Shown one piece after another: positions 1 to 32,000 of a stretch of 32,000 bases of DNA. The stretch comes from Pyrodictium abyssi (GTDB taxonomy: Archaea; Thermoproteota; Thermoprotei_A; Sulfolobales; Pyrodictiaceae). Position numbers and translations under genes: made by a program. The stretch is from positions 60,001-92,000 of the forward strand of contig NZ_AP028907.1 in assembly GCF_036323395.1 (NCBI RefSeq), read 5' to 3'. Positions within the stretch are counted from its first letter, which is position 1; each line of letters begins with the position of its first letter. The notes below the pieces were generated by a model. It did not search any database, had not been told where the DNA came from, and saw nothing but the letters and a program-made list of their open reading frames with translations.

Positions 1-463
1 GGCGGCAAACCACTCCGTCTACTATGTCGCCGATGAGCGTGTATTTTACGCGGAGCGGTGAGAGGTAGCCGAGCACGATACCGTCTACGTGAACCATGAA
101 CTCGTAGGGTGCTGTAGCCCAGAAGCTACTACGCCCGCCCGGGACCACTAGCTGCTCCTCGAACTCTATGTAGAGGCAGTTGGATACCCGGGAGGGGGCG
201 TTGAGCGAGGGCACCGGGTCCAGCATGACGCTGCTGCCACGGGGCACCCGTGCCCTTATGCAGTTGTAGTCGTCGCACGCCTCGAGCGAGCCCTCCTCGC
301 TGAGACGCGCCCTTATCCTCCCATAGGTCAGCTCGCCGCCAGGCTCTAGTATGAGCCTGGCACCCGGCGGCGCTTCATCCCTCAAGCTGGTGCCCCTTCT
401 AGACCCAGGGCCGCCGGCTATATAGCCGCCTCTGACCACTCTCCGTACGCTAGACAGTACCAT
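1..463 (-). CDS. hypothetical protein; ATG at 461-463, C-terminus cut by the window edge
   Basis: Hand translation of the minus strand from ATG 463 (MVLSSVRRVVRGGYIAGGPGSRRG...YIEFEEQLVVPGGRSSFWATAPYEFMVHVDG...) stays open to position 1. It is absent from the ORF track because it runs off the window. No family recognised. Confidence 0.45.
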   Translation of the reverse strand, partial: MVLSSVRRVVRGGYIAGGPGSRRGTSLRDEAPPGARLILEPGGELTYGRIRARLSEEGSLEACDDYNCIRARVPRGSSVMLDPVPSLNAPSRVSNCLYIEFEEQLVVPGGRSSFWATAPYEFMVHVDGIVLGYLSPLRVKYTLIGDIVDGVVCR

Positions 464-530
464 TGCCTCTATACTCCCTCCGAAACGACGGCGGCGCCCT
501 GTATAGCTGCACGCCTCCCTGCACCACTAG

Positions 531-1166
531 GTGGGCCGCGCCGCTGGAACCAGGCTAATATACGCTAATGACGCTCCAGCAGGGCAGGAGCACAATCCCG
601 AGGGGCCGCGGAAGATGCAGCAGGGGCCACGCAGCACGGCAGCGCCTGCATTCGGGCTACGCGAAGCCGGGCCGCTCGGCGTGATAGGAGCCGCGGGGCT
701 CGCCGTGAGCGCTGCTGGCAACACGTTGTCGGGCAGCGCTATGGGTGCTGCTACCCTTGGCTGGCTCTTCACCAGCCTGGCAAGCGACGCGCTCGCGCAC
801 CGCCTGGGAGAGCGCCGTATACTGTACATGATGGCTGCATCGGGGCTTCTCTGGCTAGCCGGGATGGCGGCTCTACGGGTGGCTGTAAAGAGCCCAGGGC
901 CCAGCGCCTTAGCGGCCGCGCTACTGCTGGTAGCCGTCTCCGGCGTTACACGGTCCCGCGCCATAGCCGCGTCGAGCATACTAGCCGAGCGAGCCTCCAC
1001 CGTAGCCTCGCTAGCATGGCTTGTCTCCGGGCTACTGGGCCCGATGCTGCTGCTAGCCTACCACATAGCTGCGTCAAAGACCCTGCTAGCCGCCACGGCA
1101 CTCGTCCTCTCGGCCGGCCCCCTAGCCGAGGAGCTATTCTGGGCCAAGACGAGCCTTCAACGCTAA
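531..1166 (+). CDS. half-size MFS-like membrane protein (about 6 TM); possibly a remnant of a 12-TM transporter; true start may be internal, e.g. the MQQGPRS Met
   Basis: Ala/Leu/Gly-rich hydrophobic segments resemble the C-terminal half of an MFS permease (LGERRILYMMAASGLLWLAGMAAL...). The first ~45 aa are polar and loop-like. Only 67 nt separate it from the divergent upstream gene. Confidence 0.4.
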   Translation: MGRAAGTRLIYANDAPAGQEHNPEGPRKMQQGPRSTAAPAFGLREAGPLGVIGAAGLAVSAAGNTLSGSAMGAATLGWLFTSLASDALAHRLGERRILYMMAASGLLWLAGMAALRVAVKSPGPSALAAALLLVAVSGVTRSRAIAASSILAERASTVASLAWLVSGLLGPMLLLAYHIAASKTLLAATALVLSAGPLAEELFWAKTSLQR

Positions 1167-1195
1167 CAGCGTCCTCTCCGCCAGCCAGTAGCACC

Positions 1196-1693
1196 CTAGC
1201 TGGGCTCATTGCGGCCCAGAGACGCACGGAATATGTTATCACGCACTTGCTCTAGCAGGGATGCAGCCTGGCCAAGGAATACCTCAAGCTTATCCGAGAG
1301 CCAGCAGGTTTCAGACTGGAGACGCTCTCTAACCGCCCTCAGCCTCTGGAGGGCGGAGTCTATGTAGCCGAGCGCCACTTCACTGTCGCCGGATGCCAGA
1401 GCTTTTCTAGCGCGGGCCACTAGCTCCCTTAGGGATGCTAGCTCCTCTGCAATACCCTCCTCTGCTAGGACTGCCATCCTCCAGGCTGTGGAGATAAGCG
1501 AGTATACTAGCGATAACGCACCCTTCCCACGCGGCATGGGTACCCGCCCGGGGGCGCGGACAATCCAGTTCACCTGCCAGCATGACGTGGTAGTGTAGTA
1601 GCGTAGGGTGCCGCGGCTCCGCCAGGCTGCACATAGGAGCCGAGCCTTAACCCTCCCCCACAGGAGCGTAGGGCCCCGTACAAAACCGTTCAT
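1196..1693 (-). CDS. hypothetical protein; start uncertain (alternative ATG at 1477 gives a 93-aa helical protein)
   Basis: The C-terminal ~95 aa look like genuine helical protein (MAVLAEEGIAEELASLRELVARARKALASGD...). The N-terminal ~70 aa are W/R/C-rich and less protein-like. Confidence 0.35.
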   Translation of the reverse strand: MNGFVRGPTLLWGRVKARLLCAAWRSRGTLRYYTTTSCWQVNWIVRAPGRVPMPRGKGALSLVYSLISTAWRMAVLAEEGIAEELASLRELVARARKALASGDSEVALGYIDSALQRLRAVRERLQSETCWLSDKLEVFLGQAASLLEQVRDNIFRASLGRNEPS

Positions 1694-1723
1694 GAGGCAT
1701 CCTGGGGCAGGCCCTACTCTGGT

Positions 1724-2080
1724 CTAGTCTTCTCCGCCACTCACATGTATGAGCAGAAGCACAAGCAGCAAGAAGGCTAGGGTACGCTGCGAGTGTATCA
1801 TCCGCGCCACCAGCTTAGCTCTACGGCTACGGTAGTACCTCATCACCATCCCGCTGATAGCGAGCAACAGTATTAGCGCCACAGCCCCGTACTCTCCCAG
1901 GCCAGCCCTGTCCATGAACGTGAACCCGTGCCAAAGAGCTGATATAGTCAACACCATGTTGCCGTCCATGTGGAGCTCTAGCGCAAGCCTCTGCAGCCCT
2001 GGCGGGACGCTGACCACGAATCGCGCCCACCGTATAGCTACGAAGCCCAGGTTGAGCAGGAGGCCCAGGTAGAACGCCAC
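1724..2080 (-). CDS. small integral membrane protein (3-4 TM), GTG start; may be the C-terminal part of a disrupted larger gene extending to 2605
   Basis: Hydrophobic segments AFYLGLLLNLGFVAI, AVALILLLAISGMVM and LAFLLLVLLLIHV. The same frame stays open 76 codons upstream with acidic, coding-like sequence but no ATG/GTG/TTG. Confidence 0.45.
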   Translation of the reverse strand: MAFYLGLLLNLGFVAIRWARFVVSVPPGLQRLALELHMDGNMVLTISALWHGFTFMDRAGLGEYGAVALILLLAISGMVMRYYRSRRAKLVARMIHSQRTLAFLLLVLLLIHVSGGED

Positions 2081-2721
2081 CTTGCCGAGAGCTTCCGCAA
2101 GGTCATTCTCCTCCTCGTCTTCCTCTCCCCCATTTAGCTCGTCTTCATCCTCGCCGTCATCACCATATCCTACACCAGTTTTGCAGCCGGAGCCCCATTC
2201 CTCGTAATCACCGTTGAGGTCGTCCCCTCTGCTATAGCTGCTACCCTCGGGTAGAGACTTGCTAATCGTACCCGTGTCTTCCGCGTATGTCTTGTCTTCA
2301 TAAATCTCCTAAAGGAGCCGGGAGGGCTAGCCGACCCCGCCGAATACGCAGGTGCACTAGTACCATCAACAACAGTTGCGGTAGACAACGCTACGGCTTC
2401 ACCGTCGTACTCCTCGTACGTCTCGTCCTCCTCTTCTTCCCCCGTTTGCTAGAGCCGGCGTCATAGCGGAGATCATGAAGACCATAAGGAGCATAATCAT
2501 TATTGCTACGGTGTATTTGCCTACACTGCTTGTCAGCAGTTTTTCCGACACCACTGTGTCCACCACGGGTATCGTTCCTTGCAGTTGGCCCCATCCTGCT
2601 CCCATGAGCCTTAGCGTTTTCGGTCCCTACAACATTGCATGTGTATAGCGTATGACGCATTCTATCACCATACACTGCTTTCAGCCATATTCTTACACGT
2701 CTAGTATAGCGTTGATTACAT

Positions 2722-2758
2722 CTTATAATCTGGTTATATGAATACTTATAACCTGGTT
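2722..2758 (+). promoter_or_regulatory. thi4-thiC promoter region: two 14-bp direct repeats, each containing a TTATAA box
   Basis: CTTATAATCTGGTT (2722-2735) and CTTATAACCTGGTT (2745-2758) match at 13 of 14 positions with a 23-bp period. The proximal TTATAA (2746-2751) lies ~27-32 nt upstream of the GTG at 2778, as expected for a near-leaderless archaeal promoter. Confidence 0.5.
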
Positions 2759-2777
2759 CTCAAGCGCTAGTCTTACG

Positions 2778-3644
2778 GTGTCCCGCAGCTTGGCCAGGGC
2801 AAGCTTCTATCCCCGTGAGCTAGAGAGGCTGTACAGCGAGGCCGAGCTAGCCAGGATAGCGCTCCGGGTTGCGCTCGAGAAGCTCAGCTACGCAGTCGAG
2901 GCGGACGTAGCGATAGCTGGTGCTGGCCCGGCCGGGCTTACGCTCGCCTGGCTCCTTGCTGAGCAGGGGCTACGCGTGACCCTGGTAGAGCACAGGCTGA
3001 GCACCGGGGGCGGGATGAGGGGTGGCTCGATGCTCTTCCCGGTAGCGCTTGTCGAGGAGGGCCTCGCAGCCGTCGTGCTGGAGAAGGCTGGGGTACGTCT
3101 ACGCCGTGTAGGCGAGGGCCTCTACGCCATGGACCCCACCGAGGCTGCGGCTAAGCTTACTGCCCGCGCGGTAGACGCTGGCGCCATAGTGCTCCCCGGG
3201 CTCCACGTAGAGGACCTCATAGTCCGCGGCAGCGGCAGCAGCGTGCGCGTCGCCGGCCTAGTGGTGAACTGGGCACCAGTGGTCGAGGCTGGGTGGCACG
3301 TGGACCCGCTGTACATCGAGGCGCGTGCTGTCGTGGACGCTACCGGGCATGACGCGCAGCTGGCCCGTCTGCTGGAGAAGCGGCTCCCCGGCAGCCTAAG
3401 GGTCCCCGGCATGTCGAACCTCGACGTGTGGACCGGGGAGCGCCAGATCGTGGAGTACACGGGCGAGGTGTTCCCAGGGCTCTACGCGGCCGGTATGTCG
3501 GTGGCTGAGGTCTACAATCTGCGCCGTATGGGTCCGGTGTTCGGCGGGATGATAGCCTCTGCCGCGAAGCTGGCAGAGATCCTCGCCGAGAGGCTCGCTG
3601 GCAAGAAGATAGGGATAGCCGCAGAGGTGGCTGGCAGTGGCTAG
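2778..3644 (+). CDS. thi4: thiamine thiazole synthase Thi4 (ribose-1,5-bisphosphate isomerase-like family)
   Basis: Dinucleotide-binding motif DVAIAGAGPAGL. Thi4 hallmarks GGG(M)xxGG, VVNWAPV, WHVDP, VVDATGHDA and RMGPVFGGM. Overlaps and is co-oriented with thiC. Confidence 0.92.
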   Translation: MSRSLARASFYPRELERLYSEAELARIALRVALEKLSYAVEADVAIAGAGPAGLTLAWLLAEQGLRVTLVEHRLSTGGGMRGGSMLFPVALVEEGLAAVVLEKAGVRLRRVGEGLYAMDPTEAAAKLTARAVDAGAIVLPGLHVEDLIVRGSGSSVRVAGLVVNWAPVVEAGWHVDPLYIEARAVVDATGHDAQLARLLEKRLPGSLRVPGMSNLDVWTGERQIVEYTGEVFPGLYAAGMSVAEVYNLRRMGPVFGGMIASAAKLAEILAERLAGKKIGIAAEVAGSG

Positions 3645-5013
3645 GACGATAATGCAGGCTGCCCGGAGCGGCAGCACGCCAGAGGAGCTGGAGGCGCTGT
3701 CCAAGTCCGAGGGCCTGCCCGTTGAGAAGCTGCGTGCAAGACTAGCGGAGGGCAGGATAGCGGTCCTCCGGAACGTCCGTCGGCTCGGCAGGGTCCGGAT
3801 AGTCGGCGTCGGGGAGGGGCTCTTCACCAAGGTTAACGTGAACATCGGCACCAGCGGCACGGTTATCGACGTGGAGATGGAGGCTGAGAAGGCCCGTATA
3901 GCGGTGCGCTACGGCAGCGACACTGTCATGGACCTCAGCATGGGCGGGCCCCTGGACGAGATACGGCGCCGCCTCATGCGGGAGTCTGAGCCGCTCCCCC
4001 TAGGCACGGTGCCGACCTACCAGGCCTGGGTCGAGGGCATCCAGCGCTACGGCGGCCTCACGATGCCCAGCGACTGGTTTATAGAGGTCGTGGAGAGGCA
4101 GCTCCGGGACGGCGTAGACTACATGACTATACACGCCGCGTTGTCCCGGGAGCTGGCCGAGAAGGCTCTGAGGAGTAGCAGGGTTATACCGATAAACAGC
4201 CGTGGCGGCGCCCTCCTCGCGGCCTGGATGCTCGAGAACCGGGAGGAGAACCCCTACCGCCAGCACTGGAGCTACCTCCTAGAGCTCTTCGCCGAGTACG
4301 ACGCCGTGATAAGCGTGGGCGACAGCCTCCGGCCTGGCACCCTGGCAGACCAGCACGACGAGCTACAAGTCGCAGAGCTGATAGAGGCCGCGCGGCTCGT
4401 GGAGAGCGCCCGCAGGGCAGGAGTGCAGGCTATAGTCGAAGGCCCCGGCCACATGACCCTCGACCAGATACCCGTCAACGTCAGGCTGATGAAGACTCTG
4501 ACACGGGGCGCCCCATACTACGTGCTAGGCCCCCTGCCGACGGACACAGCGATGGGCTACGACCACATAGCCCTAGCGATAGGCGGAGCCCTCGCCGCGG
4601 CCAGCGGCGCCGACTTCCTATGCTACGTGACGCCCGCTGAGCACCTCAGCCTGCCGACCCCCGAGCAGGTGAAGGAGGGCCTCATAGCGGCGCGGATAGC
4701 GGCCCACGTGGCTGATATAGCCAAGTATGGGGCCCGGGCGGCCCGCCGGGACGCCGAGCTAAGCCTCCTACGGGCCCGGCTCGAGTGGGACCGTATGTGG
4801 AGCTACGCGCCCGACCCGGAGCACGCCAAGAGGATATACAGCCAGTTCCCGGCAGCCACCAAGGCCTGCAACATGTGCGGCCAGTACTGCGCCTGCATGA
4901 TAATAGACCGGCTCAGCAGGGGCCGGCCCAAGCCGACGCTCCAGCAGCTACTAGAGCGGCTAGGAGACGGCGACGGCGCAGCGAAGCTGGTGGAGCAGCT
5001 CACAGCGCCCTAG
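3637..5013 (+). CDS. thiC: phosphomethylpyrimidine synthase ThiC (radical SAM)
   Basis: ThiC motifs VNVNIGTSG, DTVMDLSMGG, VPTYQA, DYMTIHA, SRGGA, SVGDSLRPG, EGPGH, LGPLPTDTAMGYDHI and YVTPAEHL, plus the C-terminal CxxCxxxxC cluster CNMCGQYCAC. The GTG start overlaps the thi4 stop by 8 nt. Confidence 0.95.
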   Translation: MARTIMQAARSGSTPEELEALSKSEGLPVEKLRARLAEGRIAVLRNVRRLGRVRIVGVGEGLFTKVNVNIGTSGTVIDVEMEAEKARIAVRYGSDTVMDLSMGGPLDEIRRRLMRESEPLPLGTVPTYQAWVEGIQRYGGLTMPSDWFIEVVERQLRDGVDYMTIHAALSRELAEKALRSSRVIPINSRGGALLAAWMLENREENPYRQHWSYLLELFAEYDAVISVGDSLRPGTLADQHDELQVAELIEAARLVESARRAGVQAIVEGPGHMTLDQIPVNVRLMKTLTRGAPYYVLGPLPTDTAMGYDHIALAIGGALAAASGADFLCYVTPAEHLSLPTPEQVKEGLIAARIAAHVADIAKYGARAARRDAELSLLRARLEWDRMWSYAPDPEHAKRIYSQFPAATKACNMCGQYCACMIIDRLSRGRPKPTLQQLLERLGDGDGAAKLVEQLTAP

Positions 5014-5151
5014 GCCTCAGCTGTGCCGGCTACCATGCCCATCTGCTTTCACGTCTCCTAGTCTCCAGGGCTGGTAAGAGTCCTCCGGGAAGCCCAGGGG
5101 TCCTGCCGGCTCCCAGGGCCTTGCTAGCTCTTATAGCAGGCGGCGCCCGGG

Positions 5152-6246
5152 GTGCTGTGGCCCCTGGGCAAGGGGGCTGTGGCGACGCGGCTCTACTACG
5201 CGCTGCTTAGTGGGTTCCACGCCTCGCTTCCTGCCGCCGAGCTCCGCGGCATCCTGGAGGCGCTGGGCTACCAGTACCGGTTCGTGGAGGAGCTTGACCA
5301 GCTCGTGCTATTCAAGTGCAGCTGCGGGAGCGTGAAGCGCGTCGCGTGGAGGGCTGGCCTCGTCCACGAGTCGGGCAGGGTGCTGGCTGTCGCGGAGGCG
5401 CGGCTAGGCGACGTGCTCGAGGCGCTAGAGTACGTGGACTGGTGCAGCGTCGCCGGCCCCGGCGACCGGGTGCGTGTCGAGCTGCACCGCGTCCGCGGCT
5501 ACGCCCGCTCCACTGTGCCCGACGACGCGGCGCGGCAGGTAGCCCGGCGGCTCGGCTCTCTCCTCCGCCCCTGCGGCGCCTCCGCCGCGGCCCGCGAGCC
5601 CACCAAGACCGTTAGGGTCCTTGTCTCGGAGGGTGTGGCCGTCATAGGGCTCCGGGAGAGCGTGCAGCCCAAGAAGCTGCTCGACCAGCACCGGCCGCAG
5701 CGCCGTCCCTTCTTCCACCCGGGCAGCCTAGACCCCCGGCTCGCCCGGCTCTTCGTCAACCTCTCTCGCGCCGCTGCGCCCGGGCCGTACCTGGACCCGT
5801 TCTGCGGCACCGGGGGCTTCGCCCTAGAGGCCCAGACCCTCGGCATCCAAACGCTCTGCGGGGAGCTGGCCGGGCGCCTCGTCAACGGCGCCTGGAGGAA
5901 CCTCTGCGCCTACCCCATGGAGGCCCTCACCACGACAGTCCACTGGGATGCTACCCGGCTCCCCCTGAGGGACAGGAGCGTACAGAGCATTGGGACTGAC
6001 CCGCCCTATGGCCGGAGCGTGTCGCTGCGCGGCAAGCCCCTCGAGGAGCTGCTTGAGGGCTTCTTGGCCGAGGCAGCCCGGGTCATGAGGCCAGGCGCCT
6101 TCCTCGCCTACGCTGCGCCGCACTGGGCTGAGGAGAGGGCCGTGGAGTACACGGAGAGGGCTGGGCTCCGGCTCGTCGAGAAACACTACATGAGGGTCCA
6201 CGGCAGCCTGACGAGGGTAATAGTGGTCGCCAGAGCCCCGGGATGA
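5152..6246 (+). CDS. trm11: tRNA (guanine-N2)-methyltransferase, archaeal Trm11/Trm-G10-like (THUMP-type N-terminus plus class I SAM methyltransferase)
   Basis: SAM motif I LDPFCGTGGFALEA and motif IV GTDPPYGRS. The N-terminus YYALLSGFHASLPAAELRGILEAL is typical of aTrm11. An in-frame alternative GTG at 5179 gives MATRLYYALLSG. Confidence 0.75.
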   Translation: MLWPLGKGAVATRLYYALLSGFHASLPAAELRGILEALGYQYRFVEELDQLVLFKCSCGSVKRVAWRAGLVHESGRVLAVAEARLGDVLEALEYVDWCSVAGPGDRVRVELHRVRGYARSTVPDDAARQVARRLGSLLRPCGASAAAREPTKTVRVLVSEGVAVIGLRESVQPKKLLDQHRPQRRPFFHPGSLDPRLARLFVNLSRAAAPGPYLDPFCGTGGFALEAQTLGIQTLCGELAGRLVNGAWRNLCAYPMEALTTTVHWDATRLPLRDRSVQSIGTDPPYGRSVSLRGKPLEELLEGFLAEAARVMRPGAFLAYAAPHWAEERAVEYTERAGLRLVEKHYMRVHGSLTRVIVVARAPG

Positions 6247-6321
6247 GGAGCCACCCTGCTCTGCTACGGCTCCTCCGCTGCGCCGCCTTCTGCCCCGGGG
6301 GGTCTGGGGGGCGGCTGGCCT

Positions 6322-7227
6322 CTAGGCGATGCTCACCAGGGCTAGCGCCTCGAGGAGGCCTATTGGCGTCGAGATCGCCATACTAGATGCTACTAGGCGC
6401 TCGTCGAGCCCGTAGTAGCGGGCGAACACTATGTTCATAGTCGCGGGCGGCATCACGGACTCTAGTAGCACTGATTCGAGGCCCCAGCCTTCTAGCCCCA
6501 GGGGCACTGCTAGGAGGACGTGGATCAGCGGGCTCAGGAGGTGCCTCCAGGCCAGTACCGCTGCCTCGCCGGAGCCGAGGCGAGGCGGCCACGCTGCCGC
6601 TACGCCTGCGCCCACCAGGTAGAAGCTGAGGAGCGTAGACTCTGCTGCTATCCTCCTAGCGAGTTCTACGACCGGCGGCACGGCGTGGCCAGCGAGCAGC
6701 GGTGCTGCCGCTATGCCTGCTAGGAGCCCGTAGAAGGGCGGGTACCTGGCTATGATTCTCCCCACGCCCACGCTGCCGCCGCAGCTGCCTGCTACGAACG
6801 GCACTGCTACCGCGACCGCTAGGTTGTAGGAGAGGCTATACGCCATCACGTGGTCCACGTCCCTGCCCATGAGGAGGGCTAGCGGCACCGGGATGAATAT
6901 GGAGTTCTGCACAACACTAGCCAGGACCACAGCGGCGGCTCTGCCGCAGCTCCAGCCGAGCCTGGCAGCAGCGCGCCTCGATGCAGCATATGCGAGAACG
7001 AAGCCGGCCACCATGTACGCTATGCCTACAGCTGCTACCCCGGCTAGCTGCGAGTAACGGGGCATGCTCACGGCCACTGTGTACCAGGTGAGCACCGGGA
7101 TTGAGAACGCTATGAGGAACCTCGAGACCGCAGAGGCGAGGGGCGCCTGGCCCCAGCGCCGGGTAGCGAGAGCCCCCAGAGCTGTGAGGACCACTGCTGC
7201 CACCAGCCTAGCCAGCGCCGTCGACAA
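6322..7227 (-). CDS. AEC-family (auxin efflux carrier / malate permease-like) membrane transporter
   Basis: Polytopic membrane protein (~10 TM). The C-terminal signature MPPATMNIVFARYYGLDERLVASSMAISTPIGLL is typical of the AEC family. TTG start. Confidence 0.75.
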   Translation of the reverse strand: MSTALARLVAAVVLTALGALATRRWGQAPLASAVSRFLIAFSIPVLTWYTVAVSMPRYSQLAGVAAVGIAYMVAGFVLAYAASRRAAARLGWSCGRAAAVVLASVVQNSIFIPVPLALLMGRDVDHVMAYSLSYNLAVAVAVPFVAGSCGGSVGVGRIIARYPPFYGLLAGIAAAPLLAGHAVPPVVELARRIAAESTLLSFYLVGAGVAAAWPPRLGSGEAAVLAWRHLLSPLIHVLLAVPLGLEGWGLESVLLESVMPPATMNIVFARYYGLDERLVASSMAISTPIGLLEALALVSIA

Positions 7228-7448
7228 GACGCTGCAGCCCCCGGGCTGGAGGCCCGCCTTACAGCCGGTGCCGCGTCAACGCCGGGAGCCGTGGTGCGCG
7301 CCTACAAGCTGTTTATAGCATTCCCACCGTGCCCCCACTTTCTCCCGGAGGCAGGCGCACTCAGCTGTAACCATTGCTGGCGCTGAACAGCCCTGAGGAC
7401 CGCTGGCACAAAGGCCGCTATCGGCAGGATTATGCTGTAAAGTGTAGG

Positions 7449-7919
7449 CTATGCTATAAGAGCCTTGAGCCGGGCTAGGGCCTCTTGGTGCCGGGGACTC
7501 CAGGCCTTCCTCTCCTCTAGGATGGGCTTCAGCCTCCTCTCTAGAAGGTCGACTATCGCCTTTGCTAGCAGTATAATGTCCTTTGCTGCCTCCTCTCTCC
7601 GAGTGTACTTGCTCAGCTCCGCCTCGGGGTCTGGGCCATGGTACTGGTAGTCGTGGAGGCTTAGCGCCGTGCTGGTAGCCTGGCTGAAGCCAGTGTACCC
7701 CACATCCTCTAGCAGCTGGCCGGGCGCCTTCAGCCTAGTGCTAGGCACCCTGGGGATACCCTTCTCCATTAGCCGTTTCCTCTCCTTCTCGCCCAGCTTC
7801 TCCAGTATCCTGTCCCGCTCGAGGGCCGGCAGCGCCCCGGTTAGCGCCCGCCACGCCTGGAACGCCTTACCCGCAGCACTCCTCGTAAAGCCCCGGCCGA
7901 GGAACCTCAGCGCCAGCAT
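7449..7919 (-). CDS. PaREP1-family protein (copy 1); family homology continues in frame upstream to 8009 without a canonical start codon
   Basis: PaREP1 hallmarks as I recall them: AAGKAFQAWRAL, RVPSTRLKA and LHDYQYHGPDP. Clear paralog of the 21407-21980 locus. Confidence 0.7.
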   Translation of the reverse strand: MLALRFLGRGFTRSAAGKAFQAWRALTGALPALERDRILEKLGEKERKRLMEKGIPRVPSTRLKAPGQLLEDVGYTGFSQATSTALSLHDYQYHGPDPEAELSKYTRREEAAKDIILLAKAIVDLLERRLKPILEERKAWSPRHQEALARLKALIA

Positions 7920-8156
7920 CGATTCCAGTAGGGCTTCTAACGCGCGAGCCGAGGCATAGTCTTCAAGGCTCCTCCTGGGCTTGGGTACCGGCTGTTCTAG
8001 AAGATTCCGCTATGCTCGTCAACCCGTGTAGCCCCTAGCGAGACAGTAGAGGGCCCATGCTATAGGGTCAGCAGCAGAGCAGCCAAGCCCTAGGAGACGC
8101 GATAGGGGAAGAGAAATAGACTCCATGGGGCACGAGGCCCACCGGGCAGAGGGGCC

Positions 8157-8948
8157 ATGGCCGGCCACGGGATCCCGCGCAGCCACCCGAGGTACTGGAG
8201 CCTGGTCCTCCGCGAACGCCTCGTAGAGGCGTGGCGCCAGGGCATCGTGGTGCCAGAGGGCCTCATAGCCCATGGGCGTGGCGAGTGCTTCGACTACCTC
8301 ATAGGCGAGGAGACCCAGTGGTTCGCCCGCGAGGCCGTGCGCGCCGCTGCCGCTGCGCTGCTACTCGCAGAGCACCCCGTCATCTCGGTCAACGGGAACG
8401 CTGCCGCGCTAGCCGCTGAGGGCCTCGTCCGGCTCGCAGACCTGCTCGGTGCGCCCCTCGAGGTAAACCTCTTCTACCGCACCGAGGAGCGGGCTCGCCG
8501 CATAGGCGAGCTCCTCCGCAGGCACGGTGCCCGCCGCGTCCTAGGCGTTGACGACGCCACTGCCCGTATCCCTGGCCTGCCCCACCCCCGCGGCATGGTC
8601 AGCCCAGAGGGCATACTCCGGGCCGACGTGGTGCTCGTAGCGCTAGAGGACGGGGACCGCACAGAGGCGCTACGCCGCATGGGGAAAACGGTGATAGCTA
8701 TCGACCTTAACCCGCTGAGCCGTACGGCTCGCATGGCAGACATAACGATAGTAGACAACATTGTTCGGGCAGTACCCCTCCTAGCCGAGACAGTCCAGGA
8801 GCTGAAGGAGAAGCCCAGGGAGGAGCTAGAGAACGTACTGAGGGGCTACGACAACGACAGGGTGCTAGCAGGCGCGCTACGCTTCATCAAGGAGAGGCTC
8901 GAGAAGCTAGCAGAGGAGGGCATAGCTATGGACCCGCGTAGACAGTAG
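8157..8948 (+). CDS. 4-phosphopantoate--beta-alanine ligase (archaeal phosphopantothenate synthetase, CoA biosynthesis)
   Basis: Matches my memory of the Thermococcus kodakarensis enzyme: IPRSHPRYWSL, GLIAHGRGECFDYLIGE, ISVNGN, VNLFYRTEER, LEDGDRTEAL and IDLNPLSRTARMADITIVDNIVRA. Confidence 0.9.
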   Translation: MAGHGIPRSHPRYWSLVLRERLVEAWRQGIVVPEGLIAHGRGECFDYLIGEETQWFAREAVRAAAAALLLAEHPVISVNGNAAALAAEGLVRLADLLGAPLEVNLFYRTEERARRIGELLRRHGARRVLGVDDATARIPGLPHPRGMVSPEGILRADVVLVALEDGDRTEALRRMGKTVIAIDLNPLSRTARMADITIVDNIVRAVPLLAETVQELKEKPREELENVLRGYDNDRVLAGALRFIKERLEKLAEEGIAMDPRRQ

Positions 8949-8977
8949 AGCCGAGGAGACACCCAGGGGTGGTTTCA

Positions 8978-9697
8978 TCAGCGCCTCCTGCCCCGGTACG
9001 CCCGGCTGAGGGCCTCGTAGACCCGGGCTGGCCGCTCCTCTCGCGGTGTATCGGAGAGCTTTACCTCGGCCTCGACCCTGGTCGGTGGGTGGGAGAAGAC
9101 GTAGACCCTGTCCGCGTACTCCGCTACCTCGCCCAGGTTGTGGTCGACTATCACCACCGTCTTGCGGTGGCGGTGTGCTATCGCTTCCACTGCTTCTAGG
9201 AGGCTGCGCCGCGAGGCTAGGTCTAGGCCTGCGAGGGGCTCGTCTAGGAGAAGTATGTCGGGGTCTAGTACAAGCATTCTGGCTATAGCGGCCTTGCGTG
9301 CTGTGCCGCCGCTTACCTCGCCGGGGTACTTGTCTAGGTGCTCCTCTATGCCGAGGAGCTGGGCTGCCCAGGCTACGCGCTCCTCGACCACGTCCCCGGG
9401 CACGCCGCGGTAGCGTAGGCCTAGGGCTATGTTGTCCCGGAGCCGCTTCCAGGGCAGGAGGAGGTTCTCCTGGAACACCAGCAGCGCCCGCCCCTGTAGC
9501 CGCACTGTGCCGCGGTCGGGCCGCTCTAGCCCCGCTATGATGCGTAGTAGGGTCGTCTTGCCGCAGCCGTTCGGGCCTACTACGCCTACTACCTCCGCCG
9601 CATGGGCCTCTAGGCTCACCCCTGCCAGGACCGTGTAGCCGCTGTAGCTCTTCCAGACGCCGCGGGCCACTAGCCTTGCCCCGGTAGCGCCGCCCAT
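8978..9697 (-). CDS. ABC transporter ATP-binding protein (NitT/TauT family)
   Basis: Walker A GPNGCGKTT, signature VSGGTARKAAIA, Walker B LLLDEP and H-loop VDHN. Overlaps the permease stop by 28 nt. Confidence 0.9.
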   Translation of the reverse strand: MGGATGARLVARGVWKSYSGYTVLAGVSLEAHAAEVVGVVGPNGCGKTTLLRIIAGLERPDRGTVRLQGRALLVFQENLLLPWKRLRDNIALGLRYRGVPGDVVEERVAWAAQLLGIEEHLDKYPGEVSGGTARKAAIARMLVLDPDILLLDEPLAGLDLASRRSLLEAVEAIAHRHRKTVVIVDHNLGEVAEYADRVYVFSHPPTRVEAEVKLSDTPREERPARVYEALSRAYRGRRR

Positions 9698-10551
9698 CGC
9701 CTCGTCCTCTCCTCCAGTCTCTCTAGCACCAGCTTGTCCAGGGCGACCATTAGCGCTACGAGTACCAGGCCCCAGGCGAAGACCCCGCGGGGCTCTGCTA
9801 GGCTATAGTAGGTGGCTATCATGTAGCCGATGCCCCCGCTGCCCCCGAACGCCTCTGCCACCACGCTAATACGGAGGGCCGCGCCTAGGGCTGCCCGGCC
9901 GGCCCCGGCGAGGACTGGTAGGAGGCTCGGCAGTAGGAAGTCCGTGTAGAGCTGCCGGCGGCTGGCCCCGAGGATGGCTGCGAGCTCGACTAGCCTCGGG
10001 TTGACGGAGTCTAGGCCTGCGAGCAGGGCTGAGAGCATTATCGGAAGCGAGACTAGCGCCGCCACGAGGACCGGCGGCAGGGGGCTGAGGACGCCGAACA
10101 GCATGACTAGTACCAGGGACCAGACTAGCACCGAGACGCTCTGCAGCACCGTGTTGAGGGCCCTCACCGTCTCCCGGGCAAGGGGCCCCGCTGTGTAGAG
10201 GAAGCCGAGCCCCAGGGCGGCGGCCGCGCCCAGCATGAACCCCGTGGAGGAGCGGGCGAGGGTGAGCACCACGTTACGGGCCACCGTGGCTGGGCCCTCG
10301 CCGGCTAGGAAGGCGAGTGTCTCGGGTATCCCTGGGACCTGGCCGGGGTAGAGGAGGTGGACTAGATGCCAGAAAACCGCTAGCAGCGTGAGGGCTGTCA
10401 GCCAGCCTGCCAGAACGCGCCCTTTGCCAGTGTCTCCGGGTCGGAGCTGATGTAGCCTCCCTCGCGCGCCAGCCTCCAGACCGACACTATGTTCTCCACC
10501 ATGCCCGGGGTCAGCGCCTTGGCTTCGTTCATCTTTACCCTGCTCCAGCAA
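9670..10551 (-). CDS. ABC transporter permease (NitT/TauT family); start uncertain
   Basis: About 6 TM segments and an EAA-like loop (AAILGASRRQLYTDFLLPSLLP). The only canonical start in frame is TTG 10551, which overlaps the binding-protein gene by 154 nt. Confidence 0.8.
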   Translation of the reverse strand: MLEQGKDERSQGADPGHGGEHSVGLEAGARGRLHQLRPGDTGKGRVLAGWLTALTLLAVFWHLVHLLYPGQVPGIPETLAFLAGEGPATVARNVVLTLARSSTGFMLGAAAALGLGFLYTAGPLARETVRALNTVLQSVSVLVWSLVLVMLFGVLSPLPPVLVAALVSLPIMLSALLAGLDSVNPRLVELAAILGASRRQLYTDFLLPSLLPVLAGAGRAALGAALRISVVAEAFGGSGGIGYMIATYYSLAEPRGVFAWGLVLVALMVALDKLVLERLEERTRRWAALPGQG

Positions 10552-11435
10552 AGCTCTGCCGCGCCCTCGCTCAGCCCGTAGCCCTCACCGAGTATCGACA
10601 CGGCTAGAGCCTTATCCTGGTTCCATTTCTGCGCCGCGTCTGCACGTATCGTCTGGAGCTTCTCGACGAGGCCGGGGTTCTCTCGGGCCCAACTGCCGCG
10701 GGCCGCGTAGACTATCATGACGCCGTTGTCGCCTACGCTGCCGCTCCACTTCTCCCAGAGGTCGCGATAGGCTACTAGTATCTCGCCGCCCATGTCGGCT
10801 ACTAGCTTGGATACTAGCGGCTCCCAGAGGACCACGGCGTCTACGTCACCCCTCTCGAAGGCCTGTACTAGCTGGGGCGGCGGAGCGTCCACTAGCTCGA
10901 GGTCCTTCTCCACGTTGATGCCGTACACAGCCTTCATGTAAGCCTTGAACATGGCGTAGGTCCCGGTTGGCTTGAATACGCCGACGCGCCGGCCCTCAAG
11001 GTCCTCTACGCCCTTTAGGCCGGCTCCCGGCCGGGCTACGACAGCCTGGTTCTGGTAGAAGTCAACGGCTATTATCACCACGTCGCCGCCCTGCTCGCGC
11101 AGCTTAGCCACGAACTCGGCCGGGATCACCGCGACGTCTATGTCTCCCCGTGCCAGCGCGTTGGCTAGGTCGAGGGTCTTCGTGAAGTACTCTACCCTCA
11201 TGTCTAGGCCGTGCTTCTTGTCGAGCCCCAGCTTGTCTATCACGTCGAGCGTCGATATCCCGCCGCGTAGAGTGCCTATACGCACCGCCTCAGCCGAGCC
11301 GCTGCCCGGGCCAAGGTGGAGTACCGCCGCCGCGACGAACACGGCCGCGACTATCGCTATCGCTACCACGAGCCCCCGGTCTAGCTCGACACCACCCAGC
11401 ACCACGACCTTCAACACCCTGGGCACTGATCCCAA
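10398..11435 (-). CDS. ABC transporter substrate-binding protein, NMT1/THI5-like (TauA/SsuA/ThiY type)
   Basis: N-terminal membrane anchor followed by a periplasmic-binding fold typical of the NMT1/SsuA family (VRIGTLRGGISTL..., DVAVIPAEFV, GRRVGVFKPTGTYAMF, DAVVLWEP). First gene of a three-gene operon. Confidence 0.85.
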   Translation of the reverse strand: MGSVPRVLKVVVLGGVELDRGLVVAIAIVAAVFVAAAVLHLGPGSGSAEAVRIGTLRGGISTLDVIDKLGLDKKHGLDMRVEYFTKTLDLANALARGDIDVAVIPAEFVAKLREQGGDVVIIAVDFYQNQAVVARPGAGLKGVEDLEGRRVGVFKPTGTYAMFKAYMKAVYGINVEKDLELVDAPPPQLVQAFERGDVDAVVLWEPLVSKLVADMGGEILVAYRDLWEKWSGSVGDNGVMIVYAARGSWARENPGLVEKLQTIRADAAQKWNQDKALAVSILGEGYGLSEGAAELCWSRVKMNEAKALTPGMVENIVSVWRLAREGGYISSDPETLAKGAFWQAG

Positions 11436-11467
11436 GTGCTCGGGGAAGAGTCCTGTAGGTGCCAGCC

Positions 11468-11473
11468 TTTAAA
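11468..11473 (-). promoter_or_regulatory. TATA-like box (TTTAAA) for the NitT/TauT transporter operon
   Basis: TTTAAA lies ~33-38 nt upstream of the TTG start at 11435, and in-frame GTG/TTG alternatives occur just downstream. This is consistent with a short-leader archaeal promoter. Confidence 0.4.
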
Positions 11474-11710
11474 CATGGCCACCTTATAGCCGGATATGCC
11501 GGGGCCCGCGCCGGGGGTGACGAGGATTGGCCTTAGCCCACCCCGCCGGCCGGGGGATGGGCGCATAGACGGGGGCTGACCCACCCGGTGCAGGCATGCT
11601 CCCGCGCTGTGTCTCTGGGGGTTCTCTCGGGGTGGGCCGGGGTTGCCCCGTCTTAGGGCAGGGCTTATACCGTAGCCCTCCGCGCCGTGGCGCCCGGGAG
11701 GCGCTGAGAA

Positions 11711-12757
11711 GTGGCGATACGTGGGCGCAGTGTGGCCGCCGGCGGCCTCGTCGTGGTGCTTCTCTTCGGCGTTGTGAGCCTGCTGGGCGACATGAGCTAT
11801 GAGGGGTTCCGGAGCGCGCTACCAGTCCTGGTGCCCGGCGGGCTAGAGCTCAGCGGCGTAGCCGGCCTAGGCGAGGTCGTCGCGTGGAGCCTCCGCCCTG
11901 TCACCGGCCTCCTGGCCGACAGGCTCGGGGCCTACTGGGGCTTCACGGTGCTGGGTTACTCGCTGATACCCCTGGGGATCCTCATAGCCTCGCAAGGCGG
12001 CCCCATGATAGCGCTGGGCTACGGGGTCGAGAGGCTGGGTAAGGCGCTCAGGAGCCCTAGCAGGGACGCACTGCTAGGCGGGGTTGCCGGGCGGCGCCGC
12101 GGCCTAGTCTTCGGGCTACACGAGGCGATGGACCAGGTGGGCGCGGTCGCCGGGCCCATGATAGCCTACACAGTGTTCAGCCGGGGGCTCGGGCTCTGGC
12201 TGCTCGCAGTCCCTGGGCTCTTCACAGTCCCGGTGCTCCTGCTCGCCCGGAGGCTCTGCCCCAGCAGGGCCCAGCCCCGGCCGAAGAAGACGGGGCTACG
12301 CGACGCGCTCCGCGGCGGCTGGAGGGCCTCGCTCTACGTGGTGGCAGCAGGGACCCTAGCCGCCAGCCCTCTCGCAGTGGAGCACGTCGCGCGTGTACTA
12401 GGCGGGGTCGCTGCTGGCTCGGCGCCGCTGCTCTACGCTGCAGCTATGCTCTCCGACGCCGTAGCCGCTGTGCCTCTCGGCCTCCTCTACGACCACTGGC
12501 CCCGGACAGCCGCCGCCATACCGGTGGCCCTGGGCGTTGCTGCCGGCGCCGCTGTGCTGATTGCTGGCGGCTCCACGGCTGGGGCGCTACTGGCCGCGCT
12601 GCTTAGCGGAGTAGCGGAGGCCGGGTTCGAGACCGTAGCGCGGGCGATGGTGCGCGGCGGCGCGGCAGGCTACGGGCTGTACGGCCTAGCCCGCGGCATC
12701 GCGGCTGCAGGCTCCATAGCGCTGTACAGCGGCATCGCCTCGCTAGTAGCCGGCTAA
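11711..12757 (+). CDS. MFS-like transporter
   Basis: About 10-12 hydrophobic segments. The N-terminal motif LLGDMSYEGFRSALPVL resembles a widespread prokaryotic MFS subfamily. An in-frame TGA at 11705 prevents any upstream extension. Confidence 0.7.
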   Translation: MAIRGRSVAAGGLVVVLLFGVVSLLGDMSYEGFRSALPVLVPGGLELSGVAGLGEVVAWSLRPVTGLLADRLGAYWGFTVLGYSLIPLGILIASQGGPMIALGYGVERLGKALRSPSRDALLGGVAGRRRGLVFGLHEAMDQVGAVAGPMIAYTVFSRGLGLWLLAVPGLFTVPVLLLARRLCPSRAQPRPKKTGLRDALRGGWRASLYVVAAGTLAASPLAVEHVARVLGGVAAGSAPLLYAAAMLSDAVAAVPLGLLYDHWPRTAAAIPVALGVAAGAAVLIAGGSTAGALLAALLSGVAEAGFETVARAMVRGGAAGYGLYGLARGIAAAGSIALYSGIASLVAG

Positions 12758-12798
12758 CGGCCTATGTAGCAGCCCTGGCAGCGTATACTAGCCCCGGG

Positions 12799-13797
12799 GT
12801 GCCCTCTTGGACTGCGGGTTTTCGGACACCGCTACCGCCCCTTGGGCTTGTGTGCTTCTCCGACCGCGAGCAGGAGGCCGGGAAGCTGCTCGGCCTCTAC
12901 CGCCGCGGAGCAGCTGTCCCAATTCTGGTCTACGGGCCGGAGGGCTCCGGGAAGTCTACACTCCTCCGCTACATAGTGTGGCGTGTCGACCGGGACGGAG
13001 GGCTCGGCGTGTACATCGACGCGCTCTCGGGTGGCGACCTCGAGGAGGCTATATACCCGCTGACCAGCGCTATGCGCAGCATCTTAGCCGATTTGCTCGC
13101 TGGTACTGCTCCGCCCCTCGGCCGTGTCTTGGCCGTGAGGCTCTGGGATCTCCTCAGAGGCCTGCTTATGCGGGCCGAAGCGGAGAGGAGGCGGGTCCTG
13201 GTTGTCGTGGACGACGTGTATAGAGCTCTAGGGCTCGAGGAGGCCGAGGCCTACACTAAGAGGCTCTACGAGCTCCTAGGGCGGCTCTACGGGCTAGGCG
13301 TTGAGAGCGCGCTAGTAGTGGTAGCGACCTCGGAGGGCGCGTCGAGAAGGCTGCTAGCCCGCCACAGCTACGCCTCGACGAGCCTGCTATGGAACCTGGC
13401 GCGGGAGGGGCTAGGCGAGCTACTATCCCAGATAGAGGCGCCCATCGGCGCCGAGGAGGCGTGGCGTATCACCGGCGGGAACCCGCGGCTACTGGGCCGG
13501 CTAGCCGAGCTAGAATGGAGCCCTGGAAGGCTCGTAGAGGAGCTCGCCGAGCAGAGGCTAGCAGAAGCCCTGGAAGCCGTAGGCAGGGAAGCCCTAGAGA
13601 AGCTCGCGGAGGACCCCGACTCGGAGCCCAATGCGGCCAGGAGGCTAGAGGACATGAACCTTATGATAAGGCTCAGCCGGGTCGCTAGCCTCTCTCCACC
13701 ACCAGAGCCGGATAGGGAGCTGGGAGTAGGGAGAGACTGGGCATGGCAAACCCCCGCCTACAGGCTAGCCGCACTACATCTCCTAGAGCGGAGATAG
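12799..13797 (+). CDS. AAA+ ATPase of the archaeal ATPase (Arch_ATPase/ORC-like) family
   Basis: FSDREQE lead-in, Walker A VYGPEGSGKSTLL (nt 12934-12957), Walker B VLVVVDDV (nt 13195-13218), sensor-like VVATSEG and a helical C-terminal region. Confidence 0.75.
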   Translation: MPSWTAGFRTPLPPLGLVCFSDREQEAGKLLGLYRRGAAVPILVYGPEGSGKSTLLRYIVWRVDRDGGLGVYIDALSGGDLEEAIYPLTSAMRSILADLLAGTAPPLGRVLAVRLWDLLRGLLMRAEAERRRVLVVVDDVYRALGLEEAEAYTKRLYELLGRLYGLGVESALVVVATSEGASRRLLARHSYASTSLLWNLAREGLGELLSQIEAPIGAEEAWRITGGNPRLLGRLAELEWSPGRLVEELAEQRLAEALEAVGREALEKLAEDPDSEPNAARRLEDMNLMIRLSRVASLSPPPEPDRELGVGRDWAWQTPAYRLAALHLLERR

Positions 13798-13953
13798 CAC
13801 AGCTAGACGCGTTCCAATGAAGCCTGGAAGGCTGGGGCCTGGCATCACTAGGCACAGAGGCTTCGCTGCCTAGGATACATGCATCGACCACGTGGAGGAC
13901 TGCAACATGTATGTCTATGAGGCATGCATTTTGTCGCGTAGCCCGGCGGCCCG

Positions 13954-15444
13954 GTGTTGATGCACAAGCCCCCTATGAACCGGTGGCGCCGCTACACCAT
14001 GTACCGTGTTAACGGTGCTGACAATGCATATGGCGCTACTAGCGGCCTTACCGTGGATAAGGTATTACCCGTGCTATGCTTCTGGTTAGGGCGCTGTGCT
14101 GTGCCGAGGCTGGCTGGCGACTGGTTCATAGACCTGTTTACCAGCGAGGCTGAGAAGCTCATAGAGTCGCTACGTAGCCGCTCGGGGGGCCGCCAGGTCG
14201 ACGTGCCGCCGGCCTACTGGTGGATACCGGGCCTCCCCGAACCCCGGGGGGGCAGGGGCCCGGTGGCTGCGGTCGACGGTGGGGGCGGGCTGGAGCCCCT
14301 CGGCGGCTCGGGCGCCGTCTACATAGCGAGGGCCTACGGCTACGTGGAGGGCGGGGAGCCAGAGAGGGGGCTCGAGCTACGCTTCTACCCCGTCCGCGAG
14401 ACACGTGTCCTCGACGCGCTGAGGAGCTGGCTCGAGCACCGTATCGCTGTGCGCCTCGCCTACCGGCTGCCGCCAGGCAGCATACTACTCATGGACGGTA
14501 GCCTATGGGCCACCGTGACCGCGGGGCTAACAGCGCTCGCTAGGCTCGCCTCCCGGGGAGTGCAGAGCCTGAGCTGGGTCTACACGGCGCTGCTAAGCGG
14601 CTACATGCTCGCCGAGGTCTCGGGGCTCGCCAGGGCCGCGAGGGAGCGCGGGATAACCGTGGCCTACGTGTCCAAGGACCACGGGCTCCGGGCGCTCAAG
14701 GAGAAGGTCCTCCTGGAGGCTGTGGCCGAGAGAGTCCGGGCGCTCCAGCCCCTGGTGTCCCGGGCGCTCGACTACTACCCGCTAGCGCTCCGCGAGCAAC
14801 TCCTCGAGGCACGCCGGCTAGTACCCAGCGAGCTACGAGGCGTCTTCGACGCCGCGCTGGACATGAGCTACCGGGACACAAGCTTCCTCAACGACACCGC
14901 GGGGCCAGGGCTGGGGTACAGCTGGCTACTCCGCATGCCGCCGCCCCAGAAGCTCAGCCAGGCCCTCGCACGGGGAGGGGTGAGAGGGCTCATAGAGCGA
15001 GCTGCTGCTAGGGCTGAGGCCCTCCTGGCAGAGGAGCCGGAGGCCGAGGAGTTCCGCTCGCTGGCCGAGAGGCTCCCTAGGCTCCTCGACGAGCTCCCGT
15101 GCAGCAGGATGTTCTACGTGAGGCTCGGTGTCGGCGACCACCCCCTCCTCGTCGAGCTGCCAGGGGAGCCCGGCTGCTACTACTCCCCAGGCCGGGTCCT
15201 CGAGGAGCCCGGCGGCCTCGTAGAGGAGGTCGTCGCTGTGCTGAGGAGCGGGTACGCTGGCCCCGAGTACTATAACGTCCAGCTGATAGCCGCGCATATG
15301 AACGCTACGCTGTCCTCGAGCCAGCTAGCAAGCTACATGAGGCTACTCGAGCAGCTCGCTGCCGCCCGGGGGCTCCAGCTGAGGCTAGCCCGCCGGAGCC
15401 TCATCAGCCGTAGTCTTCCTCGTAAGCGCCGCCGGCTCGTCTAG
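13954..15444 (+). CDS. NurA-domain nuclease paralog (RNase H-like fold), long form with N-terminal extension and basic C-terminal tail
   Basis: All NurA motifs I can recall from Sulfolobus NurA are present in order: VAAVDGGGG (D108), LEHRIAVRLA (E161), ILLMDGSLW (D181), AYVSKDHG, FYVRLGVG...LLVELP and LIAAHMNA (H448). Alternative starts at ATG 13960, 13975 and 13999. Confidence 0.8.
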   Translation: MLMHKPPMNRWRRYTMYRVNGADNAYGATSGLTVDKVLPVLCFWLGRCAVPRLAGDWFIDLFTSEAEKLIESLRSRSGGRQVDVPPAYWWIPGLPEPRGGRGPVAAVDGGGGLEPLGGSGAVYIARAYGYVEGGEPERGLELRFYPVRETRVLDALRSWLEHRIAVRLAYRLPPGSILLMDGSLWATVTAGLTALARLASRGVQSLSWVYTALLSGYMLAEVSGLARAARERGITVAYVSKDHGLRALKEKVLLEAVAERVRALQPLVSRALDYYPLALREQLLEARRLVPSELRGVFDAALDMSYRDTSFLNDTAGPGLGYSWLLRMPPPQKLSQALARGGVRGLIERAAARAEALLAEEPEAEEFRSLAERLPRLLDELPCSRMFYVRLGVGDHPLLVELPGEPGCYYSPGRVLEEPGGLVEEVVAVLRSGYAGPEYYNVQLIAAHMNATLSSSQLASYMRLLEQLAAARGLQLRLARRSLISRSLPRKRRRLV

Positions 15445-15508
15445 GCTGAGGAGAAGACAAGGGACAGTGACGCCGGGCGGGATGAGAGGGCGGGTGGCCT
15501 CTACGGGC

Positions 15509-15513
15509 AAAAA
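15509..15513 (-). terminator. oligo-T tract (T5 on the minus strand) downstream of the family-5 binding-protein gene
   Basis: AAAAA on the plus strand lies 26 nt beyond the stop at 15539-15541. Archaeal termination commonly uses oligo-T runs. Confidence 0.35.
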
Positions 15514-15538
15514 CGGTTCCGGGGGAGGAGGGCTGGGG

Positions 15539-17200
15539 CTAGCTGGTGGTCTTGTAGATCGTGTAGTACTGTAGCAGCATTGATGGCCCGACCTTTACGC
15601 CCTCGACGTTCTTCTGTGTCACCACGTAGAGCTTACCCTGCAGTATCGGTATGAATGGCGCGTCCTCGGCTAGTATCTGCTGGACCTTCTCGTAGAGCTT
15701 TGCGCGCTCCTGCTGGTCTGTGAGCACTGCTGCCTCGTCTAGGAGCTTATCCACCTCGGGGTTAGCGTAGCCGGTGCCAGTCCACTTGTTGGCGCCGCTG
15801 TGGAGGAAGGGTGTCAGGAAGTTGTCGGGGTCTATGTAGTCGGGGTACCAGCCTAGTAGGGAGAGCATCATCTGGCCGCTGCGTAGCTGCTTGACGTATG
15901 TCGCCCACTCGCTGCTCTTTAGCTCCACCTCTATTACGCCGGTGCGCTCTAGCTGCTCCTTGATGAGCTGTGCTAGGTCTGCCTCGGTGTCGCCATAGTG
16001 GGTTGGCGTGTACCATAGCTCTAGCTTGAGCTTATTGTTCTCGTCGTAGCCTGCCTGCTTGAGCAGCTTCTTGGCTAGCTCTATGTTGGCGTCGCCGTAC
16101 TTCTCTTTGAACGCGTCTATGTGGCTCCAGAGGCCCTTGGGCACCATGCTGTAGAGCGGCTCCATTGTACCCATGAACACTATGTCTGCTAGCTCCTTGC
16201 GGTCTATGGCGGCCGCTATGGCCTGGCGTACTAGTTTCTCGCTAGTCGGCGCCATCTTCGTGTTGACTACTATGTAGCGTATGAAGCTGCCCGGGACCTC
16301 TATCACTTTGAAGCGGCTGTCCTTCTCTAGCTCGCGGTAGTCGTTGGGCCTTAGCGTCCTCCAGGCTATGTCTACCTCGCCGTTCTCGAGTGCTAGGCGG
16401 AGGGTCGTGGCGTCCTTGTAGAAGCGTATGACCACTGTGGGTGTCTTTGGCTTCTCGCCGTAGTAGTAGGGGTTGGCCTCAAGGATTATGTACTCGTCGC
16501 GCTTGAACTCCTTTATGCAGTATGGCCCGGCGCCGCCCCAGGTGGCGTCGCTCACTATCTGGTCGTCGGGGTACTTCGGGGATACCGGGAAGTATGGCGG
16601 TGTTGCTAGGACTGCTAGGAAGAAGCCGACAGGCTTCTTCAGCGTGAACTTGACCGTGTAGTCGTCTAGCGCCTCTACCTTCTCCACGAACTCTGTTACT
16701 AGCCAGGAGGGGTCTCCCTCTAGCTTCATCACTCTCTCTATGCTGCGTACAACGTTCTGAGCCTTGACCGGTGTGCCGTCACAGAACTTGGCGTCCTTGC
16801 GTAGGTGGAATATCCACACCTTGCCGTCTTCCTGTACTTCCCAGCTCTCTGCCAGGGCTGGCACTATCTTGTCCGTGCCGGGCTCGTACTTGACCAGGCC
16901 TTCCATTATGTTGTTGAGTACCTCCCATGTGAAGAAGTCGTAGGCGTTGGCAGGGTCTAGGTCTGTCACCTTGTCCGTCGTGCCTATCACTATCTTCTCG
17001 GCGAGCTTGGCGCCAGTAGCCGTGGCGGTCTCTGCTTGCTTGGCCTCGGTCGTCTCCGCGGGGGCCGTGGCTGTCCCGGTAGGCGTTGTTGTCTCGGCTG
17101 GCGCGGCTGGGGCGGGCTTCTCGCCGCCGCGTAGGAGTAGCGCTGCGCCTACTACTACGAGGAGTAGGACTATGCCTGCTATAAGCAGGTTCTTCTGCAT
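15539..17200 (-). CDS. ABC transporter substrate-binding protein, family 5 (Dpp/Opp/Nik-like), membrane-anchored with a Thr/Ala/Glu-rich linker
   Basis: Signal/anchor LLIAGIVLLLVVVGAALLL, then the linker APAETTTPTGTATAPAETTEAKQAETATATG, then a typical SBP_bac_5 body (IVIGTTDKVTDLDPA..., WYPDYIDPDNFL). Visibly more AT-rich than neighbouring genes. Confidence 0.9.
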   Translation of the reverse strand: MQKNLLIAGIVLLLVVVGAALLLRGGEKPAPAAPAETTTPTGTATAPAETTEAKQAETATATGAKLAEKIVIGTTDKVTDLDPANAYDFFTWEVLNNIMEGLVKYEPGTDKIVPALAESWEVQEDGKVWIFHLRKDAKFCDGTPVKAQNVVRSIERVMKLEGDPSWLVTEFVEKVEALDDYTVKFTLKKPVGFFLAVLATPPYFPVSPKYPDDQIVSDATWGGAGPYCIKEFKRDEYIILEANPYYYGEKPKTPTVVIRFYKDATTLRLALENGEVDIAWRTLRPNDYRELEKDSRFKVIEVPGSFIRYIVVNTKMAPTSEKLVRQAIAAAIDRKELADIVFMGTMEPLYSMVPKGLWSHIDAFKEKYGDANIELAKKLLKQAGYDENNKLKLELWYTPTHYGDTEADLAQLIKEQLERTGVIEVELKSSEWATYVKQLRSGQMMLSLLGWYPDYIDPDNFLTPFLHSGANKWTGTGYANPEVDKLLDEAAVLTDQQERAKLYEKVQQILAEDAPFIPILQGKLYVVTQKNVEGVKVGPSMLLQYYTIYKTTS

Positions 17201-17407
17201 ACCCTGCCCACCACGTTATAGTGTGTATCCATTCATACTAGCTGTCGTGAATGATACTCGATAGGAGGGATTAGAAAGTCTTCCCTTTGGCGGCGCCGGG
17301 GGACCCGCCTATCTCGCGGTCATACCGTCTTCCAGGCCCCGGTAGCCGGGCCCATGGGGATATAGTGCAGCGTCGTCGCCAGGCTTCTCCCGGGGTGCCG
17401 GGAGGGC

Positions 17408-19390
17408 TTGACCGAGGGCCATAGACCTATACCGGTTATGGTTGTTCTCCGTGGACGCGTCGCCGCGGCCCGTGTGCCGCGGGTTGGCTCGCGCTGGCTC
17501 GGCGGCCTCCTCGTGGAGCTGGAGACTGGTGCGCGGGTCCACCTCCTCATGCCCGGCGCTATCGCCCGGTGGCTGCAGAGGGGCGAGCGGGTAGAGGTCC
17601 GGTTCCTAGAGGAGCCGGAGAGCGTCGACGGGGTCTACGTGGCGCCGAGGGACTCCTACGAGCTCTGGAGGCTCTGGGGCGGCGAGGGCAGGGAGGAGAG
17701 GATCCAGGTCTGGCCCCCGTGGAGCCGGAGCGCTAGGCTCGAGCGGGAGAGCGTGCTCGGCGAGAAGGTCTACGAGTACCGCATAGTCGCCAGGGAGGCT
17801 GTCACAGAGGACGACTTCCGGGAGATAGTCGGGCTAGAGCAGTACCACTACGCTAGCCGGGAGGAGATAGTGGCTATATGGAGGTGCCCCGTCTGCGGCG
17901 GCTACGCCGAGGCAAACGTCCAGCCGTCGTGCCCCCGCTGCAACGTGCCCATGAAGCTCCAGGAGATACGCGGGAGCCTCCCCTCCAGCAGGTTCATGGT
18001 GCTCGAACTCGTCTCCAGGGAGCCCTACGAGCCCCGGATAGTAGCGTACGTGAGGGTTGACACGCCTATACCCTTGATGCACCGCCGTATAGTCCGGGAG
18101 GACGGGAGCATAGAGATAGAGCGGATGATAAGGGAGCGGGTGTTCCCTAAGGACTGGTTCCACCCAACGTTCTGGCCCCTGGCCTATACGCGGCGGGCTG
18201 AGCTGCGGAAGCGCTTCCAGGAGCTAGCCGGGCTCTACGGCTCTCGCCGCATAGCCCGCGCCGCCGTAGGCGAGGAGATAGCGGAGGAGGCCCTCCGCCG
18301 CGCTAATACTGCTGCCGCGCGTATAGCCCGTGTCGTGGTGCACCCTGACTACCGCGGGGACGGTATCGGCGTCCTCGCCGTCAGGATGGCGCTGGAGTGG
18401 ATACGGGAGCGCCGTATCCCCGAGATGAAGAGGAGGAAACACGTAGTCGAGACAATAGCCCAGATGGCTAGGTTCAACCCGTTCTTCGAGAAGGCCGGGT
18501 TCCGCTACATGTGGGACACTGCTAGCGGCCGGCCCGTGCTCATGTACCCGCTCACCGAGGAGGCCCGGAGGAGGATAGAGGAGTTCCTCGAGAAGGACCC
18601 CTACGCCCGGCGCCACGGCGGCAGGCTCTTCCGGCCGCGCTATGGCGGCGTAGAGCCGCTCGCTGGGCCAGTGAGGCTCGTAGACGTTACGAAGATCTAC
18701 CGTAGCGAGCTAGACGTCTCCCGTCTCCCGCCGGAGCTACAGGACGTGTTACGCGCCTTCGGCGCCGAGAGGAGGCGGGTAGAGCGCTATGTGCTACGCG
18801 GCACGAGCCTCGAGATACGCCCTGGCGAGGTAGTGGCTGTCGTCGGCGCCAGCGGTGCCGGTAAGACAACACTACTACGCATGATCATAGGCGCCGCGCT
18901 GGGCACGGGTGACGAGAGGTACCGGCCGAGCCAGGGCAGGGTCGAGGTACCGGGCAACGTGAGGCTAGCGGCTCTGCTGCCCGGCGAGATGGAGCCGGTG
19001 TTCCGGGACGAGACGCTGCTGGAGCACGTGGCCCGGAAGATGGACGACCCCGCCGCAGCCGTGGAGATACTCAACGCGGTTGGGCTGAGCGACGCCATAT
19101 TCTACCGTGCCCGGTTCGACGAGCTGTCAACCGGCCAGAAGGAGCGCGCCCGGCTGGCCAGCTTGCTCGCGGAGAGGCCCAACCTGCTGGTGATAGACGA
19201 GTTCACCGCGCACCTAGACCGGTTGACCGCGCAGAGGGTTGCCCGGAAGCTGGGCAGCCTAGCGCGCCGCGCGGGCATAACCCTAGTGGTCTCCACTAAC
19301 CGGCCAGAGGTGCTCCAGGCGCTAGCGCCGGATAAGGTGGTGCTAGTGGGCTACGGCACGGCCGTGGTCGCCGAGGAGCGGGCCCGGTAG
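17408..19390 (+). CDS. multidomain protein: N-terminal beta-rich region, GNAT acetyltransferase with inserted CxxC...CxxC zinc ribbon, and C-terminal ABC-type ATPase domain (COG2401-like architecture)
   Basis: Zn ribbon CPVCGG-x11-CPRC (nt 17885-17941). GNAT motif A RVVVHPDYRGDGIGVLAV (nt 18329-18379). Walker A GASGAGKTT (18845-18871), signature LSTGQ (19124-19138) and Walker B LLVIDE (19184-19201). TTG start at 17408, with an alternative in-frame ATG at 17438. Confidence 0.85.
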   Translation: MTEGHRPIPVMVVLRGRVAAARVPRVGSRWLGGLLVELETGARVHLLMPGAIARWLQRGERVEVRFLEEPESVDGVYVAPRDSYELWRLWGGEGREERIQVWPPWSRSARLERESVLGEKVYEYRIVAREAVTEDDFREIVGLEQYHYASREEIVAIWRCPVCGGYAEANVQPSCPRCNVPMKLQEIRGSLPSSRFMVLELVSREPYEPRIVAYVRVDTPIPLMHRRIVREDGSIEIERMIRERVFPKDWFHPTFWPLAYTRRAELRKRFQELAGLYGSRRIARAAVGEEIAEEALRRANTAAARIARVVVHPDYRGDGIGVLAVRMALEWIRERRIPEMKRRKHVVETIAQMARFNPFFEKAGFRYMWDTASGRPVLMYPLTEEARRRIEEFLEKDPYARRHGGRLFRPRYGGVEPLAGPVRLVDVTKIYRSELDVSRLPPELQDVLRAFGAERRRVERYVLRGTSLEIRPGEVVAVVGASGAGKTTLLRMIIGAALGTGDERYRPSQGRVEVPGNVRLAALLPGEMEPVFRDETLLEHVARKMDDPAAAVEILNAVGLSDAIFYRARFDELSTGQKERARLASLLAERPNLLVIDEFTAHLDRLTAQRVARKLGSLARRAGITLVVSTNRPEVLQALAPDKVVLVGYGTAVVAEERAR

Positions 19391-19475
19391 AGCCTTCACC
19401 CCCTCCATCACGTCTGTACCCATCCTAACCTGGGGGCCTGTCCTGGCGGAGAAACGTGGCCCGAAGAGGCTTGTA

Positions 19476-20687
19476 GTGATAACCGGGGTCTCTGGGGTAG
19501 AGCTGGCCCCGCTGCTGAGGCTCGCGGAGGAGCTGGGAGCCGCCACCGCGAAGTACGAGGAGTTCGTAGAGGAGGAGTTCAAGGCACCGATCTATCACGT
19601 GGCCGAGCTCCTGCTGGTGGACTATCGGCGCACGGCTGAGCGCTTCGAGAAGGCCTTCAGGAGGATGCTGGACAGCCTCTCAGGCTCCGAGGCCGCCGTG
19701 GTGGCCGCGCACGCCGCTTACTACCGGCGCAGCAACATAGTAGCTAGTCCGCTCACCGGGTTCGTGCACAGGCTAGCAGCGAGAGGCGAGGCCTCGGTAG
19801 CCATAGTGGACTACGTGGACGACTACTACCATATACTCTATCGGCTCGCCGACCGCGTAGCCCGGGGCGAGACCCCGGAGGTGGCCGGGTTCCAGGTCCT
19901 AGACCCGGCGGGGCTCCTCTACTGGAGAAGCACCCACCACAGCATAGCACAGCTGGCTGCGATACACGGCGTGGAGTTCTACGTCTACGCCTCGAAGCAC
20001 AGTAGGGAGGGCCACCAGCGGCTCCTCGCGATGCTCCTAGGCATGGAGCCGGATGGCGGCGGCAGCTTCCACACAGTCTACGTCTCCCACCCCATAACCA
20101 GGGTGCGGGCCCGGGCGCTCCAGGAGGGCGCGGCGCTGGACCGGTACCCCGACGCGCTCGAGATAGAGGAGTTCAAGAAGACGCTCGAGGAGAGCTGCCC
20201 CAGCCTCGTGGTCTTCTCGCCCACTACGGTGGACGAGCTGATCACGGACCCGGCTACGGGGAGGCTGAAGACCCGGATAGAGCGGAGCGAGCGCTGGCCA
20301 CACGGCGAGAACGGGCTCCACGAGTACCCCTACCCCGTAGACCTCCGGGACCGGCTATTCGACCTCCACCTATACCCTGTCGAGGATACCACCGGCAACC
20401 CGGGCTACATGAGCTACCTCCAGTCGCAGATCGAGGCCAGCATAGAGAGGAGAGACCTAGGCTACGTAGCCCAGGCAGACATGATAGTAGCCTACCGGCC
20501 AACCATGTACGGCGAGACGCACATGGGCGTAGAGACAGAGATAAAGACAGCCGTGGCCATGGCGAAGCCCGTGTACAGCGTAGTACCGAGGGAGGAGAGG
20601 AGCATAGCCTACCGGCTCTTCAGGTTCGAGTACCCCCTCAGCAGCATAGACGAGCTGCTAAGCGTGCTCCGCTGCCCCCGCCGCTAG
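19476..20687 (+). CDS. uncharacterised protein; the C-terminal ~175 aa possibly have a nucleoside 2-deoxyribosyltransferase-like (Rossmann-like) fold
   Basis: Clean 403-aa ORF whose GTG is the only canonical start, 85 nt after the upstream gene, with no AT-rich box between them. The C-terminal pattern TVYVSHPIT ... ADMIVAYRP..GETHMGVETEIKTAVAMAKPVYSV resembles the NDT/DUF4406 pattern (YxAGP ... aDxvva...D.Gt..E.G.A.a.gKPv). Confidence 0.65.
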   Translation: MITGVSGVELAPLLRLAEELGAATAKYEEFVEEEFKAPIYHVAELLLVDYRRTAERFEKAFRRMLDSLSGSEAAVVAAHAAYYRRSNIVASPLTGFVHRLAARGEASVAIVDYVDDYYHILYRLADRVARGETPEVAGFQVLDPAGLLYWRSTHHSIAQLAAIHGVEFYVYASKHSREGHQRLLAMLLGMEPDGGGSFHTVYVSHPITRVRARALQEGAALDRYPDALEIEEFKKTLEESCPSLVVFSPTTVDELITDPATGRLKTRIERSERWPHGENGLHEYPYPVDLRDRLFDLHLYPVEDTTGNPGYMSYLQSQIEASIERRDLGYVAQADMIVAYRPTMYGETHMGVETEIKTAVAMAKPVYSVVPREERSIAYRLFRFEYPLSSIDELLSVLRCPRR

Positions 20688-20933
20688 CCGGGAACAGCAC
20701 CGAAGAGAGCATTGAAGAGGACCCGCTACAGCTCCATAGTGCACTACAGCCGGGAGGAGAAGGCGGACACGGGGGTAGGGGGCCCGCAGCAGAAGCTAGC
20801 TAGAAGCCCCGGAGAACGCCCAGAGCCATCATACACCGAGCTCGCACCCGGCAGCCGTATTACCGACAGCCACAGGGTAGTGGGTAGTGTGCCACGTGAT
20901 AGCGGCCTAGACAATCCGGTTAGGGGCCGGGCA

Positions 20934-21287
20934 ATGCCGCAGATGAAGGCTTGCCTGGTCTGCCACGTGCCCTTCTACGCCGCGTTCGCCCTATTCGTGT
21001 ACATCGGCGCCAGTCATGCCCTAGAAGGGCAAGCCCAGCTAGCCGCTTTCTACCTCGCGAGCCTCTTCGCTACACTGGGGTCCGGGTACGCCTGCTGTAG
21101 ACGCTTCGGCGCAGACCGCCTTCCGCCAGCCGCTAGCGTGCTACGGGCCGTGTGGCCTGCGATCGCCGCACCCATAATACCCATCGGGGCAGCCATGTTG
21201 TGCTCTAAACAACTCGGGCCGGAACCAGCACTATGCCGTCTCCGACCCAAACTCGTTCTTCTACGCCGCGCTGCTAGTATACGCTAA
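20934..21287 (+). CDS. possible small membrane protein (117 aa from the ATG at 20934)
   Basis: Hydrophobic segments follow MPQMKACLVCHVPFYAAFALFVYIGA. The longer TTG-initiated ORF from 20712 has a polar, non-descript N-terminus. No family recognised. Confidence 0.3.
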   Translation: MPQMKACLVCHVPFYAAFALFVYIGASHALEGQAQLAAFYLASLFATLGSGYACCRRFGADRLPPAASVLRAVWPAIAAPIIPIGAAMLCSKQLGPEPALCRLRPKLVLLRRAASIR

Positions 21288-21406
21288 CGGAAAACTCCTC
21301 TACCGGATGTGCCCGGTCTGCACGAACCAAGCCATGCACAAGCATCAACCGTAGCACTTGAGGGTCCTCATTAGCGCTGTGCAGCAGGAGCTAGCCACTG
21401 CAGCGG

Positions 21407-21980
21407 CTAGAGCTGCTCCCGGAGCCTGGCTAGTGCCTCCTCGTGCTCCCGGGCCCACTTTCCTTCACGCTCTAGTCTGGGCTTAACCCTCTCCTCGATA
21501 ATCCCCACTAGTATCCTGGCTAAGCGCAGTATATCGCCCGCTGCTTCCTCGCGGCCCCGGTACTTCGATAGCTCGGCGTCGGGGTCCGGGCCGTGGTACT
21601 GGCAGTCGTGGAGATCGAGCGCGGTGCTTGTGAAGTGAGTGTAGTAGGTGTACCCGGAGTCCTCAACGAGGCTGCTAATAGCCTTCAGCCTGCTACTAGG
21701 CACTCGGGGTACTGCCTTCTCCGTGAACCATTTCCTCTGTTCCCCGCTGAGCCTCCCGAGTATCTTGTCCCTCTCTAGGGCAAGTATCGCAGCTGTTAGT
21801 GCCCTCCATGCCTGGTAACGCCTTCCCTGCAGCATTCCTCGTTAACCCTTCCTCGAGAAACCTTAGCGCCAGTAGGGCCTCGAGCGGTGCCTCAAGGATG
21901 CGGGCGGCAGCATAGCCTACGGGGTCTTTCCTCGGCTTTGGCAGCGGCCGGTCGACAGCTACAGTCTCCCTCGCCCACAA
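21407..21980 (-). pseudogene. PaREP1-family gene (copy 2) split by a +1 frameshift near 21816
   Basis: ORF 21696-21980 encodes the N-terminus (...PLPKPRKDPVGYAAARILEAPLEALLALRFLEEGLTRNAAGKA). ORF 21407-21835 in another frame encodes the rest (YQAWRALTAAILALERD...LHDCQYHGPDP...). Copy 1 reads GCGTTCCAGGCGTGG where copy 2 reads GCGTTACCAGGCATGG, i.e. one extra base. Confidence 0.7.
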
Positions 21981-22176
21981 GCCTTTACCCGTGCACAGAG
22001 TTATAGCTGCTCATGCATCGCCGGGCTTCATTGCCATTCCATAACGGTGTAAGTGTACGCACGGAAGTATTCCACGCAGTTATGCCAGCTCTGCCACGGC
22101 TGGCAACCACGCCTACAAGGCTCGCAGTACTCTAGTAGTCCTAAGGAGCTGCGCTGTCGGCAAAGCACCAATGGGG

Positions 22177-23592
22177 CTACTCTCGGCGCCTATCGTCCCG
22201 CCGGCCCGTCGGGGCCACACTCTGGGGCTGCGCTGGGACCGCTGCCGGGGGCTGCTGCGGCTGCCCTGTCGCCGGAGCCGGCGCTGGCCATGCCTGAACC
22301 GGCGGCTGGACTGGGACCGGGGGCTGGCCCTGGTAGGGCGGCTGAGGCGCCGCGTACGGGTATGGAGCGGGCTGCCACTGCTGCGGCTGCTGCACCGGGG
22401 CCGCGTAGTAGGCCTGGTACGGCTGCTGGGCCAGCGGCTGGACAGGGGGCTGCGGGTGTAGCGGCTGCTGGCCTGCCTGGTAGGCTGGCTGCTGGACAGG
22501 CTGGATGCCCGCCCCGGGTTGCTGACCCGGGGCCTGCTGTGGCCAGGCCTGGTAGCCGAGCCACTGCACCTGGCTGGGCTGCTGGACCGCTGGCGCCGGC
22601 GGCTGCACGGGGGGCTGCTGTGGCTGGGGCGGGGTGTAGGCCGGCGGCGCTGGTGGCTGCTCCTGCCGTGTCGTGGGCGGCTGTGCTGCGAAGGCGCGCT
22701 GGTAGGCTGCGCGTATGTCCTCGTCTAGTAGGTGGAGGTAGATCTGCGTCACCTTGATGTCGTGGTGGCCGAGGAGCCTCTGCACCACGGGGAGCGGGAC
22801 GCCGCGGCGGAGCGCCTCTGTGGCGAACGTGTGGCGGAGCACGTGGGGCCGGACACGGCGCGGGTCCAGGCCAGCACGGCGGGCCAGGGTCTTGAGCCTC
22901 TTGTAGAGCCCGCTGTAGCTTATACCGAGCAGGGAGTCGTCTGGGCCGAGCCCCGGGTTGACGGCCAGCCATATCGCCAGCGCCTGCTCGGTCAAGGGCC
23001 CGTAGAGGACTACCCGCTCCTCGCCGTACTTGGCGTTCCTTACGCGTATCTCGCGCCGCCTAGTGTCTATGTCGCGTAGCCGTAGCCCTACCGCCTCCTG
23101 GGCGCGGAGCCCCGTCTCGAAGAGCAGCGCGACTATCAGCAGGTCTAGGGGGTCGCGCGCAGCCGATACCAGCCGCTCGACCTCCTCAGGCCTTAGGGCC
23201 TCGACCCGCGGGCTCCGGGGCTTACGCACCACCGGGACCTTCACGCCTAGGCCGAGCCACTCTAGGAACCCGCGGAGGAACAGCGTGTAGTAGTGCATCG
23301 TGGTCTGCCGCTCCCTCCTCTCCTCCGCGGGGTCGCTGTCACGGCTCCGGGGCCTCTGGAGCCCGCGGGTCAGCCGGTCGTATATCCAGGCGGAGACGTC
23401 GCTGCTCGTTACCTCGCGGAGCGGCTTGCCCCCTATGAACGAGAGGAAGTCGCTTATCGCCGCCCGGTACGCCTTCACGGTCTTAGGGCTAGCGCCAGCA
23501 GCGGCCAGCGCCGCAAGGAACGCCTCCATAGCCTCCCTGTTGCCCCGCTCCAGGATCCCCGGCGGTGGCGGCGGCAGGTCGAACCGCGTCAC
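22177..23592 (-). CDS. xerA: tyrosine recombinase, XerA/XerC/D-like integrase, with a ~169-aa Pro/Gln-rich C-terminal extension
   Basis: SAM-like N-domain (SPKTVKAYRAAISDFLSF). Catalytic residues ETGLR (R163), NAKYG (K188), HVLRHTFAT (H250, R253), LGHHD and VTQIY (Y285). GTG start with a TATA-like ATATAG ~20-25 nt upstream. Confidence 0.85.
   Translation of the reverse strand: MTRFDLPPPPPGILERGNREAMEAFLAALAAAGASPKTVKAYRAAISDFLSFIGGKPLREVTSSDVSAWIYDRLTRGLQRPRSRDSDPAEERRERQTTMHYYTLFLRGFLEWLGLGVKVPVVRKPRSPRVEALRPEEVERLVSAARDPLDLLIVALLFETGLRAQEAVGLRLRDIDTRRREIRVRNAKYGEERVVLYGPLTEQALAIWLAVNPGLGPDDSLLGISYSGLYKRLKTLARRAGLDPRRVRPHVLRHTFATEALRRGVPLPVVQRLLGHHDIKVTQIYLHLLDEDIRAAYQRAFAAQPPTTRQEQPPAPPAYTPPQPQQPPVQPPAPAVQQPSQVQWLGYQAWPQQAPGQQPGAGIQPVQQPAYQAGQQPLHPQPPVQPLAQQPYQAYYAAPVQQPQQWQPAPYPYAAPQPPYQGQPPVPVQPPVQAWPAPAPATGQPQQPPAAVPAQPQSVAPTGRRDDRRRE
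22180..22686 (-). other. low-complexity Pro/Gln/Ala/Tyr/Trp-rich tail-coding region of the recombinase gene
   Basis: Residues ~303-471: AQPPTTRQEQPPAPPAYTPPQPQQPPVQPPAPAVQQPSQVQWLGYQAWPQQAPGQQPG...PVQPPVQAWPAPAPATGQPQQPP..., ending GRRDDRRRE. The DNA is a degenerate CAGCAGCC/GGCTGCTG-type repeat that also creates long spurious ORFs in other frames. Confidence 0.8.
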
Positions 23593-23610
23593 CGTAGAAC
23601 CCCTTAGACA

Positions 23611-23994
23611 CTATATGGCGCCGTGGGAGGGGCCGGGGCCTCGCCCCAATAGATACCCCGGTATCACCCCGTCAGTAGGCATGCAGACAGCCCCGAGGGT
23701 TGCCCCCCCCTTAGCGCGCCCGCTGCGGCCCCTTGGTCTGCACCTGTCGCTCCCCGCAAGCCCCACTGCGCGGGGCAGGTAGAAGTATAGAAGCGGGATG
23801 GAGGCCACAAGCTTAGCCCACGAGCCCTCCCCCGACAGGAACTGGTAGAGCCACAGGGCGCCCACGGCGGCGAACAGTACGCTGAGGATGCATCCGAGGA
23901 GCCCTTGTCTACCGCTAGCAACAAGCCAGGCCCCTATAGCAGCACCCAGAGCGACCCCGAGTAGACCGGCCGGGTGCAAGGAGCCCAGCCCCAT
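23611..23994 (-). CDS. possible small membrane protein (ATG at 23992-23994)
   Basis: MGLGSLHPAGLLGVALGAAIGAWLVASGRQGLLGCILSVLFAAVGALWLYQFL gives two clear TM segments. An AT-rich TATA-like tract is centred ~27 nt upstream, implying a leaderless mRNA. The C-terminal third is Gly/Arg/Pro-rich and dubious. Confidence 0.35.
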   Translation of the reverse strand: MGLGSLHPAGLLGVALGAAIGAWLVASGRQGLLGCILSVLFAAVGALWLYQFLSGEGSWAKLVASIPLLYFYLPRAVGLAGSDRCRPRGRSGRAKGGATLGAVCMPTDGVIPGYLLGRGPGPSHGAI

Positions 23995-24011
23995 ACATAC
24001 ATTATACGAAA

Positions 24012-24026
24012 GTATATTTATATTAT
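24012..24026 (-). promoter_or_regulatory. AT-rich TATA-like element (minus strand ATAATATAAATATAC)
   Basis: This is the strongest AT-rich island in the window, and it sits ~20-30 nt upstream of the ATG at 23994. Confidence 0.4.
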
Positions 24027-24532
24027 CGTGTCTCATCGCATCCAAGGCGTGGAGGCCAAAGACAGCCTCATGACGGCACGAGGCGCGGGGCCACCCAAGG
24101 CTGTCTGGGGGCCGCGGTCTACCCTCGTCCACGGTCCTGCTGCCTCTCCTTCTCGCTTCTCTTTTCCTCGTGGCGGTTTCGCGCTATCATGTCGAGGCTC
24201 ATCACGAGGTATAGTAGCTTGATGAGGAGGGCTTCCTCGTCTACTTCGCCGCTGAGGCTCTTGCCTAGCTCCCAGAGCAGCAGCCCCCGTACCGACCGTT
24301 GTGAAGAACACGCCTAGTATCATTGTAGCAGCGCAGGGTGCAAGCCGCTAGCCCCCGCTCATGCTTATCCCCTGGCTGGTTCCTTCCCGGGGCTGTATAC
24401 TGTCCTAGGAGATATGTGTAGCGTTTCTTTGTAGCCTTGGCTGTGGGCTCGGTGTTCCACCAGTAACACGCCTAGTTGTGCCGCTTCATCTCTTAGGTTG
24501 TGCTAGCAATGGTATACTGTATATTCTAAGAT

Positions 24533-24558
24533 GTTAAATATGGCGTTATTCTTTTAAT
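24533..24558 (+). promoter_or_regulatory. AT-rich promoter region upstream of acs (TTAAATAT and TTTTAAT boxes)
   Basis: GTTAAATATGG (24533-24543) and TTTTAAT (24552-24558) lie 45-70 nt upstream of the acs start codons (GTG 24601 / ATG 24613) in otherwise GC-rich DNA. Confidence 0.4.
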
Positions 24559-24600
24559 GAGTCGGGTTGACAGACGGTAGGCGAGCGGTTCTCTCGGCAG

Positions 24601-26619
<2,019 letters not shown>

Positions 26620-26636
26620 ACCCGACCCAGCCCTTG

Positions 26637-26641
26637 TTTTT
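26637..26641 (+). terminator. oligo-T tract (T5) downstream of acs
   Basis: TTGTTTTTAC begins 18 nt after the acs stop codon (26617-26619). Confidence 0.4.
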
Positions 26642-26703
26642 ACACGCTCACACATTGGCAGCACTCATTACCTCCTTCTACTCCATATAAACCTCTAAGG
26701 TAG

Positions 26704-27370
26704 ACGCTAGCCTCTATAACCGGTGTAAGATCACTCCTCTTCGTAACTGGCCCGAGCGGCATAGGGAAGACCACCCTAGCCCGCGCTCTAGGAAATTATA
26801 AGGATACAAATCTAATCTATATACCATTCTACGAGTCGCCCGAGAATCTCCGAGAAGCCGTGGAAGTCATTCTCGAAGGGTTGAGGAGAAGCCGCTACCA
26901 GGAGTTCATCGATCTAGCAAAGAAGCTTGCGCACGCAGCAGTCGCACGTGTAGCCGGTAAAGACGTACTGGAGGCTATTTCTGATAGTGACGAGAACCGC
27001 CAGAAAGTATACATGCTTTTCAACGAGATCGCAGAGCATGCAGATAAGTCAAAGAGACTAACCATTGTAGTCTTGGACGAGGCTCAAAACCTTCTTCGTA
27101 GATTAAGAGGTTTCGGGGAAGAGTGGGGTTATACAGTGTGGAGCTTCGTTAAAGGACTCTCTTCCATACAAGAGCAGAGCGTCTATACAAGGTTTGTCAT
27201 AGTTACTAGTGATTACTTCTTCCACGAATGATGTGTTCTTGAACGCCCCTAGCCTCGACTACATTGATACATTATTGATACATTCTATCTGGGAGAGCTG
27301 GTCCGCGGCGATGCTGAGGCTCTTTACCACTATGCAAGCAATGAGAAGGAACCTGGGCTCTGTCCCCCCG
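26704..27370 (+). pseudogene. degraded archaeal-ATPase (Arch_ATPase family) gene: no start codon, at least two frame disruptions, truncated C-terminus
   Basis: In frame with ORF 26860-27231, and directly after the TAG at 26701, the sequence reads ...RSLLFVTGPSGIGKTTLARAL (Walker A) with no ATG/GTG/TTG before 26860. Walker B is TIVVLDEAQ. The frame breaks near 27231 and again at the 11-bp duplication. GC content is markedly lower than in the flanks. Confidence 0.7.
27263..27284. repeat. perfect 11-bp tandem duplication ATTGATACATT x2
   Basis: Read directly: ATTGATACATT (27263-27273) is followed immediately by ATTGATACATT (27274-27284). Confidence 0.95.
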
Positions 27371-27375
27371 CCATG

Positions 27376-29616
27376 CTAGGCTCGGGGCTCTATTACTACG
27401 GCTTCGTACTCGTCTAGCCTTGGGAGCACTGTCTCCAGCGCCCCGTTCCTGGTCTCTGCCTGTAGCCGCTTGCCCCGTAGTGGTAGGTAGGCCGTGTAGC
27501 TGTCTGCTTCTAGGCCCAGCTGCTCCGGGCGTAGCCTGAGCCGCACGCCGTGCACTGGTACTACCGTCGTGGCGGGGTGTACTGCCTCGTGGGTGCCGAA
27601 GGAGGCGACCGGCTGCCGGGCGTCGCCTAGCCCGCGGCTCATTATCCTCTGGTTGTAGGTGTGGTTAATGAGGTGCACTATGACCCGGCCGCTCTGCCTC
27701 CATGGCTCTGCCTGGACTGTGGAGGGGGCGTCCACCTCTAGGGGGAGAGGGCCGCCAGCGTGGGTTACAGCGTTGTATATGAGCCTTAGGTAGTCTGTGA
27801 GGCCTAGCCTCCAGTAGTGGCGGCCCAGCTGCCCTGTGAAGTAGACGCTTCTCCCGGCTCCGTGCCTGTTGACCACTATTGCCGGCGCCTTGGTCTCTGC
27901 CCCGATCGGTGGCGGAGACCTGCCGAGGGTGTACTCGTCGCCCCAGGGGTACTCTGTGAGCCCTATCCTGGCGGGGGTCTCGGCGCCCTCGGCCGGGTCT
28001 ACTATCGTGTGCCAGCCTAGCTCGGGGCTTGTGCGGCTCTGGCGGAAGCTGTAGTCCATGTCTCCCCAGGGTATGAGGCGACGGGGTAGCCCCCGGGTTA
28101 CGGGGTGGCTTGGCTGGTCTACTACTAGGTAGCTCCAGTCTAGCCGTAGGAGGCCGCGGAGACGGGCGCCCAGCGCCTCTGCCGCCGCGAACTCGTAGCG
28201 TTCTATGCAGTCGCCGTCCCAGCTGCCTGCGAGGTACGTTGCCACGAGGCCTCCGCCGCCAGCGACGTATCCTGCCACCTCGCTGGCTGCGTGGTCCGGT
28301 AGGCAGACAGTGTTGGCGAGGACTACTACGCGGTAGCGCCGGAGCGTCTCCCCTATGTCGCGGGCTGAGAGGTACTCTACGGGCACGTGGCTGTGCTGGA
28401 GGGCGTAGTAGAACCCGCGGACCTCGTCTAGGTAGTGCTGGGGCTCACTGCGGCCGTAGTGGTCCAGCGTCTTAGTAGAGTAGACCACGGCCGCGTAGCG
28501 TACCGGCTCGGCCGCGTCGAGGTACTCTTCGAGGGCCTCGTGCTCCCTGAACACCTGCTCGGCTGCGTCCAGCGCGCTGGGGTCCTGGAAGTAGGCCGTG
28601 GAGAATACTAGGAGCCAGGGCGAGGCCCCGGCAGCCATGGCCTCGCGGAGCCCCTGCCTTATCGCGAGGGGGGAGGTGGCCACAGTTGTCCGGTACATGT
28701 GGAAGTAGTTCCTGGTAGCCCAGACGGGTTTGCCTCCGCTGACGGCGCGGCTAAGCTTGCTCATCTCTGCTATGAAGCCGGGCGGCTCCCGGTCGGCCTC
28801 GCTAGTCTCCACCATCACCACGTCTATCGCGTCGCGGGCCTCCTCCACTACGCGGTTATTGCGCCCACCCCAGCCGCCGGGGTGGCTGTTGTAGAGGAGC
28901 GGTGCGCCCGGCGCCGCCTCCTGTACTACTCTCTTTATCTCGCGGAGCTTCTCGGCGACCACCCTGTAGCGCCATTCCCAGAGCGCTCGCCACCTACTAT
29001 CGCCCCAGTCGGGCTCCCGGGGCATCTCGTAGCCGTGCTCGCGGCGGAACCTCTCCTGGCACCAGCGACAGTAGCAGCTCTTGTCGGGGTCCGGCTGGTA
29101 GCGGAAGCTGTCCAGCAGTATCCCCGAGGCGCCTAGCCCGAGCGCCTCAGCGACCTCCCTCTTGACGTGCTCGGCGAAGGGCGAGTTAAGGCACAGCAGG
29201 GGCCATTCGGGCTCGTAGCCCTGCTCGGCTGCCGGGACGTGCTCCAGCATTATTACCTCGCCGTGGCGGTTTACCTGGGCCCAGTCGCCGTGGAGCCGGT
29301 AGAGGTACTTGTTAGCGGTATGCCCGACCATTAGGACCACGCGTATACCGTGGCGCCGAGCCTCCTCGATGGCCTCGCGGACTAGGTCGCCCTTCATCTT
29401 GGCGTGGACGGGGCCTACCGTGCCGCCCCGGTAGAATATCCTGCCCCAGGCGTCGCGCGCGAATATCACGAGGACGTTAGCGTGGAGCCTCGCGGCGAGC
29501 CTAGCTAGCTCGCTGCCGCTGAGACGGGGCACGTAGACCCCGTAGCGGTCCTCTATGTTGAACTGGAGGACCCTTACGGGCCTCTCCCACCAATGCCTGC
29601 TTGTAGGAGGGTCCAC
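27376..29616 (-). CDS. GH42/GHL6-like glycoside-hydrolase-family protein (TIM-barrel-like N-domain with Cys4 site, GH42 trimerisation-like middle domain, beta C-domain)
   Basis: LLCLNSP plus CYCRWC (nt 29059-29076) match the C...CxCxxC zinc site I recall from Thermus GH42 beta-galactosidase. VVVLANTVCLPDHAASEVAGYVAGGGGLVATY resembles the GH42 middle domain. The N-terminus RPVRVLQFNIED is typical of GHL6-type proteins. Confidence 0.7.
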   Translation of the reverse strand: MDPPTSRHWWERPVRVLQFNIEDRYGVYVPRLSGSELARLAARLHANVLVIFARDAWGRIFYRGGTVGPVHAKMKGDLVREAIEEARRHGIRVVLMVGHTANKYLYRLHGDWAQVNRHGEVIMLEHVPAAEQGYEPEWPLLCLNSPFAEHVKREVAEALGLGASGILLDSFRYQPDPDKSCYCRWCQERFRREHGYEMPREPDWGDSRWRALWEWRYRVVAEKLREIKRVVQEAAPGAPLLYNSHPGGWGGRNNRVVEEARDAIDVVMVETSEADREPPGFIAEMSKLSRAVSGGKPVWATRNYFHMYRTTVATSPLAIRQGLREAMAAGASPWLLVFSTAYFQDPSALDAAEQVFREHEALEEYLDAAEPVRYAAVVYSTKTLDHYGRSEPQHYLDEVRGFYYALQHSHVPVEYLSARDIGETLRRYRVVVLANTVCLPDHAASEVAGYVAGGGGLVATYLAGSWDGDCIERYEFAAAEALGARLRGLLRLDWSYLVVDQPSHPVTRGLPRRLIPWGDMDYSFRQSRTSPELGWHTIVDPAEGAETPARIGLTEYPWGDEYTLGRSPPPIGAETKAPAIVVNRHGAGRSVYFTGQLGRHYWRLGLTDYLRLIYNAVTHAGGPLPLEVDAPSTVQAEPWRQSGRVIVHLINHTYNQRIMSRGLGDARQPVASFGTHEAVHPATTVVPVHGVRLRLRPEQLGLEADSYTAYLPLRGKRLQAETRNGALETVLPRLDEYEAVVIEPRA

Positions 29617-29682
29617 GACGCTACAACCAGTAGGTATGTATACACTGTGTGGAGAATATATGGCTCCTAGCCTGTAGGGCCG

Positions 29683-30507
29683 CTAGAGCACACCCAGCGC
29701 GAGTAGCCGGGCGACGTGCGCCCAGCCCTCGGGGGCCGGCTCCGGTGCCACGTGGTAGTCTGTCCGCCGTGGCCGGGCTAGCAGCTTGCCTCCCACCTGT
29801 GGTATCACGACCGCCGTATCCACGGCTTCGAGGAGGTCCTCGTCGAGGCGTGTATCCCCGATGCCCACTGTCGCCACGCTGGGGAACACCGACTCCTCCA
29901 CGAGCCTCCTAACCGCACGGGCCTTGCCGTAGCCCCGGCCAACGTGCAGGAGGCGCCCACTGCGCACTGTGAGCCCTAGCTCCTCCGCCCGCCTGGCTGC
30001 CTGCTCCATGCACTCCCGGCTGGGGCTCCAGTAGACCTCTATGTAGCGGCGCTTCTGGGCGAGTTCTGCCCGGAAGCCCTCGAGCCCCGTCATAGCCTCG
30101 GCGATGCCCGGCGGCGCCCGGGTGAGCCGGTAGAGCTTCTCGCTGCAGGGAGTAGAAGCCACCTCCTCTAGGAGAGGCTCCAGCTTCTCGAGCGGCTCAC
30201 CCACCTCGATGTAGTCCAGGCCCAGTTTCTCGTCGAAGCCGGTGGCCCGCGTTAAGACGCCGGGCGTAGCGTATACAGCGCCGCCTGCCTCGACAATGGC
30301 TATGAACGGTTCCTGGTCTAGGCCTAGGCTCCTTCTTAGCGCAAGCACCTCCTCTATGGTCTTAGCAGTCACCGGGACAACGAGGAAGCCGAGCATCCGG
30401 AGCAGGCGGGCATAGTACGCGTTGTCCCCGATTCTGCCGTCGTAGCTCATCATGCTCCCGTCGAGGTCTGTGAGCACCAGCCGCCTAGGCTGCCAGAGGG
30501 TCGGCAT
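29683..30507 (-). CDS. mpgP: mannosyl-3-phosphoglycerate phosphatase (HAD-IIB)
   Basis: HAD motif I LVLTDLDGSMM, motif II VVPVTAKT and motif IV GIGDTRLDEDLL. Lies 28 nt downstream of mpgS on the same strand. Confidence 0.85.
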   Translation of the reverse strand: MPTLWQPRRLVLTDLDGSMMSYDGRIGDNAYYARLLRMLGFLVVPVTAKTIEEVLALRRSLGLDQEPFIAIVEAGGAVYATPGVLTRATGFDEKLGLDYIEVGEPLEKLEPLLEEVASTPCSEKLYRLTRAPPGIAEAMTGLEGFRAELAQKRRYIEVYWSPSRECMEQAARRAEELGLTVRSGRLLHVGRGYGKARAVRRLVEESVFPSVATVGIGDTRLDEDLLEAVDTAVVIPQVGGKLLARPRRTDYHVAPEPAPEGWAHVARLLALGVL

Positions 30508-30535
30508 ACCGCTGCCCCGCGTGTAGAGTCACAGA

Positions 30536-31702
30536 CTACTTGAAGTAGTGTGCCATCTGGCTCTCGGCTAGTAGTGTCGAGAGCGTCTTATCCGGGTCTA
30601 TGCCCTCGAGGCTGTACACTCTCGGCTTGGGCGGCTCGCCCTCGTAGCTGTAGTCCTTGAGAAGGCCCAGTATCCTTTCACGGACCTCCTCGTCAGAGCC
30701 GAGCCTGGAGTGGTACACCGTGCCCAGGCTCTCAGCCAGCATCCCTGCTATGTGCTCGTCCCCGCGCTCAGCGTGTATGTGGGGGTTACGCGCCTCTATC
30801 TGGAGTATGTTGACGCCCTCGGGTAGGAGGCGGCAAGAGCCTCCCTCTAGGCCTAGGAAGCAGTCCTCAAGGAGCTGGACTATCTGGTATGGCTCTACGG
30901 CGAAGCCGCCCGCCCAGCGCATGCGGAGCGCGAGGTCAATGCTCATTGCGTGCTCGCCACTGTTAGCTGTTCGTACTATGTCCGTCTCGACCCGGCGTAT
31001 CCTCGAAAGAGCGTAGTTAATCACGCTGTTGGTGTGCATTGAGACTCTGCCGCGCTTCCTCAGGTACATGTCCGAGGAGGCTAGCTTGCCCTTGTAGTGC
31101 CACACTATCCTTACCATCGTGTAGGGAGACTCCGAGAGCGAGAAGCCCGCGTAGTATATCTTACTGTACTCGTTAGCGGCGCCCGGCACGTAGTTGTCGC
31201 TGTCTATGAAGCCCACATAGCGGGCGCCTATCCCGGCTGCCGCGAGGACCCCGAGTATCATGCCCTCGCCCTTACCGCTCCTCACAGCACCGCCGCTCAG
31301 CATGTCTTCGAGAGGTGTGCCAGCCAGCACCTCGGCCCACGCTGGGTCGCGCTGGTGTATGACGAGTATCTCTCGGCCAGTGACACTATGCAGAGTACGG
31401 GCCAGCTCCACTTCACGGCTATACACGTCTACCGGGGAGACCTGAGAGGCGGAGACGAGGACTATGGGCGATGCGTGCGGTATAGCACGGAGGACCCCCT
31501 CGAGCGTTATGAGCTCCTCGTCTTTCACCGGCACGACTATGGCCGTGGACGCTGCGTACTCTTCCATCGTCTCGTAGTCAAGCGTGTGGGTCCCAGACGG
31601 CTTCGACGACATGCCCAGAGAGTCTAGCTCTAGGACCCTCGACAGCTCGAATATCTTGACCGCGCCGTAAGCCTCGAACCTTGTAGGCAGACTGATCATC
31701 AA
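30536..31702 (-). CDS. mpgS: mannosyl-3-phosphoglycerate synthase (GT55)
   Basis: Close match to my memory of Pyrococcus horikoshii MPGS: IVVPVKDEE, HQRDP, RSGKGEGM, YVGFIDSDNYVPGAANEY, YTMVRIVWHYK, ANSGEHAM, EPYQIV and ARNPHIHAERGDEH. The likely true start is ATG 31699, one codon inside the TTG ORF start. Confidence 0.93.
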   Translation of the reverse strand: MMISLPTRFEAYGAVKIFELSRVLELDSLGMSSKPSGTHTLDYETMEEYAASTAIVVPVKDEELITLEGVLRAIPHASPIVLVSASQVSPVDVYSREVELARTLHSVTGREILVIHQRDPAWAEVLAGTPLEDMLSGGAVRSGKGEGMILGVLAAAGIGARYVGFIDSDNYVPGAANEYSKIYYAGFSLSESPYTMVRIVWHYKGKLASSDMYLRKRGRVSMHTNSVINYALSRIRRVETDIVRTANSGEHAMSIDLALRMRWAGGFAVEPYQIVQLLEDCFLGLEGGSCRLLPEGVNILQIEARNPHIHAERGDEHIAGMLAESLGTVYHSRLGSDEEVRERILGLLKDYSYEGEPPKPRVYSLEGIDPDKTLSTLLAESQMAHYFK

Positions 31703-32000
31703 AGCTGCTCTGCACCTCCTAGCCTACTTGCTGTAAAGGGGTGATAGCAGCTAGGCTCAAGCCCTCTGCTACTCCCAAGTGGTCATCATCCGGGCGTGGG
31801 CGTCTAAGAGAGCCTGCATAAGAGGGGCTTGGTACTGCCCGCCCGTAGATCTCCCCAATCCTAAATTATATTGATTCCTCTCGTCTCAGTGCCGAGGCTG
31901 CATAAGGACAGCCCATAGGGGCTAAGGGCTCGTGGCTACGAGGAGAAACCCGTGTATAGGCGGCACCCGGGTTGACGGGCTAGCGCTTGAGTTCCTCGAG

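Follow-up and report, generated by a model that had tools for sequence, protein, structure and literature searches.

Two tandem genes lie on the plus strand of the window, the whole 32,000-nucleotide stretch of Pyrodictium abyssi DNA that was analysed. Both were found at the coordinates given in the original prediction, and all motifs quoted there are present in the two proteins (Table 1). The first gene encodes a 660-aa fusion of a GNAT acetyltransferase with an ABC-type ATPase, the second a two-domain protein of 403 aa. The gap between them is GC-rich. A reading of its sequence revealed no TATA-like box and no oligo-T tract, in agreement with the predicted lack of a promoter-like box. The predicted gap length holds for the reading frames as called. 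Its 3′ part (~19440-19475) shares the reading frame of the 403-aa gene and encodes a conserved N-terminal strand (..PKRLVV), as an alignment of the in-frame translation with the P. delaneyi protein and further homologs showed. The second gene probably starts before 19476, in which case fewer than 85 nt may separate the two genes.

No permease adjoins the pair. The claim that a membrane partner is lacking stands in this respect and has to be corrected for a solitary SBP_bac_5-type solute-binding protein (SBP) gene, located divergently upstream. In L004, L006 and L008, SBP-like genes (cluster C2) are located upstream of the fusion; in L005 and L019 they adjoin a 403-aa gene that is not accompanied by the fusion. 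The SBP gene is syntenic in the same clade as the pair and is not part of the system.

Table 1. Positions of genes, domains and motifs in the window.
Feature	Position	Strand	Basis
SBP_bac_5-type solute-binding protein gene, divergent	15539..17200	-	P. delaneyi ortholog annotated SBP_bac_5
660-aa GNAT–ABC fusion gene, COG2401-type, annotated 'GNAT family N-acetyltransferase'	17408..19390	+	ORF, Pfam
N-terminal all-β domain, residues ~1-117	17408..17758	+	AF2 secondary structure, 9 β-strands
GNAT acetyltransferase domain with inserts, residues ~118-382	17759..18553	+	Pfam matches at 292-366, AF2
Rubredoxin-like Zn ribbon inside the GNAT domain, residues ~156-187 (C160, C163, C175, C178)	17873..17968	+	RUBY_RBDX
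Acetyl-CoA-binding motif A RVVVHPDYRGDGIGVLAV, residues 308-325 (R316-x-x-G319-x-G321)	18329..18382	+	Conservation
Single ABC nucleotide-binding domain, residues ~421-655	18668..19372	+	Pfam, Foldseek, alignment
Intergenic gap, 85 nt, GC-rich	19391..19475	+	Sequence read
403-aa two-domain protein gene; identical NCBI protein 'hypothetical protein', P. abyssi	19476..20687	+	ORF
N-domain, residues ~1-195, archaeal adenylate-kinase-like P-loop fold	19476..20060	+	Foldseek, profile A5
C-domain, residues ~198-403, nucleoside 2-deoxyribosyltransferase/DNPH1-like fold	20067..20684	+	PF05014, Foldseek, Rcl/DNPH1 profiles

The GNAT–ABC fusion and its family

The predicted architecture of GNAT domain, Zn ribbon and ABC domain was borne out by Pfam (ABC_tran, E 2.4e-19; Acetyltransf_7 and Acetyltransf_1 over their cut-offs) and strengthened by structure prediction. 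The β-rich N-domain is visible in the AF2 model (pLDDT 87). It received no PDB or Pfam assignment, and only scattered weak matches to OB-folds were obtained. The GNAT domain contains a conserved LEQYHYAS β1/α1 region (alignment A3), and R316, G317, G319 and G321 of motif A are invariant in all 30 members compared. The Zn ribbon, CPVC-x11-CPRC at residues 160-178, is matched by RUBY_RBDX in 18 of 20 fusion members, besides weak matches to rubrerythrin and eL43. Alignment A2, of 30 sequences, shows no variation at C160, C163 and C175; C163 is absent from 3/20 sequences of the broader alignment A3, and it is Asp in Thermomicrobium roseum (T. roseum). The fourth ligand position, 178, is occupied by His (14), Asp (10) or Cys (6) in A2. 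The CxxC-x11-CxxC ribbon was thus correctly recognized in this protein, but its last Cys is shared by few members.

The ABC domain comprises GASGAGKTT (480-488), LSTGQ (573-577) and LLVIDE (593-598), with intact Walker A, signature, Walker B and D-loop. It was described as transporter-type, which fits these motifs but not two further sites. The Q-loop reads PGE (18980-18988), with Gln replaced by Gly in 28/30 members, and the H-loop His is Asn631 (19298-19300), a replacement present in 29 of 30 archaeal members. The T. roseum fusion retains the His. Foldseek aligned the domain with MJ0796, LolD and HrtA (TMt 0.70-0.75).

The fusion family, which we take to be COG2401, is named 'ABC-type ATPase with predicted acetyltransferase domain' at JGI. 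No paper on it was found in a literature search. The P. abyssi protein is typical in length, architecture and motifs, without any architectural difference, and shares 63-96% identity with many Thermoproteota members (more than 120 clusters). About 50% identity is retained across Thermoproteota, Thermococcales, Korarchaeota, Asgard archaea and thermophilic bacteria.

TmcA, NAT10 and Kre33 are ATP-dependent RNA cytidine N4-acetyltransferases, in which, as in the fusion, a GNAT domain is joined to an NTPase and ATP is proposed to gate the acetyl transfer. The ATPase of the fusion is an ABC nucleotide-binding domain (NBD), not a RecD-like helicase. Since DUF1726, Helicase_RecD and tRNA_bind_2 are missing and GNAT_acetyltr_2 matches only with E 0.093, membership in the TmcA/NAT10 family was rejected. 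An NBD without membrane partner is also found in the soluble ABC ATPases SufC, MCR-activation component A2, ABC-F and ABCE1. One of the best sequence matches of the fusion ABC domain is component A2 (8s7v_K). In these proteins and in the fusion, the domains attached to the NBD presumably change conformation when ATP drives the NBDs to dimerise. The fusion differs in having one NBD per chain, joined to GNAT, and in its Q-loop and H-loop residues.

Genes for a small and distinctive ASCH-domain protein recur as neighbours of the fusion. An ASCH gene lies directly upstream in 16 archaeal loci, divergent or co-directional; in T. roseum and Bipolaricaulaceae it lies downstream, convergent to and overlapping with the fusion, and in Njordarchaeales (Asgard) it is convergent and 1.4 kb downstream. 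These ASCH proteins match one HMM with E 1e-20 to 1e-28. The adjacency is absent in the window itself and in Thermococcales, Aeropyrum and Pyrolobus. ASCH proteins bind RNA and are reported to deacetylate N4-acetylcytidine, ac4C (bioRxiv 10.64898/2026.02.27.708502; PMC6972931). The recurrent neighbour therefore points to nucleic-acid or nucleoside acetylation by the fusion.

The two-domain 403-aa protein

The motifs ITGVSGVE, VYVSHPIT and ADMIVAYRP..GETHMGVETEIKTAVAMAKPVY of the second protein had been read as a degenerate P-loop in the N-half and a nucleoside 2-deoxyribosyltransferase (NDT)-like C-half. Both readings agree with the AF2 model (pLDDT 91, pTM 0.91), in which the halves resemble NMP-kinase folds and NDT, YtoQ and DNPH1-type folds, respectively. 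Sequence-level matches to NDT and adenylate kinase are each marginal (E 0.007-0.3) and depend on the concordant structure models. No profile or fold search assigned the protein to an unrelated, well-characterised family. A full-length match was found in neither PDB nor BFVD, and ten tested relatives yielded no Pfam family above cut-off. The family, which is not covered by a Pfam model, comprises at least 650 clusters at 50% identity (652 representative clusters in an exhaustive profile search, E<=1e-3).

The N-domain shares fold and topology with archaeal adenylate kinases and NMP kinases, including the conserved 'tH' strand (H79). Foldseek retrieved an Odinarchaeota adenylate kinase (E 7.5e-5, TMt 0.64-0.69). 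Profile A5 matched adenylate kinase 6ln3 with E 0.0066, GvpGvGKtt of the kinase being aligned to GqsGveiks. H79, D116, W150, R151, K174 and H175 are invariant. Unlike in the kinases, Walker A is degenerate (G4xxG7x[DE]L), and no member has kept the Lys or the Ser/Thr of this motif (G-x-[ST]-G-x-[DEN]-[LIK]), which renders a canonical phosphotransfer unlikely.

The C-domain resembles DNPH1/Rcl, the NDTs of the PF05014 superfamily and YtoQ in fold and in a β-strand–loop–G-V-x-x-E motif (Foldseek to YtoQ and NDTs, TMt 0.63-0.67). E355 (codon 20538-20540) aligns with the catalytic-Glu motif of Rcl/DNPH1, as predicted, and a conserved Tyr and Asp are shared with DNPH1/Rcl and NDTs. Invariant residues are Y202, H205, D253, R273-W274, R326-D327 and E355, the last in all intact homologs down to ~21% identity, with L027 as sole exception. 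The C-terminus of L027 looks frameshifted. In contrast to the PF05014 superfamily, the first strand carries Y-x-S-H-P-I, not Y-x-A-G, large inserts are present (residues ~255-310), and a pseudo-kinase domain is fused N-terminally. Nuc_deoxyrib_tr (PF05014) is matched by 29/30 family members; in the P. abyssi protein it stays under the Pfam cut-off (17 bits vs 28.8).

Gene order and competing explanations

The fusion and the 403-aa protein are two separately conserved families. The 403-aa gene is present in 5/59 informative fusion-anchored loci, and the fusion is absent from 17 of the 24 informative loci anchored on the 403-aa gene. Adjacency is confined to 6 of 48 fusion lineage groups (80% identity), all belonging to one Pyrodictiaceae clade. 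Other neighbours were seen in Pyrolobus, Aeropyrum, a Desulfurococcaceae archaeon and P. furiosus, each represented by a complete or reference genome; elsewhere the 403-aa gene stands among heterogeneous housekeeping genes. The two-gene module of the original prediction, which called for gene-neighbourhood conservation across archaea, is thus weakly supported. We consider it fairly probable that the genes encode two separately conserved enzymes whose adjacency is specific to a Pyrodictium/Hyperthermus-like clade, with co-transcription there perhaps, and that no obligate two-gene system exists.

A real operon of one pathway in the Pyrodictiaceae is a tentative and less probable explanation. The ATP-gated acetyltransferase would, for example, make an acetylated nucleoside, nucleotide or RNA base, and the NDT/DNPH1-like enzyme would cleave or salvage the modified nucleotide; the latter would take over the clean-up that, in other lineages, falls to ASCH deacetylases encoded beside the fusion. 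The pair is co-directional in every pair-bearing locus of the 6 lineage groups, with gaps of -4 to ~35 nt in most and 85-100 nt in P. abyssi and P. delaneyi. Although identity between the 403-aa proteins falls to 60% and the flank downstream varies, adjacency is retained, which fits a functional operon. With such orientation and spacing (-4 to ~100 nt), and in the window a GC-rich gap free of TATA-like box and oligo-T tract, a lineage-specific operon is possible. The position of the 403-aa gene is held in other lineages by genes for modified or damaged nucleotides (ASCH, AGOG, Maf), and its Caldivirga homolog overlaps an Endo-dU gene (PMC11585767). However, the SBP gene is syntenic in the same clade, so inherited gene order explains the adjacency equally well. 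The pair is also broken in the close relatives Pyrolobus (74-75% fusion identity), L038, L077 and L111, while Pyrodictium sp. L019 and L003 carry the 403-aa gene without the fusion.

The fusion is very unlikely to be the ATPase subunit of an ABC transporter with a regulatory GNAT domain, perhaps served by a divergent SBP_bac_5 and unrelated to the 403-aa gene. Its top NCBIfam and PDB matches are transporter NBDs, but every NCBIfam transporter match is far under cut-off. The SBP gene accompanies it in the window and related loci, but not outside the clade. No permease adjoins the fusion in the window or in the complete or reference genomes examined, and none recurs in 85 clustered fusion-anchored loci. 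Nearly all members have lost the Q-loop Gln, the residue in contact with the permease coupling helix. Conflict systems repeatedly contain NDT, SLOG and TIR-like domains, and some distant relatives of the 403-aa family (~530-700 aa) adjoin integrase, NYN nuclease, AIPR, STAND-like or AAA+ genes. Still, the suggested role of the pair or either gene in defence, with an NDT-like nucleotide-depleting or -modifying effector under an ATPase–GNAT sensor, is hardly credible. The PADLOC matches of the fusion (mad3, mad8, AriA) span the generic ABC domain only, and the 403-aa protein and its distant relatives match nothing in PADLOC. With about 50% identity between archaea and bacteria the fusion shows exceptional conservation, and both genes reside on chromosomes in surroundings of housekeeping type. 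Neither protein has a phage match; in plasmid collections the 403-aa protein has none and the fusion a single one, on a 918-kb non-mobilizable T. roseum megaplasmid. The locus shows no GC anomaly.

Proposed roles of the two enzymes

As one of two separately conserved enzymes, the fusion is proposed to be a soluble, homodimerising GNAT acetyltransferase, the activity of which would be gated by the attached NBD. ATP binding would clamp two NBDs head-to-tail. The exchange of H-loop His and Q-loop Gln probably makes hydrolysis slow, and the NBD would then serve as a switch rather than a motor for transport. The N-terminal β-domain and the Zn ribbon are likely substrate-recognition parts. Judged from the recurrent ASCH partner, the substrate is most likely a nucleic acid or a nucleoside amine.

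The 403-aa protein may be a nucleotide N-glycosidase or transferase of the NDT/DNPH1 superfamily, using a Tyr202/Asp327/Glu355 triad. Its pseudo-kinase domain, of adenylate-kinase descent, would serve to bind the nucleoside-monophosphate moiety but would transfer no phosphate. The fusion, the 403-aa protein and the ASCH partner are plausibly all nucleotide- or nucleoside-centred, and a shared pathway is accordingly conceivable. The predicted function in RNA or nucleotide modification gains indirect support for the fusion from its ASCH neighbour, but none from the 403-aa gene. A member of a protein family with reported removal of acetyl groups from RNA cytidine recurs beside the fusion in both archaea and bacteria.

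Domain organization and distribution of the fusion

Both open reading frames were confirmed, separated by 85 nt in a region of uniform GC content, and every motif quoted for the fusion and the 403-aa protein was found in the sequences (see table). The GNAT, Zn-ribbon and ABC domains assigned to the fusion were borne out by Pfam, an AF2 model and RUBY_RBDX matches. In Pfam, ABC_tran matches with E 2.4e-19 (70.8 bits), and Acetyltransf_7 and Acetyltransf_1 score above their cut-offs (28.0 bits against 27 and 26.5 bits against 20.7, respectively). The AF2 model (pLDDT 87, pTM 0.82) comprises an all-β N-terminal domain (residues ~1-117), a GNAT domain with the inserted ribbon (~118-382), a linker and an ABC nucleotide-binding domain (NBD, ~421-655). 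Whole-chain Foldseek searches were swamped by ABC NBDs, leaving the β-domain without a fold assignment; with the first 290 residues as a profile, PDB and Pfam gave Zn-ribbon-type matches only.

The ribbon is rubredoxin-like (RUBY_RBDX match in 18 of 20 members). C160, C163 and C175 are invariant in a 30-sequence alignment, in which the position of the fourth ligand holds His in 14, Asp in 10 and Cys in six; C163 is missing in three of the 20 sequences of a broader set. GNAT motif A (R/Q-x-x-G-x-G/A) binds the pyrophosphate of acetyl-CoA. In the fusion it reads R316-G-D-G319-I-G321, with R316, G317, G319 and G321 invariant in 30/30. Together with the Pfam scores, this motif marks the fusion as a predicted member of the GNAT superfamily. 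TmcA/NAT10 differs in carrying Helicase_RecD (RecD-like ATPase) and tRNA_bind_2 domains, neither of which matches the fusion, and its acetyltransferase domain, GNAT_acetyltr_2, stays below the cut-off (E 0.093, 12.5 bits against 24.6).

The NBD possesses Walker A (GASGAGKTT), signature (LSTGQ), Walker B (IDE) and D-loop (AHLD) motifs. G480, S482-T488, L573-Q577, D597-E598 and A601-D604 are invariant in all 30 fusions, and position 481 is Ala in 27 and Leu in three. Alignment to the solved NBDs of DppD and component A2 places Gly526, within a Pro-Gly-Glu stretch, at the position of the Q-loop Gln, and Asn631 at that of the H-loop (switch) His. Among 30 archaeal members, Gly occupies the Q-position in 28 and Asn the H-position in 29; the homolog from Thermomicrobium roseum has His at the H-loop. 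The closest folds in Foldseek were MJ0796, LolD and HrtA-type NBDs, and NCBIfam transporter models scored far under their cut-offs. No recurrent permease was present among the neighbours in 85 clustered fusion-anchored loci, and in the complete or reference genomes inspected the fusion had none beside it.

Fusion proteins of 63-96% identity occur in Pyrodictium, Pyrolobus, Aeropyrum, Staphylothermus and Desulfurococcaceae. Homologs of ~48-63% identity have been found in Thermococcus, Pyrococcus, Palaeococcus, Korarchaeota and Asgard archaea as well as in the bacteria Thermomicrobium, Thermorudis, Thermoflexus and Bipolaricaulaceae; archaea and thermophilic bacteria share ~50% identity over 640 residues. 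All named carriers are thermophiles or originate from a hot habitat. Judged by these sequences, this is a large family of unusually high conservation. JGI names the protein 'ABC-type ATPase with predicted acetyltransferase domain', which matches the description of COG2401. A literature search for COG2401, ATPase–acetyltransferase fusions and GNAT plus ABC in archaea revealed no characterization; the family is catalogued, yet uncharacterized.

Gene neighbourhoods of the fusion

Clustering of the ORFs at fusion loci yielded no neighbour common to all. A small, distinctive ASCH-domain protein (~120-170 aa) recurs most often; its gene lies directly upstream of the fusion, divergent or co-directional, at 16 archaeal loci of seven lineage groups. 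The T. roseum megaplasmid, which emerged when the plasmid collection was searched at the protein level, encodes a full-length fusion homolog (51% identity over 642 residues), followed by an annotated ASCH gene that overlaps it in convergent orientation. Overlap and convergence were also observed in Bipolaricaulaceae, and in a Njordarchaeales (Asgard) genome a convergent ASCH gene is located 1.4 kb downstream. The ASCH proteins of these three match an HMM of the archaeal fusion-adjacent ASCH proteins with E 1e-20 to 1e-28. The window itself contains no ASCH gene. In the Njordarchaeales locus, a toxin-antitoxin-like HEPN/nucleotidyltransferase (MNT) pair is inserted between fusion and ASCH gene.

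The fold of ASCH proteins is PUA-like and binds RNA. The Escherichia coli member YqfB hydrolyses N4-acetylcytidine (PMC6972931), and 19 ASCH proteins, archaeal ones included, have been reported to strip ac4C from tRNA; in hyperthermophilic archaea, ac4C increases with growth temperature (2026 preprint, 10.64898/2026.02.27.708502). The link to ASCH points to a role in nucleic-acid or nucleoside acetylation, in which the fusion would act. Neither the ASCH partnership in two domains of life nor the non-canonical NBD was reported in the literature found.

The original prediction had treated the fusion and the 403-aa gene as a candidate two-gene module. Synteny was examined from both sides. Among 27 genome loci anchored on the 403-aa gene, 24 were informative, the fusion being scored absent where at least 2 kb of upstream sequence was available. 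It lies directly upstream in seven (L001, L002, L004, L006, L007, L008 and L021), all from close Pyrodictiaceae relatives. The 17 loci without it include L003 (Pyrodictiaceae) and L019 (Pyrodictium sp.), and every locus from Desulfurococcales, Acidilobaceae, Caldivirga and Thermocladium lacks it. Anchored on the fusion, 59 of 85 loci had enough downstream sequence to judge; the 403-aa gene was present in five and absent in 54. After grouping of the fusions at 80% identity, the pair occurred in six of 48 groups, which form one clade with fusions at least 72% identical to that of the window. Pyrodictium delaneyi keeps the pair. In Pyrolobus the fusion adjoins a DUF488 gene on the opposite strand, in Aeropyrum a gene for an unrelated 547-aa protein, in a Desulfurococcaceae genome flavin reductase and Maf genes are nearby, and in Pyrococcus furiosus the neighbour encodes a membrane-like 152-aa protein; none of these four keeps the pair. 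The P. furiosus gene overlaps the fusion and does not encode an ASCH protein.

Within its clade, the two genes always point in the same direction and are separated by -4 to about 100 nt; in P. abyssi the intervening stretch contains neither a TATA-like box nor a T-tract. This constancy makes a clade-specific operon possible. In the pair-bearing clade, an upstream gene for a solute-binding protein (SBP) is syntenic as well, and two loci, L005 and L019, carry the 403-aa gene near SBP without a fusion; inheritance of the gene order thus suffices to explain the pair. The supposed module is a clade-specific adjacency. ASCH adjacency, which persists in three orientations and two domains of life, argues for a functional link much more strongly than does the presence of the 403-aa gene beside the fusion. 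A role of the pair in defence, one of the options proposed, found no support. The 403-aa protein and four distant relatives had no match in PADLOC-DB 2.0, and the fusion matched mad3, mad8 and AriA via its ABC domain only; across both proteins, the distant relatives and their neighbours, nothing but generic ATPase matches came up. In phage and plasmid collections, the 403-aa protein had no match, and the fusion matched no phage and one plasmid-collection entry, the T. roseum megaplasmid. Overall, what had been observed holds, and its interpretation is supported in part: the domain predictions were good, whereas a defence role is unsupported.

Scans of the window with Rfam and for tRNAs and tandem repeats revealed nothing relevant. 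The 191-aa ORF behind the 403-aa gene has no family match and no homolog in related loci and is therefore probably no real gene. An acetyl-CoA synthetase gene about 4 kb downstream of the pair, syntenic in P. delaneyi, would provide the GNAT co-substrate; its proximity is probably coincidental. P. delaneyi and the Pyrodictiaceae locus L001 have the NurA-like gene in synteny with the fusion locus; HerA was not detected among the window ORFs scanned. The tyrosine recombinase, whose gene is also syntenic in P. delaneyi and L001, carries at its C-terminus an unusual tail of low complexity, rich in Pro and Gln and about 180 residues long.

Features of the window and of homolog loci in other genomes (L numbers; positions after the colon are those of the locus)
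Feature	Position	Strand	Remark
Archaeal ATPase	12799-13797	+	PF01637
Divergent NurA-like nuclease	13954-15444	+	After the PF01637 gene; E 3.8e-7
Fusion	17408-19390	+	660 aa
Pro-Gly-Glu at the Q-loop Gln position of the fusion	18980-18988		Gly526
H-loop His position of the fusion	19298-19300		Asn631
In-frame N-terminal strand of the 403-aa protein	19440-19475		5' of first canonical start
Candidate CTG start	19443
403-aa gene	19476-20687	+	403 aa
191-aa ORF	20712-21287	+	Just 3' of the 403-aa gene
PaREP1-family gene	21407-21835	-	After the 191-aa ORF
Tyrosine recombinase	22177-23592	-	Phage_integrase with SAM-like N-domain, XerA-like
Acetyl-CoA synthetase	24601-26619	+	ACAS_N, AMP-binding
ASCH gene directly upstream of fusion	L064, L070, L072, L073, L078, L079, L083, L086, L089-L091, L095, L099, L104, L108, L112
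Other fusion-linked ASCH genes	L119:8818-9228	-
	L121:6881-7252	-
	L122:8389-8799	-
HEPN/MNT pair	L122:6976-7729	-	Njordarchaeales
N-terminal strand, P. delaneyi ortholog	L028:8042-8089		Upstream of first canonical start
Endo-dU genes	L022:3561-4142
	L023:8876-9457
	L024:8942-9523
	L025:1106-1708
C4 ORFs	L003:9314-9529
	L005:2447-2683
	L019:9334-9570
	L013:7659-7889
	L010:8494-8781	-
	L012:5606-5848	-
	L018:9136-9420	-
	L113:6640-6876	-

Architecture and family of the 403-aa protein

A P. abyssi entry annotated 'hypothetical protein' is 100% identical to the 403-aa protein, which matches no family above cut-off in Pfam, NCBIfam or PADLOC. Nuc_deoxyrib_tr (PF05014) scores 17.1 bits (E 0.006) against a gathering score of 28.8. 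This match recurs in 29 of 30 family members (best E 6e-5), and the relative P0153 reaches 26 bits. The AF2 model, built from 30 homologs, is very confident (pLDDT 91, pTM 0.91) and was resolved by Foldseek into two domains. The N-terminal half resembles archaeal adenylate kinases as well as shikimate and dephospho-CoA kinases (TMt up to 0.69), with an Odinarchaeota adenylate kinase at E 7.5e-5 and TMt 0.64-0.69. The C-terminal half has a flavodoxin-like NDT fold and resembles YtoQ (8of6) and the NDTs 7o62 and 9emw (probability 0.99-1.0, TMt 0.59-0.67). A viral structure library returned the same two fold classes, including viral N-deoxyribosyltransferases, and no full-length match. Broader sequence profiles recovered both assignments independently of the structure search: the N-domain matched the archaeal adenylate kinase 6ln3 (E 0.0066), whose P-loop GvpGvGKtt aligned with G-x-S-G-v-e-i-k, and the C-domain matched Rcl/DNPH1 (E 0.02-0.3), with GVGYE of Rcl aligned to GVETE355. 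Fold matches and this alignment agree with the predicted NDT-like C-terminal half bearing Glu355 at the catalytic position, which in this superfamily follows β4 within a G-x-x-x-E motif. The P-loop of the N-terminal half is degenerate, as anticipated: in this kinase fold the Walker A pattern G-x-x-G-x-G-K-[ST] is replaced by G4-V-S-G7-V-E-L, and no aligned member retains the Lys or the Thr.

An exhaustive profile search, counting clusters at 50% identity, identified 652 representative clusters at E<=1e-3 and 250 at E<=1e-10, so that the family, with at least 650 clusters, is far larger than a first search suggested. Its members measure about 390-440 aa, about 515-570 aa and, in some cases, 640-695 aa. 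Ten relatives searched against Pfam matched no family above cut-off, and the few named ones are 'hypothetical proteins' of Desulfurococcales. The 403-aa protein comes from a sizeable family without a Pfam model; its architecture, which links a pseudo-adenylate-kinase to an NDT/DNPH1-like domain, is a new variant. Down to 21% identity, G7, H79, D116, W150 and R151 are invariant in the N-domain and Y202, P249, D253, W274, R326, D327, G351 and E355 in the C-domain. Basic and aromatic residues of the pseudo-kinase domain belong to this set, as does an NDT-type Tyr/Asp/Glu triad, in which Tyr and Asp would be catalytic.

A conserved N-terminal strand, ..KRLVV, preceding ITGVSG is encoded in frame 5' of the first canonical start, and the same holds for P. 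delaneyi, where the called start of the ortholog would remove the invariant GxSG motif. The reading frame suggests a start that is mis-called or non-canonical, e.g. CTG.

A universal neighbour of the 403-aa gene was looked for and not found. Archaeal members are surrounded by heterogeneous housekeeping genes (MoaE/ThiS, GcvT, eRF1, ribosomal protein L3, SIS and DUF5591). At four Caldivirga/Thermoproteaceae loci, an Endo-dU (PF01949/DUF99) gene overlaps the stop codon of a distant homolog. Endo-dU is a deoxyuridine-specific DNA endonuclease (PMC11585767), and the overlap possibly reflects an operon joining the NDT-like protein to deoxyuridine handling. A small ORF termed C4 (71-95 aa, no cysteines, no Pfam match) flanks archaeal homologs at eight loci in varied orientations; the window has no C4-like ORF. 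The C4 HMM weakly matches a CopA-type copper P-type ATPase with HMA domains (L011, L014), probably in the HMA region. Distant relatives of ~525-700 aa (P0255, P0195, P0193 and P0211, at L114-L118) neighbour a Bacteroidota-type integrase with HTH_17 and an NYN nuclease, or AIPR, AAA+, a 1439-aa STAND-like NTPase or RadC; these surroundings resemble a mobile element or a defence island, but none of the proteins matches PADLOC. A co-directional ORF of 68-80 aa directly follows these relatives at five loci. It is different from C4; homology between the two was unsupported (hhalign probability 0.15%).

Proposed mechanisms and significance

The fusion may form a soluble homodimer, in which ATP binding would close the two NBDs, because Walker A, signature and Walker B are intact. 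Replacement of the H-loop His and the Q-loop Gln suggests slow hydrolysis and no coupling to a permease, which would make the NBD an ATP-dependent clamp or switch. It could position the two GNAT active sites, with β-domain and Zn ribbon positioning a macromolecular or nucleoside substrate. ASCH would either erase the product or serve as an adaptor that binds RNA.

In the 403-aa protein, the adenylate-kinase-derived domain appears incapable of canonical phosphate transfer; phosphate or an NMP could be held by its glycine-rich loop, which is retained, and by His, Arg and Lys residues that are conserved. The DNPH1-like domain (Y202, D327, E355) would cleave off a nucleotide's base or exchange it. 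Endo-dU, ASCH, AGOG and Maf neighbourhoods suggest a non-canonical nucleotide as substrate.

A joint reading, which we regard as improbable, would make the fusion an ATP-gated enzyme, associated with thermophiles, that N-acetylates nucleic acids or nucleosides; possibly it writes N4-acetylcytidine, or an acetylated base related to it, independently of TmcA/Nat10. A dedicated ASCH subfamily would be its partner, as eraser or as adaptor, in Thermoproteota, Asgard archaea and thermophilic bacteria. The previously undescribed pseudo-kinase/DNPH1-like nucleotide N-glycosidase would functionally stand in for ASCH in Pyrodictiaceae and dispose of the modified nucleotide.

The pair serves as a warning for annotation: a module should not be inferred from adjacency in a single genome. 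The 403-aa family, combining an inactivated adenylate-kinase fold with a DNPH1-like catalytic domain, would extend the set of nucleotide-sanitizing or salvage enzymes. The fusion is among the better-conserved proteins of unknown function seen in hyperthermophiles in this analysis, and its gene is present in genetically tractable hosts, e.g. Thermococcus and Pyrococcus. Its conserved link to ASCH proteins, recently reported ac4C erasers, yields a testable hypothesis of temperature-linked RNA or nucleoside acetylation.

Follow-up and report, generated by a model that had tools for sequence, protein, structure and literature searches.

Archaeal XerA recombinases, as represented by those of Pyrococcus abyssi (4A8E), T. 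acidophilum (5HXY) and S. solfataricus (SSO0375), are encoded by a single chromosomal gene and are built of two domains, with an R-K-H-R-H-Y catalytic set and a terminal helix, αN. In the Pyrococcus abyssi enzyme, according to its published description, αN forms the extreme C-terminus and packs in cis in the apo-dimer; it is proposed to swap in trans, which would assemble the active site and stabilize the tetramer, and recombination is impaired when the helix is deleted (PMC3646895). Sulfolobus and Pyrococcus XerA, both tail-less, are reported to need no aid in recombining dif in vitro (PMC3020120, PMC2958812). FtsK is described as absent from archaea (PMC8371274), and how Xer recombination is timed and placed in these organisms without FtsK is presented as an open question (PMC3020120, PMC8371274).

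The window, i.e., the whole 32,000-nucleotide stretch of Pyrodictium abyssi DNA analysed here, contains an ORF that, as judged from sequence, encodes the one chromosomal tyrosine recombinase of the XerA type in the genome, with the same two domains, catalytic set and αN helix as the characterized enzymes (Table 1). A search of its own complete genome returns this one match. The Phage_integrase model of Pfam (PF00589, E = 1.3e-30) spans residues 132–290, and two further models, PF13495 and PF02899, both exceed their gathering cut-offs in the N-terminus. The residues R163, K188, H250, R253, H276 and Y285 are invariant in an alignment of 48 sequences (A1), Y285 being the catalytic tyrosine. These matches bear out the initial annotation, which had named a XerA-like tyrosine recombinase with a catalytic domain that ends around Y285. 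Among NCBIfam models, recomb_XerA_Arch (NF040815) is the best family by far, with all 263 model positions covered; the score of 205–207 bits lies just below the curated equivalog cut-off of 220 bits, which a clade-mate of another genus (G007) clears with 228.6 bits. In the AF2 model built with a 48-sequence alignment, residues 1–301 are folded with confidence (pLDDT mostly above 90), with a dip to 72 at residues 81–90 of the N-terminal domain. The solved XerA chains 5hxy and 4a8e cover residues 19–300 alone and stop there, in agreement with the earlier statement that XerA proteins typically comprise about 280–300 residues and have no tail. The predicted activity of the enzyme is that of XerA in chromosome dimer resolution.

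Table 1. The xerA gene of Pyrodictium abyssi and its parts, in positions of the window
Feature	Residues	Positions	Strand	Basis and details
xerA gene		22177..23592	(-)	471 codons, GTG start, TAG stop at 22177-22179; ORF list and translation
SAM-like N-terminal DNA-binding domain	~22-112	23257..23529	(-)	Pfam PF13495/PF02899; AF2 helices 18-112
Charged loop inside SAM-like N-terminal domain	~75-97			
Catalytic domain	132-290	22723..23199	(-)	Pfam match, invariant residues, solved XerA/XerD chains
Y285 codon	285	22738-22740	(-)	motif IYLH at 22732-22743
αN helix region, last folded element	288-301	22690..22731	(-)	AF2 helix 290-301
Tail body, uncharged P/Q/A/Y/W low-complexity spacer	302-456	22225..22689	(-)	composition, AF2 coil
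Tail stretches best kept versus L002		22531-22557 and 22321-22398	(-)	DNA alignment
C-terminal tip	last 15	22180..22224	(-)	tip and stop position kept versus L002
Charged core GRRDDRRRE of tip		22180-22206	(-)	

Beyond αN the chain continues for another 170 residues (302–471), which contain proline (28.6%), glutamine (25.0%), alanine (14.3%) and tyrosine plus tryptophan (7.8%), with no cysteine; the long ORFs of the genome contain 5.9% proline and 2.2% glutamine. The tail of 169 residues that had been placed at 22180–22686, with GRRDDRRRE as its end, corresponds to residues 303–471. In a six-frame scan of the 2.22-Mb genome, the tail tract is by far the strongest in proline plus glutamine, with 146 qualifying 50-aa windows; the runner-up has 47 and resembles an off-frame ORF. 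The initial annotation had held Gln-rich tracts to be scarce in such organisms, which is true of this genome, where the tail is a clear outlier. Since the P/Q tract is unique in the genome, the tail is not the product of a general genomic tendency. AF2, with the same 48-sequence alignment, gives residues 302–471 as coil (pLDDT 35–60) and predicts no contact between tail and core, and a search of the protein atlas found neither a fold match for the tail (TM at most 0.26) nor a usable feature match. The tail is predicted to be disordered, and because it starts directly after αN, the switch helix of Pyrococcus abyssi XerA, it hangs from the XerA switch element.

The DNA of the tail has a G+C content of 76%, compared with 59% for the genome. 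A tandem-repeat array is ruled out: TRF returns a single weak period-13 match (22679–22712) at the boundary between tail and core, and the repeat search finds degenerate in-frame low complexity only (repeats of 66–83%). The spacings between these repeats are all multiples of 3, as expected of low-complexity coding sequence, save one of 79 nt that involves a copy at 22145–22156, outside the CDS. We note that other reading frames of this GC-rich region are also open. Two of the resulting ORFs, 22053–22757 (+) and 22190–22972 (-), overlie the tail and are treated as by-products of composition, since the substitutions obey the xerA frame.

A comparison of orthologues for length and tail conservation, which the initial annotation had proposed, finds tails in 15 of 17 Pyrodictiaceae loci taken from whole genomes, with lengths of 63–184 aa when measured from the catalytic YxH motif. 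Homologues that extend beyond the catalytic tyrosine with P/Q/aromatic tails are present in the databases under the names Pyrodictium delaneyi (469 aa), Hyperthermus butylicus (406 aa) and Pyrolobus fumarii (433 aa); metagenomic proteins supply dozens of further examples. In a direct DNA alignment with the nearest genome compared (L002, 86% identity), the gaps within the tail are limited to 3, 6 and 15 nt. Two stretches of the tail and the terminal peptide are well kept, and similarity collapses immediately past the common stop codon. The differences in the tail fall on codon positions 1, 2 and 3 in the numbers 21, 41 and 63, and dN/dS is 0.27 for the tail and 0.046 for the core; an independent pair from another genus (L005/L009) gives 0.44 and 0.08. 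The codon-position bias and the dN/dS values of tail and core indicate that the tail is under purifying selection and evolves approximately five times faster than the enzyme.

These data bear on an artefactual origin, in which a frameshift, a lost stop codon or a misassembly would extend a 300-residue XerA into GC-rich DNA, or in which the gene would be a decaying element integrase. The open frames of the region could be taken in its favor, as could a pseudogene in the xerA neighborhood, and read-through past a lost stop into repeat DNA had been one of the two readings first suggested for the tail. However, the same architecture recurs across many independent assemblies and complete genomes, and the frame-preserving indels, the common stop and the purifying selection, visible in the third-position bias, refute read-through, frameshift and misassembly alike to the extent that sequence comparison allows. 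We consider an artefact extremely improbable; on this comparative evidence, the tail is almost certainly real, translated in the xerA frame and conserved in the lineage.

The chromosomal surroundings lead to the same assessment of the gene. A GNAT-ABC or NDT-like gene flanks xerA in four relatives (L002, L003, L006 and L007), and acs lies on the other side in L002 and L003, as it does in Pyrodictium abyssi. In Pyrodictium abyssi the GNAT-ABC/NDT-like gene is slightly farther from xerA than in the four relatives, and the intervening patch, which holds a PaREP1 pseudogene, is absent from all four; the patch is an insertion specific to the Pyrodictium abyssi genome, in a neighborhood that is otherwise kept across genera. 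These syntenic flanks argue against the integrase of an integrated element (SSV- or pNOB8-type), and the single copy together with the conserved synteny indicates that xerA is not a mobile-element relic. The tree of the XerA core matches the family groupings. A dif scan of the genome, modelled on dif of T. kodakarensis, gave no convincing site, and for the best candidate no conservation was seen in five relatives.

Among relatives with tails of the P/Q type (n = 44), the tail divides into two parts. The body is nearly free of charge, with 0.2% Asp, 0.4% Glu, 0.1% Lys and 0.6% Arg, in contrast to a proteome in which about 23% of residues are charged. The last 15 residues are about 33% charged, with 17% Arg, and include at least two Lys or Arg residues in 43 of the 44. 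The body ranges from 47 to 168 aa in length and is highly variable in sequence; at the tip a pattern of charge is kept, with no sequence motif and with a mix of basic and acidic residues in many genera. A search with the tail only reaches four Pyrodictium XerA orthologues and no other protein family. None of the motifs MIM2, PIP, PTAP and YPxL is conserved among the 44 tails, and PPxY occurs in 17 of them, which is unsurprising given the composition. Throughout the XerA clade of Pyrodictiaceae, then, the tail is conserved as a type and not as a sequence.

The composition of the body has a further regularity. Aromatic residues account for approximately 8–12% of the P/Q tails, and they are spaced no more evenly than after shuffling of the tails (mean z -0.15). 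Of 885 glutamines counted, 353 are followed by proline, where 257 would be expected, in a set of sequences that are related and not independent, whereas Gln followed by Gly, Ser, Thr or Val is depleted; asparagine is nearly absent (0.9%). A proline following a residue blocks deamidation through the cyclic imide. The Gln-Pro excess and the scarcity of Asn would suit a Gln-rich chain that has to survive near 100 °C.

A maximum-likelihood tree of the XerA core domain (120 proteins, unrooted, with relatives that are not independent of one another) places these tails in a wider setting. One clade of 48 proteins (SH-aLRT 98) comprises 44 P/Q tails, 3 short forms and 1 other, and the other clade, of 72, comprises 48 proteins with a zinc ribbon, 22 that are tail-less and 2 others. 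The ribbon of the 48 has four cysteines in the consensus CPxCGxxxPxxARFCPYC, with a fixed 10-residue spacer (CxxC-x10-CxxC), and matches the Pfam models zinc_ribbon_2/DZR. It is preceded by a linker of 2–132 aa; where the linker is 40 aa or longer, it is almost uncharged and contains 16% Pro and 16% Gln. No such ribbon is present in Pyrodictium abyssi, where residues 302–471 contain no Cys, or in any of the 44 relatives of the P/Q type. By family, the sampled genomes include four families that are tail-less, five with the ribbon, two with other disordered tails that have basic ends, and Pyrodictiaceae as the family with the P/Q tail. Inside the P/Q clade, the genus g8 has lost the spacer and kept the basic/acidic end, and the tail has also been lost in P0044. 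At the level of sequence, the sister lineages of the same GTDB order are shown to carry a zinc ribbon where the P/Q tail has its tip. The C-terminal pattern 'E..[ATSV]' occurs in 56% of the short, 32% of the P/Q and 21% of the ribbon forms, compared with 8.5% of long ORFs. As an ending common to the tail classes it was set aside: the signal is weak, the kin are non-independent, and the pattern is missing from the genus of Pyrodictium abyssi.

Arg-rich peptides and zinc ribbons are typical elements of contact with nucleic acid or protein. We propose that the tail is a genuine, lineage-conserved, two-part appendage that acts as a tether presenting a terminal binding module, a statement to which, as a whole, we assign a probability of about 0.5; the tethering mechanism, taken by itself, is put forward tentatively, at somewhat less than even odds. 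In this mechanism the disordered spacer would be a flexible tether hung from αN, at the end of which a terminal module is presented, i.e., a basic tip here and a zinc ribbon in the sister lineages. Through this module the enzyme would touch DNA, or a putative partner, at a second point and with low specificity; such a contact could hold the enzyme at the nucleoid or close to that partner, could widen the radius over which dif or a second dif-bound dimer is captured, and might modulate the exchange of αN. By analogy, the architecture may be likened to the linker and tip of SSB, or to the linker and C-terminal peptide of FtsZ.

The proposed tether draws on the division between an uncharged body and a charged tip with its Lys and Arg residues, on the modularity seen in the sister clades, where an uncharged linker carries a ribbon, on the genus g8, which has no spacer and yet retains the basic/acidic end, and on the attachment at αN, the helix described as the cis/trans switch of Pyrococcus abyssi XerA (PMC3646895). 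Against it stand a tip defined by charge pattern only, often of mixed sign, and a body so variable in length and sequence that the tail-only search reaches no farther than four orthologues of one genus. In addition, tail-less forms occur within the clade and make up entire sister families, and the tail-less Sulfolobus and Pyrococcus enzymes are reported to act on dif in vitro (PMC3020120, PMC2958812). The suggestion in the initial annotation that the tail might tether the recombinase is strengthened in its general form by the uncharged spacer, the charged tip and the exchange with a ribbon; the division machinery, one of the anchors it had named, gains nothing from the tails, in which no division-machinery motif (MIM2, PTAP) is conserved, nor is the PCNA motif PIP. 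A bolder extension holds that the tail module stands in for control of the FtsK type, either coupling dimer resolution to segregation and division or nucleating a dif-centred assembly, by means of a Gln-rich chain chemically adapted to approximately 100 °C (Gln-Pro enriched, almost no Asn). We regard this extension as quite doubtful.

A translated tail need not have a role. It could be a low-complexity expansion of slippage-prone, GC-rich DNA that is tolerated and kept harmless by weak selection, and the rapid turnover of length and sequence, the dN/dS of the tail at 5–6 times that of the core, the repeated losses (g8, P0044) and the conservation of composition alone would all fit such an origin, as would the full activity described for tail-less XerA of other archaea (PMC2958812, PMC3020120). 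However, the tail is kept in nearly all genera of a clade as deep as a family, both of the independent pairs give dN/dS values well under 1, and the body remains nearly charge-free in a proteome with about 23% charged residues while ending in a charged tip in almost every relative; moreover, no other such tract exists in the genome, and the sister clades show a parallel linker that ends in a folded ribbon. A roleless expansion is unlikely in light of this pattern.

Two further alternatives assign the disordered chain itself a function. As an entropic or autoinhibitory regulator, it would hinder the cis-to-trans swap of αN and the formation of the tetramer, keeping recombination switched off up to the point at which the tip is engaged by DNA or by a cell-cycle factor; the enzyme would in this way carry its own replacement for control of the FtsK type. 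The tail does begin right after the helix proposed as the switch for activation and synapsis (PMC3646895), in a domain of life described as having no FtsK (PMC8371274). The reasoning is purely positional, however, the linkers of 2–168 aa would exert very different entropic effects, and the AF2 model places no part of the tail on the core, so that we judge a regulator of this kind to be a rather remote prospect. The chain might instead be self-associating, with aromatic 'stickers' in a P/Q matrix of 'spacers' that drive multivalent XerA–XerA association, or condensates, and thus pair dif sites; the initial annotation had pointed to interactions of this sort for P/Q/Y-rich tails in other systems. 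The uncharged, Q-rich composition with 8–12% aromatics would suit this, and SSB linkers of similar make-up are reported to favor cooperativity and phase separation. Self-association is very unlikely, however: the aromatics are no more regularly spaced than in shuffled tails, and the very high proline content would be expected to disfavor cohesive interactions. The tether with a terminal module remains our preferred reading.

Hyperthermophile proteomes avoid glutamine and long disordered regions. The XerA tail is a striking exception, with approximately 170 residues, 25% of them Gln, kept in organisms with growth temperatures near 100 °C. Since its body is almost without Lys or Arg, standard tryptic proteomics would miss it. 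Tailed proteins of these lengths are already present in public databases, and the tail nevertheless seems undescribed: within the portions of the full-text literature on archaeal Xer that were accessible, no description of a C-terminal extension or ribbon of XerA was found. In sum, the enzyme itself is ordinary, and the modular appendage that it carries throughout the lineage seems not to have been described before. Placed on αN, the appendage offers an experimental handle on the timing and placement of archaeal Xer recombination, being open to deletion, to exchange and to use as a bait.

Compared with the known systems, the nearest counterparts are the archaeal XerA enzymes themselves. The characterized members, as described, stop at αN, and the Pyrodictium abyssi protein adds 170 residues of predicted disorder (PMC3646895). 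The zinc-ribbon XerA proteins (e.g., that of Desulfurococcus mucosus, P0099) have the same core and likewise an extension after αN, and their long linkers are also nearly uncharged and P/Q-rich; they end in a four-Cys ribbon, whereas the Pyrodictium abyssi tail is Cys-free and has an Arg-rich end. Bacterial SSB resembles the tailed XerA in architecture only, by analogy, in that a DNA-binding core is followed by a variable, uncharged P/Q/G linker and a charged tip, which in E. coli SSB are reported as a disordered linker of 56 residues and a tip of 9 residues (PMC7145534). Unlike the XerA tail, SSB has an unrelated fold and function, and its tip is acidic and conserved in sequence, with known partners; its counterpart in XerA is poorly conserved and either basic or of mixed charge. 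FtsZ has a C-terminal linker and peptide, and FtsK a Pro/Gln-rich linker; P/Q-rich flexible linkers of this sort join catalytic and anchoring modules, to which the XerA tail may be analogous. Bacterial XerCD is under the spatial control of FtsK, and linker and anchor belong to FtsK and not to the recombinase. In the XerCD–FtsK system the tether is thus on FtsK, whereas in Pyrodictium abyssi the tail, our candidate tether, is on the recombinase itself.

Among the P/Q-type tails of the 44 relatives, the Pro- and Gln-rich extension that follows the last folded element of the recombinase XerA (αN) has a biased pattern of residue pairing. Gln-Pro pairs number 353 against the 257 predicted by composition, and pairs of Gln with Gly, Ser, Thr or Val are depleted (proteins P0001–P0058 in both cases). 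Asn is almost absent from the P/Q tails of these relatives, as opposed to 7.6% in the linkers of the zinc-ribbon type. This pattern may represent a signature of chemical stability at extreme temperature.

Two related loci, L012 (genome G018) and L013 (genome G014), were reported by the genome search to carry TGA/TAA stop codons within their XerA matches. These stops probably arise from the alignment overrunning the end of the gene, because the extracted open reading frames are intact, encoding 419 and 473 residues, respectively, and both end in P/Q tails. The XerA orthologues of genus g8 (L015 and L018) fall within the P/Q clade and have no P/Q spacer; their C-terminus is a basic-then-acidic peptide that ends about 14–17 residues past αN, as if the tip alone had been retained. 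In the N-terminal domain, comparison across relatives reveals a charged loop common to P/Q-tailed and long-linker ribbon XerA, and this loop is shorter or missing in tail-less XerA.

In the neighbourhood comparison, xerA of related genomes is directly adjoined by a convergent NDT-like or GNAT-ABC gene, and the interval beyond the xerA stop in the window has no counterpart there; this interval therefore looks like an insertion specific to this genome. The two alternative frames that overlap the tail are rich in Ala, Gly, Pro and Arg, matching the expectation from 76% G+C, and no coding signs independent of the xerA frame were seen in either.

Features at and around xerA (window coordinates)
Feature	Position	Strand	Detail
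Interval between NDT-like gene and xerA stop	20688-22176		small doubtful ORF; frameshifted PaREP1 copy
Charged loop, XerA N-terminal domain	about 23302-23370	-	residues about 75-97
Alternative open frame overlapping tail	22053-22757	+	234 aa
Alternative open frame overlapping tail	22190-22972	-	260 aa

Outside the window, the six-frame scan of the genome found only one other plausible genuine P/Q-containing tract, a 411-residue open frame (C1:760918-762150, + strand; C1 being the contig of this genome) in which a segment rich in Pro, Gln, Thr and Ala is followed by Thr-rich sequence. This region looks more like an extracellular linker.
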